Assembly (NCBI GenBank): GCA_050949505.1 | Contig: JBMNFV010000001.1 | Coordinates: 286,284-350,283, forward strand | Direction of reading: 5' to 3' | Length of the DNA stretch: 64,000 nucleotides | Source of the DNA: Patescibacteria group bacterium | Lineage (GTDB): Bacteria > Patescibacteriota > Patescibacteriia > Patescibacteriales > UBA12465 | Shown here: one piece after another, positions 1 to 64,000 of the stretch | Position numbering within the stretch: the first letter of the stretch is position 1 | Layout: each line of letters starts with the position of its first letter | Notes under the pieces: generated by a model | Databases searched by the model: none | What the model was told of the DNA's origin: nothing | The model's input: the letters and a program-made list of their open reading frames with translations, nothing else | Made by a program: the position numbers and the translations under genes

Positions 1-312
1 GCGAGTGAGAAAGGCTTGATTAAACCAAATAACCTTTATAGTCTCACTATCATCGCTAATTAAGGCTTCAGTTAGATAAATACGTCGCTTAAAGCTACGC
101 TTGTTTTGAATTAGTTCAATCTGGCCAATGATATTAAAGCTTTGTCCGGCTCTAAGCTCACTAATTTTAGTTACTTGGCCAAAGTCATCGTAACGGAAAG
201 GGAAGTAATATAAAAGATCGGTGACTGTGTTAAGGTCTAAATTAGCTAAAATTTTAGCCCGAACCGCGCCAACTTGCTTAAGTTCACTAAGATGGGAGTC
301 TAGATTGATCAT
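1..312 (-). CDS. recG: ATP-dependent DNA helicase RecG, N-terminal part (gene continues beyond window start)
   Basis: Absent from the ORF track because it runs off the window. Reverse-strand translation from the ATG at 312-310 reads MINLDSHLSELKQVGAVRAKILANLDLNTVTDLLYYFPFRYDDFGQVTKISELRAGQSFNIIGQIELIQNKRSF... This is the typical RecG N-terminal/wedge pattern (L..VG......L..L.I.T..DLL...P.RY.D). Confidence 0.7.
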   Translation of the reverse strand, partial: MINLDSHLSELKQVGAVRAKILANLDLNTVTDLLYYFPFRYDDFGQVTKISELRAGQSFNIIGQIELIQNKRSFKRRIYLTEALISDDSETIKVIWFNQAFLTR

Positions 313-351
313 AAAAAACAAAAACAAGGCTTCCCCTGTTTTTTATTAATG

Positions 352-423
352 TGCACCCACCAGGAGTCGAACCTGGATTTCAAGCTCCGCAAGCTTGCGT
401 CCTATCCATTGAACGATGGGTAC
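352..423 (-). tRNA. tRNA-Arg (anticodon GCG as read)
   Basis: 72-nt cloverleaf on the reverse strand. Acceptor GTACCCA/TGGGTGC (one G-U pair), D arm GTTC-AATGGATA-GGAC, anticodon arm CAAGC-TTGCGGA-GCTTG, T arm CCAGG-TTCGACT-CCTGG, discriminator A. No CCA is encoded. Confidence 0.8.
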
Positions 424-439
424 CGCAGCTTCTAGTGTA

Positions 440-967
440 TTACAATTTTAAGAGTTTCGTCAACTGCTCGGAGAGGGGTTCATTTTTTCGCTCAAAGTCT
501 TCCTTAAGATATTGGGCGAGAAACTTTCTCACTAGAGAAGGGTCCAGGCTACGGAGGGGGAAGGAAAGACGCATTTTAGTGGAGCTTTTAAATTCAAAAT
601 AAAGACGTTTAATACTTTCTTTGGGTAAATAAAGAACACTAAAGTTTTTAAATTCTTTGTAGTAGTGGAACTTCTTGCCGACATTAATTCCTTCTGGGCC
701 GAGCTTGATTCTCACCATCATGGCCGGAGACTGTTCTTGGAAATATAAAACGGCTACAGAAATGATGATAATAACGATAAAGAGAAAATTAGAGCGCGCA
801 CCCAAGAAGACTAAGCGCCAGCCCTCAAAGGCAAATAGGCTAAAGAAAACAAAAAAAGCAGCAATAATTCCCGCGATGATATACCAATTTTTTCCTCGCT
901 CAGGGGTGCGGTATTCAGGGACCTCCCATTGAACAAAAGTGGGTAAAGTTTGATTATTTTTGGCCAT
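440..967 (-). CDS. hypothetical membrane protein (two predicted TM helices followed by a soluble C-terminal domain)
   Basis: 175-aa ORF with hydrophobic stretches (WYIIAGIIAAFFVFFSLFAF and NFLFIVIIIISVAVLYF). No family recognised by eye. Confidence 0.5.
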   Translation of the reverse strand: MAKNNQTLPTFVQWEVPEYRTPERGKNWYIIAGIIAAFFVFFSLFAFEGWRLVFLGARSNFLFIVIIIISVAVLYFQEQSPAMMVRIKLGPEGINVGKKFHYYKEFKNFSVLYLPKESIKRLYFEFKSSTKMRLSFPLRSLDPSLVRKFLAQYLKEDFERKNEPLSEQLTKLLKL

Positions 968-975
968 AGTTTAGA

Positions 976-1004
976 TTGACAAGCTAAGTTAGATTTTATA
1001 TAGT
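976..1004 (+). promoter_or_regulatory. sigma70-type promoter for tRNA-Ser(GCU): TTGACA-N17-TATAGT
   Basis: TTGACA at 976-981, a 17-nt spacer, then TATAGT at 999-1004, about 35 nt upstream of the tRNA. The tRNA-Ser(UGA) promoter at 7562-7590 has the same architecture. Confidence 0.5.
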
Positions 1005-1038
1005 GATTATACCATAAAAGTTAAATATAATAAACAGA

Positions 1039-1132
1039 GGAGAGGTGGCTGAGTGGTTGAAAGCGGCACACTGCTAATGTGTTATGCGGGCGTATACCCG
1101 CATCCGGGGTTCGAATCCCCGTCTCTCCGCCA
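1039..1132 (+). tRNA. tRNA-Ser (anticodon GCU), long variable arm, CCA encoded
   Basis: Acceptor GGAGAGG/TCTCTCC, anticodon loop CTGCTAA, long variable arm ATGCGGGCGTATACCCGCAT, T arm GGGGTTCGAATCCCC, 3' GCCA. Confidence 0.9.
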
Positions 1133-1317
1133 AGGTCTATCCCCTGAAAAGTAGGCATAAGTTGCCTGCTTTTTTGTGGACAAAAGAAGGTGTAGTAAAA
1201 AATAATAATAATTAGCCTTTAAGTTGGGTGAGGTATTATGAGTGGGAGGTCTCAGCTATTATTCTCTTGAAAGGATTGTGATATAATAGATACATTAATT
1301 ATTAAACAGTTAAATAT

Positions 1318-1587
1318 ATGAAAATTATTAAATTTGGCGCCGAATGGTGCCCTGGATGTTTAGTTATGAAGCCTCGCTGGGAAGAATTAGAGACAGAGCT
1401 TGCTTGGTTGGAAACTGAGTATTATGACTTTGATAAAGATAAGGAGGAAGTTAATGAGTATCAAATTAATTCAGTGTTGCCAGTGGCGATCTTTTTAGAT
1501 AAAGAAGGGAAGGAGTTGTTGCGACTCAATGGTGAGCAGAGCAAAAAGAAGTTAATAGAGACAATTAATGAGTATAAAGACTTGTAA
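1318..1587 (+). CDS. thioredoxin-fold protein (WCPGC active site)
   Basis: 89 aa; the AEWCPGC motif is the canonical thioredoxin CxxC site. Confidence 0.75.
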   Translation: MKIIKFGAEWCPGCLVMKPRWEELETELAWLETEYYDFDKDKEEVNEYQINSVLPVAIFLDKEGKELLRLNGEQSKKKLIETINEYKDL

Positions 1588-1589
1588 TT

Positions 1590-2849
1590 ATGAGGTTTAA
1601 TTTAAATAAATTAAACAAATTATTATTAGTGCTTTTAATGACTGCTGGGCTGTTTTTGTTGACTAAGCCTAGTCTAGCTCAAGAAAAAACTTTAACTGGC
1701 TATTTCTTCTATGGCACTGGCTGTCCGCACTGTGATCAGGAGCAACGGTTTTTTGATCAGGTACTGCTGAAAGAATATCCAAATTTAGAGATCAAGAAAT
1801 ATGAGATCTATAATAATCGGAGTAATGTTAATTTCTTGCAAAAAGTTGCTCAAGAGCTAGGAATTAGAGTTGATGGTGTCCCTTTATTCATTGTTGGTGA
1901 TCAGCACTTTGTTGGCTACACTGAAGGCGTCACTTCACGAGAAATAGAGGAACGAGTGGCAGAATGCCTAAAGTTAGGTTGCTTTGACTCAATAGCAAGA
2001 ATTCTTGAGACTGAAAGTGAGCTGCCAGATAAAGAGCCAATAAGTCCCCCGGCACAAAGCTTAGACCAAGAAGAGAGTCAGTCGCACAAGCAGACTGAAG
2101 AGAAACTAATTAAATTACCAGTTCTAGGAGAAGTTAATGCCCTTAGTTTTTCTTTGCCAGTGCTAACTATTATTATCGGCGCCTTAGATGGATTTAATCC
2201 CTGTGCCATGTGGGTCTTGTTGTTTTTGATTAGTTTGCTTTTGGGAATGAAAGATAGGCGGAGAATGTGGATACTCGGGCTAACCTTTATTATCGCCTCA
2301 GCTTTAGTCTATTTTATTTTTATGGCAGCCTGGCTGAATTTAATACTTTTCTTAGGAATGGTAACTTGGGTTAGAGCGCTTATTGGGGTAGTTGCTTTAG
2401 CGGGCGGAGTCTATAGTCTTAAAGACTTTATGTTTAGCAAGGATAGTGGCTGTGAGGTAGCTGATGGAGAAAAGCGACAGAGAGTATTTGAAAGGCTAAA
2501 GACAGCGGTGAAGCGCAATAGCTTGTGGCTCGCCTTAGGGGGAATTATTGTTTTGGCTTTTGCGGTTAATTTAGTGGAGCTCATTTGCTCAGCGGGCTTT
2601 CCAGCGGTCTACACCCAGGTCCTAGCCTTAAATGAGATGGCCACTTGGCGATATTATCTCTATCTCCTGCTTTACATCTTCTTCTTCATGTTAGATGACT
2701 TAGTTATATTTCTAATTGCTATGGCCACCTTGAAACTTACAGGAATTACTACTAAATATACGAAAATATCGCGACTAGTGGGAGGCATTCTAATGTTAAT
2801 TATCGGTCTGCTATTAATCTTTAAGCCCGCCTGGTTAATGTTTGGTTAA
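1590..2849 (+). CDS. membrane thiol-disulfide oxidoreductase: secreted thioredoxin/glutaredoxin-like CPHC domain fused to a CcdA/DsbD-like transmembrane electron-transfer domain
   Basis: 419 aa with an N-terminal signal/anchor and GTGCPHCDQE (CxxC). The C-terminal half is multi-TM and carries GALDGFNPCAMWVLL, the NPC motif of the DsbD/CcdA family. It starts 2 nt after the thioredoxin gene. Confidence 0.65.
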   Translation: MRFNLNKLNKLLLVLLMTAGLFLLTKPSLAQEKTLTGYFFYGTGCPHCDQEQRFFDQVLLKEYPNLEIKKYEIYNNRSNVNFLQKVAQELGIRVDGVPLFIVGDQHFVGYTEGVTSREIEERVAECLKLGCFDSIARILETESELPDKEPISPPAQSLDQEESQSHKQTEEKLIKLPVLGEVNALSFSLPVLTIIIGALDGFNPCAMWVLLFLISLLLGMKDRRRMWILGLTFIIASALVYFIFMAAWLNLILFLGMVTWVRALIGVVALAGGVYSLKDFMFSKDSGCEVADGEKRQRVFERLKTAVKRNSLWLALGGIIVLAFAVNLVELICSAGFPAVYTQVLALNEMATWRYYLYLLLYIFFFMLDDLVIFLIAMATLKLTGITTKYTKISRLVGGILMLIIGLLLIFKPAWLMFG

Positions 2850-2962
2850 AATAATTAAGTGATAGGTAGCAGAAATTGATTGGTTGAAAATAGTTATTTA
2901 TATAGGAAGGAAGTTGATGAGAAAGGAAAGATTGAGTTGGTTAAAAGGAATAAGAGAATAAT

Positions 2963-2991
2963 AAACTAGGTGCTTGATGAGCACCTAGTTT
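2963..2991 (+). terminator. hairpin terminator after the redox gene pair
   Basis: AAACTAGGTGC-ttgatga-GCACCTAGTTT, an 11-bp perfect stem followed by a T/A-rich tail. Confidence 0.5.
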
Positions 2992-3037
2992 ATTATCTAG
3001 CTCTGACAGTCAGAAATAATTGTGTTATAATATCAGC

Positions 3038-4441
3038 ATGAAACATCAAGTTAAAATAACTTTTCTGGGAGCGGCTGGCGGAGTGACTGGCTCTAAACAT
3101 TTGTTGCAACTGGGAAAGAAAAAGATTCTTTTAGACTGTGGCTTCTTCCAAGGACGTCGCCTAGACGCTTACCGAGCTAATTCAGTTTTACCGCCAGAGC
3201 TTAATCACCTAGAGGCGGTTATTTTGTCACACGCTCACGCGGATCATTGTTGCTCTTTGCCCTTGTTAGTTAAAAATGGCTACCGAGGACCTATTTACAC
3301 CACTCCGGCGACTGCTGATATTGCTCGGTTAATTATGTTAGATGCGGCTAAAATTCAGGCTAATGACTATGAATATTTTAGAAAGATTGGGGTAACTGAG
3401 GCCTTAAAGCCAATCTTTGACGAGCAAGATGTTAATCTAGTTTGCCAACTATTTAAAACAATTCCTTATCATTATCCGCAAAAGATTAATCCTAATTTAA
3501 CGATTGAGTTTTTTGATGCCGGTCATATTCTTGGTTCGGCAATTACGGCGATTAGATATTATGACCAAACCCTGCTATATACTGGCGACCTTGGTAATTT
3601 GGATTTACCGATTTTACCGGACCCCGAGTTAGTGACGGAGGAAATTAATACGGTAATTTGTGAGTCCACTTATGGCGATAGAGAGCATCTGCCTACCAGT
3701 CAGACTTATCAGGAGATAAAAAAGATTGTCATTGAGGCAGTTAACAAAAAGAGCCGAGTCTTGGTACCCGCCTTTGCCTTAGGGCGAACTCAAAACCTAA
3801 TTTACATTCTTCACAAGCTATATCGCGATGGAGAAATTCCTGATATTCCGGTTTATGTTGATAGTCCCTTAGGAAATAGTATTACCAGCCTATTTGATAA
3901 ATATATTAATGACTTTGATCAAGAGTCTTGGCAGGAGTTCCTTAAAGACGGTCAGTCACCTTTTTCCTTTAGAAAGCTACACTATGTTAGTACGGTGGCG
4001 GAGTCTAGGAGTCTCAATGATAAGCCAGGTCCGCTAATCATTATCGCCTCCTCTGGCATGTTAGAGGGTGGTCGGGTCGTCCATCATCTTAAGCAGGACA
4101 TTACTAACCCTCGTTCAACTATAGTTCTAACTGGTTTTCAGGCGGAGCATACTTTAGGAAGAAGATTAGAGTCTGGACAGAAGACGGTTAAGTTTCATGA
4201 AGAAGAATTTACGGTTAAAGCGCAGATAGTGAAACTAAATACTCTCAGTGCTCATGCTGATCAAAAAAATATCCTTAACTACCTATCTCAAGTGAAGGGT
4301 CTTAAAAACATTTTTCTAGTTCACGGTGAGCCGCAGTCAGCTAGAACGTTAGCTGAGAAGTTAAGGAGTCAAAATCCGGAAGTGGCGGTTAAAATCCCTT
4401 ATTTAGGAGAAAGTGTTCAGCTTGATTGGGAAAACAATTGA
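3038..4441 (+). CDS. MBL-fold / beta-CASP family RNA-metabolising hydrolase
   Basis: ITFLGAAGGVTGS, the HAHADH metal-binding motif, and a length of about 467 aa typical of bacterial beta-CASP proteins. The ATG at 3038 is preferred over the TTG at 3020 because of promoter geometry (see findings). Confidence 0.8.
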   Translation: MKHQVKITFLGAAGGVTGSKHLLQLGKKKILLDCGFFQGRRLDAYRANSVLPPELNHLEAVILSHAHADHCCSLPLLVKNGYRGPIYTTPATADIARLIMLDAAKIQANDYEYFRKIGVTEALKPIFDEQDVNLVCQLFKTIPYHYPQKINPNLTIEFFDAGHILGSAITAIRYYDQTLLYTGDLGNLDLPILPDPELVTEEINTVICESTYGDREHLPTSQTYQEIKKIVIEAVNKKSRVLVPAFALGRTQNLIYILHKLYRDGEIPDIPVYVDSPLGNSITSLFDKYINDFDQESWQEFLKDGQSPFSFRKLHYVSTVAESRSLNDKPGPLIIIASSGMLEGGRVVHHLKQDITNPRSTIVLTGFQAEHTLGRRLESGQKTVKFHEEEFTVKAQIVKLNTLSAHADQKNILNYLSQVKGLKNIFLVHGEPQSARTLAEKLRSQNPEVAVKIPYLGESVQLDWENN

Positions 4442-4496
4442 CCAAAGAGAAGGGAGGTGATAGGTTTAATTTAAACAGTCTTTTTAGTTTAAATAT

Positions 4497-6155
4497 ATGG
4501 ACAAAGAAAGAATCTTAATTGCCGCTGCTTGGCCTTATGCCAATGGCTCCTTGCACTTAGGGCATGTGGCTGGCTTAATCGGCGCCGATATCCTAGCGCG
4601 CTATTATCGCCTAGCCGGACATCAGGTGCTGTATGTTTCTGGGAGTGATTGTCATGGCACCCCAATAGTATTAGAAGCGGAGCGCTTGAAGATAGCGCCA
4701 CAAGCGGTGGCGGAAAAATATCATACAGAATTTACCGAGACTCTGATCAGGGGTTTGCATTTTTCTTATGATAACTACACCACCACACTAACCGCTAATC
4801 ATCAGGAAGTAGTTCAAGACCTATTTCTCAAACTACATCAAAATGGGGATATTTACACCAAAACTGAAGAACTCCCCTATTGCCCCACTTGTCAGCGGTT
4901 TTTGCCTGATAGATATATAGAAGGAGAATGCCCACTTTGTCATTTCGCTGCTGCCCGAGGGGACCAATGTGACCATTGCGGCAATTTAATGGAGGCCAGA
5001 AAGCTAATTAATCCTCATTGCAAGACTTGTGGTAGTCAGCCAGAGTGGCGAGAGTCTGAGCACTTCTTTTTGAAATTAAGTGCCTTTGAAGATCGTTTAA
5101 AGAAGTGGGTCGCCGCGAGCACCGGTTGGCGCTTAAATGCCAAGAACTTTACCACCAAATTTTTAGAACAAGGCTTGCTAGATAGAGCCATTACCCGGGA
5201 CACCGAGTGGGGAATACCAGTACCGTTGCCTGGCTATGAGGGGAAGCGAATTTATGTTTGGTTTGAAGCAGTGGCTGGCTATCTGTCAGCTAGTATAGAG
5301 TGGGCTAAGAAACAAGGACAAGCTGAGGCTTGGCGCGATTTCTGGCAAACAGACCAGGCGCGACACTATTATATTCACGGCAAAGATAATATTCCTTTTC
5401 ACTCAATTATTTGGCCCGCTATTTTATTAGGGCAAGGAGACTTGCATCTACCAGATAGGATCATTTCCTCAGAGTATTTAACTTTAGAGAGGCAACAGTT
5501 TTCTAAAAGTCGTCGTCACGCGGTATGGCTACCAGACTTTTTAGCTAAATTTGATTATGAAACCCTCCGCTATTATTTAATCGCTAATGGAGCGGAGACT
5601 TCAGATGCTGATTTTTCTTGGCCAGAATTTGCTCAGCGGATTAATAGTGAGCTAATTGGCACTTTGGGTAATTTTGTCTATCGCTCACTCTCTTTTATTG
5701 AAAAGAATTTTCCCAAAGGGGTTCGCTTGCCTAATGAGCTAGAGCCTGCAGCCCAAGAATTTATCAAACTCACTCAAGAAACCTTTGCTAGCACTGGGCA
5801 AGCTATTGCCGCGGGACATTTTCGGGAAGCCTTACGACAGGTCTTTAAGCTAACCGAAGCCGGGAACAAGTATATTAATGACCAGGCACCTTGGAAAACA
5901 ATTAAAACTAATCCAGAGCAAGCGGAGACAGACTTAGCGGTGGTAGGACAAGCCATTGGAGCCCTATCTAGCCTAATTGCCCCATTCTTACCGAGCACGG
6001 CCGAGAAGATTGCTAGATCCTTGGGCCTAGAGCTAAAGTCTTTGCAATGGGAGTACCATCCTCTAAAAGAGGTTAAAGTATATCAACCCAAGGTTTTGTA
6101 TCAACGCCTAGAACCAGAAGTGATTGCTAAGCAGGAAGAATTGCTGCAGAAATAA
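4497..6155 (+). CDS. metG: methionyl-tRNA synthetase
   Basis: The class I HIGH motif is present (ANGSLHLGH). Two zinc knuckles are seen (CPTC...CPLC and CDHC...CKTC). A KMSKS-like motif (FSKSRRH) is also present. 552 aa, with no C-terminal Trbp111-like domain. Confidence 0.95.
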   Translation: MDKERILIAAAWPYANGSLHLGHVAGLIGADILARYYRLAGHQVLYVSGSDCHGTPIVLEAERLKIAPQAVAEKYHTEFTETLIRGLHFSYDNYTTTLTANHQEVVQDLFLKLHQNGDIYTKTEELPYCPTCQRFLPDRYIEGECPLCHFAAARGDQCDHCGNLMEARKLINPHCKTCGSQPEWRESEHFFLKLSAFEDRLKKWVAASTGWRLNAKNFTTKFLEQGLLDRAITRDTEWGIPVPLPGYEGKRIYVWFEAVAGYLSASIEWAKKQGQAEAWRDFWQTDQARHYYIHGKDNIPFHSIIWPAILLGQGDLHLPDRIISSEYLTLERQQFSKSRRHAVWLPDFLAKFDYETLRYYLIANGAETSDADFSWPEFAQRINSELIGTLGNFVYRSLSFIEKNFPKGVRLPNELEPAAQEFIKLTQETFASTGQAIAAGHFREALRQVFKLTEAGNKYINDQAPWKTIKTNPEQAETDLAVVGQAIGALSSLIAPFLPSTAEKIARSLGLELKSLQWEYHPLKEVKVYQPKVLYQRLEPEVIAKQEELLQK

Positions 6156-6175
6156 TTGGGCTATTAATTAAAATT

Positions 6176-6206
6176 AGCTAAACTAAGCCAATAGTTTAGC
6201 TTTTTT
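6176..6206 (+). terminator. rho-independent terminator of metG
   Basis: AGCTAAACTA-agccaa-TAGTTTAGCT followed by TTTTT. Confidence 0.7.
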
Positions 6207-6207
6207 A

Positions 6208-6236
6208 TTGACAAACATAACTTTATTTGTTATTAT
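6208..6236 (+). promoter_or_regulatory. sigma70-type promoter TTGACA-N17-TATTAT
   Basis: TTGACA at 6208-6213, a 17-nt spacer, TATTAT at 6231-6236, upstream of the ORF at 6284. Confidence 0.5.
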
Positions 6237-6283
6237 AGACTACGATAATCTAGTTATTTAACAATTTTAAAAAAACAAAAAGA

Positions 6284-6952
6284 ATGGAAAAAATTATTAA
6301 TTTTCAGGCAGGAAGTGGTAAAAGTTTTATGTATTCATTGAATCAGTTGATTAGTATGAAGCAGGCTGGCTTTAATTCCATTTCCTATGTGAGAATAGGG
6401 GAAGAACTGCACTCTACTGATATGAGTGGACCAGATTTGGTGAGGAGTGCGAAGTATGCTTTGATTAACTCCCATTCAGAAATGGGGATATTCTTAGACC
6501 TCAGATTAGTGGGGGGCAAGAAGGAAGTGGATAGAATATTAAAAAAATATTTTGCTCCGGATATGTTGTCAGTTTCTTCGTTATGCAGTGTAGAGACGGT
6601 GCGATATATTCGTCGTCTACTACCAATGACCAAATTAGTAATGGTTGGCATGTTGCCAGATATTACGGATCAGGAAAGCGTTTTACGCTTTGACCTGTTG
6701 CCGGAAGAGAGGATGCTGCTAGAGTACAAGGCCTTTAAAAGGCTTTATGCTCAAGAGAAAGAAGTTAATCCCGAACCATTTGACTTGATCATGTGTTCTA
6801 GTCGGCAGGCTAGATACCTGCAAGACAACATTGACTCTTGTGAGTTGATGGTGGTGGGAAGGACTCCAGAAAATAACAACTCTGGTTATCAGCTGATAAC
6901 CATGGGGCAGTTGATAGAGATACACAAATCAAAAACGGGAGTTTTAGTTTAA
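6284..6952 (+). CDS. hypothetical protein
   Basis: 222-aa ORF with its own promoter and a downstream terminator (AAAGCGTTA-gtaa-TAACGCTTT followed by a T run at about 6969-6995). No family assigned with confidence. Confidence 0.5.
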   Translation: MEKIINFQAGSGKSFMYSLNQLISMKQAGFNSISYVRIGEELHSTDMSGPDLVRSAKYALINSHSEMGIFLDLRLVGGKKEVDRILKKYFAPDMLSVSSLCSVETVRYIRRLLPMTKLVMVGMLPDITDQESVLRFDLLPEERMLLEYKAFKRLYAQEKEVNPEPFDLIMCSSRQARYLQDNIDSCELMVVGRTPENNNSGYQLITMGQLIEIHKSKTGVLV

Positions 6953-7023
6953 CTCCTAGTATAGTATAAAAGCGTTAGTAATAACGCTTTTTTTAATAGC
7001 TCTAGTTATGGTACAATAAGATT

Positions 7024-7557
7024 ATGACTTGGCAATATTTAAAGTTTATTTTAGTTGCTCCGGGAATAGTGGTTCATGAGTTAGCGCACGTCTTTTTTTG
7101 TTTATTATTTAGAGTGAGGATTCATCGGATTAGCTTGTTGCGTTATGACAAGGTAGCCGGCTTTGTTATTCATGATGAGCCAAGACGATTCTTTCCCGCT
7201 TTATTTATCTCTCTAGGGCCATTGATTATCAATTCACTGCTAGCTATCTGGCTATTTTCTTTAATTAGCCAACCCTATTCAGCCCTAAGTATATTATTCT
7301 TGTGGTTAGGAATAGTCTTGGGACTGCAAGCGATTCCGTCTACGGGTGATGCTAGGGCTTTGTTTAATAATGCTAAGCATAATATCCTGCGTAATCCCTT
7401 AGTTATTTTGTTTTTTCCAGTGGTCCTAGTTATTTATTTGCTAAACATTCTCAAGCAGGTTTATATTCACTTCATCTACGTAATCTTTTTATTAGCCCTA
7501 TCACCTTACTTTAATCAAGCTTTAGAATGGCTAGAAACGCTTATTAAAGCTAATTAA
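7024..7557 (+). CDS. membrane protein with an HExxH motif (DUF3267-like putative zincin peptidase)
   Basis: 177 aa; VHELAHVFF sits near the N-terminus, followed by several TM helices. This architecture is typical of DUF3267. Confidence 0.6.
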   Translation: MTWQYLKFILVAPGIVVHELAHVFFCLLFRVRIHRISLLRYDKVAGFVIHDEPRRFFPALFISLGPLIINSLLAIWLFSLISQPYSALSILFLWLGIVLGLQAIPSTGDARALFNNAKHNILRNPLVILFFPVVLVIYLLNILKQVYIHFIYVIFLLALSPYFNQALEWLETLIKAN

Positions 7558-7561
7558 TTTT

Positions 7562-7590
7562 TTGACAATTTGCTTCAAGTTTATTATAGT
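7562..7590 (+). promoter_or_regulatory. sigma70-type promoter for tRNA-Ser(UGA): TTGACA-N17-TATAGT
   Basis: TTGACA at 7562-7567, a 17-nt spacer, TATAGT at 7585-7590, 14 nt before the tRNA. Confidence 0.55.
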
Positions 7591-9263
7591 AATAGCAATT
7601 TATTGGAGAGATGCCAGAGTGGTTGAATGGAACAGTCTTGAAAACTGTCGTTGGTGCAAGCCAACCGTGGGTTCGAATCCCACTCTCTCCGCCAATTTAC
7701 AATTTCAGAGTTTTCGGAAGTTTTACGCACCTGCGGTGCGGTCGCCTCGCCCGCAGGCGAGGCTGAAAGGGCTGATTTTGCAACGATTTGCCACGCTCCG
7801 CGTGGCGAAAAAGAAATGTTTTGGTTTTGGATTTGGAAGTTCGAACCAATCTTTTTTAGAAAATCCCGAATCCCTTCGGGATTTTCTTTTAAAGCGATAA
7901 TTTTGGCTTGTTTACTGTCATTTATAAACTTGTCGGCGAGTTCGAACCGATTATTGCTTTTTTGTTCAAAAGACTTCAATTTGTCTTTCAAAACTTGTTT
8001 TTGATTGATGAGAACATTTTTCGCTTTTTGGTATTCTTTGATATTCAAGACACTTTCCAAATAAGCGGTCATTAGTTTTTCCAACTTCTCATCAAGTTTT
8101 GAAAGTTCCTTTTCCGTCTTTTGCACAAAAAAGTCTGATGATGTGTCTGATTGGATTTTTTCTTTTTTCAATTCCTTGATCATCCAATCAGCGCAATCAT
8201 CAGGCAAAGAAACTTTTTGAAGTTCCTCACTAATTTGAGATGAAATTTTTTCTTCTCTCGTAAATACCTTTTGCGTGCATTTGTGATGTGGATTTTTCTT
8301 GGTGCAATAGTAGTAAATATATTCTTTCCCACTTTTCTTGATTTTCTTATCTGCCGTTATTGTAAATCCACATTCACCGCACTTGAAAAATCCACGATAA
8401 AGAAAAAATTTCATCTTTTCCACTTTCTGCGGTTTAGATTTTCTTTTCATCACTTCCTGAACTTCGTCAAAAAGCTTCTTTGAAATAATCGGTTTATGCT
8501 TTCCTTCGTAAAATTCACCGCCATAGCGAATAAGTCCATGATAGAAAGGATTTTGCAAAAGGTATTGATAATTTGAAACGGAAAGCATTTTACCTTTCTT
8601 GCCGACAAGTCCCAAGCCGTTGATAATCTTTCGGAGATTTTTCAAAGTATAATTTCCAGTGGCGTATGCCTCAAATGCCTTTTTGATAAATGGCGATTTT
8701 TCTTTATCAACATAAATTAGTTTTGTTTCTTTATTATTCAAATATCCCAAAGGAGCCATTTGAGGCCATAAGCCATTTTTCAATTTTTGCCGATGTCCTC
8801 TCTTGATATTCTCCGAAAGATTATCAACATAATATTTTGACTGTCCGAAAGCTATGGAGAGCATAAATTTGCCTTGCGGAGTGGGATCAAACCAGAAAGT
8901 TGGGAATTTTAGCTCTTGAATAACCCCAGTATCTACGAGATAGATAATTTGTCCGCCGTCAACGCTGTTTCTTGCCAGTCTATCGGGGTGCCAAGCTAAA
9001 ATTCCCACAGCTTCGCCCGCTTCAAGTTTTTTCAACATTTCGGCAAAGAGAGGGCGACCAGGTTTCTTGGCGGTTTGTTTTTCCACAATAGTATCAACAA
9101 TTTCCAAATTTTCCTTTTTCGCTAATTCTTTCAATTCAGAAATCTGGTCGCCAATACTCCGCACCTGTCGATCTTCCGAATCAGTAGATTTGCGGGCGTA
9201 GATGAAAAAATTTCTGTTTTGGTTTGCCGTAGCAGAGCGGAGGCAAGCGGAAACGCACCTCAT
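7584..9263 (-). CDS. large serine recombinase (resolvase/invertase catalytic domain, recombinase domain, zinc ribbon, coiled coil)
   Basis: The catalytic region reads IYARKSTDSEDRQVRSIGDQ and is followed by AWHPDRLARN. The zinc ribbon reads CGECGFTITADKK...YYYCTKKNPHHKC, followed by a long coiled-coil tail. The last 37 codons are antisense to tRNA-Ser and probably reflect read-through across the att junction (see findings). Confidence 0.85.
   Translation of the reverse strand: MRCVSACLRSATANQNRNFFIYARKSTDSEDRQVRSIGDQISELKELAKKENLEIVDTIVEKQTAKKPGRPLFAEMLKKLEAGEAVGILAWHPDRLARNSVDGGQIIYLVDTGVIQELKFPTFWFDPTPQGKFMLSIAFGQSKYYVDNLSENIKRGHRQKLKNGLWPQMAPLGYLNNKETKLIYVDKEKSPFIKKAFEAYATGNYTLKNLRKIINGLGLVGKKGKMLSVSNYQYLLQNPFYHGLIRYGGEFYEGKHKPIISKKLFDEVQEVMKRKSKPQKVEKMKFFLYRGFFKCGECGFTITADKKIKKSGKEYIYYYCTKKNPHHKCTQKVFTREEKISSQISEELQKVSLPDDCADWMIKELKKEKIQSDTSSDFFVQKTEKELSKLDEKLEKLMTAYLESVLNIKEYQKAKNVLINQKQVLKDKLKSFEQKSNNRFELADKFINDSKQAKIIALKENPEGIRDFLKKIGSNFQIQNQNISFSPRGAWQIVAKSALSASPAGEATAPQVRKTSENSEIVNWRREWDSNPRLACTNDSFQDCSIQPLWHLSNKLLLL
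7605..7694 (+). tRNA. tRNA-Ser (anticodon UGA), long variable arm, CCA encoded; predicted integration target of the adjacent element
   Basis: Acceptor GGAGAGA/TCTCTCC, anticodon arm ACAGT-CTTGAAA-ACTGT, variable arm TGGTGCAAGCCAACC, T arm GTGGGTTCGAATCCCAC, 3' GCCA. Confidence 0.9.
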
Positions 9264-9447
9264 TATTCTGGATTTTGTTCAAAAAAAGTTAGAATTTCAA
9301 CCAAAAGGTACCGCCAAATGTAACTTCCGCTTCCGAAAGGAAATCGGGCATTGGGGTAATGGCGATTATGAAGTGAAGCTCGAAAAGGAAGAAGAAATTG
9401 AGCAAGTTTTTGAGCTTATTAAGCAAAGTTATACCTACAACAAATAA
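9202..9447 (+). pseudogene. DUF5655-like C-terminal remnant
   Basis: The tail FVQKKLEFQPKG...IGHWGNGDYEVKLEKEEEIEQVFELIKQSY matches, from memory, the GHWGNGDYE...LIKQSY end of DUF5655 domains. Only about 60 aa of the domain is present. The only upstream ATG lies antisense within the recombinase start. Confidence 0.45.
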
Positions 9448-9449
9448 CT

Positions 9450-10715
9450 ATGGCGAGCAAATCATTAAATAAAAATCTTCATAAGGCGAGCAAAGCAAAG
9501 AATGATGAATTCTATACACAGCTTGGCGATATTGCCAACGAACTCAAACATTACCGTGAACAACTACGCGGCAAGGTTATTTTTTGTAATTGCGATGATC
9601 CGTTTGAGAGTAACTTTTTCAAATATTTTGCTGCTAATTTCAATACGCTCGGCCTTAAAAAGCTTATTTCCACCAGTTTTAGTGGCTCGCCAATCGTGGG
9701 ACAACAAATGCTCCCCGGCTTGATGGAGGGTTTGAAAAAAGCAGAAAAGAAAGAGCCGTATGTGGTGGAAATCAACGAAGTACCGGATATGAACAAAGAC
9801 GGGGCGATAAGTATGGACGACGTTGAGCATTTGCTAAAGCACGATAAAAATGTTTCTACACCACTTAAAGACGGCGATTTTCGTAGTGAGGAATGCGTAG
9901 AACTTCTTAAACAAGCCGATATTGTCATTACCAATCCACCATTCAGTCTTTTTCGTGAATTTGTGGCGCAACTTGTGGAGCATAACAAAAAATTTCTTAT
10001 TATCGGAAGCAAAAATGCCATCACCTATAAAGATATTTTCAAATTGATTAAAGAAAATAAGCTGTGGCTCGGATATGGTTTTGCTGGAGGAAATGCTTAT
10101 TTCAAAATCCCACCAGAGAAGGCGCGCGAATTTGCATCCGGCGTATACGACCCGAATACTGGTCTTGTAAAGTTTCGCAATGTCGGTTGGTACACAAATC
10201 TTTATGTAGATAGGTCTGAAAACCCGCTTACGCCATACCTCACTTATGAGCAAGGCCGCAAGAAAGGACTTTATCCAAAATACGATAATTACGACGCTAT
10301 TGAAGTATCGAAATTAGCTGAAATCCCCACTGATTATGATGGCGTTATGGGGGTTCCGATAACCTTTTTGGATTATTGGACTCCTGATAGCAGCATAGAA
10401 ATAGTCAAATTCAGAAAAGGTGATGACGACAAAGACCTAGCGTTTACGAGAGAGAGAGAGAGTACAACCGTACTTCAGAATACTCATTCGCTATCCTCGG
10501 ACAAACAGGAGTCATTGAACCAGATGGAATCTGTATCGAATACAAAGCGGGCCGACCGTACATCAATGGACAAAGGAAGTATGCGAGATTATTCATCAAA
10601 CAAGTTTGAAATCCTGGGTATCGCAAACTCGGCACGATGGATAGGTTACGAACTGTATACGATTATAGACGGGCGAAAAATTTACAACAGGATTATAATT
10701 AAACGAAGGCAATAA
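9450..10715 (+). CDS. N6-adenine DNA methyltransferase, EcoRI-methylase-like family (PF13651-type)
   Basis: N-terminal KNDEFYT motif, catalytic ITNPPFS (NPPF) and GVMGVPITFLD. The C-terminal region contains an (AG)7 tract and out-of-frame alternative tails (see findings). Confidence 0.85.
   Translation: MASKSLNKNLHKASKAKNDEFYTQLGDIANELKHYREQLRGKVIFCNCDDPFESNFFKYFAANFNTLGLKKLISTSFSGSPIVGQQMLPGLMEGLKKAEKKEPYVVEINEVPDMNKDGAISMDDVEHLLKHDKNVSTPLKDGDFRSEECVELLKQADIVITNPPFSLFREFVAQLVEHNKKFLIIGSKNAITYKDIFKLIKENKLWLGYGFAGGNAYFKIPPEKAREFASGVYDPNTGLVKFRNVGWYTNLYVDRSENPLTPYLTYEQGRKKGLYPKYDNYDAIEVSKLAEIPTDYDGVMGVPITFLDYWTPDSSIEIVKFRKGDDDKDLAFTRERESTTVLQNTHSLSSDKQESLNQMESVSNTKRADRTSMDKGSMRDYSSNKFEILGIANSARWIGYELYTIIDGRKIYNRIIIKRRQ
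10448..10462 (+). repeat. dinucleotide simple-sequence repeat, (GA)7G / (AG)7, inside the methyltransferase coding region
   Basis: GAGAGAGAGAGAGAG read directly at 10448-10462, encoding RERE in the current frame. Confidence 0.95.
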
Positions 10716-10717
10716 AT

Positions 10718-11815
10718 ATGAAAATAGAGCTAAAAAACATAAAAATACGGGATGTGGTGAACGGCTACAAAGACAGTGGCGAGAGTGGCGTGGTCGGTTA
10801 TGGTGGCAAACTCAATATTCGTCCGGCGTTCCAGCGCGAGTTTATTTATGGGCAGAAAGAGCGCGACGCTGTTATACGAACAGTACGATCAGGCTTTCCG
10901 CTCAATACCATGTATTGGTCGGATGATGGAGATGGAAATTTTGAACTTATGGACGGACAACAACGCACAATTTCAATTTGCCAATACGTTACTGAGATTA
11001 TCCCCATTAAGTTTGATGATGGCTATGAACTCGCTTTCAATAATTTGACCGCTGACCAACAGCAGAAAATTTTAGACTACGAACTATCAATTTACATTTG
11101 CGAGGGTACGGAAAGCGAAAAACTCGCGTGGTTTCGGACGATCAATATTGCGGGCAAGCCTTTAACCGATCAGGAACTTCTGAACGCCATGCACACGGGT
11201 CCGTGGCTTGCCGACGCGAAGCGTTGGTTTAGCAAAACCGGCGGGCCAGCATATCAAATTGGCGAGAATTACATAAACGGCTCGCCGATTCGGCAGGACT
11301 ATTTGGAAAAAGCGCTTGACTGGATTTCAGGAGGCAAAATTGAGAATTACATGAGCCTCCATCAGCAAGACGCTGACGCGCAGGAACTATGGCAATACTT
11401 CCAAGCGGTTATAGCGTGGGTGGAGAGAGTATTTCCTGAATATCGCAAGATTATGAAAGGTTTGGAGTGGGGGCGATTTTATAACGAGCACAAAGACGAC
11501 AAACTGAACGCGGCGAGCCTAGAAAGGCGGATTGCAGAATTGATTGCCGATGACGAGGTGGACAGCAAGAAAGGCATTTACGAATATCTGCTAACGGGCA
11601 ACGAAAAGACGCTCAATCTGAGAGTATTTGATGAAAAGACAAAAGTTGCGCAGTACGAAAAACAGAAAGGAATTTGCCCGATATGCAAAAAACATTTCGC
11701 AATTGACGAAATGGAAGCCGATCATATTGTGCCGTGGCACTCTGGCGGGAAAACAATTGAAAAAAATTGCCAAATGTTGTGCAAGCCAGATAACAGGACT
11801 AAATCTGGGAAATAA
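10718..11815 (+). CDS. DUF262 (ParB/Srx-fold, GmrSD N-terminal-like) domain protein with a C-terminal HNH nuclease domain
   Basis: NIRPAFQREFIY and the MDGQQRT (DGQQR) signature of DUF262. The C-terminal region CPICKKHF...ADHIVPWHSGGKT...NCQMLCKPDNRTK is an HNH motif. Confidence 0.85.
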   Translation: MKIELKNIKIRDVVNGYKDSGESGVVGYGGKLNIRPAFQREFIYGQKERDAVIRTVRSGFPLNTMYWSDDGDGNFELMDGQQRTISICQYVTEIIPIKFDDGYELAFNNLTADQQQKILDYELSIYICEGTESEKLAWFRTINIAGKPLTDQELLNAMHTGPWLADAKRWFSKTGGPAYQIGENYINGSPIRQDYLEKALDWISGGKIENYMSLHQQDADAQELWQYFQAVIAWVERVFPEYRKIMKGLEWGRFYNEHKDDKLNAASLERRIAELIADDEVDSKKGIYEYLLTGNEKTLNLRVFDEKTKVAQYEKQKGICPICKKHFAIDEMEADHIVPWHSGGKTIEKNCQMLCKPDNRTKSGK

Positions 11816-11818
11816 ATT

Positions 11819-13102
11819 ATGAAAAAACCTATTCACTATACAAAACTCATAGTAAATCCGGAGAACTATCGCTTTGATCCAGTAGAGAATCAAGAAGAAG
11901 CGATTGATTTAATGCTTGAAGAAAAAGGGTCAGAAATTGTCAATCTTGCAAAGCATATTTTAGAACACGGGCTAGACGAGGCTAAAGATTTCAGAGTTTT
12001 AGAGGTGAAATCAGGAAAGTACCTTGTGCTGGACGGCAATAGACGAACAACGGCAATTAAATGTTTACATGATCAATCTTTTATAAAAGATGAGAAAATA
12101 AAAAAAGCATTTCAAAATCTAGCCAAAACAAAAAAAGTAGCACCAAAAAATATTCAATCCTTTGTCTACGCTGATGAAAAATCGGCAGCTAAATGGATTA
12201 AGTTAGATCATACTGGTAAAAATGAAGGCGTTGGTCAAGATTCATGGGGGTCTGCAGAAAAAGACAGATTCGCATATAAGTTTGAGGGTAAAATTTCTCC
12301 GGCAATGCAAGCTGTTTCAGTCATAGAGAAAGAATTAAACAAAAAAATCGATACGAAGAAATTAAAGGTATCTACAATCAATCGCATACTATCAAATCCA
12401 GAATCTCGGTCATACTTAGGAGTGAATGTTAGTGGTAGTAAATTGATTTTCACAGCAGCTAAAAAAGAGGCTTGCGCACGCTTGGATAAGTTGTTCGATA
12501 AAGTTATTCAAGACAATGTAACTGTCGCAAGTGTTTATCACACACCTCAAACAATTGAATTTATGAAAGAGCTTTTTGGAGATAAGCCAAAAGACTCAAC
12601 TAAACCAACTCTTCCATTTCACGAAAACGAAGACGTTAAAACTAAAGAAGAAAAGCAAAGAAAAACACAAAGAGAGAAAGCTAAGCAGCAAAAATTCTTC
12701 GGGAAAGATTTGTTCTTAAAAAAAGGAGACACGAATAATATTTACATGGATATATTAGATTTGCATGGTTTTTATGTAAGTAATACTGCTAAGCTTTCCA
12801 AAAATTTTCCCGCAATGATTAGAATGTCTTTGCGATTGCTTGTTGAATCTGCAACGCCTGAAAAGAAAAAAATTGCTGATTATGTGAATAGTAATTTTGT
12901 TGAAGCGAAAGAGGCTTTGACCACGGATCAAAAGACAACATTAGCAAACAACAGTATAAATAATGCAGGAAATTTAATTCAGTTATTACAATCTGGGGCG
13001 CACAACTACGCGAATTCTGCTAATTTTGAACAAACAGTCGCTATGTCAATTATCATAGGAGCGATGTTAGACATAACACACGCAAAACACAATGAAAAGT
13101 AA
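11819..13102 (+). CDS. ParB/sulfiredoxin-like N-terminal domain protein with an uncharacterised helical C-terminal domain
   Basis: NPENYRFDP...LVLDGNRRTTAIKCL resembles the ParB N-terminal DGxRR motif. It is followed by a lysine-rich linker and a C-terminal domain of about 130 aa of unknown family. Confidence 0.7.
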   Translation: MKKPIHYTKLIVNPENYRFDPVENQEEAIDLMLEEKGSEIVNLAKHILEHGLDEAKDFRVLEVKSGKYLVLDGNRRTTAIKCLHDQSFIKDEKIKKAFQNLAKTKKVAPKNIQSFVYADEKSAAKWIKLDHTGKNEGVGQDSWGSAEKDRFAYKFEGKISPAMQAVSVIEKELNKKIDTKKLKVSTINRILSNPESRSYLGVNVSGSKLIFTAAKKEACARLDKLFDKVIQDNVTVASVYHTPQTIEFMKELFGDKPKDSTKPTLPFHENEDVKTKEEKQRKTQREKAKQQKFFGKDLFLKKGDTNNIYMDILDLHGFYVSNTAKLSKNFPAMIRMSLRLLVESATPEKKKIADYVNSNFVEAKEALTTDQKTTLANNSINNAGNLIQLLQSGAHNYANSANFEQTVAMSIIIGAMLDITHAKHNEK

Positions 13103-13958
13103 AGCTGACAAAAAAATATCTGGTTTTTCGAGTCCGCTTCGTTATCCAGGCGGGAAAACACGTCTTGCCAACAAACTACTTGAGGCAATAGAGAAAAACT
13201 GCAACCAAAAAGAAAAGGTGATTTTGGTTGAGCCGTATGCCGGTGGAGCGGGCGCTTCCCTTGCTTTGCTTTTTGCAAAAAAAGTTGAAAAAATTGTTAT
13301 CAACGATCTTGATAAGGCAATTTTCACATTCTGGAAAATAGCGGTTTCCGATACTGACTATTTAATCAATAAAATACGGCGAACCGATATAACTATAGAG
13401 GAATGGAGAAAGCAAAAAGCAATTTATGCTTCGACAAAAAGCAAGCGCAAACTTGCATTTGCCACTTTATTTTTAAATAGAACAAATCGCTCCGGAATAA
13501 TGAATGGCGGGCCGATTGGCGGAACTGATCAATCCGGAACATGGAAAGTAAGTGCACGCTTTACCAAACAAACTATTATTGATCGGCTTGAAAAAATTAA
13601 AGAATTTCATAATAAAATTGAAGTGTACAATCTGGACGGCATAGAATTGTTAAAAAAGCTGGAAGAACGAAAAAACCGAAGCCAATATTTTATATTTCTT
13701 GACCCACCGTATTTTCAAAAAGGGCAATCTCTATACTTGAACCATTACAGCAACAAAGATCACGAAAATCTATCAGAATTTTTGGAAAAATCATCATTCA
13801 AGAAGTGGATTATGACTTACGATGACGTTCCATATATTAAAAACTTATACGCAACAATGCGGACAAAAGGATTTGCTATTCAACACAATGCGTATGAGTC
13901 AAAAGTGGGCAGAGAGGTAATGATCTTTCCAAAAGAGTTTATTCCAGTGAATCTTTAA
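13092..13958 (+). CDS. Dam-family (D12 class) N6-adenine DNA methyltransferase
   Basis: LRYPGGKTRL, EPYAGGAG (SAM-binding) and the catalytic DPPY motif. The start overlaps the upstream gene by 11 nt (ATGAAAAGTAA). Confidence 0.9.
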   Translation: MKSKADKKISGFSSPLRYPGGKTRLANKLLEAIEKNCNQKEKVILVEPYAGGAGASLALLFAKKVEKIVINDLDKAIFTFWKIAVSDTDYLINKIRRTDITIEEWRKQKAIYASTKSKRKLAFATLFLNRTNRSGIMNGGPIGGTDQSGTWKVSARFTKQTIIDRLEKIKEFHNKIEVYNLDGIELLKKLEERKNRSQYFIFLDPPYFQKGQSLYLNHYSNKDHENLSEFLEKSSFKKWIMTYDDVPYIKNLYATMRTKGFAIQHNAYESKVGREVMIFPKEFIPVNL

Positions 13959-14129
13959 GGGAGTTCCGCTTGCGCGCGCAGAGAGTATCACCACGCGCTC
14001 CGCGCGTACGATTTGGCTCAGAGCCACCACGCACGCGGAGCGTGCGCAGATCAATCGCTTCGCGATTGGAAAAAGGTTCGCGCAAAGGTTAATATTTCAC
14101 CGCCACATTGTGTTAGCACGAAATGGTTT

Positions 14130-14159
14130 AAAACAGAGCTTATTTAAGGCTCTGTTTTT
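14130..14159 (+). terminator. rho-independent terminator; likely the original tRNA-Ser terminator, displaced by the insertion
   Basis: AAAACAGAGC-ttatttaag-GCTCTGTTTT followed by T. Confidence 0.6.
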
Positions 14160-14266
14160 AGTATAATCTTTTTGAAATTATGTGTTAATAATCTTGACTA
14201 TCAATATCAATATACTTGACTTCGCTCTCTCTCAGTGCTAGGCTAATAGTAGTTAAGTGTAAAAAT

Positions 14267-14956
14267 ATGAGTCAAAAATTACATCAATTATTAAAAGATT
14301 TAAGAGAGCAGAAAAGCCTATCACAACAAGAAGTAGCTGAAAAATTAGGCATGTCTAGGCCTTCCTATATTTTAATTGAACAAGGGAAGAGGGGCTTAAC
14401 TTTATTAGAAGCTCAGATAATAACAAAAATGTTTGGTATTAGTTTAGGGGACCTGGAAATGGGAGTAGTGCCAGATATAGAAAAGTACAAAGAGATGATT
14501 CTTTCGTTTCTTAGATTTTTTAATATCAAAGGAGATGGCAAGGTTCCAAAAACTAAATTAGCTAAATTATTATATTTAGCAGATTTTTCTTATTACTATG
14601 CTAATTTTGAAAGTATGAGTGGAATGCAATACCGAAGACTTAAATATGGTCCAGTTTCAGATTTGTATTTTAGAGCCCTAGATGAGTTGGAGGAGGAAGG
14701 GAGAATAGAGCGAGACAACAGGAAGAGCGATGTAATATTAATAAGTGAAAATGAGGGCTCTAAAAAAGCATCATTAAAAAGATTACAAGAAAAAGAGGCA
14801 GGCCTCATTACTAAGATTGCCAAAAAATGGGAAGATAAAAAAACTAGAGAGATTGTTAACTTCACTCACAATCAATTACCCTATAAGGCCAGCTTGCCTG
14901 ATGAAACTATTTCTTACGAATTAATCATTCAAGAAGATCCGGGACATGTTTATTAA
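14267..14956 (+). CDS. XRE-family HTH fused to a Panacea/DUF4065 (SocA-like) antitoxin domain
   Basis: The HTH reads LSQQEVAEKLGMSRPSYILIEQGKRGLTLLEA. It is followed by KTKLAKLLYLADFSYYYANFESMSGMQYRRLKYGPVS, the DUF4065 core pattern. The ATG at 14267 is preferred over the TTG at 14216. Confidence 0.8.
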   Translation: MSQKLHQLLKDLREQKSLSQQEVAEKLGMSRPSYILIEQGKRGLTLLEAQIITKMFGISLGDLEMGVVPDIEKYKEMILSFLRFFNIKGDGKVPKTKLAKLLYLADFSYYYANFESMSGMQYRRLKYGPVSDLYFRALDELEEEGRIERDNRKSDVILISENEGSKKASLKRLQEKEAGLITKIAKKWEDKKTREIVNFTHNQLPYKASLPDETISYELIIQEDPGHVY

Positions 14957-15338
14957 ATACAATGTTAAAACAGAAGATTTTGCCGAAAAGTATTATATAA
15001 AAAAATTTAGAAAAAAATATAAAACATATTGGGAGACAACCTTCAGGGGGCTTGAGAAGGTTTTAGAAAATTTAGACAGCGTCAGGGGCACCGATATGAT
15101 AGAGGAAATAAGTAGTCAAGGAGATTTAGCGGTGCTAAAAATGCAGTTTCGTGTAGCTGGCACTAATTTCTCCAAAAAGACCTCAGGCAACAGATGTATT
15201 TTATCGGCAAATAGAAAAACAAGAGAAATAAGGATTTTATTGGTTTATCATAAAAACGATCTAGGGGGCAAAAATGAAACAGTCACTTGGAAAAAATTGA
15301 TTAGAGATAATTATAGTGATTATTATTTTTGTAAATAA
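14946..15338 (+). CDS. putative toxin, RelE/ParE-superfamily (Gp49/HigB-like)
   Basis: 130 aa, overlapping the antitoxin gene by 11 nt. KKTSGNRCILSANRKTREIRILLVYHKNDLGGKNETVTW resembles the GKSGGYRvIy...LLtvYdK...nls core of Gp49/HigB-like toxins. This match was made by eye only. Confidence 0.55.
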   Translation: MFIKYNVKTEDFAEKYYIKKFRKKYKTYWETTFRGLEKVLENLDSVRGTDMIEEISSQGDLAVLKMQFRVAGTNFSKKTSGNRCILSANRKTREIRILLVYHKNDLGGKNETVTWKKLIRDNYSDYYFCK

Positions 15339-15351
15339 TAAAAGTAAAAAT

Positions 15352-16200
15352 ATGAAAAAAACAATAAAACAAAAGAATATAAAACCAGTAATTTTTGAAG
15401 AAAAGACAATTAGGAGAGATTGGCATGATAATGAATGGTATTTTTCTATTGTTGATATTGTGGCAGTTTTATCTCAAAGTAATAACCCAAATAGATATTG
15501 GAGTGACCTTAAAAGAAAGCTTGTTTCTGAAGGATATTATGAGTTATACGAAAAAATCGTACAACTGAAATTACCAGCAACAGATGGTAAAAAATATAAA
15601 ACGGATAGCATAAATTTGCAAGGAATTTTTCGTATCATTCAAGCAATTTCTTCCCCTAAAGCAGAGCCTTTTAAGCAGTGGCTCGCAAAAGTAGGGCAAG
15701 AACGAATTGAGGAAATGGTTAATCCAGAAATAGCCTTGAATCGCTCCCGTGAATACTGGCAAAAGCATGGACGAAGTGAGAAGTGGATACAACAAAGAAT
15801 GATGGGGCAAGAAACGAGGAACAAATTAACTGATTATTGGAAATCAGCTAATGTTAAGAAGGGTGAAGAGTATGCAATTTTGACAAATATCATTCATCAA
15901 GAGTGGAGTGACCTTGATGTCCAAGAACATAAGAAATTAAAAAGACTTGATAAGTCTATAAACTTACGGGACCACATGTCAGAAGCTGAATTGATTTTTA
16001 CCGCTCTTGCTGAATTATCTACCAGGCAGATCGCAGAGTCTGAGCACTCACAGGACTTAGAAGAAAACAAGATTCCGGCAAAGCGAGGGGGAAGGATTGC
16101 TAAAGATGCACGATTAGCTCTTGAGAAAAAAACAGGTCAAAAAGTGGTGAGCGCTGAAAACTATTTACCAACACAAAAATCTAAGAAGAGATTAAAATAA
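15352..16200 (+). CDS. Bro-N domain protein (DinD / phage antirepressor-like)
   Basis: WYFSIVDIVAVLSQSNNPNRYWSDLKRKL...PFKQWLAKVGQERIEE matches the Bro-N/DinD pattern. Confidence 0.75.
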   Translation: MKKTIKQKNIKPVIFEEKTIRRDWHDNEWYFSIVDIVAVLSQSNNPNRYWSDLKRKLVSEGYYELYEKIVQLKLPATDGKKYKTDSINLQGIFRIIQAISSPKAEPFKQWLAKVGQERIEEMVNPEIALNRSREYWQKHGRSEKWIQQRMMGQETRNKLTDYWKSANVKKGEEYAILTNIIHQEWSDLDVQEHKKLKRLDKSINLRDHMSEAELIFTALAELSTRQIAESEHSQDLEENKIPAKRGGRIAKDARLALEKKTGQKVVSAENYLPTQKSKKRLK

Positions 16201-16204
16201 GTAT

Positions 16205-16387
16205 ATGTCATTAGAAAAAATAAATTTTGATGAAGCTAGGCAGTCATAACTCCCGTTAGTAGAGCTCCTTATCAACACGGGTTATGAATATATTTCCCCT
16301 GAAGATGCCCTAAGGCAAATGAAATTAATATATGAAGATGTTGTTAATAAAAAAGATGCAAGTCTGCCAGAAAGAATTGAATTTTAA
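16205..16387 (+). pseudogene. small ORF interrupted by an in-frame TAA (decayed gene remnant)
   Basis: MSLEKINFDEARQS*LPLVELLINTGYEYISPEDALRQMKLIYEDVVNKKDASLPERIEF*; both halves are in the same frame, with the stop at 16247-16249. Confidence 0.3.
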
Positions 16388-16444
16388 AAAGGGTCTGATT
16401 CTGGACATAAAGATAATTAGTATTAAAAAATAATTCTATCTAAT

Positions 16445-17332
16445 ATGAATAATTTAGAGAAGATAACTCAGCTCACGCCCGCTCAAGAAGAATTGGAGGG
16501 GGATAAGCTGGAAACAGAAACCACTTTAGAGAAAAGGGAGATTTTAGAGTCAGCCACAAAGTTTGCTGAGTATTTGGTTGCTCGTTGGCCACAAGTTGAG
16601 ACTGATAGCGAGTTTAAGGGAAAGTTAAATTATTATCTCTCTGGCTCTTTAGCGGTTATGCTGCTTTCTCAGGCTGAGGAATTCACCACAGTAGATGGGG
16701 CACAAATTCCCGAGATAGTAGAGGTTCAAACTAAAAAAATACCAGAGTCAGCAAGCAGGATTTTAACTTCTTTTGCTCGTCAACTGGGTGACTTAGATTA
16801 TGTTCCTAGTAAACACTACCAAGGCAATCCGGCTAGACTAAGAAAGGGTGGGGGAGGACCCGCCTTTACTGAAGTTCCCGAGATCGGACTTAAAGCCTTG
16901 AAGCAAGAAAAAGGACAACTAAAGATAATGTGTGATCCAGTGGAGACATTTGGAGAAAAGAGAGTGGCGAAGATTAGAGTCGCGGAACAAGATTATTATA
17001 TCTCTAGGCCAGACACAATGTTAGCTTATAAAGTTCTCCATTTGCTACAAAGTTTTGAACAGAAGCCAGATAAGTTTAACGCAGATTTCAAGAAAATTCT
17101 TAAGGCCTTACAAGAAATATATAGCGATAAAGAGCTGGAGAAAATAACTAGACAAGTATTAATAGATTATGAAAACTCTTTAAATAAGTCACCTAGTCAA
17201 GGGAGTGAGAAAAAAGAAAGCTCAACTAGTTATGGAGAGAAAGTTTCCGAATTAATTGATAAAACATTAGCCCTCCAGCAAATTTCTCCAGAGATTAGAG
17301 CGATCTTAGAGAAGTTAAAAGAAGAAGGATAA
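16445..17332 (+). CDS. hypothetical protein (possible minimal nucleotidyltransferase fold)
   Basis: 295 aa. YLSGSLAVMLL ... GDLDYV loosely resembles the GS...DxD motif of pol-beta-type nucleotidyltransferases. The assignment is weak. Confidence 0.5.
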   Translation: MNNLEKITQLTPAQEELEGDKLETETTLEKREILESATKFAEYLVARWPQVETDSEFKGKLNYYLSGSLAVMLLSQAEEFTTVDGAQIPEIVEVQTKKIPESASRILTSFARQLGDLDYVPSKHYQGNPARLRKGGGGPAFTEVPEIGLKALKQEKGQLKIMCDPVETFGEKRVAKIRVAEQDYYISRPDTMLAYKVLHLLQSFEQKPDKFNADFKKILKALQEIYSDKELEKITRQVLIDYENSLNKSPSQGSEKKESSTSYGEKVSELIDKTLALQQISPEIRAILEKLKEEG

Positions 17333-17347
17333 TTAGGAATAGTTTTT

Positions 17348-17695
17348 ATGACTAGGGCAGTCATCAAACTAAAAAGAATCTATGAGGAGCCAGCTAGCAA
17401 TGATGGTTTAAGAGTTTTAGTAGATCGTCTTTGGCCCCGAGGAGTTTTAAAAGAGCGAGCACAGCTAGATGCTTGGTTAAAAGAGCTAGCACCATCAACT
17501 GAGTTGCGACAATGGTTTAACCATGACCCAGAGAAGTGGCTAGAATTTAAAAAGCGTTATCGCCAGGAATTAAAAGATAGCCAAGTGTTAGAAGAGCTTC
17601 AAGAAATGATTAAGCAAAATAAAGTGATCACCCTTCTTTTTGCCGCTAAAGATGAAGCACATAATGAAGCGGTGGTGTTGAAAGAAATATTATAA
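17348..17695 (+). CDS. DUF488 (YeaO-like) family protein
   Basis: KRIYEEPASNDGLRVLVDRLWPRGV...APSTELRQWFNHDPEKW..F..RY is the DUF488 signature. Confidence 0.8.
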   Translation: MTRAVIKLKRIYEEPASNDGLRVLVDRLWPRGVLKERAQLDAWLKELAPSTELRQWFNHDPEKWLEFKKRYRQELKDSQVLEELQEMIKQNKVITLLFAAKDEAHNEAVVLKEIL

Positions 17696-17881
17696 CAATA
17701 AAAAATAATATAATAATTAATTTGTTATGTTAAAAAATTTTGAATATTTAGGAACTATAGGTGAGCTGCAGTCTAATAATTACAATTGGAGAGAAGTTTC
17801 AAATTCCAAGGGTGTTTATGTGATGATTTTATAAAAATTTTATTAGATAAAAAATTTTATAAAAAAATAATATTTAAATTT

Positions 17882-18130
17882 ATGAAAAAAGAGTTAATTT
17901 TAAAAATTGTATTTTATTTAATCATTGCTTTATCGGTATTGTTTATTATTAATAAAATTAACAAATATTTAGATGCTAGAGTTCAGTATGAAAATATTGA
18001 GTGCCATAATAGGGCATATATAATTTATAAACAGCATGATGACCAAAATTATCAGGCAAAAAATCGAGATTGGTCTTTAAGAAATACCGAATGCTCACAA
18101 ATAGAAGCTAAATATCAAAGAGGATTCTAG
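17882..18130 (+). CDS. small hypothetical membrane-anchored protein
   Basis: ATG at 17882, N-terminal TM helix ILKIVFYLIIALSVLFII. Lies in very AT-rich sequence. Confidence 0.35.
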   Translation: MKKELILKIVFYLIIALSVLFIINKINKYLDARVQYENIECHNRAYIIYKQHDDQNYQAKNRDWSLRNTECSQIEAKYQRGF

Positions 18131-18527
18131 CTTTAAAAATTTATAATTAATAAAAATAAAAATATGTTTTTTAACTGGTCTCTTATTATTAATATAGCTT
18201 TAGGAGTAATAATTGGAGGAGTATTTCTCTATATACTAAAAGATGTTGCAGAGTTTATTTTTGAATTAATGTTTGACAAATAAATCAAAAAGAGCGACTC
18301 TAATTAGATTAATATAATAAACTCGTCTATAGATTAATTTGTAGCTTAACAGAGCTGTTAAACCTGAGTGATGCATATTGGATTCAATCTATAAATTATA
18401 AAAAATATAGCTTTTAAGTATTTAGCCAAGCACTTTAAGCTAAAAGCTGTTTAAAGGATTTAGTTGGATATAGAAACTTAGGTCAGGTAATTATTTGCTA
18501 AACAAATAGGAGCTATCTAAATCTTTT

Positions 18528-19238
18528 ATGCCCAACCCCCTTAATCCAGAAAACATAATCATAGGAATGTCCTTGCGGAAGGATGGGAATATGAGACTTT
18601 CGGAGCTGGAGAATAATGCCGAGAAAAACCGAGAGTCATTTTTTATTAACCAAGGAATAGAGACTAGGAAGGTTGTTTTTGCCAACCTAGTTCATGGCAG
18701 TCAGGTGAGGGTAGTTAGGCGGAGTGATAGGGGAAAGATTATGCCAGCTGGTGATGCCTTGATCACTGGAGATTTAGGAGTAGTTTTAGCCCTAACAGTG
18801 GCTGACTGTTTGCCTGTTTATTTCTATGACTTAAACAAGAAGGTGGTGGCAATTGCTCATGCTGGTTGGCGTAGTCTAAAGGCCGGAGTGATTAATAAGG
18901 TGATAGCTGAGTTTTTGATTAAGTTTGACTCAGAGGTTCAAGATATTATGATTCAGGTTGGTCCTCACATCCAAGCCTGTCATTTTGAGGTGAAGGAAGA
19001 TGTTGCTAAAGAGTTTAGTGAATATCCAGATCAGATTATTAATAAGGCGGGAAAGCGATACATTAACCTAGCTGGAGTAGTAGTGGAGCAGTTAGTGAAA
19101 CTAGGACTTAAAAGAGAGCAAATTAAGATTAGTCCTGACTGCACCTATTGCTTATCAGATAAGTATTTTTCCTATCGTCGTGATCGGTCTGAAGGACTGA
19201 AGACCATGCTGGTCTATATAGGAATGAGAGATAAATAA
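18528..19238 (+). CDS. pgeF: peptidoglycan editing factor PgeF / YfiH (DUF152, laccase-domain) family protein
   Basis: LVHGSQV, GDALIT, TVADCLPVYFYD and AHAGWRS motifs. Confidence 0.85.
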   Translation: MPNPLNPENIIIGMSLRKDGNMRLSELENNAEKNRESFFINQGIETRKVVFANLVHGSQVRVVRRSDRGKIMPAGDALITGDLGVVLALTVADCLPVYFYDLNKKVVAIAHAGWRSLKAGVINKVIAEFLIKFDSEVQDIMIQVGPHIQACHFEVKEDVAKEFSEYPDQIINKAGKRYINLAGVVVEQLVKLGLKREQIKISPDCTYCLSDKYFSYRRDRSEGLKTMLVYIGMRDK

Positions 19239-19396
19239 CCGTTGCCGGCTAGGCAAGAAGCATCATAAGTGATGCTTTTTTAATAATGTTTTAACTTGTC
19301 TAAGTTGAGTTATTGGAGTAAATTTAAGCACAAGCATTAATTATGTGTTAAACTACCTAACAGTTAATTATTAAAGGAAAGACTTTAAGTTTTTTT

Positions 19397-21142
19397 ATGA
19401 AATCATTTATTAAGCATTTTAAGCCATTTCGGTTTAGTATTCTCTTATTACTACTCTTTACCCTAGGACAAACTTGGGCCAATTTAAGCTTACCAGATTA
19501 TTTAGCCAAGATAGTTAATGAGGGAATTATTAAGCAAAATATTCCCTTAGTTTATCGCTATGGCCTAATTATGTTAGCTTTTGCTCTAGTAGGAGGCTTG
19601 CTAACCATAGCAATAGGGTATCTATCCGCTCGGTTGGGAGCGAAATTTTCTCACCAGCTTCGTAATAAATTATTTACTAAAGTAGAGAATTTTTCTCTGG
19701 GGGAGTTTAATAAATTCTCTACCGCCTCATTGATCACTAGAAGTACTAATGATATTCAGCAAATCCAAACAGCAGTCATTATGACTTTTCGCATGGCGCT
19801 AATGGCCCCAGTAATGGGAGTCATTGCGATTGTTAAAGCCTATCAATTAGCTCCTGCTATGACCTGGATTATGGCTGCAGCTATTTTAGCCTTGTTAATA
19901 ATGATTAGCTTTATCTTTTGGCTCACTTTGCCAAAGTTTAAGAAAATTCAAGCCCTAGTGGACCGCCTTAACTTAATTACCAGAGAGATGCTTACCGGGC
20001 TACGGGTGATTAGAGCCTTTGGAAAAGAAAAATTAGAAGAAGAGCGCTTTGGGTCCAATAATCAGGAGCTGACTAAGATGAATCTAATCGTAAACCGACT
20101 GATGGCCATTATGCATCCCGGGATTACCTTCTTGCTAGGTCTAGCCATGGTGGCGGTTGTTTGGTTTGGAGCTAAACAGATAGACTTAGGCGTATTGCCA
20201 GTGGGGAATATGATGGCTTTTATGCAATATGTAATGCAGGCCATCTTTTCTTTCCAAATGATTTCCATGATGTTCATTATGATCCCCCGGGTTTCAGTTT
20301 CAATTAACCGAGTGGAAGAAGTCTTGCAAGCGGAGCCAGCCATAGTGGATTCTCCCAAGGCGACGGCTATTACTAAATTAAATGGGGCGATAGAATTTAA
20401 AAATGTTTCCTTTACCTACGAGGAAGCCGAGGAGCCAGTTTTAAAGAATATTTCTTTTATAGCGCAGCCAGGGGAGACCACCGCAATTATTGGCAGCACT
20501 GGTAGTGGTAAGTCTACTCTCATTCAGTTAATCCCTAGATTTTATGAGGCTAGTCAGGGCCAGGTTCTAATCAAGGGAATTGATGTTAAGGATATGCGTC
20601 AGCAGGAACTGCGAGAGCAAATTGCCTACATTCCTCAGAAAGCCATTCTTTTTTCGGGTGATATTTTAGAAAACATTAGTTATAGTGATGAAAAAATGTC
20701 TACCGAAAGAGTGGTTAAGTCCTTGGAGGTTGCCCAGGCTAGTGAGTTTGTTAATGAACTTGAGATGGGAATTAAGTCTAAAGTGGCCCAAGCGGGAGCC
20801 AACTTCTCCGGCGGGCAAAAGCAACGCCTAGCCATTGCTCGGGCTCTAGCTAAGTCAGCTGAGATTTATATTTTTGATGATAGCTTCTCAGCGCTAGACT
20901 TTAGGACAGATTTAAAATTAAGGCAGGAACTCAAGGATAGTCTTAAGGGAAAGACAGTCTTAATAGTCGCTCAACGGGTCAGCACTATTATGGAGGCCGA
21001 TAAAATTATTGTTTTAGACTCAGGAGAGCTAGTTAGTGAAGGCCGACATGAAGACTTGTTAGTCAGCTCGCCAATTTACCGAGAGATCGCTCTGTCGCAA
21101 TTATCAGCTGAAGAATTAGGCCTAGATCAAGAGAAAGAATAA
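19397..21142 (+). CDS. ABC exporter, fused permease/ATPase (type I exporter half-transporter)
   Basis: Six-TM N-terminal half; Walker A GSTGSGKST, signature FSGGQKQR, Walker B IYIFDD. Confidence 0.9.
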   Translation: MKSFIKHFKPFRFSILLLLLFTLGQTWANLSLPDYLAKIVNEGIIKQNIPLVYRYGLIMLAFALVGGLLTIAIGYLSARLGAKFSHQLRNKLFTKVENFSLGEFNKFSTASLITRSTNDIQQIQTAVIMTFRMALMAPVMGVIAIVKAYQLAPAMTWIMAAAILALLIMISFIFWLTLPKFKKIQALVDRLNLITREMLTGLRVIRAFGKEKLEEERFGSNNQELTKMNLIVNRLMAIMHPGITFLLGLAMVAVVWFGAKQIDLGVLPVGNMMAFMQYVMQAIFSFQMISMMFIMIPRVSVSINRVEEVLQAEPAIVDSPKATAITKLNGAIEFKNVSFTYEEAEEPVLKNISFIAQPGETTAIIGSTGSGKSTLIQLIPRFYEASQGQVLIKGIDVKDMRQQELREQIAYIPQKAILFSGDILENISYSDEKMSTERVVKSLEVAQASEFVNELEMGIKSKVAQAGANFSGGQKQRLAIARALAKSAEIYIFDDSFSALDFRTDLKLRQELKDSLKGKTVLIVAQRVSTIMEADKIIVLDSGELVSEGRHEDLLVSSPIYREIALSQLSAEELGLDQEKE

Positions 21143-21143
21143 T

Positions 21144-22991
21144 ATGAACAAGCAAACAAATTCTAAACATAAACCAACTAGCCCGCAGTTTACGCTTAGA
21201 AGGGGGCACGGAATTTCGGGTCCAGCCGAGAAGCCCAAGGACTTTAAGGGAACCATGCAGAGTTTATTAAAACGACTGCGATCTTATCGCTTAGCAATTA
21301 TTGGCGTTATTGTCTTAGCCTTAGCAAGCACTATTTTTTCTATTATCAGTCCTAAGATTCTCGGAGATATTACTAACACAATAGTTAGCGGTCAGTCTGG
21401 GTCGGGAATAGCGTTTGGCAGAATATTAAGCTTAGTTAAATTATTATTAACTCTCTATCTCCTTAGCTTAGGGACTGGATATTTGCATCGCTGGTTAATG
21501 GCGGGGGTAACTCAAAAGATCACCTTTAGTCTGCGCCATGATATTGCGGCAAAAATTAATCGCCTGCCGCTTAGCTATTATGACCGACAGACTCACGGAG
21601 AGATCTTAAGTCGGGTGACTAATGATGTGGATACAGTTAGTCAGTCACTAGACCAAAGTCTCACTCAGCTAGTCTCAGCCATGACCACATTAGTTGGGGT
21701 AATAGTGATGATGTTTTTAATTAGCTGGCAACTAAGCTTAGTGGCCCTAATTGTTATGCCGCTGGGCTTCTTATTTGTTAAGTTTGTGATCAAACGTTCG
21801 CAAAAACAATTCTTACGTCAGCAGCGATATTTGGGAGAAATAAATGGCCATATTGAAGAAATGTTTTCTGGTCACTTAGTCGTTAAAGCCTATAACGGTG
21901 AGGAGCGCTCCATTAGAGCCTTTAAGAAGATTAATGATCAGCTACAAGACAGTGCCTGGAAGTCTCAATTCTTTTCTGGCCTATTAATGCCAGTGATGAA
22001 CTTTATTGGCAATCTAGGCTATGTGGCAGTGGCGGTCTTAGGAGCTTGGTTAACCCTTCAGGGACGACTAAGCATCGGCGGAATCCAAGCCTTCATTCAA
22101 TACCTTAGACAATTTAATCACCCCATTGCTCAAACTGCCAATATTGCTAATGTCTTGCAATCAACGGCTGCGGCCGCTGAACGAGTGTTTGAGTTTTTAT
22201 CAGAGCCCGAGCAAGAGGCTGAGGTTAGCGAACCCTTATCAGTTGGTCAAATTAGGGGACAGGTGGAGTTTGATCAGGTTAATTTCTCCTATCTTGCTGG
22301 TGAGCCAGTGATTAAGGATTTTTCAATTAATATTCAACCCGGGCAACGGGTAGCGATAGTTGGTCCTACGGGAGCTGGCAAGACCACTCTAGTTAATTTG
22401 CTAATGCGCTTTTATGAGCTAGATAGCGGGGAAATTAGAATTGATGGTTTGGATATTAAACAACTAAAACGTTCGGACCTTAGGTCTTTGTTTGGCATGG
22501 TGCTACAAGATGCTTGGTTGTTTAAAGGGACCATTAAAGAAAATATTGCTTATGGCCGAGCCGAGGCTAGTACTGAAGAAATTTATCAAGCTGCGATCAC
22601 CGCTCGGGCTGATCATTTCATTAGAACCCTGCCCGATGCCTATAATCTAATAATTAACGAAGAGGCGGATAATATTTCTCAGGGAGAAAAGCAATTAATT
22701 ACCATTGCTCGGGCGATGTTAACTGCTGCTCCGATTTTAATTCTTGATGAGGCCACTAGTTCAGTGGATACGCGAACAGAAATATTAATTCAAGAAGCGA
22801 TGGAGAGACTAATGAAGGGCCGAACTAGTTTTGTGATTGCGCATCGGCTCTCAACTATTAAAAATGCTGACCTAATTCTAATGATAGAGGAGGGACGAGT
22901 GGTGGAGCAGGGCAGTCACCAGGAATTATTAGCCAAACAAGGAGCATATGCGGCGCTCTATTATAGTCAATTTGCTCTTCAGGCTAATTGA
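21144..22991 (+). CDS. ABC exporter, fused permease/ATPase (probable heterodimer partner)
   Basis: Walker A GPTGAGKTT, signature ISQGEKQL, Walker B ILILDEATS. It starts 1 nt after the upstream stop. Confidence 0.9.
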   Translation: MNKQTNSKHKPTSPQFTLRRGHGISGPAEKPKDFKGTMQSLLKRLRSYRLAIIGVIVLALASTIFSIISPKILGDITNTIVSGQSGSGIAFGRILSLVKLLLTLYLLSLGTGYLHRWLMAGVTQKITFSLRHDIAAKINRLPLSYYDRQTHGEILSRVTNDVDTVSQSLDQSLTQLVSAMTTLVGVIVMMFLISWQLSLVALIVMPLGFLFVKFVIKRSQKQFLRQQRYLGEINGHIEEMFSGHLVVKAYNGEERSIRAFKKINDQLQDSAWKSQFFSGLLMPVMNFIGNLGYVAVAVLGAWLTLQGRLSIGGIQAFIQYLRQFNHPIAQTANIANVLQSTAAAAERVFEFLSEPEQEAEVSEPLSVGQIRGQVEFDQVNFSYLAGEPVIKDFSINIQPGQRVAIVGPTGAGKTTLVNLLMRFYELDSGEIRIDGLDIKQLKRSDLRSLFGMVLQDAWLFKGTIKENIAYGRAEASTEEIYQAAITARADHFIRTLPDAYNLIINEEADNISQGEKQLITIARAMLTAAPILILDEATSSVDTRTEILIQEAMERLMKGRTSFVIAHRLSTIKNADLILMIEEGRVVEQGSHQELLAKQGAYAALYYSQFALQAN

Positions 22992-23048
22992 TAATCAGGG
23001 CAAATAGTGATAAACTAAAGGTGATTTTATTATTAATTAATAATAACT

Positions 23049-25361
23049 ATGGATCAAGCTAATTTATCAACACATCCAGTAGAAACGCCACCAGAGCCTA
23101 GGGCTAAAAAGTACTGGGGCCTAGGGCTAGCTATTGGGGGAGCGGTGCTTTTATTAGCGATTGCTTCTTTTTTTGCCATTACCAGAAATCAAGGCCTATT
23201 TAAGCAAGAGCAGGCCGAGCCGGAAGTTTCTTCAGAAATTATTGTAGAAATAACTGAGGAGGAAGAGGAATTAATAGAGTTAGAGATTAATCCACTCGCT
23301 AATCAATTTGCTCCCTATAATTTACAGACTATCAAAGTTAATCCCGCTATCCCTAAATATCCCCTGGAATCTAATTTAAGTAATATTACTAATTTAGGGC
23401 AATTCTATTTATCAGACCAAGACAAGGAGATGTTGGCGAGAAATCAGTTTATAGTTCGGCCAGACACTTATTCAGAATTTTTCCCGCTATATGAATCTAA
23501 TCGGTATAACAAGATTCCTAGCTTTATTACCACCGACTCTATTTTACATAACTACCATTTGCTCTTTGACTTCTTGCTTAAGCAGTTAGAGGAGCAAAAA
23601 TTATCAGCTGGACTAAAAAAGTTAAGTCAACAAATGTTTGCCAGTGCCCTTGATCAATACAAGACACTACAAGGGACCACTTGGGAAGAGGAGGCTAGGA
23701 GAAATGTGGCCTTCTTTGCCGTAGGCAACAAGCTTTTAGACCCCGAGTTTGTTATCCCTAGCTTGGTAGCTACCGAAGTTAATCAAGAATTAGAGGCCAT
23801 TAACAAACATGAAGACTTAAAAGGTTCTCCGGTGATGAAAGGTTCAACTGATGAAGTATACTTAGAAGACTACACACAGTATATTCCCCGAGGACACTAT
23901 ACTAAGTCAGAAGAGCTAGAAAGATATTTCCGCACAATGATGTGGTACGGAAGATTTACCTTTATTTCAGATAGAGACAGCCAGCTAAAGTCAGCCCTAT
24001 TAATGACTCTCGCTTTAGACGAAGAGGCTAACTTATCTCAATGGAAAAAGCTTTACGAGCCAATTAATTTCTTTGTTGGCAAAAGTGATGACCTCACCTA
24101 CGAGCAAATGATTGGCCTAATTACTCAAGTCTATGGCGAAGAGCAGGATTTGGTGAAAATTAGTCAAGATCAAGCTAGCTTTAGCAGATTTTCTGAGGCG
24201 GTAAATAAATTAGAAGGTCCAAAGATTAACTCTATTCCCATATTTATTGCCTCTTTGGACTCTGATCGTGAAGCGCTAATTAAGGGCTTCAGATTTATGG
24301 GGCAACGCTTTACAGTTGATGCGGAGATTTTCCAGCGCCTAATCACCCGAGAGGTCGGCCCGAAAGGGGGATCTTGCGAGGATGCTCCCTTTGATGAGGG
24401 GCGTATGTTGCCTCAAGGGCTAGATATTCCTGCGGCCCTTGGCTCATCTGAAGCAGAGGCAATTTTAGAGAGTCAGGGAGAAAAAGATTATGCTTGCTAT
24501 CCTGAAAATCTAAGCAAGCTTCAGGTTTATTTAAAAGAATTACCGGAGAATCATTGGCAGCAAAACCTCTACTGGGGCTGGCTATATCAATTACGACCAT
24601 TATTGGAAGAGAGAGGTGAGGGCTATCCAGTCTTTATGCAAAGTTCAGCTTGGACTAGAAAGAGTTTGAGTGCCTTTTTAGGCAGTTGGGCTGAGCTGAA
24701 GCACGATACAATTCTTTATGCCAAGCAAGTCTATGCTGAGTTTGGAGGAGGTTTTCCTCCTGATAATGATGACCGAGGTTATGTTGAACCAAACCCGGAG
24801 GTTTATGCCCGGCTTAGTGCTCTGTTAGAAATGACTATTTCTGGCCTAGAGTCTCGGGACCTGCTAGTTTCAGATCAGAAAGATAATCTCTTATTAATGA
24901 AACAATTAGCCGACTCTTTGCGAGTGATCTCTGAAAAAGAATTAGCCAATGAGAGTTTAAGTGAGGAGGAGTATGAGCTAATTCGTTCTTATGGTGGACA
25001 ACTAGAACATATTTGGTTAGAGATTAATAAAAATGAGCCGGAGTTCATTAACTCTACTGGTGCCAGAGATTATCTCGATCAGAATCCGGCCGCCGTTATC
25101 ACTGATGTCGCTACTGACCCTAATGGGGCAGTATTAGAGGTGGGAGTGGGTAATATTTTCCAGATTCTGGCTATCGTTCCCATTGAGGGACAGCTGCGCT
25201 TAGCTAAGGGAGGGGTTTTCTCCTATTACGAATTCCCCTGGTCAATGAATGACCGCTTAACTAATGAAAAATGGCGAGCGATGATTCGGCCAGATAGCAA
25301 TGTTCCATTGCCAAAATTACCTCAGTGGACTAGTGCGTATCTAGTTAGTAGCCAAGAATAA
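23049..25361 (+). CDS. DUF3160 domain-containing membrane-anchored protein
   Basis: 770 aa with an N-terminal TM helix. IPSFITTDSILHNYHLLFD and later blocks match the DUF3160 pattern as remembered. Confidence 0.7.
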   Translation: MDQANLSTHPVETPPEPRAKKYWGLGLAIGGAVLLLAIASFFAITRNQGLFKQEQAEPEVSSEIIVEITEEEEELIELEINPLANQFAPYNLQTIKVNPAIPKYPLESNLSNITNLGQFYLSDQDKEMLARNQFIVRPDTYSEFFPLYESNRYNKIPSFITTDSILHNYHLLFDFLLKQLEEQKLSAGLKKLSQQMFASALDQYKTLQGTTWEEEARRNVAFFAVGNKLLDPEFVIPSLVATEVNQELEAINKHEDLKGSPVMKGSTDEVYLEDYTQYIPRGHYTKSEELERYFRTMMWYGRFTFISDRDSQLKSALLMTLALDEEANLSQWKKLYEPINFFVGKSDDLTYEQMIGLITQVYGEEQDLVKISQDQASFSRFSEAVNKLEGPKINSIPIFIASLDSDREALIKGFRFMGQRFTVDAEIFQRLITREVGPKGGSCEDAPFDEGRMLPQGLDIPAALGSSEAEAILESQGEKDYACYPENLSKLQVYLKELPENHWQQNLYWGWLYQLRPLLEERGEGYPVFMQSSAWTRKSLSAFLGSWAELKHDTILYAKQVYAEFGGGFPPDNDDRGYVEPNPEVYARLSALLEMTISGLESRDLLVSDQKDNLLLMKQLADSLRVISEKELANESLSEEEYELIRSYGGQLEHIWLEINKNEPEFINSTGARDYLDQNPAAVITDVATDPNGAVLEVGVGNIFQILAIVPIEGQLRLAKGGVFSYYEFPWSMNDRLTNEKWRAMIRPDSNVPLPKLPQWTSAYLVSSQE

Positions 25362-25369
25362 TTAAGTCA

Positions 25370-27079
25370 ATGCTAATTAAAAAGAATAACTGGATAATTA
25401 ACTTACTCCTCCTAGGCTTAATTATAGCCCTAGTCTTTGGTCTAGTTATTTCTAATCAACATCAAGAAGACTTAGAAATTAATTCAGAAGAGCAGGGGAG
25501 TTTGCTTAGTTTAGAATATCCCAACCCTGAACCCAGGATCACCCTGTTAGCAGTGGGTGACCTTTCTTTTTCTCGGGGAGTGGAGATGATGATGGATAGA
25601 AACGATGACCTGTACTACCCTTTTCGGCAGTTAGAAGGATTTTTTCAATCAGCCGATTTAAGTTTCGCTAACTTAGAAAGCCCTCTCACTCCGGGTCGGG
25701 TAATTCAAAGTGGAGAAATGATTTTTAGAGGCAAGTCAGAGATGGCTGAAGTTCTAGCAACTTTGGGAATAGATATTGTTTCTTTAGCTAATAATCATAC
25801 TCCCAACTTTGGAGAAAAAGGACTTAAGGATACCTTTAATAGCTTAACCGACTCAGGAGTTCTTTATGTTGGCGCCGGAGAAACTGACCAGGCGGCTTAT
25901 GCTCCAGTCTATTTAAGCAAGAGCGGCTTGACCTTAGCCTTTATCGCTCACAATGATAGTGATGTGGTGCCGGCTAGTTATCGGGCGAGTAGTGATCGAG
26001 CCGGAACAGCGCTAATGGATAAAGAGCGCTTGCAGGCCGCGATTTTGGAAGCTAAAGAAAAAGCAGACCTGATTATTGTCTCTCTCCATTCAGGAACAGA
26101 ATATGTCCCCCAGCCTAATAGTCGGCAAACAGACTTTGCCCGAGCGGCCATTGACTACGGAGCGGACTTAGTAATTGGCCATCATCCTCATGTGGTACAA
26201 ACCATGGAGCAGTATCAAGGGAAATATATTTTCTATAGCTTAGGTAATTTTGTTTTTGACCAGTCTTGGTCTCAAGAAACTAAAGAAGGCTTGGCGATAG
26301 AGCTAAAACTTAGTCGGCAAGGGGTAATTGAAGTCTATTTCTGGCCAGTGGTGATGGAAAAATTAGCGCAACCACGACTAGCTAAGTCAGCGGAAGCTGA
26401 GAAGATTTTAGCTAGATTGGCTTATCCTCTTGATTTACAGCCCCTTTATTATTGGGATGGTGAAAAGGAAATAGAAACAGTGATTGGCTATTTAAGGGAG
26501 TCTGAAGAGACTAGCAAAGAAGAGTTGGGCAAGTTAGTAAGGGCTGACTTAGATCAGGATGGGATCATTGAAGACTATTTATTATCCGCGGGACAACTGC
26601 AGATAATTAAAGAAGGTCAAATTATTTGGCAATCTCCAGAGGACTGGCAGATTGATGACTTTCAGTTAGCGGATATTAATAATGATGGGGTAGTAGATAT
26701 TAACTTATCGCTATGGAAGCCTGGTAGCTTTGCCAGCTCGCAACCTTTTTGGTTGGCAGAAAACGACTTGAGGGTTAAAAATCATTTCTTTGTCTTAGAC
26801 TACAATCAAGGAGATCCCCAGCCTCTTTGGGGTTCATCAAACTTAGAGCAAGCCAATTGTCAGTTTATAGTCCAAGATTTAGATGGCGATGGTTTTCCTG
26901 AATTATTGACAGTAGAGGGGGAGTATCAAGAGGGGACTGAGTGTCAGGGTAAGTATTTAGCTATTTGGCGCTGGAATGGTTGGGGCTTTGCTAATGAGTG
27001 GCGTAGTGAGGCGGGGGAATTTAAGGACTTAATACTCAAGACAGTTAATCAACAAACATACTTTACCGCCACTAATTAG
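25370..27079 (+). CDS. CapA/PGA_cap family metallophosphatase-like protein with C-terminal FG-GAP/VCBS-like repeats
   Basis: ITLLAVGDLSFSR, ANLESPLT, SLANNHTPNFG and HHPHVVQ motifs. The C-terminal DLDQDGIIED, DINNDGVVD and DLDGDGFPE resemble calcium-binding repeats. Confidence 0.75.
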   Translation: MLIKKNNWIINLLLLGLIIALVFGLVISNQHQEDLEINSEEQGSLLSLEYPNPEPRITLLAVGDLSFSRGVEMMMDRNDDLYYPFRQLEGFFQSADLSFANLESPLTPGRVIQSGEMIFRGKSEMAEVLATLGIDIVSLANNHTPNFGEKGLKDTFNSLTDSGVLYVGAGETDQAAYAPVYLSKSGLTLAFIAHNDSDVVPASYRASSDRAGTALMDKERLQAAILEAKEKADLIIVSLHSGTEYVPQPNSRQTDFARAAIDYGADLVIGHHPHVVQTMEQYQGKYIFYSLGNFVFDQSWSQETKEGLAIELKLSRQGVIEVYFWPVVMEKLAQPRLAKSAEAEKILARLAYPLDLQPLYYWDGEKEIETVIGYLRESEETSKEELGKLVRADLDQDGIIEDYLLSAGQLQIIKEGQIIWQSPEDWQIDDFQLADINNDGVVDINLSLWKPGSFASSQPFWLAENDLRVKNHFFVLDYNQGDPQPLWGSSNLEQANCQFIVQDLDGDGFPELLTVEGEYQEGTECQGKYLAIWRWNGWGFANEWRSEAGEFKDLILKTVNQQTYFTATN

Positions 27080-27144
27080 TAGTTATCAAAAGTGGAAATA
27101 TATGCTAAGCTATCAGTAGCTTAATTAATTATTATATAAAATTT

Positions 27145-27885
27145 ATGAAATTAACTGGTAAAACTGCCATTGTCACTGGAGCTAAGCAAGGCATCGGTAA
27201 GGGAATTGCTTTGGCCCTAGCTCAAGCGGGCGCCAAGGTAGTAGTCTCAGACCTAGACTTAACAGAGAGTCAATTAGTGGTAGACGAAATTATTGCCCAA
27301 GGAGGAGAGGCCTTAGCAGTTAAATGTGATGTTACTAAAAAAGAAGAAATTGAGGCAATGATCACCCAGACTAAAGAGACTTTTCAGTCGGTAGATATTC
27401 TGGTTAATAACGCTGGAGTCTTTCCCGCTAAGAGCTTTACGGAAATGAGTGAAGCTGATTGGGATTGGGTAATGAACATTAATGTTAAGGGTGTTTTTCT
27501 CTGCACCCAAGAGGCCTTAAAGGTCATGCCAGATGGCGGACGAATTATTAATATCTCATCTATTGCCGGCACGATTGGTTTCCCAGGCTTAACTCACTAC
27601 TGTGCTTCTAAGGGAGCGGTAAATTCTTTGGCTCGGGCCTTAGCCCTAGAGCTAGCCCCTCGTCAGATTACGGTTAACAATGTTGCTCCAGGAGCGATTG
27701 AGACGCCGGGAGCGAGTGGTGCTCAAGATGAGCAAACTAAGCAGCAAACTACTTTAGCCATTCCTTTAGCTCGTCAAGGAGAACCAGCCGATATTGCTCA
27801 GGCGGTTGTCTATTTAGCCTCTCCAGGAGCTAACTATGTGACCGGGCAAACAATTACCGTTGATGGCGGCTGGACGGTGCAATAA
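27145..27885 (+). CDS. SDR-family oxidoreductase (FabG-like)
   Basis: TGAKQGIGKG cofactor motif, NNAG, and the catalytic S...YCASK. Confidence 0.9.
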   Translation: MKLTGKTAIVTGAKQGIGKGIALALAQAGAKVVVSDLDLTESQLVVDEIIAQGGEALAVKCDVTKKEEIEAMITQTKETFQSVDILVNNAGVFPAKSFTEMSEADWDWVMNINVKGVFLCTQEALKVMPDGGRIINISSIAGTIGFPGLTHYCASKGAVNSLARALALELAPRQITVNNVAPGAIETPGASGAQDEQTKQQTTLAIPLARQGEPADIAQAVVYLASPGANYVTGQTITVDGGWTVQ

Positions 27886-27910
27886 ATTACTACAAAGATT
27901 AGCCTATTTA

Positions 27911-27932
27911 AAAACCGACTTAGTCGGTTTTT
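27911..27932 (+). terminator. rho-independent terminator
   Basis: AAAACCGAC-tta-GTCGGTTTT followed by T. Confidence 0.65.
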
Positions 27933-27981
27933 GCTTAGTCTAATTTATGATAAAATAGTCTTGTTAGCAATAAGATGATTT

Positions 27982-28677
27982 ATGAATAAGGAAGAGATAA
28001 ATTCAGAGTGGCAGGTAGCTCTAAGGGACTACCTTCAAACAGACAGCTTCTTAGCCTTGGCTGAATTTGTTCGTCAAGAATATTTAAGCAAAGAAGTATA
28101 TCCTCCCTTAGAGAACCTATTCAAAGCCTTGACGTTAACACCCTTTTCACAAGTGAAGGTAATTATTTTAGGACAAGACCCTTATCATGGCCCAGGCCAA
28201 GCTCAGGGTCTAAGTTTTTCCGTTCCCGCGGGCGTTCCTTTGCCGCCTTCTTTAAGAAATATCTATCAAGAACTGTTAGCGGACTGCTATCCAGATAAGC
28301 ACTTAGACTGGTCCCTTAGTTCAGGCGACCTGTCGGCTTGGGCCGAGCAAGGAGTGTTGTTGCTTAACGCGATTTTAAGTGTGGTGGCTCAGCAGCCCGC
28401 CTCCCATCGGGGTCAGGGTTGGGAGGAATTTACCGATATGGTGATCAAAACTTTATCAAATGAGCACGAACACTTAGTCTTTTTGCTTTGGGGTAATTAT
28501 GCGCGAGGCAAGAAGGGGCTAATAGACGAGACTAAGCATTTAATTTTAGAAGCTCCGCATCCCTCACCTCTCTCAGCCTATCAAGGCTTCTTTGGTAGTC
28601 GCCATTTTTCCGCTTGTAATCAGCAGTTGAGGCAGTGGGGACAGTCGGAAATAGATTGGCTAAGAGTATTTAAATAG
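27982..28677 (+). CDS. ung: uracil-DNA glycosylase (family 1)
   Basis: GQDPYHGPGQAQGLSFSV and HPSPLSA motifs. Confidence 0.9.
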   Translation: MNKEEINSEWQVALRDYLQTDSFLALAEFVRQEYLSKEVYPPLENLFKALTLTPFSQVKVIILGQDPYHGPGQAQGLSFSVPAGVPLPPSLRNIYQELLADCYPDKHLDWSLSSGDLSAWAEQGVLLLNAILSVVAQQPASHRGQGWEEFTDMVIKTLSNEHEHLVFLLWGNYARGKKGLIDETKHLILEAPHPSPLSAYQGFFGSRHFSACNQQLRQWGQSEIDWLRVFK

Positions 28678-28803
28678 GGTTGCTAGCCTTGATTTTTCTA
28701 AAAATTAACAGTATAGTAGCTAAAGAGATCATTAACATTATTAACCAAACAAGGAGGTCATTGACGAGATTGTTAGAAAGCAGGGTAAGTCAGTGAAATA
28801 ATT

Positions 28804-29184
28804 ATGATAATTGTATATTGCCCCGGTTGCCGTCGGATTAAGATAGAGTCCGAGGCAATCAAAGAAATGGAGCAAAGTTTTAAAGAGGCGGAAGCGGAAG
28901 AAATAGAAGCTGCCCGGGAACAAATAAGACAAGCTAGCTCTCAAGAGGAGTTAGATGAAATTAATCAAAGTCTGGAGCTACAAACCCGACAGTGCCTCTC
29001 AGCAGTTGAAGAATTTGAGGGGGAAATATGGGTAGAGTTAAATGATGCAGAGTGGGGAGCCATACATATGTTTATGAATTCTCCTAATCTGCTTTACATA
29101 GCGGACAACTATGCGGACTATCCGGAGCTCTGTCCCGAGTGCTTATTCGCTCAAGAAAAGAGCGAGCAAGCACAAAAAAACTAA
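28804..29184 (+). CDS. hypothetical acidic protein with split CxxC pairs
   Basis: CPGC near the N-terminus and CPEC near the C-terminus; followed by the terminator AGAAGGC-cta-GCCTTCT and a T run. Confidence 0.45.
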   Translation: MIIVYCPGCRRIKIESEAIKEMEQSFKEAEAEEIEAAREQIRQASSQEELDEINQSLELQTRQCLSAVEEFEGEIWVELNDAEWGAIHMFMNSPNLLYIADNYADYPELCPECLFAQEKSEQAQKN

Positions 29185-29313
29185 GAGAAGGCCTAGCCTT
29201 CTTTTTTTAAGATAAAATTGAATTAAATTTTAGTTTATTCTTTCCTTTAAATATGCTAATATTTGTCTTAGGCAAAGGAATATCCATTGTTGGGAGATTT
29301 TATTATAAAAAAT

Positions 29314-30831
29314 ATGGTTGAGAGAAATAAGGTAGTATTAATTATTAGAGATGGTTGGGGCTATCGTCAGGCAACTAAGCATAATTATATTGCTGCCGCT
29401 AAAACCCCTAATGAAGACCGCTATTTACAGCAGCACCCCCACGGTTTGCTCCAAGCCAGCGGGGAGGCCGTCGGTCTAAGCAAGGGCTATCAGGGCAACT
29501 CTGAGGTAGGGCATTTAACTCTTGGCTCTGGGAGGATTATTTTCCAAGCCCTAGAGCAAATTAATCAGGCCATAGCTAATGGTGAGTTTTTTAATAATCA
29601 AGCGCTACTTAAACTTATTAACTATTGTCAGAAAAAGAATCAACCCCTTCATCTAATTACCTTGCTACAAACCCAGGGAGTCCATGCTCATCTTGATCAC
29701 CTGTTAGCGCTACTGGACCTTTGTCAGCAGGAGAAATTTAGCAATATCTTAATCCATGTTATTACTGACGGCCGAGATGCACCAGTTACGGAGAGTCTGA
29801 AGCACTTAAGGCGCGTAAATAGGAAGATGGCAGAATTAGGAATTGGCAAGATCGCCACTATCTCTGGTCGCTATTATGCCATGGATAGAGACCAGCGCTG
29901 GGCGAGAACTAAGTTGGCCTATCAAGCAATAGCTCAAGGACAGGGCAGGGAGTTTATTGAGCCAATTAAATTCCTTAAAGCCTGTCATCAGGCCGGTGAG
30001 ACGGATGAGTTTATCAAACCAAGTTGTGCTAAGGGATATCAAGGAATAGAGTCAGGAGCGGGGGTGATTTTTGTTAATTTCCGCACAGATAGAACCAGGC
30101 AGCTAACCCAGGCCCTAAGCGAGCCTCAGTTTGCTGGGTTTAAGCGCCAATTAATCCCCTTGAAGATGGTAAGCATGACCAACTACTACCAACAGCAAGT
30201 AGCAAAAATAGCTTTTCCTAATCAAAAATTAACTAAATTGCTAGGAGAAGTGGTTGCTCAAGCGGGACTAAGACAATTAAGGATTAGTGAGACGGAAAAA
30301 TATGCCCATGTCACTTTTTTCTTTAATGGGCAAAAAGAAGTTCCCTTTCAGGGAGAGGACAGAATTTTAATCAAGTCTCCTCAAGTTGCTACCTATGACC
30401 TACAACCAGAGATGAGTGCCCCAAAAATTAGTCAGGCCTTGTGTCGGGAAATTAAGACTGAAAAATATGACTTAATTATTGTAAATTTAGTAAATGGTGA
30501 TATGGTCGGACATACCGCTAAGCACCAGGCGATTATCAAGGCCATTGAGGCGGTTGATAAAGCTCAGGGAGAAATAGTTAAGGCCGCCCTAGCTAAAAAC
30601 TATACCTGCCTATTATTAGCTGACCATGGCAATGCAGAAGACAAGGGACCCAAAACCATGACTAGCCATACCACTAATCCCGTGCCGGTAATTTTAGTTA
30701 GCAATCGTCCAGCTCTGCAAGCCAAGAAATTTAGGCGAGGCGGAGGACTACAAGATGTTGCCCCCACTATCCTTGCCCTACTAGGGCTAAACAAACCCCG
30801 GGAAATGACTGGAGAAAACCTGTTGAGCTAG
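29314..30831 (+). CDS. gpmI: 2,3-bisphosphoglycerate-independent phosphoglycerate mutase
   Basis: LIIRDGWG, GNSEVGH, ITDGRD, ETEKYAHVTFFFNG and ADHGN motifs. Confidence 0.9.
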   Translation: MVERNKVVLIIRDGWGYRQATKHNYIAAAKTPNEDRYLQQHPHGLLQASGEAVGLSKGYQGNSEVGHLTLGSGRIIFQALEQINQAIANGEFFNNQALLKLINYCQKKNQPLHLITLLQTQGVHAHLDHLLALLDLCQQEKFSNILIHVITDGRDAPVTESLKHLRRVNRKMAELGIGKIATISGRYYAMDRDQRWARTKLAYQAIAQGQGREFIEPIKFLKACHQAGETDEFIKPSCAKGYQGIESGAGVIFVNFRTDRTRQLTQALSEPQFAGFKRQLIPLKMVSMTNYYQQQVAKIAFPNQKLTKLLGEVVAQAGLRQLRISETEKYAHVTFFFNGQKEVPFQGEDRILIKSPQVATYDLQPEMSAPKISQALCREIKTEKYDLIIVNLVNGDMVGHTAKHQAIIKAIEAVDKAQGEIVKAALAKNYTCLLLADHGNAEDKGPKTMTSHTTNPVPVILVSNRPALQAKKFRRGGGLQDVAPTILALLGLNKPREMTGENLLS

Positions 30832-31013
30832 GGTTTCTTTAGTTTTAAAGTTAATCGTAAAGAGAAGATAATATTTTAATTAGCTTCTTTTTTTAATAAA
30901 AACTTTAAATAATTGACAAGATTAGTTATTTTAGGTAATATATCAATAATTCTTTAACAATAATGGCCCAACAAAAATACTGGGCTTAATATTAACCAAA
31001 AAAAATTGTAAAA

Positions 31014-31436
31014 ATGAAAAAGAACGGAAAAAAAAGAGGAGAATGGGTGTTAAGAGATCAGGTCTGGATGCGCAATGGGGTGTATTACCCTAACGTAGCC
31101 CGGATCAAGTCGGACAGAGTATTACGCTGTACCGATGTCAGAAATTATTTTTTACCAGGCACTTTTGTGCATTATTGCACAAACCTGGTTTACCGGGAAG
31201 AGTTTGCTAAGGGTGAAGTCCTTTATCTTGCTTCCGTAAAGGAGGTAGATGGGAACAACTCTTGCCCCATCCCATTGGGGATGTTGGAGTTCACTCCCAG
31301 ACAAAAGAGAGAACTATTAGCTGAGGGAATTCCTCCTGAAGCTTTTAAAAAACTCCCCTCCAGGGTCTTTCCAAATGACCTGGAGGAGCCTTATGGATTA
31401 GATTTGGGGAGCGTTTATGACTTCTGGGAATACTAA
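31014..31436 (+). CDS. hypothetical protein
   Basis: 140-aa ORF with an upstream TTGACA-N17-TAATAT promoter-like sequence and a downstream terminator (AGGAGCTT-gaaat-AAGCTCCT followed by a T run). No family recognised. Confidence 0.45.
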   Translation: MKKNGKKRGEWVLRDQVWMRNGVYYPNVARIKSDRVLRCTDVRNYFLPGTFVHYCTNLVYREEFAKGEVLYLASVKEVDGNNSCPIPLGMLEFTPRQKRELLAEGIPPEAFKKLPSRVFPNDLEEPYGLDLGSVYDFWEY

Positions 31437-31699
31437 TCTCAGAAGCATTTAGAAATATTAGGAGCTTGAAATAAGCTCCTTTTTTATTATCTCGGGTTTA
31501 ATGGTCAAAAATGGTTGGTGAAAACACAGTTAATTTGCTTGACCTGGCCAGTTAAATGGCTTAGAATGAAGGGAAATCTAATTTAAAGCAAATTAGTGAT
31601 TGTTTTTTAACAAATAATTAACACTTTGGATTGATAGTCAGTCCCGTAGCTTATTGGCCTGACTATCAATCTAATGTTTAATTTAAAAATAGTTTTATC

Positions 31700-33193
31700 A
31701 TGAGAAAAAAATCTTTTTTTACCATGGGCTTAGCGATAGTTAGCCTGGTAGCAGTTGTATTATTATCTGGTTGTGAGCTAGACTATTTCGAAAGAAATAG
31801 TCCCATCGAAGAGGTTCCCAAGATAGTGTCTATAGAAATGAGGGGAATTTGGGCGGAAAGTGTTCACATTTCTATTGAAGTGAATGTCAGTCTAGATGAA
31901 TATGATCTGAGCCTTAAAGTTAACGAAGCTTCTCAAGTTAAAATAACAAGCAGGGTCAGAGAAAAATATTTACGTGTTCATAAGCTGGACAATCTAGAGC
32001 CAGATACGGATTATTCTGTGGAGATTATTCTCCATAACAACAAAGGTGAGGAGGTAGATAGAGGAGAGATTTCTTTTAGAACCGACATCCGATATGTAAC
32101 TGAAGGCGATGCCTTTATTATACCTGGAGCAAGAATCATGTTTGTAGCAACAGACTCAGAGGAGGCAGTTTATGCTATTGGTACCTACGGAGGAAGACCC
32201 AGAGACAAAGACAGCTTTGTCGCTAAAATGGATAACAAGGGAAAGTTATTATGGCGAAATAATATCATTACTCCTGGGCATAGCCATGGTGCTTCTATAA
32301 ATCCAATATTGGTTGATGAGGAAAAGAATTGCTTATATTTTCTTAATCACCAAAATTGCTCTGGTCCAATAAAAAAGGAAAATTTTTTCATTAACTCTTA
32401 TCGCCTAGATGATGGTGAGTTAAATTGGAGTAAAGATTACCAGGGAACATTTTCTTATGCTAAGTTTGACCTTGATAAAAACATAGTTATTTGCTTTGAC
32501 GACAGGGGGATTTATAAAATAAATTCCCAGGGAGATGTTATTGACTCTTATACTGGCGAGCATCGGGAAGGGGTAATCTATTTCTATCAAGAAAATGGTA
32601 TAAATAAGTTGCTTTTGGTTAATGTTAAGAAGAGTGAAGAGAAGAGTGAAGATTGGACAGATTATGTAAAAGTAGTAGCGATTGTTTACCAAGATTTCTT
32701 TAAAGTTAAGTTGTCTGAGGCAAGCATAGAGAAGCATCAACTGGGATCGCCTTTTAGAATGACTGGCCTTATTAGATTAGAATCGGAAGACAGGTTTGAG
32801 GCTGAATTCGTTGGCTATTATAGGAGATTTAATATGGATGAAAGTTTTAAGATTTGCGCTAACTTAACGATCTCAGGAAGGTTTGATGGAGACAGTATTC
32901 ACTCATTAGGAATGGGAGGTCTTAGGGAGTATACTGTTTATACAGAGAGGATGCCAGGGGGCCCCTATTATATAGAAACTGAAGATTACTATTTTGAAGT
33001 ACATGAGACTTTTTTTACTAAACCCTACTGGAATAGCAAGAAGCCGGGTATTCCATCGGTAGGATCTAATACAGAGATGTCAGGACGGATAGCCCCAACT
33101 GAATGGGGAGGGTATATGTCAATAGGGGATGGATTTGATATAGTGGGGAAAGTCTATCATCCCGATTGGGCTTGGTTAGAACAATTTGACTGA
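31700..33193 (+). CDS. hypothetical lipoprotein
   Basis: Signal peptide ending in the lipobox LLSGC; 497 aa of beta-rich sequence. No family recognised. Confidence 0.6.
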   Translation: MRKKSFFTMGLAIVSLVAVVLLSGCELDYFERNSPIEEVPKIVSIEMRGIWAESVHISIEVNVSLDEYDLSLKVNEASQVKITSRVREKYLRVHKLDNLEPDTDYSVEIILHNNKGEEVDRGEISFRTDIRYVTEGDAFIIPGARIMFVATDSEEAVYAIGTYGGRPRDKDSFVAKMDNKGKLLWRNNIITPGHSHGASINPILVDEEKNCLYFLNHQNCSGPIKKENFFINSYRLDDGELNWSKDYQGTFSYAKFDLDKNIVICFDDRGIYKINSQGDVIDSYTGEHREGVIYFYQENGINKLLLVNVKKSEEKSEDWTDYVKVVAIVYQDFFKVKLSEASIEKHQLGSPFRMTGLIRLESEDRFEAEFVGYYRRFNMDESFKICANLTISGRFDGDSIHSLGMGGLREYTVYTERMPGGPYYIETEDYYFEVHETFFTKPYWNSKKPGIPSVGSNTEMSGRIAPTEWGGYMSIGDGFDIVGKVYHPDWAWLEQFD

Positions 33194-33257
33194 TAGTCCT
33201 AAATAAAATAAAGCTCCGAGAAAAAATCTCGGAGTTTTTTATTACAGTCCCTAAAGT

Positions 33258-33629
33258 TTATTTTAATTCTTTTTCAAAAAAGTCTAGCACCTGTCTAAGA
33301 CCGAGATAGCAAGTGGCCCGCTGGCGACCATCAAAGACAAAGGGGACCCCGGCTTGACTGCGATCTAGTCCGCAGCTAGCGGCCTTCTCATAAAATAGCT
33401 GAGACTGCTCAGGAGAAGAAATCTCATAACTGAGGAAGGCTAGAGAATTAGGCAGTTGCTGTTCGGTGATAAATTCGTTTATTGTTAAGCAGTGAGGACA
33501 GCGTTGTCCGTAGAAATAAATCACTTTAGGAGGAGCGGTGCAGCGACTAATTACTAGGCCAATAATCAAGAAAAATAAAACAAAACTAATGAAATAAGCT
33601 AGGAAGAAGTTTTTTCTAGGCTGGCTCAT
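33258..33629 (-). CDS. membrane-anchored thioredoxin/glutaredoxin-like protein (CPHC)
   Basis: N-terminal TM helix followed by YFYGQRCPHC, the same CPHC site as the ORF at 1590. Confidence 0.6.
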   Translation of the reverse strand: MSQPRKNFFLAYFISFVLFFLIIGLVISRCTAPPKVIYFYGQRCPHCLTINEFITEQQLPNSLAFLSYEISSPEQSQLFYEKAASCGLDRSQAGVPFVFDGRQRATCYLGLRQVLDFFEKELK

Positions 33630-33635
33630 AAATTA

Positions 33636-35375
33636 CTATTGATAACGACTATTTTTGTCTAAAATCTCTTGAATAAAGTCAGAGCGGCTAATAGCTCGGG
33701 TCTCATTAGTGCCCCGATCACGGACTGCTAAAGTGGTGGAGTTCATTTCTTGATCACCAATTACTAGCAGATAGGGAACTTTTTCTTGGGTAGCTTTCCT
33801 GATCTTATTGCCCACCGTTTCATTACTACCGTCTAGCTCCACCCTTATTCCTGCTTTGCTAAATAGTTCGGCTAATTCTTGACAGGCGGCTTGATGGGCC
33901 TCGGCCACCGAAATTAACTTAACTTGAACGGGGGCTAACCAGACCGGGAAGGCCCCAGCATAGTGCTCAATAATCACTCCCAGGAAGCGTTCAATGGAGC
34001 CTAAAATAGCTCGGTGAATAACTACGGGAGTTTGGGCCTGGCCCGCGGCATCCGTATATTTAAGTTCAAAGCGTTGGGGTAGTTGAAAGTCTAGCTGAAT
34101 AGTTGCTAATTGCCATTGGCGGCCAATAGCATCTTTAACCTTAACATCAATTTTAGGGCCATAAAACGCGCCGTCACCTTCATTAATAGTGTAGGCTAAG
34201 TTAGCGGTCTCTAAGGCAGTTTTTAAATTATCCTCGGCCTCATCCCAAACTTCTTTTTCTCCTAAAAAGCTATCTGGACGAGTAGAGAGATGAATCTCAT
34301 CAATTTCTAGGGAGAATATTTGATAAACTTGTTTAACCCGATCTAGCAGGGCAATGATCTCTTCAAGAATTTGATCGGGGCGACAAAAGAGATGGCTATC
34401 ATCTTGAGACAGACTCCTGACCCGAGTTAGGCCATGGAGCGTGCCAGACTTTTCATTACGGTAAAGAGTGCTAGTCTCAGCTAGACGTAAGGGTAGGTCA
34501 CGATAGGAGTGAAGATTACGTTTAAAGACTAACATATGGGCCGGACAGTTCATCGGCTTAACCCCGTAGTCACTTTCTCCTTCGGCCTGGTGGATGATAA
34601 ACATATCTTCTTGGTAGTGGTCCCAGTGGCCAGAAGTTTTCCAAAGTTCTGCATTTAACAGGTGAGGAGTGCGCACTTCTTGATAACCGGGGCCGTAGGA
34701 AATCTCTCTGACTAATTTAGTCAATTGTGAGAGTAGGACAAAACCTTTAGGAAGAAAGAAGGGCATACCGGGAGCAAAGTCGTGGAGCATAAATAGGTCT
34801 AATTCCTTACCCAATTGTCGGTGGTCGCGCTTTTCCGCCTCAGCGAGCATTAGTAGGTGGGCGGCTAATTCTTCCTTGGTATCAAAAGCGAGGCCATAAA
34901 TACGGGTTAACATTTTGTTTTTTTCATCACCCCGCCAATAGGCGCCGGCTAGTTTGTGGAGTTTAAAAGAGCCAGGCTTAATCTCTTTAGTATTAGCGAC
35001 ATGCGGACCACGACAGAGGTCAGTGAACTTACCAACGGTATAAAAACTTAGCTTAGTTTCTCCTTCTTTAGCTAAGTCTTCTATTATCTCCACCTTGTAG
35101 TCCTCTTGGCGCTCTTTAGCAGCAGCTAGGGCTAGAGTTAGCTCCTGTTCCTCGTGACTAAAGTCTAAATTCTGCTTAGCTAAATGACTCATCTTTTTCT
35201 CAATAGTCTTCAGATCAGCTTCACTTATCTTAGTTTCGCCAAAATCAATATCATAATAGAAGCCAGTATCAATATCAGGGCCAATAGCTAGCTTAGCGCT
35301 TGGCCAGAGCTCTAGCACCGCACTGGCTAGCAAGTGGGCGAGACTGTGACGCTTGGTGCTAATCGGAGTGTTCAT
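33636..35375 (-). CDS. thrS: threonyl-tRNA synthetase (lacks the N-terminal TGS domain)
   Basis: HSLAHLLA (editing/second additional domain), class II motifs (YRNEKSGTLHGLTRVR and GAFYGPK) and a C-terminal anticodon-binding domain. Confidence 0.95.
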   Translation of the reverse strand: MNTPISTKRHSLAHLLASAVLELWPSAKLAIGPDIDTGFYYDIDFGETKISEADLKTIEKKMSHLAKQNLDFSHEEQELTLALAAAKERQEDYKVEIIEDLAKEGETKLSFYTVGKFTDLCRGPHVANTKEIKPGSFKLHKLAGAYWRGDEKNKMLTRIYGLAFDTKEELAAHLLMLAEAEKRDHRQLGKELDLFMLHDFAPGMPFFLPKGFVLLSQLTKLVREISYGPGYQEVRTPHLLNAELWKTSGHWDHYQEDMFIIHQAEGESDYGVKPMNCPAHMLVFKRNLHSYRDLPLRLAETSTLYRNEKSGTLHGLTRVRSLSQDDSHLFCRPDQILEEIIALLDRVKQVYQIFSLEIDEIHLSTRPDSFLGEKEVWDEAEDNLKTALETANLAYTINEGDGAFYGPKIDVKVKDAIGRQWQLATIQLDFQLPQRFELKYTDAAGQAQTPVVIHRAILGSIERFLGVIIEHYAGAFPVWLAPVQVKLISVAEAHQAACQELAELFSKAGIRVELDGSNETVGNKIRKATQEKVPYLLVIGDQEMNSTTLAVRDRGTNETRAISRSDFIQEILDKNSRYQ

Positions 35376-35379
35376 ATAG

Positions 35380-35600
35380 TTTAATTTAAGTTAGTTAATA
35401 AAAAATCCCCTCCCCGCTAAAACAAAAAACTTGTTTTAGCTGGGACGGGATTATTCATCTCGCGGTTCCACCCAGTTTCTAAGTTAATAACTTAGCGCTT
35501 CATTAATGGCCTTAGGACAGACTTAAGAGCAAGCTCTTAACTAGGCTTGGTAGACCTAGCAATCAGCCATGAGTGTTAATATTATAGGCCTAATGATTAT
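35380..35600 (-). promoter_or_regulatory. T-box riboswitch leader of thrS with an intrinsic terminator
   Basis: The reverse strand contains AACTGGGTGGAACCGCGAG (plus-strand 35461-35473 is the reverse complement of GGGTGGAACCGCG), matching the conserved T-box sequence. It is followed by a 19-bp terminator stem (35405-35423 pairing with 35433-35451, two mismatches) and a U run just before the thrS start. Confidence 0.75.
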
Positions 35601-35615
35601 AAAAGTAAAGGGGAG

Positions 35616-36308
35616 CTAGCCCTTAGCTACCACTAAACCCCAAACTGCTAAGGCTCCTTGCTCTCTTAAAATTCGACTAGCCTCGTTTAAGGTGGCTCCA
35701 GTGGTAATCACATCATCTAGCAAGATAATAGTTTTTCCGGCTAAGCTTTCTCCTGTCCAGGTAAAAACATTAGCCACGTTTTCTAAACGTTGCTCTCGCT
35801 TAAGCTTGGCTTGGGGAGGACGGTGTCGGGGACGTTTAAGCTGCCCACTTAATTGCCAGCCATAAGTTTCACTAAGAATTTCTGCTAGTAGCTGGGTTTG
35901 GCTAAAGCCGCGCCAAGCTTGTCGTCTAGAGCTTAGGGGCAGGGGGATAAGGAGAACTGATTTAGAGGCTAAAGGGGCAATTAATTGAGGATATTTCTTT
36001 AGAGCGCTTACTAAATATTTCCCTAAAATTAGGCTAAGGGGAGCCAGGAATCTATATTTATAATAAATAATCAAGCGTTTTAATAAAGGGTCTTGCTCGT
36101 AGTGGCCAATGATAATTAAGTTATCAAGTTGATCACTAATTAAACCCTGACTGAGCCTCACTTGGCTAGCGGGAGGCAGATAGCTTAATTTATTAAAACA
36201 AGCATCACAAAAATAGCAGCCTTCTTGGCGGCAGTTTAAGCACTCTAAGGGTAAAATAAGATCAAGCAACCAGTGCTTGATCCGAGTAAATAATTTTCGC
36301 ACGAGCAA
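35616..36308 (-). CDS. comFC: ComF family protein (phosphoribosyltransferase-like, competence)
   Basis: N-terminal zinc-finger cysteines (CLNC...CDAC) and the C-terminal PRTase motif ILLDDVITTGATL. Confidence 0.8.
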   Translation of the reverse strand: MLVRKLFTRIKHWLLDLILPLECLNCRQEGCYFCDACFNKLSYLPPASQVRLSQGLISDQLDNLIIIGHYEQDPLLKRLIIYYKYRFLAPLSLILGKYLVSALKKYPQLIAPLASKSVLLIPLPLSSRRQAWRGFSQTQLLAEILSETYGWQLSGQLKRPRHRPPQAKLKREQRLENVANVFTWTGESLAGKTIILLDDVITTGATLNEASRILREQGALAVWGLVVAKG

Positions 36309-36312
36309 TTAT

Positions 36313-37581
36313 TTAGTAGCTTAATTTTATTTCATTAACAGTCCCACTATATTTATCTAAGAAGTATAAATAGTCCTGGTTTTCAGAGACTACCATTTGG
36401 GAGACATTAAAGAAGCCATCAGGAATAGCGATAATCTTTTTGCCACCAGTAGTTAAGTCTATCTTGTAAATAGTGTCAGGGAATTCATCAGCTAAGCTAG
36501 GGAACATGCCGGCGCCTTCAGGCATTTCGGCGGGAACGGCGCAGTATAAATCAGTTTCTGAGGCAAAGGCACATTTATTAGACCAAGTCATTAAACCGAG
36601 CTGATGACGATTTTCACCAATGGTATTAACCTGCGCATTAACGACCCATAAACGAGGACTATAATTATCACGACTACTGTAAACACTATAGAGCAGTTTC
36701 TCTCCCTCAGGGGACCATTGTGATTGGAAGTTTCGTCCTTCAATAATAGTAGATTTAAAGTTTTCACCATTAAGACCAACGAAGAAAACTTCTTGACGAT
36801 CAAAGCTCACGCCCTCGGTATTTAAAGCTACAATTTGTCCCGCGGGAGACCAGCTAGGATAGACATAAGGGTGGCGATCACCAATGGGCTCTACTCCAAC
36901 TGCCCGAGAACCATCGGCATTAGCAGCGATTAGCCAGCTATCGGAGGAGTCGTAGCCAATATTTTTAGCCGCAATACGTTCGCCATCAGCGGAGAAGCTA
37001 AAGTCTTCCCAGTGGGAGGGAAGGGTGACTTGCTTTTGGCTATTAAAGTCATAGACAATTTTATTGCCATCTGGATAGGTTAAAATCGCCTTATCACCTC
37101 GTTTGGCCCAAGTAACTTGCCGAACGGAGTGGAAGACTCGGTCGCTTAAGGTAGTTTTGCTGCCATCAGGATTGAGTTTATAGAACAAACCGGAGGAGCG
37201 GTCATAATATTGTAAATTACCACCTTGATTGAGGGTAATCCCTAAAGAAGGTTCGGGGTTAATGGGAGTGACTAGGGTTTTTCCTCCTAAGGCTACTTCG
37301 CTAGGAGCACCTAAGCTAGGGTCACCAGGGCGAGGGTTGATTGCTTGATTGGGGTCAGTAATACCCGGGAGTCCCCCGTCTTCGCCAGGAGAGTATTCGC
37401 CTGGAGTACTAGGCCCCGGAGAGGGAAATTCTCCAGGAGTACCAGGCGGGGTAATGTCAGGAGGGCTAATTAGGGAAGTTGACTTAAAAAATACTTGCCA
37501 GATAAAGTAGCCGATGATGAAGATTAAAGCGGTGAAGCCTAAGAGGAGAAAAAATCTTTTATAGCGAGAAAAGAAACTCAT
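36313..37581 (-). CDS. membrane-anchored TolB-like beta-propeller (PD40/WD40-like repeat) protein
   Basis: N-terminal TM helix, a proline/glycine-rich linker, then repeated blocks of the type FSADGERIA and WSPAGQIVA. Confidence 0.6.
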   Translation of the reverse strand: MSFFSRYKRFFLLLGFTALIFIIGYFIWQVFFKSTSLISPPDITPPGTPGEFPSPGPSTPGEYSPGEDGGLPGITDPNQAINPRPGDPSLGAPSEVALGGKTLVTPINPEPSLGITLNQGGNLQYYDRSSGLFYKLNPDGSKTTLSDRVFHSVRQVTWAKRGDKAILTYPDGNKIVYDFNSQKQVTLPSHWEDFSFSADGERIAAKNIGYDSSDSWLIAANADGSRAVGVEPIGDRHPYVYPSWSPAGQIVALNTEGVSFDRQEVFFVGLNGENFKSTIIEGRNFQSQWSPEGEKLLYSVYSSRDNYSPRLWVVNAQVNTIGENRHQLGLMTWSNKCAFASETDLYCAVPAEMPEGAGMFPSLADEFPDTIYKIDLTTGGKKIIAIPDGFFNVSQMVVSENQDYLYFLDKYSGTVNEIKLSY

Positions 37582-37673
37582 AAATGCTTGTTTAATGTTT
37601 TAAATTAAGATATAATTAGTATATCTTAAAAGTTGAGATTATTCAATCAAATTCTTTTTTATTATTTAAGATT

Positions 37674-38729
37674 ATGGGATTATTTTCTATTAGCAAAGAC
37701 AATCTTTTTTTAGGCATAGATATTGGGGATTCTTCTTTAAAAATGGTAGAGCTAAAAAAGAAGGGGCGTAAAATTAGTTTGTCTAATTATGCCTTTAGCG
37801 AAAATATTACAGATGTTAATTTTACTAAAGTTGAAGACCTCGCTTATTTATCACAAGCTATTTTAAAGGTTAGAAAGGAAGCGGGGATTACCGCTACTAA
37901 AGTAACTGCCTCTTTGCCTAACTTTGCGGTCTTTTCTTCAATTATCAATCTAACGAATGTTGATAAAAAGAATATTCTCACCGCGGTTAATGAAGAGGCC
38001 CGTAAGGTGATTCCCTTACCACTAGAGGAAATGGTTTTGGATTGGAAAATTATTCCTGGTCCAGATGGCAAGATCCCTACCCGGGGTAATATGCGAGTAT
38101 TCTTAACGGGCTCTCCCAAGAAATTGGTGCGGAAGTATGTAGAGGTTTTTAAAAAGACCGGTCTTAACTTAGTTAGCCTAGAAACTGAAACCTTTTCACT
38201 GGTTCGGTCTTTAGTAGGCAGTGATAAAGAGGCGGTGATGGTGGTGGAGATTGGGGCCAATAGTACTGATATGTTTGTTATCAAGGAAAGCATTCCCGTC
38301 TTTAATCGGAGCTTATCGGTTAGCTCCTCAACAATCACCAAGGCCCTAGCGGAACAGTTGGGGCTAGAGTATTCTCAAGCTGAACAGTTTAAAATAGACT
38401 TGGCTAATGCGGCTGATAAACAGGGAGGAGCAGCAGAGCTATCGCCATTAATTGCTAAAACCATAGAGCCGATCGTGACGGGTATTCAATATCTATTAGA
38501 CTTCTTCAGATCCCAAACCAAAGAGGAGGTTAATAAAATTATTTTATCTGGCGGAGGAGCAATGTTGCTTAACTTGCCTGAATATTTAAGTGAGCGCCTT
38601 AATCTTAAAGTTATTATCGGCGACGCTTGGAATCGGGTTGAGTATCCAGAAGAGCTGCGGCCCGTCTTGCAGGAGGTGGGAGCGAAGCTGTCCGTCGCCA
38701 TTGGTCTAGCGATGCGAGAAATAGAATAA
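37674..38729 (+). CDS. pilM: type IV pilus assembly protein PilM (actin-like ATPase fold)
   Basis: LGIDIGDSSLKMVEL start, a length of 351 aa, and its position at the head of the pil operon. Confidence 0.85.
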   Translation: MGLFSISKDNLFLGIDIGDSSLKMVELKKKGRKISLSNYAFSENITDVNFTKVEDLAYLSQAILKVRKEAGITATKVTASLPNFAVFSSIINLTNVDKKNILTAVNEEARKVIPLPLEEMVLDWKIIPGPDGKIPTRGNMRVFLTGSPKKLVRKYVEVFKKTGLNLVSLETETFSLVRSLVGSDKEAVMVVEIGANSTDMFVIKESIPVFNRSLSVSSSTITKALAEQLGLEYSQAEQFKIDLANAADKQGGAAELSPLIAKTIEPIVTGIQYLLDFFRSQTKEEVNKIILSGGGAMLLNLPEYLSERLNLKVIIGDAWNRVEYPEELRPVLQEVGAKLSVAIGLAMREIE

Positions 38730-38731
38730 TT

Positions 38732-39370
38732 ATGCTATTTAAAAGAGCTAAAGATAAAACTGAAAAAAGAGCAGCCATTCAAAACCCCAAGATTTTAGAT
38801 GTTAATTTAATTAAGGGAGAGGTTCAGATTAGTTTTGCTTGGCGCCAGAATCTATCTAAACTGATTCTTGCTTTAGTTATCTTAGGCTTGATAGTTACTG
38901 AGGTTTATCTAGGCCTAGACTACTGGGCGCAATATGAAGAAGAACAAACCCAAGTCTTAACGACTGAACTTAATCGGGTCAGGGAAGAGGTGCGAGCCCT
39001 ACAGGTAGAGGCTGATCAAGCATTGGCCTACAAAGAGAAGTCCGTCGGCCTATCAGGGCTGTTAGCGGAGCATATCTATTGGTCGGCCTTTTTTGACTGG
39101 TTAGAAAAAAACACTTTAAGCACCGTTAAGTTTACTGGATTTTCTGGGGGAACTGATGGGGTTTATGAATTAAGGGCTACGGCCTCTAGTTTTCAGGATG
39201 CTTCCTGGCAGGTCAAGGTCCTATTAGACGACCCTCTGGTCAAGCAAGCGGAGATTTCTCAAGTAGCTAACTCGGAGTCAGAGGTAGAGGAAGAGGGAGA
39301 AGTTTTTGTTCAAAAGGAAGTAAACTTCTCGCTGAACTTAGAAATTAATCCAGAGATTTTTAAAAAGTAG
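38732..39370 (+). CDS. pilN: PilN-like pilus assembly protein
   Basis: Single TM helix followed by a coiled coil. The call rests on its position directly after pilM. Confidence 0.55.
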   Translation: MLFKRAKDKTEKRAAIQNPKILDVNLIKGEVQISFAWRQNLSKLILALVILGLIVTEVYLGLDYWAQYEEEQTQVLTTELNRVREEVRALQVEADQALAYKEKSVGLSGLLAEHIYWSAFFDWLEKNTLSTVKFTGFSGGTDGVYELRATASSFQDASWQVKVLLDDPLVKQAEISQVANSESEVEEEGEVFVQKEVNFSLNLEINPEIFKK

Positions 39371-39371
39371 T

Positions 39372-39950
39372 ATGTTATCACGCGATCAAAGAAATCAAAA
39401 TTCTCTCAACTTATTTCTCAATAACTATTTTAGTTTGATTCTAACGACAGGAATCTTATTATTACTATTATTAGCCTATCTAGCCGTTATTTTGCCTAAG
39501 TATCAAGAGGTGGCTAGCCTCACTCAGGATAATTTAAATAGACAGCAATTATTATTAACCGAGCAGCGCCGAAAGCTAGTTAACTTACAAGCCATCTCTC
39601 AGGCCTATGACTTGTTGCCAGAGCTAGATGTCAATAAGTTTAATCAAGTCTTGCCAGACCAATATGTTAAGGAGCGACTTTTTGGTGAACTAGAAGAAAT
39701 TGTTACTAAAAATGGCTTTATCACTAATTCTATTAGCCTAAGCCAAGAGCCACCTGAGGCCGGGTCGCCAACTAAAATAGGAACAGTTACCGCCGAACTT
39801 AATATTTCCACGATTGACTACAGTGGTTTTAAGAGAATGTTACGGGTCTTAGAGAGCAATCTTCGTTTATTGGATGTAACTAATCTGAGCTTTTCTCCCG
39901 GAGGGAATACGGCCAACTTAAGTCTAACCACTTATTATTTCGCTAACTAG
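39372..39950 (+). CDS. pilO: PilO-like pilus assembly protein
   Basis: Single TM helix, coiled coil and a C-terminal alpha/beta domain. The call rests on position in the operon. Confidence 0.5.
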   Translation: MLSRDQRNQNSLNLFLNNYFSLILTTGILLLLLLAYLAVILPKYQEVASLTQDNLNRQQLLLTEQRRKLVNLQAISQAYDLLPELDVNKFNQVLPDQYVKERLFGELEEIVTKNGFITNSISLSQEPPEAGSPTKIGTVTAELNISTIDYSGFKRMLRVLESNLRLLDVTNLSFSPGGNTANLSLTTYYFAN

Positions 39951-39955
39951 AGACT

Positions 39956-40339
39956 ATGAAAAACAGCCATCGCTATTTATCACAAATCCTCTTAGTTATT
40001 CTAGTCATCGCTGGAGGGGCGCTTTTCTTTTGGCAGGAAGTGGCTTATGACTATCTACACCAGCAGGCTGAGTTAGTGGAGGTGACGGACATTCTAATGG
40101 CTCCAGCACCACTCCCTAGTGAGGAACTAGAGACTACAGTGATTAATGATGCTAAGTTCATTGTTCTGAAAAACAATGTGACGGGCTTTGACTATGAGCA
40201 GGTTTGTCGCAATTTAATGAATCTCGGCGAGAGAGAGATTAGTCAGTTATCAGCATCTGAGTATAGTCAAATCTTAACCTGTGCGGTTGGCAATGCTTCG
40301 CCGTTTATCGCGCCAACTACTAGCGGTGAAACTCCTTAA
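39956..40339 (+). CDS. hypothetical membrane-anchored protein in the pil operon
   Basis: 127 aa with one TM helix, located between the pilO-like gene and pilB. Confidence 0.4.
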   Translation: MKNSHRYLSQILLVILVIAGGALFFWQEVAYDYLHQQAELVEVTDILMAPAPLPSEELETTVINDAKFIVLKNNVTGFDYEQVCRNLMNLGEREISQLSASEYSQILTCAVGNASPFIAPTTSGETP

Positions 40340-40349
40340 TTAAAAAATC

Positions 40350-42107
40350 ATGAGCAAACACATTCAGCTCCTTAATTTTTTGCAGGCCAAAAGTTTAGTG
40401 CCAGAGGGACAGTATGATCAAATTAAAGAATTAATCAGTGACGGACAATTTGATTTAGAAAAATATCTAGTGGAGCAAAAAATCTTTACTGAAGAGAAAC
40501 TAACCGAACTAAAGGCCGAAATGAAAGGCCTCCCTTATTATAATCTCTTAGCCGAGGAAGTGCCGGAGGTGGCCTTGAATTTCTTTCCAGAAGAAATTGC
40601 CAGAACTTACCAAATTATTTGTTTCGCCCGCGAGAATCGTTTAGTGAAAATAGGGCTAATTGACCCCACCCCTAAAACTATTGAGGCAATTAATTTCCTG
40701 GCCTCAGATGAGCGCTTGGCGGTAGAGCATTATCTAATCTCTCGCTCTAGCTTTGAGAAGGCGATGAAGCAGTATCAAAAGCTAGAGGAAGAAATTTCTA
40801 GTGCTTTAGAAGTTAAGGCTAGGGAAGAGGGCGAAGACTTGGTAACTGTGAGGGCAGACAATGAGGGAGTGATAGATGAGGATATAAACAGTGCTCCGAT
40901 CTCTAGAATTGTCTCAGTAATCATACGTCACGCAGTGGAGGCCCGGGCTTCCGATATCCACATTGAGCCCTTTGCTAAGGAGAGTCGGGTGCGCTACCGC
41001 ATTGATGGGATGCTACATACCTCGCTAACCTTGCCGCGGAGCATTCATAATGCGGTAATTGCCAGAGTTAAGGTTTTATCCAAGCTGAAGTTAGATGAGA
41101 CTCGTATTCCTCAAGACGGACGAATTAGACTAATTGTTAATAACAAGGAGGTAGACTTTAGAGTCTCCACCTTACCGCTAGTTAATCAGGAGAAGGTGGT
41201 TATGAGAATTTTAGACACCTCCCGCGGGGCTCCCACCTTAGAGGGCTTAGGATTTAACAAATTGGCACTACGGCGCATTAATGAGGGAATAAAAAAGACT
41301 AGTGGAATCTTTTTGGTCACTGGTCCTACGGGCAGTGGAAAGACGACAACCTTGTATGCCATTTTAAATATTCTTAATCAAGAAGGAGTGAATATCTCCA
41401 CCCTAGAGGATCCAATTGAGTATGAAATTAAGGGGATTAACCAATCACAGATTAAACCGAAAATAGGTTTTTCCTTTGCCAACGGACTGCGCTCACTCTT
41501 ACGACAAGACCCTAATATTATTATGGTCGGAGAAATTCGTGATGAAGAAACAGCGGAGCTATCCATTCATGCCTCCTTAACGGGACACTTAGTGTTGTCC
41601 ACCATTCACACTAACGATGCGATTGGAGCGGTTTTTAGGCTAGTGGATATGAAAATAGAACGCTTCCTCTTGTCCTCCACTCTGCGAGCGGTGGTGGCGC
41701 AGCGTTTGTCCCGTCGTCTCTGTGAGCACTGTAAGCAGGTGGTAGATTTGTCTAGTGATGCTAAGGAAGAAATGATTAAAGAATTACAAATGATTCCGCC
41801 GCACATTTTAGCTGAAGAATTACCAGAACTCCGTTCTCCAGAAGAAGTTTTTGCCACTTATCAAACCTATAAGGCAGTGGGCTGTCAACGTTGTGAAAAT
41901 ACCGGCTACTCTGGACGAGTGGCCATTGCTGAGGTGATAGATATTAATGAAGAGCTAAGTGAGATGATTAACAATGGTAGCAAGGACTTAAACGAGGAGG
42001 CGGTCCGTAAGACAGAGGACTTTGTCACCATTAAGCAAGACGGGGTGGTAAAAGTATTTCAAGGAATCACCACTATGGAAGAGGTCTTGCGAGTTATAGA
42101 AAGTTAA
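40350..42107 (+). CDS. pilB: type IV pilus assembly ATPase PilB (GspE family)
   Basis: Walker A GPTGSGKTT, Asp box, Walker B IMVGEIRD, His box, and a tetracysteine motif (CEHC...CQRC). Confidence 0.9.
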   Translation: MSKHIQLLNFLQAKSLVPEGQYDQIKELISDGQFDLEKYLVEQKIFTEEKLTELKAEMKGLPYYNLLAEEVPEVALNFFPEEIARTYQIICFARENRLVKIGLIDPTPKTIEAINFLASDERLAVEHYLISRSSFEKAMKQYQKLEEEISSALEVKAREEGEDLVTVRADNEGVIDEDINSAPISRIVSVIIRHAVEARASDIHIEPFAKESRVRYRIDGMLHTSLTLPRSIHNAVIARVKVLSKLKLDETRIPQDGRIRLIVNNKEVDFRVSTLPLVNQEKVVMRILDTSRGAPTLEGLGFNKLALRRINEGIKKTSGIFLVTGPTGSGKTTTLYAILNILNQEGVNISTLEDPIEYEIKGINQSQIKPKIGFSFANGLRSLLRQDPNIIMVGEIRDEETAELSIHASLTGHLVLSTIHTNDAIGAVFRLVDMKIERFLLSSTLRAVVAQRLSRRLCEHCKQVVDLSSDAKEEMIKELQMIPPHILAEELPELRSPEEVFATYQTYKAVGCQRCENTGYSGRVAIAEVIDINEELSEMINNGSKDLNEEAVRKTEDFVTIKQDGVVKVFQGITTMEEVLRVIES

Positions 42108-42119
42108 TTTTAGAGGTTT

Positions 42120-43325
42120 ATGCCTATCTACAAATACCTAGCGGAAACCGCTAATCAAAGAAAAAAAAGAGGAACGATCGTCGGCTTAACAGAGGCTGAT
42201 GCCTTTAATCGTCTGCGCAAACAAGGCCTTAATCCTCGGGAAATAGTGGCGGTGAATGATAGCTTGGAAACTAAAATAAACTTATTGATCTCTCCCATTA
42301 AAACTAAGGATCTAGTAGTGTTTTCTCGGCAGTTTTCGGTGATGATTTCTGCCAATGTTACCGTTTCTGAAGCCCTATCTATTTTAGTGGACCAGACTAA
42401 TAATTTATCACTTAAAAACATGGTCTCAGAAATTGCCTTTGAGGTTGAGGCCGGCTCCTTTGTTTCTGATGCCTTTGCTAAACGTCCTAAAATATTTTCC
42501 GATTTCTTTGTTAATATTATTCGCTCCGGAGAGTCTTCGGGGAAGTTAGATGAGGTGCTTAATTACCTAGCTGATGAAATGGAGAAGAGTTATGATATTA
42601 GTTCCAAGATTAGAGGGGCGATGATTTACCCCATCTTTATTCTCGTCGCCTTAGTGGGCGTGGCCTTTATCCTGATGCTCTATGTTATCCCTAACCTAAC
42701 TTCAATGTTAGAGGAGAGTGGCGCTGACCTGCCATTAGCCACTAGGTTAGTGATCAGTACCTCTAGTTTCTTGCAACACTATATTCTTTTAGTTATTGCC
42801 CTGATCATTAGCTTAGGCTTTTTGCTGAGACTATATCTTAAAACCTATGGCGGAAAGAGAAACCTAGACATTGTTAAGCTGAAAATGCCAGTCTTTGGTC
42901 GGCTCTTCCAATACATCTACCTAATGCGCTTTACCCGCTCCTTATCCACCCTCCTTAAAGGAGGAGTGACCATCACTCGTTCATTAGAAATTACTGCTTC
43001 AGTGGTCGGTAATACTATTTACAAGGAACTAATTATGGATACCCTAGAAGCCATCAATGATGGTAATTCCTTAGCTTCCGTAATGGAAACTAGCAGCTAT
43101 TTTCCCAGCATGGTGCCGCAAATGATTGCCGTGGGAGAGCGAACCGGAAAGATTGATACCGTTTTAGATAGAATTACCGAATTCTATTCCCGGGAGTCTA
43201 CTAATATGTTAGATAATTTAAGTAAATTAATGGAACCCTTGATCATGGTAATTATGGGTATCGGGGTAGGGATTATGGTGGCAGCGGTTATCTTGCCGAT
43301 GTATAATATGGCTAACCAGTTCTAA
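42120..43325 (+). CDS. pilC: type IV pilus platform protein PilC (GspF family)
   Basis: Duplicated T2SF domains and three TM segments; 401 aa. Confidence 0.9.
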   Translation: MPIYKYLAETANQRKKRGTIVGLTEADAFNRLRKQGLNPREIVAVNDSLETKINLLISPIKTKDLVVFSRQFSVMISANVTVSEALSILVDQTNNLSLKNMVSEIAFEVEAGSFVSDAFAKRPKIFSDFFVNIIRSGESSGKLDEVLNYLADEMEKSYDISSKIRGAMIYPIFILVALVGVAFILMLYVIPNLTSMLEESGADLPLATRLVISTSSFLQHYILLVIALIISLGFLLRLYLKTYGGKRNLDIVKLKMPVFGRLFQYIYLMRFTRSLSTLLKGGVTITRSLEITASVVGNTIYKELIMDTLEAINDGNSLASVMETSSYFPSMVPQMIAVGERTGKIDTVLDRITEFYSRESTNMLDNLSKLMEPLIMVIMGIGVGIMVAAVILPMYNMANQF

Positions 43326-43452
43326 TTTAACCGAATTAGCTTGTTCATTTTTTTAGATTATGCTATTATTTAGTTAAGAGAATTGTTTCTAACTTCTAAC
43401 TATGCTATAATCTGAGCATAGTTACTAATATTTTTAATATTAAAAAACCATT

Positions 43453-43881
43453 ATGAAAAATAATAAACCCGGCTTTACCCTTATAGAACTTTTAGTCGTC
43501 ATTGCGATTATTGGTCTACTATCAACACTCTCCATTGTTGCTCTTAACTCTGCCCGAGCCAGATCTCGAGATGCCAGACGAGTCTCAGATGTCAAGAACA
43601 TCCAAATGGCCCTAGAGATGTATTATAATGACCATTTAAAGTATCCAACTAGCACTGATGATTTAGCATCCTCCTCAGAGGCTTATTTAATAGTTAACCC
43701 TACGCCTCCTACCCCAGCTGATGGAAGTTGTGATAATAATAATAATGCATATAATTATGATGCGAGTGGTAACGATGGGACCTACACGCTCACCTATTGT
43801 CTCGGAGCGGGTACTGGAGGAATTCCAGCGGGTATTAATACAGCCACTCCCTCAGGAATTAGCACCTTTGGATCTAATTAA
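43453..43881 (+). CDS. type IV pilin (prepilin-type N-terminal cleavage/methylation domain)
   Basis: MKNNKPGFTLIELLVVIAIIGLL is a class III signal peptide with the G|FTLIE cleavage motif. Confidence 0.85.
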   Translation: MKNNKPGFTLIELLVVIAIIGLLSTLSIVALNSARARSRDARRVSDVKNIQMALEMYYNDHLKYPTSTDDLASSSEAYLIVNPTPPTPADGSCDNNNNAYNYDASGNDGTYTLTYCLGAGTGGIPAGINTATPSGISTFGSN

Positions 43882-43916
43882 AATATTTAGTTAAATTATT
43901 TGTTTGAAAGAATAAT

Positions 43917-44354
43917 ATGAAAAATAATAAACCCGGCTTTACTCTCATAGAACTATTAGTCGTTATTGCGATTATTGGTTTACTGTCAACACTCTCCATT
44001 GTTGCCCTTAACTCTGCCCGAGCCAGATCTCGAGATGCCAGACGAGTCTCAGATGTCAAGAACATCCAAATGGCCCTAGAGATGTACTACAATGATCATT
44101 TGGTGTATCCAACTAATACTAGTAGCTTGGTAGCCTCTACAGCCACTCTCACTCCATATTTAATTGTTTTTCCTACACCTCCTACTCCAGCCGATAGCAC
44201 TACTTGTGATAATAATAATAGTTATGATTACAAGTCAGCAGGAAACGATGGTACTTATACGCTCACCTATTGTCTCGGAGCGGGTACTGGAGGAATCCCA
44301 GCGGGTATTAATACAGCCACTCCCTCAGGGATTAGCGATAGGCTAGGGAAATAA
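43917..44354 (+). CDS. type IV pilin, tandem paralog
   Basis: The first 62 aa are identical to the upstream pilin, the middle differs, and the C-terminal block TYTLTYCLGAGTGGIPAGINTATPSGIS is shared. Confidence 0.85.
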   Translation: MKNNKPGFTLIELLVVIAIIGLLSTLSIVALNSARARSRDARRVSDVKNIQMALEMYYNDHLVYPTNTSSLVASTATLTPYLIVFPTPPTPADSTTCDNNNSYDYKSAGNDGTYTLTYCLGAGTGGIPAGINTATPSGISDRLGK

Positions 44355-44396
44355 CAGTATAGGGGTGAAGGATTAAATAAAAAATAGTAAATTAAC

Positions 44397-44423
44397 AAAA
44401 GAGTCTCGCTAGAGGCTCTTTTT
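44397..44423 (+). terminator. rho-independent terminator after the pilin genes
   Basis: AGAGTCTC-gcta-GAGGCTCT (8 bp with one G-U pair) followed by TTTTT. Confidence 0.55.
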
Positions 44424-44629
44424 AGTGTTCCAGTCTGTGCCCCTTTACAAATTAATAAATATGTGGCAGGATACAGAGAAGTTTAGTTATTTAACAAAGC
44501 AAGAGACTGGAGTAATTGGGCTGTGAATTAAGTAGCTTATTTAATTGCTAGCCCAATTACTCCATGTTTAATCTTTAAAAAAGAGGCCCTCAGCGAGACC
44601 GGTAACGGGGTAAGTTGAGGGAAGTATTA

Positions 44630-45235
44630 ATGAAACAAAAAAAGTTAAGCAAACTGGTGAGGAGAACTATCTCCTTACCGATCATTTTCATTTTGCCAAT
44701 TCTGGCAGCCTACCTATTTCTCCTTCCTAAGGAGGTGCCGGTTAAGTTACTAGAGAATCAAATTGTAATACCCCGGTATTATGACTTGATTCTTGTTTAC
44801 CTTTGCTTAGTGGTGCTAGCCGCCACTTCGCTTGTTAAAAAGAGAAAAAAGGATGCGCCCACAGCGATTTTTTTCGCAAGTGTGGGGGCAGGAATATTAA
44901 TTATCACTGCTTTCCATTGGCTTCTTCCGGTAATGACCATAGTCTTTGCGGGAATGGGAGCCATAGTAGTGTCAGCAGCAATAAATTTCTGGGAGATGAA
45001 TAGCAGAAAGTTCTTTGTCGAAACCACGGCCTGGACAAGTCTGCTATTATTAATCTTCCTAGGACTGATTAATACTCTAATTCTCCTTGTAGTCTATTTT
45101 ATAGTTAGCTACGTTTTCATGCTAACTAGAAGGATAGTTATAGGAGAATCCGGACAATGGCTAGTCTATTGCCTAGGACTGGAGAAGGATAAAATAGAGG
45201 AAAAAGAAATAGAAAAAGAGAAGACTGAAGACTAA
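44630..45235 (+). CDS. hypothetical polytopic membrane protein
   Basis: ATG at 44630, about five TM helices and an acidic/lysine-rich tail. Followed by the terminator AGAGCTTG-tcaga-CAAGCTCT and a T run. Confidence 0.45.
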   Translation: MKQKKLSKLVRRTISLPIIFILPILAAYLFLLPKEVPVKLLENQIVIPRYYDLILVYLCLVVLAATSLVKKRKKDAPTAIFFASVGAGILIITAFHWLLPVMTIVFAGMGAIVVSAAINFWEMNSRKFFVETTAWTSLLLLIFLGLINTLILLVVYFIVSYVFMLTRRIVIGESGQWLVYCLGLEKDKIEEKEIEKEKTED

Positions 45236-45322
45236 GTCTTCGTCTAATAACCAAGAGCTTGTCAGACAAGCTCTTTTTTTATTTAAAATAATCACAACTA
45301 TCTTTAAATAGTGAGGCTAAGG

Positions 45323-46258
45323 CTAGATAGTGTTTTTAAAATATTGAATAGTTTTTTCTAAGCCCTCGGCTAAAGATATGGAAGGAGACCAGTTAAGAGT
45401 TTGTTTGGCTAGGGAAATATCAGGACGTCTTTTTTTAGGGTCATCAGTTAGGGCGGGTAAATAGCTTAGTTTGCTTTGGCTCTCAGGTAGCAGGGCCAGG
45501 ACTTTCTCAGCTAATTCTTTGATGGTAAATTCAGCGGGATTACCTAAATTAACTGGACCAATGAAGTTTTGGGTATTGTTCATCATTAGGACCATTCCAT
45601 TGATCAGATCATCTATATACTGAAAAGAACGGGTTTGTGAGCCATCGCCATTAATAGAAATATTTTCATTTTTTAGAGCTTGGATAATGAAGTTAGAGAT
45701 TACCCGGCCATCATTAGTAGCTAAATAGGGGCCGTAGGTGTTAAAAATCCTAATTATCCTGATATCCACTTGATATTGTTTATGGTAGTCCATAAACAGA
45801 GACTCAGCTACACGTTTGCTTTCATCATAACAAGAACGAGGGCCGAGGCAGTTAACGTGGCCAAAATAGTCTTCAGTTTGAGGGTGAACCTGAGGGTCGC
45901 CGTATACCTCAGAGGTAGAAGCCTGAAGGATACGAGCGCCAGTTTGTCTAGCGAGATTTAAGAGATTAATTGCTCCTAGGACCGAAGTGGTCGTAGTTTT
46001 AACAGGGTTAGCTTGATAGTGCTCTGGAGAGGCGGGGCAAGCTAGATTATAGATTTGATCAACTTGAGCAAAGTAGGGCTCTTCAATATCATGTTTGATA
46101 AATTGAAAGTTTTTGTTGGCTATTAAATCTTGAATATTAGCTTCCGAGCCAGTTAGCAAGTTATCTAAACAGATTACTTGCTCTCCCTCGGCTAATAAGC
46201 GACGGCAGAGATGACTACCAATAAAGCCGGCTCCGCCGGCCACTAAAATAGTTTTCAT
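45323..46258 (-). CDS. UDP-glucuronate decarboxylase (UDP-xylose synthase), extended SDR
   Basis: [42 protein letters not shown] and CYDESKR motifs. Confidence 0.9.
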
Positions 46259-46389
46259 AAGTTATAAGTGTTAAAGGTTAGTAAACAGAAAGACAAGTTT
46301 ATGGTAGCAGGGATTAGCTAATCTGTAAATGAATGAGAGAGAAGTATAGATATGCCTTGTCTTAACAGGTTAATAATGACTTAATGGAC

Positions 46390-46720
46390 TTTATTTTTTC
46401 TTTATATTTATTTTATACCCCTCAAATAGACTTAGGTTTAGTTCTTTATTTTTTCTTTATATTTTCTTTATATTTCTTTTATAGCCCTCAAATAGACTTA
46501 GGCTTAGTTCTTTATATTTTCTTTATATTTTCTTTATTTCTCTTTATATTTTCTTTATATTTTCTTTATATTCTCTTTACAGCTCTCAAATAAGCTTAGG
46601 TTTAGTTCTTTATTTTTTCTTTATATTTTCTTTATATTTCTTTTATAGCCCTCAAATAGGCTTAGGTTTAGTTCTTTATTTTTTCTTTATATTTCTCTTT
46701 ATTTTTTCTTTATATTTTAA
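46390..46720. repeat. complex tandem repeat with four 39-nt core copies separated by runs of an 11-12-nt T-rich sub-repeat
   Basis: The cores lie at 46411-46449, 46477-46515, 46575-46613 and 46641-46679, with consensus TTTTATAGCCCTCAAATAGACTTAGGTTTAGTTCTTTAT. Variable numbers of TTTTCTTTATA(T) units separate them. The array lies in the divergent intergenic region between the UXS and flippase genes. Confidence 0.85.
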
Positions 46721-46843
46721 TAATAGGGAAGTTGAGGCAATAGATCGGCTATTAGAAGGTTTGAGAATTAACTGGAATTTATTGCCTAAATATGCTAGTT
46801 TATAGAGGTCAGGGAAGTATTGTTAATCTCTAATTACCCCTTA

Positions 46844-48154
46844 ATGCTAACTAAACTATTTCAAACAATTGAGAAAATAACACCAGTTAAATGGCGTTGG
46901 ATTTTTAATCATGAAGGCTTTAGGCGCTATTTTGCTAATACTGGTTGGATGTTTCTAGGACAAGCCTTTGGCTTGTTAATGTCTTTTTTGGTGGGGGCTT
47001 GGGTTATCCGCTATTTAGGGCCAGAGCGTTATGGGATCTTTTCTTACGCTCTAGCCTTTGCGGGACTATTTTCTTTCCTGGCTTCACTAGGAGTGGATAA
47101 TATTTTACAGCGAGAATTAGTTAATACTCCAGAGAAGCGAGATCAATTAATGGGAACCGCGTTAGTGATGAAGTTAGTTGGTGGTGGAATAGCGTTTATT
47201 GTGACGGTAGGAACTATCTTCTTGATTGATTCTTCTAATCTAGTGAGATTCCTAGTTCTAATTCAAGCCCTAGCTTTAATTATCCAAGCCTTTGGGGTGA
47301 TAAGCCTGTTCTTTCAAGCGCAAGTTCAAGCCAAAAAGAATATTCAATCACAGATAATGGCTGGACTAATCTCTAGTGCTCTTAAAGTTATCCTTATTTT
47401 AAATGGACTAGGAGTCATTTGGCTAATGTTGATTTATGTATTAGATAGCGTTTGGATTAGCTTGTTTTTGTTCCGAGCCTATCAACGATCAGGACTCAAG
47501 GTTAGGGCTTGGCGCTTTAAATTACCGCTTGCTAAACAGATTTTTAGAAGTTCTTGGTTATTAGCGCTTACCAATGCCTCGATGTTGGTTTATATGAAAA
47601 TAGATCAGGTAATGATCGGACAAATAATTGATAAGCAGGCAGTGGGTTTGTATGCCTCTACGGTGCGAGTCTTTGAGCTAACCTATGTAGCGCCAGCAAT
47701 TATTGCTGGCTCACTATTTCCCGCTATTTTAAATGCTAGAAAAACTGATTTACAGTCTTATCATAATCGTTTAAGGAGCATGGGGAAGTTATTGGCGATA
47801 ATATCTATTTTAATAGCCTTAGCGACAACTTTATTAGCTAAGTATATTATTATTATCCTGTTTGGAGCTGATTACTCAGCAGCAATCATAACTCTTCAAA
47901 TTGGCGCTTGGTCAATAGTGGGGATGGCCTTAACTTATTTAGTTAATCAATATTTAATAGCGGAAGATAAGATAAAATTCTACTTCATTATTACCCTAAT
48001 CGGTGCTATAGTGAACATAGGACTAAACTACTATCTCATCCCCCACTACGGCATCAATGGAGCCGCCATCGCCACCATTATCGCCTATTTAGTGGTGCCG
48101 GGAGTGGGGATGACTTATTTTAATTTAAATAGAAAGAAACATGAAAAGCAATGA
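46844..48154 (+). CDS. polysaccharide flippase (Wzx-like, MOP superfamily)
   Basis: About 436 aa with 12-14 TM helices; the first gene of the glycan operon. Confidence 0.8.
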   Translation: MLTKLFQTIEKITPVKWRWIFNHEGFRRYFANTGWMFLGQAFGLLMSFLVGAWVIRYLGPERYGIFSYALAFAGLFSFLASLGVDNILQRELVNTPEKRDQLMGTALVMKLVGGGIAFIVTVGTIFLIDSSNLVRFLVLIQALALIIQAFGVISLFFQAQVQAKKNIQSQIMAGLISSALKVILILNGLGVIWLMLIYVLDSVWISLFLFRAYQRSGLKVRAWRFKLPLAKQIFRSSWLLALTNASMLVYMKIDQVMIGQIIDKQAVGLYASTVRVFELTYVAPAIIAGSLFPAILNARKTDLQSYHNRLRSMGKLLAIISILIALATTLLAKYIIIILFGADYSAAIITLQIGAWSIVGMALTYLVNQYLIAEDKIKFYFIITLIGAIVNIGLNYYLIPHYGINGAAIATIIAYLVVPGVGMTYFNLNRKKHEKQ

Positions 48155-49238
48155 AAAAATCTTACTCTTGATCACTAAAGCTGAGGTGGGAGGGGCTCAG
48201 AATTTTGTTGCCAACCTAGCTAAGGGACTAAAAGAGTCAGGCAGAGAGGTTAGCATAGCGGCGGGAGAAGGGGAGTATTTGTCTGAGTATGCCCATGACC
48301 AGCAGATTAATTTTTTTAGAATTAAAGACCTTAAAAGAGGTTTTTCTTTTTTAGCTAATCTATCATTTCTCAGAAACTCCTTGAAATATATTAAGGAAAA
48401 CAAGTTTGACGTGATTCATTTAAATAGCACTAATACTCTGTTACTAGCACCATTTTTAAAGATATTTTCTAAAAAAACTAAAATAGTTTTCACTGTGCAT
48501 GGTTTATCAGTTTTAGACCCTGGCTATGAAGATAATATATTAAAGAAGTTACTATTTTTTATTTTTTTTAAGTTTAACCTTTTGTTTGTAAATGAAATAG
48601 TATTTGTTAGTGAGAATAATTTAAAGATCGCTCAGAAAAATAAAATTACGAATAGGGGAATAGTAATATACAATGGAGCAGAAGTAGATTTTTATAACAG
48701 GGAGGTAGCGAGGGAGTATTTAATAGAAAAGTCTAAGATTTTAGAAGACTCTTTTTTAATAGGATCTGTGGGAAGACTAGCCTATCCTAAAAACTATGAG
48801 TTTCTCATTAATAATTTTAAGGAGGTTTTAGGAGAAATTCCTAATGCTAAACTAATTCTAATTGGTGATGGTCCTAATAGGGAAAAATATCAAAAGCTAA
48901 TAGGTGAAAGAGGTTTAGATAATGATGTATTACTATTAGGAGAAATAGTTGATGCTGCTAAATATCTTAAAGGACTAGATTTATTTGTTTTACCCTCCAT
49001 TTATGAAGGTCTATCAATTTCTTTAATAGAAACTGTGCTAGCCAAAGTTCCAGCTATTGCTAGTGATGTTGGAGGTAATTATGAGGTAATTGGCAAAGAG
49101 AGTTGTTTTAGATTAAATAATAAAGAAAGCTTTTTAGAAATATTAAAACTTGTTAGCAATAAAAGCAGTATTCAGGATCCAAAAAAGTTCTCTTTAAATA
49201 CTATGGTTACGAAATATTTAGAAATTTATAAAAAATAA
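48141..49238 (+). CDS. glycosyltransferase family 4 (GT-B)
   Basis: GGAQNFV near the N-terminus and the C-terminal EGLSISLIE (E-x7-E region). Confidence 0.85.
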   Translation: MKSNEKILLLITKAEVGGAQNFVANLAKGLKESGREVSIAAGEGEYLSEYAHDQQINFFRIKDLKRGFSFLANLSFLRNSLKYIKENKFDVIHLNSTNTLLLAPFLKIFSKKTKIVFTVHGLSVLDPGYEDNILKKLLFFIFFKFNLLFVNEIVFVSENNLKIAQKNKITNRGIVIYNGAEVDFYNREVAREYLIEKSKILEDSFLIGSVGRLAYPKNYEFLINNFKEVLGEIPNAKLILIGDGPNREKYQKLIGERGLDNDVLLLGEIVDAAKYLKGLDLFVLPSIYEGLSISLIETVLAKVPAIASDVGGNYEVIGKESCFRLNNKESFLEILKLVSNKSSIQDPKKFSLNTMVTKYLEIYKK

Positions 49239-49265
49239 ACTAACTTAATTAACTAAGTGTTAAAA

Positions 49266-49973
49266 ATGAAAAAAATACCAAAAATTATTCATTATTGTTG
49301 GTTTGGAAAGAAGCCTAAGTCTCCTTTAGTTTTAAAGTGTATAGCTAGCTGGAAAAGAGTATTGCCGGACTATGAAATCAAAGAATGGAATGAAGACAAC
49401 TTTGATATAAATTTTAATTCTTATACAAAAAATGCATACGATGACAAGAAGTGGGCATTTGTTTCTGATGTTGCAAGGCTTTTTGCATTGCATGAGGAGG
49501 GGGGGGTATACCTGGATACGGATATGTATGTCTTAAAAAACTTCAATGATCTTTTAAATTATGATTCTTTTCTGGGAAAAGAAGACAATAGGGCGATAAA
49601 TGGGGCAATTTGGGGGGCTAAAAAGGGGGATAGGCTAGTGGGGGATGTTTTGGCGTATTATAATTCTAAAAATATAGACCCAAGGACGATTCCCGAAATT
49701 ATTACAGATGTCTATAAAAAAAATATTTTTAAGTATAGTGAGGTAAAAATTTTTGATAAAATTTACTTTTATCCCTTTGGTATTAATGAGATAAAAAAAT
49801 TTAATTATCAAAATGCTCCCCTGGAAAGCTATGCAGTTCATTTGTGGAATTATTCCTGGGGGCATCCGTTGAATAAATTTATAAAAAAAATTGGATTACA
49901 CCAATTTATTAAACAATATACCGAAAAACTAGGCATAAAGGATAATATTAAAAAAATTTTTAAAATCACATAA
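49266..49973 (+). CDS. glycosyltransferase, GT32-like (DXD sugar-binding region family)
   Basis: KIIHYCWFG, FVSDVARLFAL..EGGVYLDTDM (DxD). Contains a G8 tract at 49499-49506. Confidence 0.75.
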   Translation: MKKIPKIIHYCWFGKKPKSPLVLKCIASWKRVLPDYEIKEWNEDNFDINFNSYTKNAYDDKKWAFVSDVARLFALHEEGGVYLDTDMYVLKNFNDLLNYDSFLGKEDNRAINGAIWGAKKGDRLVGDVLAYYNSKNIDPRTIPEIITDVYKKNIFKYSEVKIFDKIYFYPFGINEIKKFNYQNAPLESYAVHLWNYSWGHPLNKFIKKIGLHQFIKQYTEKLGIKDNIKKIFKIT

Positions 49974-49974
49974 T

Positions 49975-50734
49975 ATGAAATTTTCTATTATCACCCCAAC
50001 GCACAAGAGGCCAAAGGAATTAAAGAGAGCTGTGGAGTCACTATTAAATCAAGATTATCCTAATTGGGAAATGATTATAATAAATGATTCTCCAAATTTT
50101 AATTATACTGAAATAGATAATGGGGACATAATGAGAGACAAGAGAATAAGATATTTTAAAAACAAAGAGAATATGGGGGTAAATTTTTCTAGAAACTTTG
50201 CTCTTGATAATATTAGCTTAGATTCTGATTATATTATTTTTTTAGACGATGATGATTGGCTCAATCAACAGTGTTTAAGTGAGGCGATAAATACTGTCAA
50301 GCAAAATCCAGCTCATGGTTGGTATGTTTCAAATAGGGCAATTTTTAACGACAATAAGCCAATTACTATAAATGTCGTCAATAAAAAAGAGATTAATTAT
50401 TTAAAGGATTATCTTATTTTTAAAAAATTCAAAGGAGATGCTACTCATGTTATTTCCACAAAATATAAAAATATAAGATTTTCTAGTAAAACAGGCCGAA
50501 GAGTGGATGTATTTTGTGCAATTATCTAATAATTTTTTTTATTATGATTTTAATTCTACGTTTAGCGATGGATATGATTATGAGGGCGTGTCTAGAATGT
50601 ATAAAAACAAAATAGAAAAATTAAAAAATACAGTTAAGCTCTATCAAGAGCTATTTAAGCTAAAAAAGTTTAATTTTTATATTTGGTTTATTTATTTGCC
50701 ATTAAGAGTGGGGGCTATTTTTTTGAAGAATTAG
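49975..50734 (+). pseudogene. GT2 glycosyltransferase interrupted by a frameshift (two ORFs, 49975-50529 and 50507-50734)
   Basis: The N-terminal part FSIITPTHKRPKELKRAVESLLNQDYPNWEMIIINDSP...FLDDDD is a classic GT2. The second ORF, read upstream of its ATG, gives AEEWMYFVQL, which resembles the continuation of a GT2 domain. The frame changes between about 50476 and 50529. Confidence 0.6.
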
Positions 50735-50803
50735 CAGACAAGAGGATTCATTTAATTGGAGCTATGAATTAATTATTAGCGTGATTTATTATTATAAAAA
50801 TCA

Positions 50804-51832
50804 TTATGGCATGCCAATATGCTCAGGTATGTCAAAATTTTTTATTATCCCCCTTTTTATAGATTTAATAATTAGGCGATTGCGTTGAATTAAATGCATA
50901 TTTATACCTTTTTTAAAGATATAAAATAAATTCATAACCAATAGGATTATAAAAGTATTTGCTAAAAAGAAAGCCTTATTAGCCTGGTTAATATGGATAA
51001 TATTATAAGTGTTATTTCTAAAATTTAGGAACACTCTAAATGGATCGTTATTTTTTGAAAATGGAGCCAAGAATCCGCCCTCTCTATTATTTATGTCAAC
51101 ATCCTCTATATAGGGGTGAAATAAAGAGTAAGAAGTCCCCCCCCCAATTGTTTTTATTCTATTAGACCATTCTACATCGTCAGCATAGGTAAAAAATTCT
51201 TTTAAGGGCAGTCCAGCTAGGCTTATGATTTCTTTAGATAAAAAAGCTCCTCCGTAAGCAAAGCCATTCTGAATGCAAATGGGAATAAATTTTTTACTTT
51301 GCAATTTCTTTGATTCATTAAAAATATGTTTTTTTATTAAACTTAACACAACTTTATAGTTAAACATGTTAAATCCAAATAGACTTTTTTGTGAATTTGG
51401 AATATATTTTCCATAAAAAAATCTAATATCTGTATATGCACTTCTTCTTCCTGATAAGATTATTTTTTGCCTATCTTTTTTTGGGAATAGAAATAGAGCC
51501 GAAGTAAAATATTTAATAAAATTAGATTCAGGCACATTATCATCATCTAAGAGTAGAACATAGTCAGACTTTGTAGTTAAAAAGTACTCTAGTCCTGCTG
51601 AAAAGCCACCCGCTGATCCTTTGTTTTCTTTTAAGGTAATGTGTTTTGTATTTACGTCTCTATTATTTTCTATAAATTTAGATATATTTTGAGAAGACGA
51701 TGAGTTGTTGTCTACTATAATAATCTCAAACAATCTTTTATCTTGCCTACTTTCAGAAGCACACCTATCTAATACTTGCTGTAAATATTTAAATCTATCC
51801 CCATACGTGACTGTTAGAATTGAAATTTTCAT
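50804..51832 (-). CDS. GT2 glycosyltransferase (rhamnosyltransferase-like)
   Basis: ISILTVTYGDR, IIVDNNSS, LLLDDDN. Contains a G9 tract on the coding strand (C9 at 51137-51145 on the plus strand). Confidence 0.8.
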   Translation of the reverse strand: MKISILTVTYGDRFKYLQQVLDRCASESRQDKRLFEIIIVDNNSSSSQNISKFIENNRDVNTKHITLKENKGSAGGFSAGLEYFLTTKSDYVLLLDDDNVPESNFIKYFTSALFLFPKKDRQKIILSGRRSAYTDIRFFYGKYIPNSQKSLFGFNMFNYKVVLSLIKKHIFNESKKLQSKKFIPICIQNGFAYGGAFLSKEIISLAGLPLKEFFTYADDVEWSNRIKTIGGGTSYSLFHPYIEDVDINNREGGFLAPFSKNNDPFRVFLNFRNNTYNIIHINQANKAFFLANTFIILLVMNLFYIFKKGINMHLIQRNRLIIKSIKRGIIKNFDIPEHIGMP

Positions 51833-51885
51833 AAATTATTTTTCTAAAATTAATAGTTTAGAGTAATAGTTTAAGTTAGATGTGT

Positions 51886-53208
51886 CTACCTCCCCCCTCT
51901 CCCTAGGACAGTGGCGATGGTCTTGAGGGTGATGACGAGGTCTAGGTAGAGAGAGCGGTGCTTGAGGTAGAAGAGGTCATATTGGAGCTTTTCTAGGGTG
52001 TCTTCTGGGGAGGGCGAGTGGTAGGTGCCAGAGACTTGGTCCCAGCCACTGATGCCGGGTTTGATTAGTAGTCTGGTCTTGTAGAAGGGAATAGCTAATT
52101 CTAAGTCTTTCACTAGCTCGGGTCGTTCGGGTCGGGGGCCAATAAAGCTCATTTCACCACGGAAGATATTAATTGCTTGAGGGAGCTCATCTAGTCTAGT
52201 TTTGCGTAAGAAATTGCCAACAGGAGTGATACGACGATCTTTAGTGCTAGTAGGTTGACCGTGGTTGTTGGTGGTGCGCATAGTGCGGAATTTTAGGATC
52301 TTAAAGATCTGTTCATTGCGACCATAGCGCTCTTGAGTGAAGAAGACGGGCCCACGACTCTCTAGCTTGATAATTAGAGCAATAAGGGGGAAGAGGGGAA
52401 TGAGAATTAGGATTAGGAGACTAGCTCCTAAAAGATCAAGGAGACGCTTTAAGAAGTTAAAGTAGTTCTTATTACCTTCGTTAAGATTATTTAAGAACCA
52501 GTCAGGACCAATGGCCTCCACGGGCACTTTACCACTTAAGAGCTCATAGAAGCTAGGATAGTCATAGAAGCTCAGGTTGAGGGCTAGACAAGCAAAGAGA
52601 GCAGTTTGGACCTGCTCACTGCTACCAAAGTCATCACAAATAACAACAGTGCGAATATTCTTATCTTTAATTAAATTAACTATCTCCGCTAGTTCAGCGG
52701 TATCTTTGATAATCGTGGCTAGCTCATAACCCGCTCCGGGGTTTTTTTGAAGCTCTTGTTGTAATTTAGCGCTATATTGATTATTACCAATAATGACTAG
52801 CTGGTTCTTTTGTAGGGAGCGGTTCAGAGCTTGCCAACTGGTCCGCCAGATAAGAAAGAGGACAATAAACAGGCCGCTAAAGATCAGCAAATTAGTTCGG
52901 GGAGTGACCGAGGAGTTGACGTTAAGGTAGAAATAGATAACGGAGAAGATTAGACTAAGACTTAAGGTGGAAGTGACTTTCTTAAAGAAGGCCTTGCTAG
53001 GCGCAGCAAAGTTAAGGTTGTAGAGGTCACTAATATACAAAAAGACTAGCCAAATAGCGAAGACTACCAGGAAATAGGGGAGGTGGTGTCGGTAATTATC
53101 ACTCCAAGATAAGGAGCCATAGCGTAGGAGCAGGGTAAATAGCAGGGCTAGGTTAAGAACGAGAAGGTCACCGAGCAGAAGAATGATTTTTTTAAAACGT
53201 TTATTCAT
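51886..53208 (-). CDS. polyprenyl-phosphate glycosyl-1-phosphate transferase (WbaP/EpsB-type bacterial sugar transferase)
   Basis: Multi-TM N-terminal region and the conserved C-terminal block KFRTM...DELPQ..N...G.MS.IGPRPERP. The ATG at 53208 is preferred over the TTG at 53235. Confidence 0.9.
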   Translation of the reverse strand: MNKRFKKIILLLGDLLVLNLALLFTLLLRYGSLSWSDNYRHHLPYFLVVFAIWLVFLYISDLYNLNFAAPSKAFFKKVTSTLSLSLIFSVIYFYLNVNSSVTPRTNLLIFSGLFIVLFLIWRTSWQALNRSLQKNQLVIIGNNQYSAKLQQELQKNPGAGYELATIIKDTAELAEIVNLIKDKNIRTVVICDDFGSSEQVQTALFACLALNLSFYDYPSFYELLSGKVPVEAIGPDWFLNNLNEGNKNYFNFLKRLLDLLGASLLILILIPLFPLIALIIKLESRGPVFFTQERYGRNEQIFKILKFRTMRTTNNHGQPTSTKDRRITPVGNFLRKTRLDELPQAINIFRGEMSFIGPRPERPELVKDLELAIPFYKTRLLIKPGISGWDQVSGTYHSPSPEDTLEKLQYDLFYLKHRSLYLDLVITLKTIATVLGRGGR

Positions 53209-53365
53209 AGCTTTTTTATGCTTTAAATATAGCAATAAGGGTAGGAAAAAGCAATAAAAGGAGAATTATTTAGCTTTTAATTTTCCACTAAAGATGTTAT
53301 ACTAAAAGGAGTTAGTCTAGTCTTTAACGCTAACTAGCTTTTATTATTTCTTATTATCAAATAAA

Positions 53366-55972
53366 ATGAAGCGATTTAGTCAAATTTTAATTATCTCCCT
53401 ATTTCTATTAGCTCCTTTCCTAGCTAAAGGAGCGGTTTGTAATGACTATACGGAATTAACCGTGGTGGCCCGTGACCCTAGTGGCAACTATATAGCTAAT
53501 GCCACCGTAGAGCTCTATACTCAAGAAATAGATGCTAATGGAGAAAAAAAGCCAGATAAGCGCTTAGCGACAGCTAAGGTTAATGCTAATTTAGGCACCG
53601 CTTTGCTACGCTTTAGAAATAGTAATGAGCTAAGCGCCACTTACGCTGTCCGAGTTCAGAATGTCCTTAAAGAGTCAGCTAGCTTTATGGTCTATGATGT
53701 TAACTTGGCCTGTGGTGAAACCAGAGAGCTAGAAACTACTTTAGGTGGTTTTAGAATCTTGCTTCAAGGGGCCGACCAGCGGGCCCTAGCAGGACAGAAA
53801 ATTAATCTCTATACCCAAGCCCGAGATGCCAATGGGGAGCTGGTAGAGAGCCCTAAGGACTCCTTAGGCTCCTTTACCGCCAATACTTCAGGAGAAGTTA
53901 TTGTCTATCTGCCCGCTGGTAGCCAAGAAGGAGTAGCGGGTCTTGGAGACGACTACTATGTTTTAGAATATGTTAGTGGTAGTCAACGCGCCTATCGCTA
54001 CAATCTTAAGGCGGTTAAGGGTGAAATGAAGGAAGTTATTTTCTCCTTAGGGACCATTAGGACTCGCCTAAAGTATGAAGGAGGGGGCTCAGCCGTTGGT
54101 CTCACTATGGAGGTCTATACCCAAAAGCTTAGTGCTCAAGGAGTGGAACAGTTAGGAACTAAAGTGGGTTCCTATACTATCGGTAGTGATGGTTATGGGA
54201 CCTTAGAGGTGATGCCTGACACTTATGCTATTCGGGTTAGAGTGGACAAAGACTATCAATATTTCTGGGACCTAAGCGTTAATTCTGGACAAACCGCCCA
54301 ATTCCTCTTAGAAGCGAAGGGAGCGGTGGTAGACAAAACACCGGGAGCCACTCCGACGGTGCCTAGTGATATTTGCCAAGCTAATTCTCAGACAATTTTA
54401 ACCCTCAAGAACCTACGAGGACAACTCTTAGCCGGACTTAAGTTTGAAATTTATGAACAGGCAGTCGGGACTGGCAATCTAGCTAGCGCTGGCGCTAAGG
54501 TGGCTAATGGGACCACTGATGCCGCCGGACGAGCGGTAGTGAGCTTTAAGCCTAGGACGGATAAGGTCTATGCAGTTAAGGTTTGGGACAAGCAGGCTAA
54601 TTTAGGAAGTTTTTGGTTCTACGGAGCTTTAAAGTATGTGTGTGGTTATGATCGCAGTTTAGAGCTTAGTCTGCCTGCCTTACAGGTAGTGCTAAGAAAT
54701 GACCAAGGGGTGCCCAAGATAAATCAGGCTTTTTCTTTGTATTTACAACGTTATAATGTAGATGGTCAACCCATCTTAGATAGTCAAAGTCTAATTGCTA
54801 ACTTAAAGACTGGTAGTGATGGTCAAGCGACGGTTTATGTTGCTCCCTATAGCGCCTATAATGAGCAGGCCGGTATTTACGCAATTAGCACTAAAGATGA
54901 TCAGGGAAAAACAAAGAACTATTATGATCTAAGGATTAGTGAGGCGAGCAATTATCTCTTTGACCCTACCTTTAAGGGAGTGAAGGGTGAATATGTTAGT
55001 CTCGCTGGTCAAACTCTAGCTAACAAGAGCTTGGCTCTTTATGAGCAACGAGTTGATAATGGCTATTTAGTCTTAGGAAGTCAGCTCACTGCGGTTAAAA
55101 CTGAAGCGGGTGGAAATTGGCAACTTGATTATCCTCAGGGCACCTATGCCCTGACCACTCCTGATGACTTTGGTCGGACTAATGTTTTTTGGAATGTGCA
55201 GCTAAATGGCCAAAGCAATTTTTGGTCGCTTAAGCCTAGCTTAATTACCTTTAAACTTAATCCCGGACCAGGGATAGACCCAAGTAATAGTAATTTGAAG
55301 CTTTACAGTCTAAACGGCCGAGGAGGTACCTACAGCTTAGGCTCAGAGGTAGCTACTATAAAATTAAGTGGTGACTTAGCAACTCATAATCTAGCCGCCG
55401 GAGTCTATTTAGCTACCTATCAGGGCCTTAACAATCAGGTTTATGGTCTAGTATTTTACGCTAAAAACAATACCCCCTTTACCGCTAATATTATCCCTAG
55501 TCCAGCCAATTTAATCGGTGGTCAGACTATCTTTAAAATAGCTAATGCTGATAGTAATTATGTTGGGGGCGGTAGCAGTAGTCCGGTGGTAAATAATAGC
55601 TCTTTGGCAGAGCGAGTTAAGGGGCGAATCCTATTACAAGTGGAAGACAAGGGACAGGCTTGGTATGTTAGTCCAGTTAATAATCAACGCTATAGTCTCG
55701 GTCGTCCTGAAGAAGCCTTTCAAGTGATGCGACAAGTATCCTTGGGAATCTCTAACGCCAACTTTGCTTCATTAGAAGCTAGTCCAGGCTCTTGGCGACA
55801 GTTAGCAGGAAGGATTCTATTAAAGGTAGAGGATGCTGGCCGCGCCTATTATTTTGACCCAGTTACCTTGAAATTACATTATCTAGGCCGACCAGCGGAT
55901 GCTTTTGCAATTATGCGAAATCTGGGACTAGGGATTAGCAATAGTGATTTAAGTCGGATTAGTCTTAATTAA
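53366..55972 (+). CDS. large secreted repeat protein (Ig/carboxypeptidase-regulatory-like repeats plus a duplicated C-terminal module)
   Basis: Signal peptide, then many blocks of about 90 aa containing (V/I)ELYTQ...DANGE-type motifs. Two C-terminal copies of GRILLxVEDxGxAxYxxPV...LGRPxxAFxxMRxxxLGISN follow. Confidence 0.6.
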   Translation: MKRFSQILIISLFLLAPFLAKGAVCNDYTELTVVARDPSGNYIANATVELYTQEIDANGEKKPDKRLATAKVNANLGTALLRFRNSNELSATYAVRVQNVLKESASFMVYDVNLACGETRELETTLGGFRILLQGADQRALAGQKINLYTQARDANGELVESPKDSLGSFTANTSGEVIVYLPAGSQEGVAGLGDDYYVLEYVSGSQRAYRYNLKAVKGEMKEVIFSLGTIRTRLKYEGGGSAVGLTMEVYTQKLSAQGVEQLGTKVGSYTIGSDGYGTLEVMPDTYAIRVRVDKDYQYFWDLSVNSGQTAQFLLEAKGAVVDKTPGATPTVPSDICQANSQTILTLKNLRGQLLAGLKFEIYEQAVGTGNLASAGAKVANGTTDAAGRAVVSFKPRTDKVYAVKVWDKQANLGSFWFYGALKYVCGYDRSLELSLPALQVVLRNDQGVPKINQAFSLYLQRYNVDGQPILDSQSLIANLKTGSDGQATVYVAPYSAYNEQAGIYAISTKDDQGKTKNYYDLRISEASNYLFDPTFKGVKGEYVSLAGQTLANKSLALYEQRVDNGYLVLGSQLTAVKTEAGGNWQLDYPQGTYALTTPDDFGRTNVFWNVQLNGQSNFWSLKPSLITFKLNPGPGIDPSNSNLKLYSLNGRGGTYSLGSEVATIKLSGDLATHNLAAGVYLATYQGLNNQVYGLVFYAKNNTPFTANIIPSPANLIGGQTIFKIANADSNYVGGGSSSPVVNNSSLAERVKGRILLQVEDKGQAWYVSPVNNQRYSLGRPEEAFQVMRQVSLGISNANFASLEASPGSWRQLAGRILLKVEDAGRAYYFDPVTLKLHYLGRPADAFAIMRNLGLGISNSDLSRISLN

Positions 55973-55975
55973 GTT

Positions 55976-56980
55976 ATGACCAGTACCGAGAAAGCCAAAA
56001 CTAAGAGACCATTAAAATATACTTGGCCCGCCATTGGTAACGAGCAGGCGATAGAGTTTTTAGACCGAAGTCTTAGCAGTCAAACTTTAGCCCAAACCTA
56101 TATTTTTATTGGCCCCAAAGACCTAGGGAAAGCAACGATTGCTTTTAGTTTTTCCAAGCATCTTCAGGGGGAGAGCGAGGGCTTCAACAGTGACCTACAT
56201 CTTTTAGCCCCAGAGGCAGACAGCAAGATTATTAGCACCGAGCAGGTGAGGGAGTTTATTAAAAAATTAAGCTTAGGTTCTTTTTTAAACAATTATCAGG
56301 TAGGGATCATCAAGCAGGCTGATCGCTTACAGAGCAATGCTAAAAGCGCGCTCCTTAAGACACTAGAAGAGCCTCGGGACAAGGTGATTATTATCCTCTT
56401 AGTGGAAAATGAGGAAAACTTACCTGCCACGATTTTATCTCGTGGTCAGAAAATCTATTTCCAGCCAGTAGCTACCAGTACTATTTACGATTACTTAGTT
56501 AAAGAGAAGCAGGTAGACCGGCGCATGGCTAAGAGTCTCGCTGGACTAGCCTTAGGTAAACCCCTAAAGGCCTTGCAGTGGCTATCAGATAAATCAGCTT
56601 ATCAGGACTACTTAGATCTAGCTCGGGACTTCTTAAGCTATTTCTCTTTAGCGATTAGTGAGCGACTGGCTCACTTGGCTAAGAATTTTTCTGATAAGAG
56701 TTTTAGTCAGTCCGCTCAAGCCGAAGCCGAACAAAGACTAGCCTTACTAGAAGGCTTAACTAGAGACCTCCTGCTGCTTAACTTCAATCAGCCAGACTAC
56801 CTGCAACATATAGTTTTATTAGAAGAGCTCAAAGAGGCCTTTAATCACTTACCTCCGCTAGAGTCCGAACGAGTCGCCTACCTTAATCAGTGCTTGGAGT
56901 CTATTCTGCAAGCTAGAAAATCTTTAGCTAACAATGTTAATCCCTTATTAGTCTTAGAACAATTAGTTATTAATTTATAA
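55976..56980 (+). CDS. holB: DNA polymerase III subunit delta'
   Basis: AQTYIFIGPKDLGK (degenerate P-loop), LLKTLEEP, and 334 aa. Confidence 0.8.
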   Translation: MTSTEKAKTKRPLKYTWPAIGNEQAIEFLDRSLSSQTLAQTYIFIGPKDLGKATIAFSFSKHLQGESEGFNSDLHLLAPEADSKIISTEQVREFIKKLSLGSFLNNYQVGIIKQADRLQSNAKSALLKTLEEPRDKVIIILLVENEENLPATILSRGQKIYFQPVATSTIYDYLVKEKQVDRRMAKSLAGLALGKPLKALQWLSDKSAYQDYLDLARDFLSYFSLAISERLAHLAKNFSDKSFSQSAQAEAEQRLALLEGLTRDLLLLNFNQPDYLQHIVLLEELKEAFNHLPPLESERVAYLNQCLESILQARKSLANNVNPLLVLEQLVINL

Positions 56981-56997
56981 ATCATTATTCATAATCT

Positions 56998-58128
56998 ATG
57001 AAAAAAGCTTCAATCTTATCAAAATTGAGAATGGTCCTCTTGTTCGGAGGAGTCCTGATCTTAGCTTCAGCTTGTTCTTTTTCTTTCTCCTCTCAAGGAG
57101 GGAGTGCTAGACAAGGGGCCGAGGGTAGCTTGTTTGTAACTAGTGATCGGGGAGACACTTGGCAAGCAGCCATGTCTATCCCGGGCCCAGGCGAACGTTC
57201 GGGTAGTATTGCTGAGGTGGGAGTTAATCTCCTCAAGATAGACCCTCAGGACCACTTAGCGGTCTATTTAGGCAGTCTTGCTCACGGCCTGTTCTATACC
57301 TATGATATCGCTACGGGTTGGAATCAGGTCAAGAGTCTGCCGCAGACTAGGATTAATGACCTAGTAGTTAGTCCGGATAATAAGTGTAGGCTTTATGCCG
57401 CTTTAGGTAATCAAGTTTTCCGGTCTAATGACTGCTCTCGTACCTGGGAGCAAATCTTTGTTGATAGCAATCAGGAGGTGGCGATTAATACCTTAGCGGT
57501 AGACCACTATAATCCTAATAATATTTATTTAGGAACTAGTCGGGGAGAGATTATGAAAAGTATAGATGGGGGCTATTCCTGGCGCACTATTTGGCGACTA
57601 GATAACGGTATTTTACAATTAACTATCTCACCTTTAGACAGTCGGTTGATTTATGTAGCAACTAGCAAGAACAATATTTATCACTTTACCTCTAATACCA
57701 CCACCAACCCCGCTAACTCAACGAATATTGAGGCCAATTTTTCAGTTAGCAATTGGACGGATTTGGGAGCTAGTCTTAAAAACTTTAATTTAGGGACCGA
57801 TTTTAGAGAGCTAATCGTTAATCAAAAGGATGGTGCCGTATTTATTGCCAGCGCTAAGGGAATTATTCGCTCTCGTGATGGGGGTAGTACTTGGGAGAAC
57901 TTAAATCTCCTGCCACCAGAGAAGGAAGCGACTATCAATTCCTTAGCCGTTAATCCTAATAATTCAGCAGAACTGTTTTATATCACGGATACCACCTTCT
58001 TCCGGTCTAGTGACGGGGGAACTACTTGGACCACTAAGCGGCTGCCTAGTAGTCGCCCGGGAGCGCGACTGCTAATTGACTTTGCTAACCCAAACAGGCT
58101 ATATTTAGGAACTAGACAGGCAAAATAA
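56998..58128 (+). CDS. lipoprotein with BNR/Asp-box repeats (Ycf48/sialidase-like beta-propeller)
   Basis: Lipobox LASAC and five SxDxGxTW-like boxes (TSDRGDTW, SNDCSRTW, SIDGGYSW, SRDGGSTW, SSDGGTTW). Confidence 0.7.
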   Translation: MKKASILSKLRMVLLFGGVLILASACSFSFSSQGGSARQGAEGSLFVTSDRGDTWQAAMSIPGPGERSGSIAEVGVNLLKIDPQDHLAVYLGSLAHGLFYTYDIATGWNQVKSLPQTRINDLVVSPDNKCRLYAALGNQVFRSNDCSRTWEQIFVDSNQEVAINTLAVDHYNPNNIYLGTSRGEIMKSIDGGYSWRTIWRLDNGILQLTISPLDSRLIYVATSKNNIYHFTSNTTTNPANSTNIEANFSVSNWTDLGASLKNFNLGTDFRELIVNQKDGAVFIASAKGIIRSRDGGSTWENLNLLPPEKEATINSLAVNPNNSAELFYITDTTFFRSSDGGTTWTTKRLPSSRPGARLLIDFANPNRLYLGTRQAK

Positions 58129-58148
58129 TTAATTAATATTTTAGAGTT

Positions 58149-58703
58149 ATGAACCAATATTTACAAGCTAAACAAGGAGACTTTAGCAAGGCCCTAGAAT
58201 ACTTTAAGCGAGAAATTAGTTCTTTGCGTACCGGCCGAGCTAATCCAGCAGTCTTAGACGCGGTACAAGTGGAGGCCTATGATACCCTTAATCCTCTAAG
58301 TGCAGTGGGTAATATTTCTGTGGCTGATGCTAAGAGTATTGTCATTGTCCCCTGGGACAAGGCGGTGGCTAAGAATATTGAGAAAGCCATTATTGCCGCT
58401 GATTTAGGCTTAGGAGTGATTAACGAAGGTGATCGTTTACGCCTCACCGTTCCCGTATTAACAGAAGAGAACCGACGGGCCCTAGTGAAGACCCTTAATG
58501 AACGCTTGGAGCGTTCACGAATCAATCTGCGTCAGGTGCGAGATGAGATTAAAAATGACATTGAACGAGCCGAAGAGGCCGGAGAAATCAGTGAAGATGA
58601 GCGCTTTAAGGCCATTAAAGAGCTAGATGAATACTCCGCTAAGCAGAATGATGAACTGAAGGAAATTAGAGACCGCAAGGAGCAAGATATTATGGAAATT
58701 TAA
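58149..58703 (+). CDS. frr: ribosome recycling factor
   Basis: 184 aa; LRTGRANPAVLD, PWDK, IN.GD.LR...P.LTEE.R motifs. Confidence 0.95.
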   Translation: MNQYLQAKQGDFSKALEYFKREISSLRTGRANPAVLDAVQVEAYDTLNPLSAVGNISVADAKSIVIVPWDKAVAKNIEKAIIAADLGLGVINEGDRLRLTVPVLTEENRRALVKTLNERLERSRINLRQVRDEIKNDIERAEEAGEISEDERFKAIKELDEYSAKQNDELKEIRDRKEQDIMEI

Positions 58704-58717
58704 GTTAAATATAATTT

Positions 58718-59878
58718 ATGTTAACGACAATTATCGTCTTCATTTTAGTTTTATCAGTTTTAGTCTTTGTTCATGAGTTTGGTCACTTTTTTACCGCACG
58801 TCGCTTGGGAGTCAAGGCCGAGGAATTTGGTTTTGGGTTTCCTCCACGAGCAATTGGACTATATCGTAATACGCAAAAAAAGTGGCGGCTAGTTAAGGGG
58901 ACGAAGTCTGCTGAAGAATTATCTCAGGCAACTGATGAAAATCTAAGGCCAGACCCCCAAGCCACCATCTATTCACTTAACTGGTTGCCACTGGGAGGCT
59001 TTGTTGAAATTAAGGGGCAAGACGGAGAAGACAAGGAGGCCTCAGATAGTTTTGCTAGCAAGAAGATTTGGCAGCGAGTTATTATCCTCTCGGCGGGGGT
59101 AATTATGAATGTTATTTTAGCCTGGGGACTATTTTCCGTTGGCTATTTACTAGGCTTGCCCCAAGAGACCAGTCAAGCTTCCTCAGGGGCGATAATTAGT
59201 GAATCAGCTGTCCTCGTCTATTCCGTGCTCCCTAACTCTCCCGCTGAGGCGGCGGGACTGGAGCCAGGAGATGTTATCACGGCGGTTGGAGCGGAGGCAG
59301 TGTTAGGAGAGGAGAGCTTACCAGAGCTAATTAATGCCACCCAAGGTGAGGAAGTGGTCTTGACTGTTGAGCGAGGGGAGACTAATTTAAGTATTCCGAT
59401 TGCGGCTAGCGTAGATGACCAGGGACGAGCAACTATTGGGATCTCCATTTTCTCTACCGGCCTAGTCCGCTATCCTTTTTGGCAAGCGATTGGAGAAGGG
59501 GCTAAAACCACGGGATTGATGCTTAAAGAAATAGTGGTCGCCTTTGGCTCATTAATAGGTCAATTAGTGACTGGTCAGTCAGTTTCTGGTCAGCTAGCAG
59601 GACCAGTGGGGATTGCCAACATTACCGGTGATGCCGCTCGCTTAGGAATAGTCTATCTCTTGCAGTTAACCGCTCTACTGTCTCTTAATTTAGCGATTAT
59701 TAATATCATTCCTTTTCCCGCACTAGACGGTGGCCGGATCTTGTTTTTAATCATTGAAAAGCTACGAGGCCGACCAGTCAAGCAGGAAACTGAGGCAATT
59801 ATTCACAACTTAGGCTTTATGCTGCTAATGGTCCTTATCTTGCTAGTCACCTACAAGGACATTGTTCGTTTGTTTTAG
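58718..59878 (+). CDS. rseP: RIP metalloprotease RseP (site-2 protease, M50 family) with a PDZ domain
   Basis: HEFGHF zinc motif, a PDZ segment (NSPAEAAGLEPGDVI), and C-terminal LNL.I.N..P.PALDGG. Confidence 0.9.
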   Translation: MLTTIIVFILVLSVLVFVHEFGHFFTARRLGVKAEEFGFGFPPRAIGLYRNTQKKWRLVKGTKSAEELSQATDENLRPDPQATIYSLNWLPLGGFVEIKGQDGEDKEASDSFASKKIWQRVIILSAGVIMNVILAWGLFSVGYLLGLPQETSQASSGAIISESAVLVYSVLPNSPAEAAGLEPGDVITAVGAEAVLGEESLPELINATQGEEVVLTVERGETNLSIPIAASVDDQGRATIGISIFSTGLVRYPFWQAIGEGAKTTGLMLKEIVVAFGSLIGQLVTGQSVSGQLAGPVGIANITGDAARLGIVYLLQLTALLSLNLAIINIIPFPALDGGRILFLIIEKLRGRPVKQETEAIIHNLGFMLLMVLILLVTYKDIVRLF

Positions 59879-59901
59879 CTAATTAACTTAAATCTAAATT
59901 T

Positions 59902-60213
59902 ATGAAAATTAATTTAAAATCAACTAGACTAGAAATCACTGAAGCAATTGCTAATTACAGTCAGGCTAAAATGGATGCTCTTGATAAGTATCTTGGTGAC
60001 CTGGAGGTCCTAAACTGTGATTTAGAATTAGAGCGAGTGGCTGGCAATCAAAAGAAGGGAAATATTTTCCGAGTGGAGGCTAATTTAGAAGTTCCTAAGA
60101 AGCTATTACGAGTGGAGAAGACGGAAGCGGATCTATATAAGGCGATTGATAAGGTGCGTGACCACTTAGAACAGGCGATTAAAAAACATAAGGGCAAGAA
60201 TTTTAATAAATAA
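59902..60213 (+). CDS. hpf: ribosome hibernation promoting factor (short HPF/RaiA family)
   Basis: 103 aa with the typical layout (I.ITEAI..Y...K...L.KY; KAID....LE.Q..K.K) and the conserved position upstream of secA. Confidence 0.85.
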   Translation: MKINLKSTRLEITEAIANYSQAKMDALDKYLGDLEVLNCDLELERVAGNQKKGNIFRVEANLEVPKKLLRVEKTEADLYKAIDKVRDHLEQAIKKHKGKNFNK

Positions 60214-60217
60214 GACT

Positions 60218-62929
60218 ATGGGTATTTTTAACTGGCTTGGCGATGCTAATGAAAAAATAATTAAGGCTATGCAGCCGACTCTGGAGAAAATTGCTTCTCT
60301 AGAGCCAGAGCTACAAACACTATCAGCCGCTGAGCTGAAGGATAAGACGGCGGAGTTTAAAGAACGCTTAGCGGCGGGAGAAACTCTAGACGACTTGTTG
60401 CCGGAAGCCTTTGCGGTGATTCGTGAAGCGGCTTGGCGAACACTTAAGCAACGTCATTTTGATGTTCAGTTAATCGGGGGAATAGTTTTGCATCGGGGAC
60501 AAATAGCGGAAATGAAAACGGGAGAGGGAAAAACTCTAGTCGCTACCGCCCCCCTGTATCTTAATGCCCTAGCTGGTCAGGGAGCACACTTAATTACCGT
60601 CAATGACTACCTAGCCCGCTTAGGAGCAGGCTGGATGGCGCCAGTCTTTCATTCTTTAGGGCTAAGCACTGGAGTGATTATCCATGACGCCGCCTTTATC
60701 TATGACCCAGAGTATACTGATGCTAATGAATATGATGAGCGCTTAAGTCATTTTCGGAAAGTGCCTAGACGAGAAGCCTATCAGGCGGACATTACCTACG
60801 GAACTAATAATGAATTTGGTTTTGATTATCTTCGCGATAATATGGTCTTTAACCTTAGTCAAGTCGTTCAGCGTCCCCTTCACTATGCAATTGTTGATGA
60901 AATTGACTCCATTCTAATTGACGAAGCGAGAACCCCGCTCATTATCTCCGCGCCCGCTGAGGAGTCAACTGATAGATATTTTAAGTTTGCTCGCCTTGTG
61001 GAGGGGCTTATAGAAAATGAGGATTATAATATAGACGAAAAGCTAAGAGCGGCAACCCTAACTGAAGAGGGAATCGCTAAGGTGGAAAAACTTTTAGGAC
61101 TGGGTAACATCTATGTAGAGGGGGGAGTCAAGGAGGTTCATCATTTAGAACAAGCCCTGAAGGCTAATGTTTTGTTTAAAAAAGATAAAGATTATGTGGT
61201 TAAAGATGGAGAGATTATTATCGTTGATGAATTTACCGGTCGCTTGATGCCCGGCCGTCGCTATAGCGAGGGTTTGCACCAAGCAATTGAAGCTAAGGAG
61301 GGAGTGCAGGTACAGAAAGAGTCACAAACCATGGCCACCATCACCTTTCAAAATTTGTTTAGATTGTATAATAAATTATCAGGTATGACGGGAACGGCCG
61401 CCACCGAGGCCGAAGAGTTCCATAAGATCTATAATCTAGATACTATCATCATTCCGACCAACAAGCCTAATGTTAGAGAGGACTATAATGACCTAATCTA
61501 CCGAACAGAGATGGATAAGTTTAAGGCGGTGATTAGAGATGTTAAGGAGCGACATGAGAAAGGTCAACCTATTTTGATTGGAACTATTTCTATTGAAAAA
61601 AATGAACTATTCACCGAATTAATGGAGCGCGAGGGTCTTCGGCCCCAGATGTTAAACGCTAAAAACCACCAACGAGAAGCGGAAATAATTGCCCAAGCTG
61701 GTCGTCGTGGGGCAATCACGTTAGCGACTAATATGGCTGGCCGAGGAGTGGACATTATCCTAGGAGGTAACCCCTCTACCAAGGAGGAGCAAGAGGAAAT
61801 TAGGGCCCTAGGGGGACTGCATGTGATTGGTACTGAACGCCATGAGTCACGACGAATTGATAATCAGCTAAGAGGCCGAGCGGGTCGTCAGGGAGACCCA
61901 GGCTCATCTCAGTTCTTTGTCTCTACCGAAGATGACCTGATGCGTATTTTTGGCGGAGATAGAATGAAGAATTTGATGCAAACCTTGCGAGTGCCTGATG
62001 ACTTGCCGATAGAGAACAAGATGATCTCTAAGTCCATTGAGTCCGCTCAGAAAAAGGTGGAGGGCAATCACTTTGATTCCCGAAAACATTTAGTGGAATA
62101 TGATGACGTTATCAACAAGCATCGGATCGCTATTTACGAACGGCGCCGGGAGGTGATAGACATTGCCGAAGGGGTGACTGGTAGCGAAACCAAGTCCTTA
62201 GGAGAAATTATCAAGAAGTTGATCGCGGAGGAATTACAATTTATAGTTAATTTCCATACTGCTGGAGATGACCAAGAGTCCTGGAATTTACAGGAAATTT
62301 ATGAAACAGTTAGAACCATTTGGAGTCCTCAAGCTAGCTTACTAGAACAGCTTCAAGCCTTGGTTAAAGGAGATGAGGATAAGGGGAAAATTAGAACTAA
62401 GATTATTGACTACCTCTATCAAGAGGCCCAAGAAATTTATGACTCACTAACTGATCGTTTTGCTCAAGCAGGGATAGACTTTAAGGAGGTAGAAAAAGGC
62501 ATGCTCATCCGAGCCATAGACCAGCACTGGGTGGAACACTTAGAGGCGATAGACTATCTGCGACAGGGAATAGGGTTGCGGGGCTATGGACAACGAGACC
62601 CTTTGGTGGAGTATAAGAAAGAGGCTTGGCGCCTTTATCAAGAGCTTAACAATCTAGTTAACAAACACATCGTTTATGGCATCTATCACACTGCCGATGG
62701 CCTCTCAGCCGTGAGTGCGGAAGTTCTTCAAGCCTTTGCTAATAAAAATCAAGCGCAGCAATTAGAATTTAGCGGAGCGCAAAAAGAGATGCACAAGCAG
62801 GCTGGGGAGCGCAATACCTTTGACCTAGTAACTGAAAAACTTAAAGATGAGTCTGGCAAGAAGGTGGGGCGCAATGACCTTTGTCCCTGTGGCAGTGGCA
62901 AGAAGTATAAGAAGTGTCACGGGAAATAG
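60218..62929 (+). CDS. secA: preprotein translocase ATPase SecA
   Basis: MKTGEGKTLVA (Walker A), DEIDSILIDEARTPLIIS, TNMAGRGVDI, and the C-terminal zinc motif CPCGSGKKYKKCHG. Confidence 0.97.
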   Translation: MGIFNWLGDANEKIIKAMQPTLEKIASLEPELQTLSAAELKDKTAEFKERLAAGETLDDLLPEAFAVIREAAWRTLKQRHFDVQLIGGIVLHRGQIAEMKTGEGKTLVATAPLYLNALAGQGAHLITVNDYLARLGAGWMAPVFHSLGLSTGVIIHDAAFIYDPEYTDANEYDERLSHFRKVPRREAYQADITYGTNNEFGFDYLRDNMVFNLSQVVQRPLHYAIVDEIDSILIDEARTPLIISAPAEESTDRYFKFARLVEGLIENEDYNIDEKLRAATLTEEGIAKVEKLLGLGNIYVEGGVKEVHHLEQALKANVLFKKDKDYVVKDGEIIIVDEFTGRLMPGRRYSEGLHQAIEAKEGVQVQKESQTMATITFQNLFRLYNKLSGMTGTAATEAEEFHKIYNLDTIIIPTNKPNVREDYNDLIYRTEMDKFKAVIRDVKERHEKGQPILIGTISIEKNELFTELMEREGLRPQMLNAKNHQREAEIIAQAGRRGAITLATNMAGRGVDIILGGNPSTKEEQEEIRALGGLHVIGTERHESRRIDNQLRGRAGRQGDPGSSQFFVSTEDDLMRIFGGDRMKNLMQTLRVPDDLPIENKMISKSIESAQKKVEGNHFDSRKHLVEYDDVINKHRIAIYERRREVIDIAEGVTGSETKSLGEIIKKLIAEELQFIVNFHTAGDDQESWNLQEIYETVRTIWSPQASLLEQLQALVKGDEDKGKIRTKIIDYLYQEAQEIYDSLTDRFAQAGIDFKEVEKGMLIRAIDQHWVEHLEAIDYLRQGIGLRGYGQRDPLVEYKKEAWRLYQELNNLVNKHIVYGIYHTADGLSAVSAEVLQAFANKNQAQQLEFSGAQKEMHKQAGERNTFDLVTEKLKDESGKKVGRNDLCPCGSGKKYKKCHGK

Positions 62930-63051
62930 TTTTTGAGAGTATGATTAAAAGAGCCCAGATAATTTCTGGGTCTTTTATTACCGAATTGGTGATTATTTTA
63001 AGCAGCTTAGGGCTTTTAATTTTTAGGTCAAGCTTATTAAAGTTAGCTAGT

Positions 63052-63780
63052 TTATTGATTTAACTTATTCAGCCGCCTCCGGAGACGAATTAGTCCCCAA
63101 CAGAAATACCATAATTCACTTTTCTTAACCTGACTAGGCCTAGAGGCGTAACGTTGTTCCTGCCAGTTAACAGGAATTTCTATTAACCGATAATTAGCGT
63201 TTAGGGCCAAGATAATTAATTCAGTATCAAATAGCCAACGATTATCTAAAAAGTCAGGAGCCAGGGCTTGATAGAGTTGAGCAGTGAAGGCTTTAAAGCC
63301 ACATTGAAGGTCTTGAACTTGATTATTAAATAATAGTCGGGCAAAATAATTATAGAAACGAGTGGTGAGGCGACGGACTAGAGGTCGCTGAGAGCTAGCA
63401 CCAGAGACGAGACGAGAACCGATCACTAGGTCAGCCTGATTGAGTAGCAGGGGATTAATTAATTCAGGGATCTGCTCTGGGGCAACGGCTAAATCAATAT
63501 CTAAAAAAGCTAACAGATCCGCTTGACTGGAATTAAAATATTTCTTTAGAGCTAAACTTTTACCGCCAGCTTGATAATGATAACTTTTTATCTGCTGGGG
63601 GTAGTGCTGAGCTAAACGATTGGCAATTGCGGCTGAGTCGTCACTAGAGCCGTTAACTAGAATAATAATTTGCCAGTGATAAGTAGTTGGCTGACTTGTT
63701 AGATAAGAGAAAAGACGTCGCACATTAGCTTCTAAAAGAGAAGCTTCATTTTTAACTGGTAAACAAAAATCTATTAACAT
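63052..63780 (-). CDS. GT2 glycosyltransferase (dolichyl-phosphate glucosyltransferase-like)
   Basis: From the ATG at 63780: MLIDFCLPVKNEASLL..., ILVNGSSDDS, LAFLDIDLA (DxD). The 49-codon upstream extension in the ORF track is antisense to the pilin-like gene start and its promoter, so it was rejected. Confidence 0.8.
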   Translation of the reverse strand: MLIDFCLPVKNEASLLEANVRRLFSYLTSQPTTYHWQIIILVNGSSDDSAAIANRLAQHYPQQIKSYHYQAGGKSLALKKYFNSSQADLLAFLDIDLAVAPEQIPELINPLLLNQADLVIGSRLVSGASSQRPLVRRLTTRFYNYFARLLFNNQVQDLQCGFKAFTAQLYQALAPDFLDNRWLFDTELIILALNANYRLIEIPVNWQEQRYASRPSQVKKSELWYFCWGLIRLRRRLNKLNQ

Positions 63781-63844
63781 ATAGAAAATTATAACTAGTT
63801 CGCCAAAAACTCGCAAATTGGTTATAATGAATAAAGAAAAGAAT

Positions 63845-64000
63845 ATGAATAAAGGAAAAGATAATTTAGCCGGATACACATTAGTAGAGCTATTAATAGT
63901 AGTCGCTATTATTGCCATTTTATCCACAGTGGGAATCGTATACTACAGCCAACTCCGCTCTAAGCAGCGAGACTCACAACGACTGGTTGATATGCGGGAG
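63845..64000 (+). CDS. prepilin-type N-terminal cleavage/methylation domain protein (partial, continues beyond the window)
   Basis: Absent from the ORF track because it is truncated by the window. Translation reads MNKGKDNLAGYTLVELLIVVAIIAILSTVGIVYYSQLRSKQRDSQRLVDMRE, with the G|YTLVE motif. TTATAAT sits about 20 nt upstream. Confidence 0.7.
   Translation, partial: MNKGKDNLAGYTLVELLIVVAIIAILSTVGIVYYSQLRSKQRDSQRLVDMRE

Follow-up and report, generated by a model that had tools for sequence, protein, structure and literature searches.

The window analyzed here, a 64,000-nucleotide stretch of a Patescibacteria genome, carries a tRNA-Ser(UGA) gene on the plus strand at 7605–7694 (ARAGORN; Rfam RF00005, 59 bits), with a promoter-like site (TTGACA-17-TATAGT, promoter scan) at 7562–7590. 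The tRNA supplies the B' half of attB, and its last acceptor bases, discriminator and CCA form the hexamer CCGCCA (7689–7694), the attR core, which reads on the minus strand as codons W-R of a large serine recombinase (LSR) gene. A second CCGCCA at 14100–14105, the attL core, is preceded by TCA at 14097–14099, as the earlier note had recorded, and followed on the plus strand by the B arm (14106–14160), the original tRNA trailer with a terminator-like hairpin (aaaacagagc...gctctgtttt). A 6-bp repeat by itself is weak boundary evidence. A contig from another metagenome (L088; ENA ERZ28615095) represents the empty site, with 6804–7697 joined directly to 14097–14642 at 99.4% identity (junction ...ctctctCCGCCAcattgtgttagc) and the B arm directly continuing the tRNA. 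Because this contig joins the tRNA end straight to 14100 and beyond, it confirms the CCGCCA core and a 6.4-kb insertion, bearing out the att core and both element ends predicted in the earlier note; it also excludes an element of 1.6 kb only, for which the far end at 14100 would be wrong. The occupied arrangement recurs at 100% identity in L085 (over 14.5 kb) and in three Logan contigs (L092–94, over 9235–14344), so that the island is polymorphic for presence and absence, its joints falling precisely at the 3' end of the tRNA; the position of the attR core is also backed by divergence points in 29 loci. Identity among attL, attR and attB extends over CCGCCA alone (GCGG alone in loci such as L016 and L022), and the tRNA-Ser is left whole after integration, CCA encoded. 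This comparison of empty and occupied sites shows 7695–14105 to be an integrated LSR genomic island in the 3' end of tRNA-Ser(UGA). The predicted circle junction (P arm joined to far-end P') had zero exact matches in a scan of metagenome contigs.

The cargo of the island, all on the plus strand, consists of a type II restriction-modification (RM) pair (9450–11815; PADLOC, Pfam), made up of an MTase_II (EcoRI_methylase) at 9450–10715 (PADLOC 1e-106) and an REase_II (GmrSD_N/HNH) at 10718–11815 (PADLOC 3e-138), and a PD-Lambda-5 system (11819–13958; PADLOC), with component A at 11819–13102 (4e-72) and component B, a D12-class methyltransferase, at 13092–13958 (7e-103). Relatives such as L001, L023, L027 and L031 carry RM and AriA/OLD-like genes, and cargo in relatives is bracketed by inverted P' repeats of 123–349 bp.

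The recombinase gene in its integrated form occupies 7584–9263 on the minus strand and encodes 559 aa, with homologs 60–96% identical. Its Pfam domains are Resolvase (PF00239, residues 20–165, 2.7e-19) and, C-terminal to this catalytic domain, Recombinase (PF07508, 188–274, 4.4e-15) and Zn_ribbon_recom (PF13408, 288–348, 1.2e-10), and both the Ser-nucleophile motif IYARKSTDSEDRQ and the zinc-ribbon cysteines C290, C293, C315 and C324 are invariant across the family alignment; this domain set shows the product to be an LSR. With regard to the coiled-coil motif that LSRs have inserted in the zinc ribbon domain, long helices were predicted at residues 350–447 in a low-confidence model (mean pLDDT 46). 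TGA is the stop for 4 of 34 long ORFs and reading it as sense barely extends ORFs, and an alternative genetic code was rejected on stop usage and ORF length.

Re-reading the sequence agrees with the earlier claim that this ORF crosses the att junction and then runs antisense through the whole tRNA-Ser(UGA): from 9263 to 7584 it ends ...EIVNWR|REWDSNPRLACTNDSFQDCSIQPLWHLSNKLLLL*, the last 34 codons and stop (7584–7688, minus strand, beginning REWDSNPR) being a read-through tail antisense to the tRNA, with nothing conserved beyond the constraint from the tRNA sequence. Inside the ORF, next to the core, lie the P arm of attP/attR and a linker rich in G+C hairpins (7695–7830, minus strand), the counterpart of inverted repeat IR-a of relatives, which folds at −46.9 kcal/mol (z = −4.5) into perfect short hairpins that are not canonical terminators in a terminator scan. 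The joined element ends do read TGG CGG TGA (525 aa), as had been stated, and because of this reading the integrated and excised states must, in line with the earlier note, encode different C-termini. What did not hold was the view that this is the natural stop of the element, lying across attP, and that homologs might end near ...NWR: homologs do not stop there, running across attP into a conserved 15–20-aa tail, and the 525-aa form ending in NWR* is therefore a derived state.

Across the family, conservation extends in all ORFs as far as core codons W-R, beyond which the frame runs either into tRNA antisense or into this conserved native tail, [YC]LLxxIRTFFxxNP[DE]x(0-4). At 60 of 71 usable (uncut) genome loci the ORF adjoins an antisense tRNA, which is tRNA-Ser in 52 cases, tRNA-Gln in 5, tRNA-Lys in 2 and tRNA-Ala in 1; the tail is tRNA-antisense in 66 of the 120 best homologs and native in about 20. 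Tails antisense to tRNA range from 0 to >60 aa in relatives, depending on where the tRNA in question first offers a stop codon. Within a 90%-identity cluster, one and the same hypervariable linker allele can be followed by the native tail or by any of several different tRNA tails, and the two states therefore interconvert over short times. Virtually every member whose ORF reaches the hypervariable hairpin linker reads through it without a stop, and internal stops occur in only about 4 of 60 integrated recombinase genes, suggesting that the tail-less form may well be active. A native-tail form (P0002), modelled with an 18-sequence alignment, gave a mean pLDDT of 46, its tail helical but unplaced. 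Elements are often present in several copies per genome, at different tRNA genes. A single relative was found in viral contigs (60% identity); the family is not typically phage-borne, and a literature search found no paper on this recombinase family.

The window itself is an atypical mosaic. A third CCGCCA at 9311–9316, in direct orientation relative to the 7689–7694 core and 1,622 bp away, adjoins an intact cognate P' arm (9263–9310, minus strand; tblastn and alignment) that encodes the native tail YLLVEILTFFEQNPE followed by TAA (tail codons 9310–9266) and is matched by an identical tail in L002, L004 and L005; the earlier note had the other two cores right and missed this third one with its intact tail. 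The tail lies directly 5' of the gene, its TAA sharing the last A with the recombinase ATG (TAATG), and the sole usable start codon of the recombinase arises at this tail–leader joint. A promoter scan gave a promoter-like count within about 2 standard deviations of the shuffle mean, with one weak match within the tail. The gene opens with an atypical N-terminal leader, MRCVSACLRSATANQNRNFF... (9186–9263, minus strand), in place of the family's MTNxNQT[KR]KFF; in relatives, alignment places the same leader DNA 3' of the tail, where it ends after TTTTTTCAT. A second, divergent recombinase gene considered in L005 was rejected, its leader being truncated as in L001 and L004. To the left of the third core, arm 'y' (9317–9447, plus strand) resembles neither P nor B, and its sequence suggests the 3' end of a gene that has been truncated (...GHWGNGDYEVKLEKEEEIEQVFELIKQSYTYNK*); it gave no Pfam match, and a DUF5655-type protein end, lacking Pfam support, was set aside. 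Recombination between the cores at 9311–9316 and 7689–7694 would yield a 540-aa native protein and a 1,622-bp circle.

At the far end of the island, a G+C-rich hairpin module (13960–14050, minus strand), homologous by alignment to the module after the native tail in L001 and L002, is followed by the far-end P' arm (14051–14099, minus strand), whose native-tail homolog EILTFARTFFQSRSD* belongs to the 'DIL..ARTxF' subtype (compared with the tails of L048, P0051 and P0025). Its frame runs from 14098 to 14051, and an extra T at 14099 shifts it by 1 nt, so that in the ORF frame TGA comes directly after the core; its T-loop-like motif begins at +19 rather than +18. This 1-nt register shift of another tail subtype replaces an '11-bp deletion' as the description of the far-end tail. 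Excision of the whole island would thus give NWR* (525 aa).

These loci show that the attP of this LSR family is embedded in the 3'-terminal part of the recombinase ORF, with the crossover falling in CCGC(CA), at once the tRNA 3' end and codons W-R. Tail codons 1–8 coincide with the P' half-site, in which a mimic of the T-loop lies 5 bp more distal to the crossover than the real T-loop of the tRNA (B'). In 28 of 29 loci each, a T[CT]GAA-like pentamer begins at +13 of B' and at +18 of P', and cross-correlating B' with P' gives its maximum at a shift of +5 (0.416; highest value among 200 shuffles, 0.302), this quantitative comparison covering the tRNA-side (B') and tail-side (P') arms only. The +5 shift agrees with LI integrase, whose zinc-ribbon-domain (ZD) motif lies 5 bp nearer the centre in attB than in attP (PMC3783163). 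In tail codons 9–16, entropy is 1.31 at the third position vs. 0.60 and 0.62 at positions 1 and 2, and single-base differences are synonymous in 1927 cases and non-synonymous in 1438, compared with 860 and 1462 in codons 1–8, a signal that spans about 7 codons in 46 non-independent sequences. These counts show the last ~7 tail codons (9–16 region) to be conserved as protein, although the selection could alternatively act on the end of a small upstream ORF composed of the gene's 3' fragment and the tail (117 aa in L004, for example). Conservation of tail codons 1–8 is explicable through DNA binding alone.

In most relatives the recombinase gene is immediately preceded by a further attP, complete and inverted. 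At about 35 loci the last 114–185 nt of the gene are repeated there in inverted orientation at 92–100% identity, the repeat ending exactly at the core and continuing into the tail, and these inverted repeats are mostly at least 97% identical within a locus and very different between loci. Because this second attP adjoins the gene, integration can also leave the native tail intact, and L089 indeed represents an integrated state with the native tail retained, its orientation relative to the tRNA being opposite to that of L004 and others, in different genomes. The contig ends of L001 lie in its two inverted repeats; this fits circular and integrated forms alike, and L001 was accordingly not taken as a closed circle. 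In the window, unlike in typical relatives, the inverted attP copy, and with it the pair of inverted recombination sites around a segment, is absent.

Taken as a whole, the best explanation, to which we assign a probability of roughly 0.55, is a tail swap by an attP within the ORF that acts as an activity switch, with the window as an atypical mosaic of the system. Integration via this attP cuts off the native tail and fuses the ORF to the tRNA-antisense frame (here 34 aa). The tail swap itself is real, while its regulatory role is what we infer: loss of the native tail would change or lower recombinase activity or stability, such that the enzyme would be fully 'armed' only with an intact attP and the integrated copy disarmed. 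The disarming is probably reinforced by transcription that converges from the tRNA promoter and by complementarity between the mRNA 3' end and an abundant tRNA. In typical relatives, the second inverted attP would allow integration, or a later flip of the 1.8-kb recombinase segment, with the native tail kept, and both states occur in nature. The idea put forward earlier, that tail exchange may couple recombinase activity to integration state, gains support from the protein-level selection that acts on the tail. C-terminal extensions of other serine integrases are not known to be essential.

The overlap could instead be incidental, with an enzyme in a compact element simply binding beside its own gene, both tails neutral and activity equal in both states. 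The arbitrary length and sequence of integrated-state tails, the low-complexity, hypervariable linker before the core, the nucleotide constraint of the P' half-site that accounts for codons 1–8 and the mostly intact integrated genes are all as this account would have them. Codons 9–16, however, are situated outside the T-loop-like motif marking the outer part of the half-site, and in clades that differ in core and tRNA F-x-x-N-P-[DEQN] nevertheless persists while third positions vary freely; essentially no member has a stop in the hairpin linker, despite its complete sequence turnover. We consider incidental overlap possible, with the odds clearly against it. That the joints reflect assembly artefact or chance ORF extension is refuted to the point of being negligible: repeats of this family do break assemblies, but the same sequence stands in five independent assemblies, and an identical ORF-into-tRNA fusion recurs at dozens of loci in different genomes.

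Two further accounts turn on how the recombinase segment moves. One is an invertible cassette, in which a flip of the 1.8-kb segment between attR and the inverted attP, by homologous recombination over the 114–185-bp repeats or by the recombinase itself, toggles the tails without excision, the arrangement having been lost in the window. Repeats that end exactly at the core and are mostly near-identical within a locus, yet very different between loci, speak for it, as do the two orientations relative to the tRNA and the breaks of contigs L083 and L084 in 100%-identical repeats; any repeat, however, is expected to break assemblies, integration through either attP of a circular form explains the orientations equally well, and the two orientations were never found for the same element in the same strain. 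Moreover, attP x attR falls outside the pairings open to known serine integrases (PMC3783163), and the window has no inverted copy; we consider this account improbable. The other is a recombinase-only mobile unit at 7689–9310, a 1,622-bp module with direct CCGCCA cores and cognate P/P' arms inserted at 'y' plus tRNA, which would make the 4.8 kb of defence cargo and the out-of-register P' an older, now immobile island remnant. It would account for the identity between the P' arm at 9310–9266 (P'2) and the cognate tail found in the closest relatives, for a far-end P' of another subtype, 1 nt off in frame and motif spacing, for the sole usable start codon made at the TAATG joint, and for 'y' as a truncated gene end, such as an insertion or deletion at a secondary site would leave. 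Against this, no such module occurs among 80 related loci, an exact-match scan of metagenome contigs gave zero matches to the y-core-tRNA joint, the lone empty site lacks the entire 6.4 kb, and the promoter would sit within coding sequence, where only a weak 9/12 match is found; we judge the unit unlikely.

Comparison with known systems places the family among, and apart from, the serine integrases (phiC31, Bxb1, A118/LI, SPbeta SprA, TnpX). Shared with these are the Resolvase/Recombinase/zinc-ribbon domain set, a short attP/attB identity core, conservative integration beside the recombinase gene and, as in LI integrase (PMC3783163), a half-site motif 5 bp further out in attP. Unlike them, the family has its attP within the ORF and a conserved peptide encoded across it, targets tRNA 3' ends with a P' arm that mimics the T-loop, carries a second inverted attP in most elements, shows no evident candidate directionality-factor gene in the small elements inspected, and resides in Patescibacteria hosts, with one weak relative in viral contigs. 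Invertible segments and the yeast 2-micron FLP/FRT system likewise have the recombinase on a segment between site-bearing inverted repeats, with two orientation isomers as among the relatives, but the sites here are an integrase attP and attR rather than two identical sites, and the orientations come from different genomes.

An attP within a coding sequence has precedents elsewhere. Phage Mx8 integrates into a tRNA gene, and the part of its integrase that is replaced is reportedly large. The attP of Mx8 lies in the integrase coding sequence and integration converts intP into intX, with a new 3' end and altered properties (PMC6070905). Both systems thus have the attP core inside the ORF and a C-terminus changed on integration, but Mx8 is a 49-kb phage without twin attP whose Int is a tyrosine recombinase, whereas the window enzyme has serine recombinase domains only; on these features the window system resembles Mx8 in its attP-within-int arrangement and is not a member of the Mx8 type. 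In the integration-dependent immunity of mycobacteriophage BPs and relatives, attP lies in a regulatory gene, and the proteins of the free and integrated forms differ in C-terminus and in stability or activity (PMC4557955). That gene is a repressor, the lost part an ssrA-like degradation tag and the integrase a tyrosine recombinase, unlike in the window; the family's tail, ...FFxxNPD, is not ssrA-like. SSV1-type archaeal integrases also have attP within int, and their integration into a tRNA gene disrupts int. There, however, a tyrosine recombinase gene of archaeal hosts is split into two far-apart fragments, whereas in the window family a short tail alone is altered.

A further-reaching reading, which we advance tentatively and consider rather improbable, is that of a self-editing serine integrase, in which the conserved peptide spanning attP would set activity or directionality and each event would rewrite its own catalyst. 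If true, no separate directionality factor would be needed to control direction, elements could use their twin inverted attP to choose or later flip between armed and disarmed integrated states, and the family would be the main shuttle of defence islands among Patescibacteria tRNA genes. Serine integrases are key genome-engineering tools, and the control of their direction is an active structural question. The family is unusual in three ways (a C-terminus exchanged by the reaction, an attP T-loop mimic with a 5-bp offset and a twin inverted attP), and these properties together make it a directly testable case of product-dependent self-regulation. It also marks what is apparently a very common and hitherto undescribed carrier of restriction genes and further defence functions in small Patescibacteria genomes.

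The recombinase ORF of the window runs on the minus strand from an ATG at 9263 to a stop at 7586-7584, encoding 559 aa with Resolvase, Recombinase and Zn_ribbon_recom domains, and its final 36 codons (W-R plus 34; ...EIVNWR|REWDSNPR...) lie antisense to a tRNA-Ser(UGA) gene detected by ARAGORN and Rfam at 7605-7694 (+). CCGCCA occurs at 7689-7694 and again at 14100-14105, with TCA immediately before the second copy, and TGA is a genuine stop codon in the host genome. The sequence statements of the earlier note, from which it had concluded that integration exchanges the end of the recombinase, were thus all present. By domain content and site geometry, the enzyme is a large serine recombinase. 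Using a look-up of the host protein encoded left of the tRNA, we retrieved same-species contigs from other samples, one of which (L085) is identical to the window, while another (L088) matches 6804-7697 and 14097-14642 at 99.4% with the two segments directly joined (...ctctctCCGCCAcattgtg...). L088 is an empty attB, and the insertion therefore spans 7695-14100/14105 (6.4 kb) with crossover within CCGCCA, bearing out the core and element ends that had been predicted from sequence.

The island carries a type II restriction-modification pair and a two-gene PD-Lambda-5 system, and cargo elsewhere in the family likewise consists mostly of restriction-modification or other defence genes. The first host gene past the island (14216-14956) encodes an HTH plus SocA/Panacea antitoxin-like protein. 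A third allele, with other DNA beyond the same tRNA end, was found in another same-species contig (L086:10672-10932, GCA_025563055.1, tRNA-Ser(UGA)), where the DNA after CCGCCA is unrelated and contains a terminator-like hairpin as well as a small HTH-like ORF, differing from both the island and the empty-site trailer. A second tRNA gene in the window, tRNA-Ser(GCU) at 1039-1132, 6.5 kb away, has the same ending (...TCTCTCCGCCA) and is unoccupied, and thus offers this genome a potential free attB; this isoacceptor is often targeted in relatives.

Relatives of the recombinase number in the thousands, the best 120 of which are 60-96% identical and come chiefly from Patescibacteria. Among these 120, conservation extends as far as the core codons ([WLM]-R), beyond which two classes appear: 66 continue as R-x-x-D-S-N-P-R..., a tRNA T-arm read in antisense, before passing into unrelated sequence, and about 20 carry a conserved tail, [YC]LL[DV][KE]I[RL]T[FY]Fx[EQ]NP[DE], with a stop after 0-4 further residues; contig ends truncate most of the remainder. 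The expectation that homologs would end near NWR was not borne out, as the ORF always continues across the site. We fetched 80 loci from species-representative genomes, and in 60 of the 71 uncut loci an antisense tRNA follows the ORF directly (52 tRNA-Ser genes covering all anticodons, 5 tRNA-Gln, 2 tRNA-Lys and 1 tRNA-Ala). Inside individual 90%-identity clusters, one allele of the hypervariable linker preceding the core is found with the native tail as well as with several different tRNA tails; both tail forms exist for one allele, and over short times the recombinase therefore moves between states and between tRNA genes.

In clades of about 60% identity the target is tRNA-Gln, tRNA-Lys or tRNA-Ala, with cores that differ accordingly but an unchanged tail motif. 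Several small genomes hold multiple family copies, each at other tRNA genes, such as OY969557.1 (L063, L067), MGKV01000021 (L017, L029), CAZMFO01 (L023, L027), JBAXUB01 (L062, L066) and CAYNPK01 (L003, L056). In a few loci, such as L006:1859-1900 and those of the proteins P0005 and P0007, the core joins the ORF to DNA other than a tRNA gene, giving the tail ATSV and a stop, which suggests secondary integration sites.

We aligned the two continuations beyond their divergence point in 29 loci; in the window, the tRNA-side arm (B') is 7660-7688 and the tail-side arm (P') is 9266-9310. A T-loop pentamer, T[CT]GAA, begins at +13 of B' in 28/29 loci, and a pentamer of the same type begins at +18 of P', also in 28/29. 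The B'/P' cross-correlation peaks at a +5 shift, with an identity of 0.416, whereas 200 shuffles gave at most 0.302 at any shift. In a Listeria integrase, the zinc ribbon domain motif lies 5 bp nearer the centre in attB than in attP (PMC3783163); the matching offset therefore indicates that the P' arm mimics the tRNA T-loop at attP spacing, making its pentamer a natural example of this published shift. Such mimicry also explains why tail codons 1-8 are conserved even at third positions, with the conserved I/V-R-T (ATC CGA ACT or GTT CGA ACT) being the T-loop-like DNA motif read as codons.

Codons 9-16 exhibit the opposite behavior, with single-base differences favoring synonymous over non-synonymous changes (1927:1438) where codons 1-8 give 860:1462. 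Entropy there is 1.31 at third positions but 0.60 at first and 0.62 at second positions; F, N and P are fixed residues whose third bases vary freely, and the pattern is upheld across clades with differing cores and differing tRNAs. The ORF also stays open across a 25-35-codon linker of perfect short G+C hairpins whose sequence is replaced completely from clade to clade. Together, these two features argue well, if not conclusively, for translation of the tail and for selection on it as protein. The linker hairpins (7700-7830, and the same region in all relatives), such as CCACGCG-GAG-CGTGG, encoding a conserved PRGAW, and GCCTCGCC-TGCG-GGCGAGGC, are clade-specific in sequence, yet pair perfectly and keep the frame. 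Without a T-run they do not count as canonical terminators; they might serve to shield the tRNA and recombinase transcripts from one another.

About 35 of the related loci (within L003-L081) carry a second, inverted copy of the gene's final 114-185 nt, placed 4-340 bp 5' of the start codon, such as at L004:452-700, L020:9743-9870, L023:9749-9876 and L067:9529-9710. The inverted copy is 92-100% identical within a locus and terminates exactly at the core, followed by the native tail and stop; together these make up a complete attP, inverted. In loci whose contig includes the far end (L016, L022, L023, L027, L031, L067), inverted P' repeats of 123-349 bp bracket the cargo, the outer one adjoining host DNA. 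From host arm to tRNA, the integrated form runs core, P', cargo, inverted P', core, inverted P copy, gene, P and core. A circular form would thus hold two inverted attP, with a recombinase arc of 1.8 kb on one side of them and a cargo arc of 2-6 kb on the other. In L004 and most loci it is the full gene that is fused to the tRNA, but in L089 the tRNA-Ser(GGA) has the truncated inverted copy attached to it, and the native tail stays on the full gene; L001, L002, L083 and L084 are compatible with this state or with circles. The two attachment states could arise through use of either attP at integration or through later inversion. In L011:53-2044, the recombinase arc lies between complete tRNA-Ser genes, GCU (plus) and GGA (minus), both joined at the core, reflecting either recombination of two attP with two different attB, which implies chromosomal rearrangement, or a chimeric assembly across the repeat.

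Unlike these relatives, the window's island has no inverted attP copy. At its far end, the arm (14099->14051) is a homolog of the tail-plus-hairpin module (alignment A1) and represents another tail subtype (cf. DILNVARTHFERNC in L048 and DILKLARTYFGRNC in P0051), but 1 nt out of register, reading EILTFARTFFQSRSD and a stop from 14098. An extra T at 14099 accounts both for the TGA in the recombinase frame and for the T-loop-like motif lying at +19 instead of +18. A third CCGCCA at 9311-9316 is followed, in direct orientation, by an intact cognate tail, YLLVEILTFFEQNPE plus TAA, whose final A is the A of the recombinase ATG (TAATG), fusing the tail to the gene start. The atypical N-terminus (MRCVSACLRSATANQNRNFF where the family has MTNxNQT[KR]KFF) is encoded by the leader joined to the gene body; in relatives the leader breaks off after TTTTTTCAT, with its own inverted copy about 47 bp further on. 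This post-tail leader resembles the recombinase gene 5' end (L001:1940-2070, L004:170-330, L005:1-80). Left of the third core, a truncated gene end (9317-9447, +; …GHWGNGDYEVKLEKEEEIEQVFELIKQSYTYNK and a stop), without a Pfam match, is cut exactly at the core, implying insertion or deletion at a secondary site in older island DNA. To produce this mosaic, two or more events at a single core are needed.

The third core and misregistered far end make two excision products conceivable. Whole-island excision (14100-14105 with 7689-7694) would yield a 525-aa protein ending in NWR; the earlier note's excised form thus holds for this joint, but homologs never end there. The note's finding is real, and its interpretation needs correction for the homologs, the third core and the misregistered tail. 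Recombinase-only excision (9311-9316 with 7689-7694) would instead yield a circle of 1,622 bp that bears a perfect cognate attP and whose predicted ORF (1575 + 45 + 3 = 1,623 nt, with stop) would span the whole circle with a one-base self-overlap. A scan of the metagenome collection gave no hit to either joint. Recombinase-only mobility in this window is a quite unlikely reading.

That attP and the ORF end overlap neutrally is somewhat unlikely. That the working unit is really an inversion switch, to which the twin inverted attP of relatives would correspond, is unlikely too; such a switch is compatible with our main explanation. Positions 9235-14344 are reproduced exactly by three more independent assemblies, and an artefact is exceedingly improbable. 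Phage Mx8 carries attP within its integrase gene, and integration creates a new 3' end (PMC6070905); in integration-dependent immunity, attP lies within the repressor gene (PMC4557955). Both use tyrosine recombinases, whereas the window's enzyme is a serine recombinase. In the literature, incompletely covered, we found no serine integrase reported with a conserved peptide encoded across attP, a T-loop-mimicking P' arm or twin inverted attP, nor any report on this Patescibacteria family.

Collectively, integration at the tRNA 3' end is conservative, attP lies inside the recombinase ORF, and a conserved, apparently translated tail is lost upon integration. This structural part is close to certain, control of activity by the tail swap is a tentative proposal, and we give the two together a probability of roughly 0.55. 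The native tail may matter for activity, direction or stability, in which case the integrated copy would be disarmed. The integrated gene also confronts a strong tRNA promoter (11/12 consensus match in a promoter scan), and its stop codon sits within sequence complementary to the abundant tRNA, which should lower expression further.

What the first reader, a model, noticed from the sequence alone, without database searches (positions are those of the whole stretch)
7686..14105. Predicted boundaries of a 6.4-kb serine-recombinase element at tRNA-Ser(UGA), with a short core repeat and a displaced tRNA terminator
Seen:
- The intact tRNA-Ser(UGA) ends ...TCTCCGCCA at 7686-7694.
- A near-identical TCACCGCCA occurs at 14097-14105.
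- Between them lie a large serine recombinase and the methyltransferase/nuclease operon.
- Deleting 7695-14105 would leave the tRNA followed 25 nt later by a clean rho-independent terminator (14130-14159), the expected layout of an unoccupied tRNA locus.

Established:
- Large serine integrases use short att cores with a central dinucleotide and do not generate long direct repeats, so a 6-9-nt shared core is what would be expected.

Inference:
- attL is around 7689-7694 and attR around 14100-14105.
Basis: partly seen in the sequence, partly recalled or inferred. Interest (0 to 1): 0.6.

Follow-up and report, generated by a model that had tools for sequence, protein, structure and literature searches.

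The report
Defence island inserted at tRNA-Ser
A 6.4-kb piece of mobile DNA carrying a serine recombinase and two anti-phage defence systems sits exactly at the end of a serine tRNA gene, a near-identical relative lacks it at precisely the predicted junctions, and the recombinase belongs to a very large family in Patescibacteria, not found described in my literature searches, whose own gene spans its attachment site.

Summary
The observation and the predicted boundaries are correct. An independent metagenome scaffold (L004) is 99.6% identical on both flanks. It joins the tRNA-Ser(UGA) end directly to CATTGTGTTAGC and the terminator, so 7695-14105 (6,411 bp) is an insertion with a 6-bp shared core, CCGCCA.

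The agent is a large serine recombinase (LSR). In 58 of 80 related loci, almost all Patescibacteria MAGs, its 3' end overlaps an antisense tRNA-Ser gene. The element arm carries the tRNA T-arm motif 5 bp further from the core than the tRNA does, which is the attP/attB hallmark of serine integrases.

New findings:
- The island has a third core at 9311-9316. It looks like a 1.6-kb LSR-only unit in tandem with an LSR-less cargo unit.
- The cargo is a type II R-M system plus PD-Lambda-5.
- Across the family, attP lies inside the LSR gene. Integration therefore swaps a conserved, protein-constrained 15-20-aa C-terminal tail for tRNA-antisense codons. Most relatives also keep a second, inverted attP.
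- This copy is rearranged: N-terminus replaced, right arm atypical.

No circular junction was found. Verdict: a real, ordinary-in-kind integrative defence island, in a family with unusual architecture that I found described nowhere.

The parts
7562..7590 (+). promoter-like site of the tRNA (TTGACA-17-TATAGT)
   Evidence: 11 of 12 consensus positions. A consensus match only.
7605..7694 (+). tRNA-Ser(UGA), intact. This is the B arm of attL.
   Evidence: ARAGORN; Rfam tRNA 59.4 bits. Identical in the empty-site scaffold L004 (no SNP inside it).
7689..7694 (.). attL core CCGCCA. The crossover is inferred to be the CC at 7689-7690.
   Evidence: Identity shared with 14100-14105 and with the L004 junction. 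Far-end cores in relatives vary at the CA positions, so the common core is CCGC. With CC as centre, the motif positions equal those of LI integrase. The placement is an inference.
7695..7930 (.). P' arm: the antisense of the recombinase 3' end, with GC-rich hairpins at 7744-7763, 7790-7806 and 7860-7885
   Evidence: Homologous to the inverted P' copies upstream of the recombinase in L006, L009 and L010. Hairpins. 7868-7884 is terminator-like on the + strand.
7584..9263 (-). large serine recombinase ORF, 559 aa as integrated. Residues 1-18 are atypical, 19-525 are the conserved body, and 526-559 are encoded by tRNA antisense.
   Evidence: Pfam Resolvase 2.7e-19, Recombinase 4.4e-15, Zn_ribbon_recom 1.2e-10. 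A118 integrase 4KIS, E 4.9e-10. N-terminus comparison. C-terminus.
9202..9316 (-). internal P arm with core CCGCCA at 9311-9316. On the minus strand it reads TGGCGG followed by the tail codons YLLVEILTFFEQNPE-stop (9316..9266). Its distal motif is fused to recombinase codon ~19.
   Evidence: nhmmer P-arm profile E 7e-17. Near-identical to L010 1-131.
9317..9447 (+). arm X: about 25 nt of weakly P'-like sequence, then the 3' end of a truncated cargo gene
   Evidence: tblastn 58% identity over 36 aa to the C-terminus of a full-length 317-aa ORF, L069 14351-15304, which heads an R-M operon.
9450..10715 (+). type II DNA methyltransferase (EcoRI-methylase family)
   Evidence: Pfam PF13651 4.4e-124; PADLOC MTase_II 1.3e-106.
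10718..11815 (+). type II restriction endonuclease (GmrSD_N/DUF262 + HNH)
   Evidence: PADLOC REase_II 2.6e-138, full length; Pfam GmrSD_N and HNH.
11819..13102 (+). PD-Lambda-5 component A
   Evidence: PADLOC PD-Lambda-5_A 3.9e-72; no Pfam hit.
13092..13958 (+). PD-Lambda-5 component B (D12/Dam-type methyltransferase)
   Evidence: PADLOC PD-Lambda-5_B 7e-103; Pfam MethyltransfD12 2.8e-20.
13960..14099 (.). right-hand P arm, the long version with GC hairpins at 13966-13983, 13992-14007, 14030-14046 and 14052-14068. The part next to the core is atypical and gives TGA directly after WR.
   Evidence: Alignment to the P arms of L006, L009, L012 and L060. Motif spacing, and my count. Hairpin coordinates.
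14100..14105 (.). attR core CCGCCA
   Evidence: junction with B' confirmed by L004.
14106..14159 (+). B' arm with the displaced tRNA terminator (14130-14159)
   Evidence: In L004 this follows the tRNA directly, with the terminator 25 nt after CCA. Fold.

Best explanation
Positions 7695-14105 are an integrated genomic island. A large serine recombinase (LSR) placed it in the 3' end of tRNA-Ser(UGA).

**Shown**
- The whole 6,411 bp is absent, with an exact junction, in a 99.6%-identical relative.
- The tRNA 3' end is regenerated and its terminator is displaced 6.4 kb.
- The enzyme has the LSR domain set.
- Its relatives sit in the same way on tRNA-Ser genes throughout Patescibacteria.

**Inferred mechanism**
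- The LSR binds an attP made of a P' arm (its own 3' coding end) and a P arm (the codons of a short C-terminal tail).
- It binds an attB made of the tRNA acceptor/T-arm plus the downstream DNA.
- It exchanges strands at a dinucleotide inside CCGCCA, most likely the CC at 7689-90 and 14100-01.
- The P arm imitates the tRNA T-arm (TTCGAAC-like motif) but places it 5 bp further out. This is how serine integrases tell attP from attB.
- Because attP lies inside the gene, integration cuts the ORF after ...NWR. It replaces the conserved tail YLL(V/D)(E/K)I(L/R)TFF(E/D)(Q/E)NP(D/E) with tRNA-antisense residues.

**This copy is composite and partly decayed**
- An LSR-only unit (7695-9316) has the arm layout of a simple element: P' ... 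P.
- An LSR-less cargo unit (9317-14105) carries a type II R-M system and PD-Lambda-5. Its first gene is truncated at the internal core and its right arm is atypical.
- The LSR N-terminus and promoter have been replaced by P-arm sequence.

I think the outer boundaries and the LSR as agent are very likely right. The two-unit tandem history is moderately likely. A functional role for the tail swap is possible but untested.
For: **Boundaries**
- Empty site L004.
- The same attR appears in three other samples (L088, L091; 100%-identical cargo contigs L095-L097).
- The same B' flank is joined to a different full-length P arm in L090, which is independent occupancy of this attB.

**Enzyme and family**
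- Domains.
- 7,665 homologues at E<=1e-20 among the candidates scored.
- 489 relatives confirmed in species-representative genomes, 80 kept.
- In 58 of 80, the 3' end overlaps or abuts an antisense tRNA-Ser (gct 19, gga 18, cga 12, tga 11, act 1).
- Only one distant relative in 2.9 M viral contigs.

**att sites**
- Consensus attL P'rc-TgGCGG-AGaGgGnGgGATTCGAAC (n=56).
- Consensus attP P'rc-TgGCGG-TnCnTtTTGGacaAAaTtCGAAC (n=49). Both.
- The 5-bp ZD-motif shift is described for LI integrase in PMC3783163.

**Tail**
- Open for 17-21 codons in all 55 distinct P arms.
- Entropy at codon positions 1/2/3 is 0.53/0.48/1.02.
- Of the 120 closest clusters, 16 end in the tail and 66 read into tRNA antisense.
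- An AF2 model puts residues 511-532 in one helix at pLDDT 71-85.

**Composite structure**.

**Cargo**. Cargo of 22 relatives is dominated by DNA methyltransferases and restriction enzymes.

**Composition**.
Against: - No excised circle or attP junction was found. Mobility of this copy is therefore unproven.
- The right-hand arm lacks the family's spacing. The T-arm-like motif sits either 11 bp too close or 1 bp too far, depending on the alignment. It encodes no tail.
- The LSR has lost its normal first ~18 codons and its promoter. It may be inactive, and the island fixed.
- No recombination directionality factor is evident.
- The window's arrangement, with two P arms in direct orientation, is unique among the 80 loci. 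Its history is a reconstruction.
- GC content shows no step.
- The crossover dinucleotide is inferred, not observed.
- Conservation of the tail could partly reflect DNA-site constraint.
Confidence: 0.8

Rival explanations
1. One element, one event. A single 6.4-kb circle with one attP integrated at the tRNA. The internal CCGCCA with its P arm at 9262-9316 is a leftover of the family's usual second attP, scrambled by later inversion or deletion. It is not the seam between two elements.
For: - L004 lacks the whole 6,411 bp at once.
- 48 of 80 relatives carry an internal attP next to the recombinase, so an internal site is normal for single elements of this family.
- Cargo and LSR unit are linked with 100% identity in several samples.
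Against: - In relatives the internal P arm is inverted relative to the far-end arm and is followed by a P' copy and the promoter. Here it is direct, fused to recombinase codon ~19, and followed by a truncated cargo gene.
- The segment 7695-9316 has exactly the P'...P layout of a simple integrated element.
- Tandem or hybrid sites occur in relatives (L022, L031).
Confidence: 0.3
2. The recombinase is now mainly a resident invertase or rearrangement enzyme rather than an integrase. In the family, cargo and recombinase modules are each flanked by inverted arms. The enzyme would flip them, for example to vary defence-gene expression or its own C-terminus, and the island is otherwise fixed.
For: - Cargo is flanked by inverted P arms, near-identical over 90-400 nt, in 19 loci. 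The LSR is flanked by inverted P' copies of roughly 60-190 nt.
- The LSR module occurs in both orientations relative to the tRNA in the same lineage (L006/L007/L098/L099 against L008-L010).
- The LSR lies between two inverted tRNA-Ser genes in L018 and L077.
- 35 of 80 contigs break within 500 nt upstream of the LSR.
Against: - In the window the arms are direct, not inverted.
- Presence/absence polymorphism at exact att junctions shows insertion or excision.
- Canonical LSRs pair only attP with attB, or attL with attR plus an RDF (PMC3783163). They do not pair attP with attL or attR.
- Both orientations are equally explained by integration through either of two attP sites.
- No two orientations were seen within one population.
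Confidence: 0.1
3. The recombinase did not make the insertion. L004 arose by deletion between the short repeats, or the 6.4 kb arrived by another route (transposition, homologous exchange of flanks) and the recombinase is a passenger.
For: - The shared core is only 6 bp (8 of 9), and similar 9-mers occur elsewhere by chance.
- IS-mediated change does occur at this locus (L002/L088).
Against: - The junctions fall exactly where 58 relatives have theirs, at the tRNA-Ser 3' end with the LSR 3' end abutting.
- Both island ends are recognisable family arms.
- Another family member occupies the same position in L090.
- The arm motifs follow serine-integrase geometry.
Confidence: 0.04
4. It is a prophage or phage satellite remnant using a phage serine integrase.
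For: Serine integrases are best known from temperate phages. The closest solved structure is the phage A118 integrase.
Against: - No structural, replication or packaging genes. All cargo is R-M or defence.
- Cargo in 22 relatives is 1.8-8.3 kb and mostly methyltransferases and restriction enzymes.
- One distant hit in 2.9 M viral contigs.
Confidence: 0.03

Closest known systems
Phage-type large serine integrases (A118/LI, phiC31, Bxb1, SPbeta SprA)
   Same: - Resolvase catalytic domain + recombinase domain + zinc ribbon with a long helical insert.
- Short core without long direct repeats.
- Shared arm motif 5 bp further from the centre in attP than in attB (PMC3783163).
   Different: - The target is the 3' end of tRNA-Ser genes of any anticodon.
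- Not phage-borne; carries small defence cargos.
- attP lies inside the integrase gene, so the C-terminus depends on integration state.
- Most elements keep a second inverted attP.
- About 70 extra C-terminal residues beyond the region that aligns to A118.
SCC elements (SCCmec, ACME) moved by Ccr large serine recombinases (from my own knowledge)
   Same: - Non-phage islands moved by LSRs into one conserved chromosomal site at the 3' end of a housekeeping gene.
- Variable cargo.
- Composite tandem arrays bounded by three or more short att cores, in which units may lack their own recombinase.
   Different: - The target is rlmH (orfX), not a tRNA.
- Ccr genes sit inside the element, away from the att sites.
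- No tail swap and no inverted second attP.
- Different host phylum.
tRNA-targeting genomic or defence islands with tyrosine integrases (P4-like and similar; from my own knowledge)
   Same: - Insertion at a tRNA 3' end that regenerates the tRNA.
- Integrase gene next to the tRNA.
- Defence cargo.
- Tandem accretion at one tRNA.
   Different: - Different enzyme superfamily and chemistry.
- Those elements duplicate 15-50 bp or more of the tRNA. Here only 6 bp are shared.
Elements whose attP lies inside one of their own genes: SSV1-type fuselloviruses (int gene split by integration) and mycobacteriophages with integration-dependent immunity (attP in the repressor gene) (from my own knowledge)
   Same: Integration changes the C-terminal end of an element-encoded protein, so the protein made depends on whether the element is free or integrated.
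   Different: - Those use tyrosine integrases.
- Here the gene affected is the serine recombinase itself and only a 15-20-aa tail is exchanged.
- The functional consequence here is untested.
Hin/Gin/Cin-type invertible segments (from my own knowledge)
   Same: In relatives, the recombinase gene and an adjacent segment are each bracketed by inverted sites.
   Different: - Those are small serine invertases with enhancer/Fis dependence.
- Here the enzyme is an LSR, the brackets are att half-site combinations, and the window copy has direct, not inverted, arms.

Membership tests
Large serine recombinase (serine integrase) | N-terminal resolvase-type catalytic domain with the Ser nucleophile | tested here: met
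   PF00239 2.7e-19 over residues 20-165. The motif FFIYARKST is conserved with all 45 homologues inspected.
Large serine recombinase (serine integrase) | Recombinase domain plus zinc ribbon domain with a coiled-coil insert | tested here: met
   PF07508 4.4e-15 and PF13408 1.2e-10. Residues 180-452 align to the A118 integrase C-terminal domain 4KIS. The AF2 model of the 96%-identical P0001 has long helices at 350-397 and 403-453.
Large serine recombinase (serine integrase) | Short att core, no long direct repeat at the element ends | tested here: met
   Only CCGCCA (8 of 9 with flanks) is shared by attL, attR and the empty site.
Large serine recombinase (serine integrase) | attP and attB share an outer (ZD) motif that is 5 bp closer to the centre in attB | tested here: met
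   Family consensus: TTCGAAC is at +12..18 after the core in the tRNA arm (n=56) and +17..23 in the P arm (n=49). Rule taken from PMC3783163. The window's internal P arm fits; its right-end arm does not.
Large serine recombinase (serine integrase) | Catalyses attP x attB recombination, with excision needing a directionality factor | not testable with these tools
Integrative genomic island at a tRNA gene | Presence/absence polymorphism with an exact junction in close relatives | tested here: met
   L004: 887/891 and 535/537 identical flanks, junction as predicted.
Integrative genomic island at a tRNA gene | Target gene restored by the element end | tested here: met
   The tRNA is intact in the occupied state and identical to the empty allele.
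Integrative genomic island at a tRNA gene | Foreign composition | tested here: met
   Tetranucleotide distance 0.407, above all 45 control segments. GC alone gives no signal.
Integrative genomic island at a tRNA gene | Excised circular form (attP junction) detectable | tested here: inconclusive
   The exact junction was not found in viral or metagenome contigs. The metagenome collection also lacked the tRNA itself, so that search had no power.
Type II restriction-modification system | Adjacent methyltransferase and endonuclease | tested here: met
   PADLOC MTase_II 1.3e-106 and REase_II 2.6e-138 in adjacent genes. Activity not testable.
PD-Lambda-5 defence system | Two adjacent genes, A and B (B a Dam-like methyltransferase) | tested here: met
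   PD-Lambda-5_A 3.9e-72 and PD-Lambda-5_B 7e-103 in overlapping adjacent genes. Anti-phage activity not testable.
Prophage | Virion, packaging or replication genes | tested here: not met
   None among the island's genes. One distant relative in the viral contig collection.
Invertible DNA switch | Segment bracketed by inverted recombination sites and seen in both orientations | tested here: not met
   In the window the two P arms are direct. In relatives the inverted arms are present and both LSR orientations occur in different samples, but never within one population. For the family this remains inconclusive.

The most novel reading that the evidence does not exclude
Across Patescibacteria, this recombinase family uses an attP placed inside its own gene as a sensor of integration state.
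- The free form, or the form integrated through the second attP, makes an enzyme with a conserved C-terminal helix-tail.
- Integration through the gene-internal attP replaces that tail with tRNA-antisense residues. This would change activity or directionality without a separate directionality factor.
- The retained second, inverted attP makes the elements double-headed. They can capture further tRNA-Ser genes, stack in tandem, exchange defence cargos and invert chromosome segments between tRNA-Ser genes.
Probability: 0.3. Interest if true: 0.75.

Novelty: new variant of a known kind. Interest (0 to 1): 0.6.

Why it matters
**For the scan.** A boundary prediction made from raw sequence alone is verified to the base by a natural empty site.

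**For biology.**
- The element belongs to a family with hundreds of members in species-representative genomes of Patescibacteria, organisms for which mobile elements and genetic tools are poorly known.
- Six literature searches found no description of it.
- The family moves restriction-modification and other defence genes between tRNA-Ser loci.
- It targets a site present in every bacterium.
- It has its attachment site inside the recombinase gene, so the enzyme's C-terminus differs between free and integrated states.

If that tail exchange controls activity, it would be a new way of setting directionality in serine integrases. These enzymes are widely used for genome engineering, and directionality control is a practical limitation there. 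A clearly defined attP (about 50 bp) and a tRNA-Ser attB make this directly testable.

Tried and rejected
- **Circular junction.** An exact search for AATATTTCACCGCCAATTTACAATTT (a 25-nt sub-string of it in the viral scan) gave no match in viral contigs or metagenome contigs.
- **tRNA 3' half in metagenome contigs.** No match, so that collection does not hold this organism and could give no further empty sites.
- **GC content as a boundary marker.** No step. Tetranucleotides had to be used.
- **The 9-mer as evidence by itself.** Rejected. There are six matches in the window, one of them inside the recombinase gene.
- **Direct and inverted repeat search of 7-20 kb.** No longer att repeat, and no inverted copy of the LSR 3' end in this window.
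- **Short (~2 kb) contigs with tail-bearing recombinases as possible free mini-circles (L098, L099).** They have no terminal direct repeat. They start in the inverted P' copy and end in the P arm, so they are assembly fragments between repeats.
- **Rfam.** The GC-rich hairpin arms match no known RNA family above threshold.
- **Prophage reading.** Rejected.
- **Using L090's A-for-C difference after the core to place the crossover.** No consistent placement, so I treat it as a host SNP.
- **The right arm as a simple 11-nt deletion.** MAFFT prefers an ungapped alignment that puts a CGAAC motif 1 bp off. Both readings are kept.
- **AF2 model.** Only moderate quality (pLDDT 64.5, pTM 0.37). I used it only for the local helix prediction.

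Full report
**1. The observation**

ARAGORN finds tRNA-Ser(tga) at 7605-7694, ending TCTCCGCCA. TCACCGCCA lies at 14097-14105. Five genes lie between them:
- a 559-aa minus-strand ORF (9263..7584) with Resolvase, Recombinase and Zn_ribbon_recom domains;
- four plus-strand genes.

14130-14159 folds into a 12-bp hairpin followed by a T run.

The 9-mer alone is weak evidence. TCNCCGCCA occurs six times in the window, one of them inside the recombinase gene. A further CCGCCA sits at 9311-9316.

**2. The boundary test**

I looked up contigs that encode exactly the 177-aa protein upstream of the tRNA. This returned a 1,428-nt scaffold from another sample (L004, ENA ERZ28615095). In it the tRNA end is followed directly by CATTGTGTTAGC..., with the terminator 25 nt after CCA, and then the HTH gene that lies at 14267 in the window.
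- The flanks match the window at 887/891 and 535/537 positions without a gap.
- The inserted DNA is 6,411 bp, and the position of the exchange is undetermined only within CCGCCA.

Further support:
- Tetranucleotide composition of the insert is further from the rest of the window (0.407) than any of 45 control segments (maximum 0.268). GC content is the same.
- The same right junction occurs in other samples (L088, L091).
- Three 100%-identical cargo contigs come from further samples.
- In L090 the same downstream flank is joined to a different, full-length element arm. Another member of the family has used this very site.

**3. The recombinase and its family**

The protein aligns to the A118 serine integrase C-terminal domain (4KIS, E 4.9e-10). 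It has 7,665 homologues at E<=1e-20 among the candidates scored. A scan of one genome per species confirmed 489 relatives, of which 80 loci were kept. Nearly all are Patescibacteria (CPR) MAGs.
- In 58 of the 80 loci, the 3' end of the recombinase gene overlaps or abuts a tRNA-Ser gene on the opposite strand, with any anticodon: gct 19, gga 18, cga 12, tga 11, act 1.
- A 60%-identical subclade lies next to tRNA-Gln or tRNA-Lys.
- Only one distant relative exists in 2.9 million viral contigs.
- Six literature searches found no description of such elements.

**4. The att sites**

I wrote each site in the recombinase sense and aligned the sites on the core.
- attL consensus: P'rc-TgGCGG-AGaGgGnGgGATTCGAAC (tRNA antisense, n=56).
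- attP consensus: P'rc-TgGCGG-TnCnTtTTGGacaAAaTtCGAAC...TTTTTGA..AAAATCC (n=49).

So the element's P arm copies the T-arm motif of the tRNA but places it 5 bp further from the core. Rutherford et al. describe exactly this relation for the zinc-ribbon-domain motif of LI integrase: bp 16-24 in attP and 11-19 in attB (PMC3783163).

If the crossover dinucleotide is the GG at core positions 5-6 (CC at 7689-90), my count gives:
- GATTCGAAC at 11-19 in the tRNA arm;
- AATTCTAAC at 16-24 in the window's internal P arm.

Far-end cores in relatives vary at the first two positions (TGGCGG, TTGCGG, GTGCGG, GAGCGG...). The common core is therefore GCGG, which again points to GG. The placement is an inference.

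**5. attP lies inside the gene**

The window ORF has no stop before the tRNA. After ...EIVNWR (residue 525) it runs 34 codons through the tRNA in antisense. The 120 closest protein clusters divide as follows:
- 66 end in such tRNA-antisense sequence (...WRRGWDSNPR...);
- 16 end instead in a conserved tail, WR[YC]LL[DV][KE]I[RL]TFF[ED][QE]NP[DE].

That tail is encoded by the P arm.
- In all 55 distinct P arms the frame stays open for 17-21 codons.
- Variability is twice as high at third codon positions (entropy 0.53/0.48/1.02). L5, F12, N15 and P16 are essentially invariant although their third positions vary.
- The tail is therefore constrained as protein, not only as a DNA site.
- An AF2 model of the 96%-identical tailed protein P0001 is of moderate quality overall (pLDDT 64.5). 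It puts residues 511-532, spanning the core-encoded WR, in a single helix at pLDDT 71-85.

Integration through this attP therefore cuts that helix and changes the C-terminus. Whether this alters activity is untested.

**6. The usual architecture in relatives**

In the recombinase sense, most loci read:

host - [B'rc-core-Prc] - cargo - [P-core-P'] - promoter - recombinase - [P'rc-core-tRNA antisense].

- The internal, inverted attP is present in 48 of 80 loci. Of the 52 loci with at least 400 nt of upstream sequence, 38 have it.
- Both P arms are seen in 19 loci, with 1.8-8.3 kb of cargo between them.
- The two P arms of one locus are near-identical over 90-400 nt.
- The P' copy matches the recombinase 3' end over roughly 60-190 nt.
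- In L006, L007, L098 and L099 the recombinase module has the other orientation and keeps its tail. L007 shows tRNA-Ser(gga)-core-P'-promoter-recombinase-core-tail.

A circle with two inverted attP sites, integrating through either one, explains both forms. Site-specific inversion is an alternative that I cannot exclude.

L018 and L077 have the recombinase module between two inverted tRNA-Ser genes. This is what a retained attP capturing a second tRNA-Ser would produce.

Cargo of 22 relatives (86 ORFs) is dominated by DNA methyltransferases (N6_N4 10, D12 5, C5 2) and restriction enzymes (TdeIII, HpaII, BsaWI, TaqI).

**7. The window copy is different**

On the minus strand, directly upstream of the listed start codon, lies ...TTACATTTGGCGG TAC CTT TTG GTT GAA ATT CTA ACT TTT TTT GAA CAA AAT CCA GAA TAA. 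This is a core plus a complete tail (9316..9266). It matches the P-arm profile at E 7e-17.
- The internal P arm is in direct, not inverted, orientation relative to the right-end arm.
- Its distal motif is fused to recombinase codon ~19 at a short homology (AGAAAnTTTTTCAT). It replaces the family's MTNSNNTKEQTRK... N-terminus and the promoter. The catalytic FFIYARKST motif is intact.
- To the right of this core are about 25 nt of weakly P'-like sequence. Then comes the last ~36 codons of a gene that is full length (317 aa) at the head of an R-M operon in L069.
- The right end (13960-14099) is clearly a P arm of the long, hairpin-bearing type. Next to the core it is atypical. Either 11 nt are missing or the motif is 1 bp out of register, and TGA follows WR directly.

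The simplest reading is two units in tandem, as in composite SCC islands:
- a 1,622-bp recombinase-only unit (7695-9316) with the P'...P layout of a simple element;
- a 4,789-bp recombinase-less cargo unit (9317-14105) with worn arms.

A single rearranged element is the main alternative.

The predicted product depends on which sites recombine:
- Excision of the small unit alone would restore the tail.
- Excision of the whole island would give a protein ending at NWR.

**8. Cargo**

PADLOC gives:
- MTase_II (1.3e-106) and REase_II (2.6e-138) for 9450-11815;
- PD-Lambda-5 A (3.9e-72) and B (7e-103) for 11819-13958.

The island carries two defence systems and no phage-like genes.

**9. What is not shown**

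No circular junction was found. The metagenome collection did not even contain the tRNA, so that test had little power. This copy may be immobile:
- its N-terminus is altered;
- its right arm is atypical;
- no directionality factor is evident.

In GCA_025563055.1 the left 5 kb of the island (7695-12760) are replaced by about 115 nt plus an IS. This shows that the island decays in situ.

**10. Verdict**

The thing itself is an integrative defence island of a known general kind. The family it belongs to has features I found described nowhere:
- tRNA-Ser targeting by a serine integrase across a whole superphylum;
- attP inside the integrase gene, with exchange of a conserved tail;
- a second inverted attP.

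Noticed in passing
window 14267-16200: Directly right of the island lies a second defence-like cluster that is present in the empty-site relative. It comprises an HTH + SocA/Panacea protein, a 130-aa ORF, and a Bro-N protein matching the PADLOC candidate system PDC-S13 (E 4.8e-112). This tRNA locus is a defence hot spot.
   Followed up: partly
window 17600-18400: A very AT-rich stretch (GC 0.21-0.26) a few kb beyond the island. Not examined.
   Followed up: no
window 1039-1132: A second tRNA-Ser (gct) ends in the same TCTCCGCCA and keeps its own terminator. It is an unoccupied potential attB in the same genome.
   Followed up: partly
L002 10672-10932 and L088 1-200 (both GCA_025563055.1): A third allele. 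The left flank is 4999/5000 identical, but CCA is followed by about 115 nt containing a terminator and then an IS with 12-bp terminal inverted repeats (TGGAAGGTACCC). On the other contig that IS abuts window position 12761. The island's left 5 kb (recombinase, R-M, most of PD-Lambda-5 A) are missing.
   Followed up: partly
L090 1-60 (Logan ERR4682867): The same downstream flank is joined to a different, full-length P arm (...CGAACTTCGTCCAAAAAACACCGCCAAATTGTG; tail WRCFLDEVR...). A different family member occupies the same attB. The base after the core is A instead of C.
   Followed up: partly
window 7744-7763, 7790-7806 and the matching positions in 56 loci: There are GC-rich hairpins inside the recombinase C-terminal coding region. 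One, CACGCGGAGCGTG, is conserved in sequence and codes PRGAW. The other keeps a strong stem and triloop while its sequence, and the encoded peptide, change (e.g. cggcGc..gCgccg against cggcAc..gTgccg). This suggests selection on nucleic-acid structure. Possible roles are a substitute terminator or insulator after the tRNA, or an mRNA 3' stabiliser. No Rfam match.
   Followed up: partly
L018 53-2059; L077 9801-11605: The recombinase module lies between two different tRNA-Ser genes in inverted orientation. This is as expected if both attP sites of one element recombined with tRNA-Ser genes, and it hints at recombinase-driven chromosome rearrangement.
   Followed up: no
L047 13474-15057; L069 15445-17133; L055, L059, L075, L082, L084, L087: More distant paralogues (33-41% identity) overlap tRNA-Ala(ggc) or tRNA-Ser(gct) in the same way. 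A 60%-identical subclade sits about 130 nt from tRNA-Gln or tRNA-Lys. tRNA 3'-end targeting seems to be a general habit of this wider recombinase group.
   Followed up: no
window 9202-9447 (+): An 81-aa ORF is an in-frame fusion of three parts: the antisense of the recombinase 5' end/P arm, the internal core, and the 3' remnant of the truncated cargo gene. It has no Pfam hit and is probably an accident of the rearrangement.
   Followed up: partly
window 9260-9270 (minus strand): The tail stop overlaps the recombinase start (gaaTAATGagg). In a circularised 1,622-bp unit the ORF would end and restart at the same spot.
   Followed up: no
L022 1680, L031 7820 (far-end sites): The 'far-end' sites of these loci are P arms joined to the P' arm of another subfamily rather than to host DNA. 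They are therefore hybrid or tandem arrays of different family members.
   Followed up: no
80 genome loci: 35 of 80 contigs end within 500 nt upstream of the recombinase start. The exact-match contigs L095-L097 start inside the internal P arm (9235 or 9287). The shared arms evidently break assemblies, so these elements are probably under-represented or split in MAGs.
   Followed up: partly
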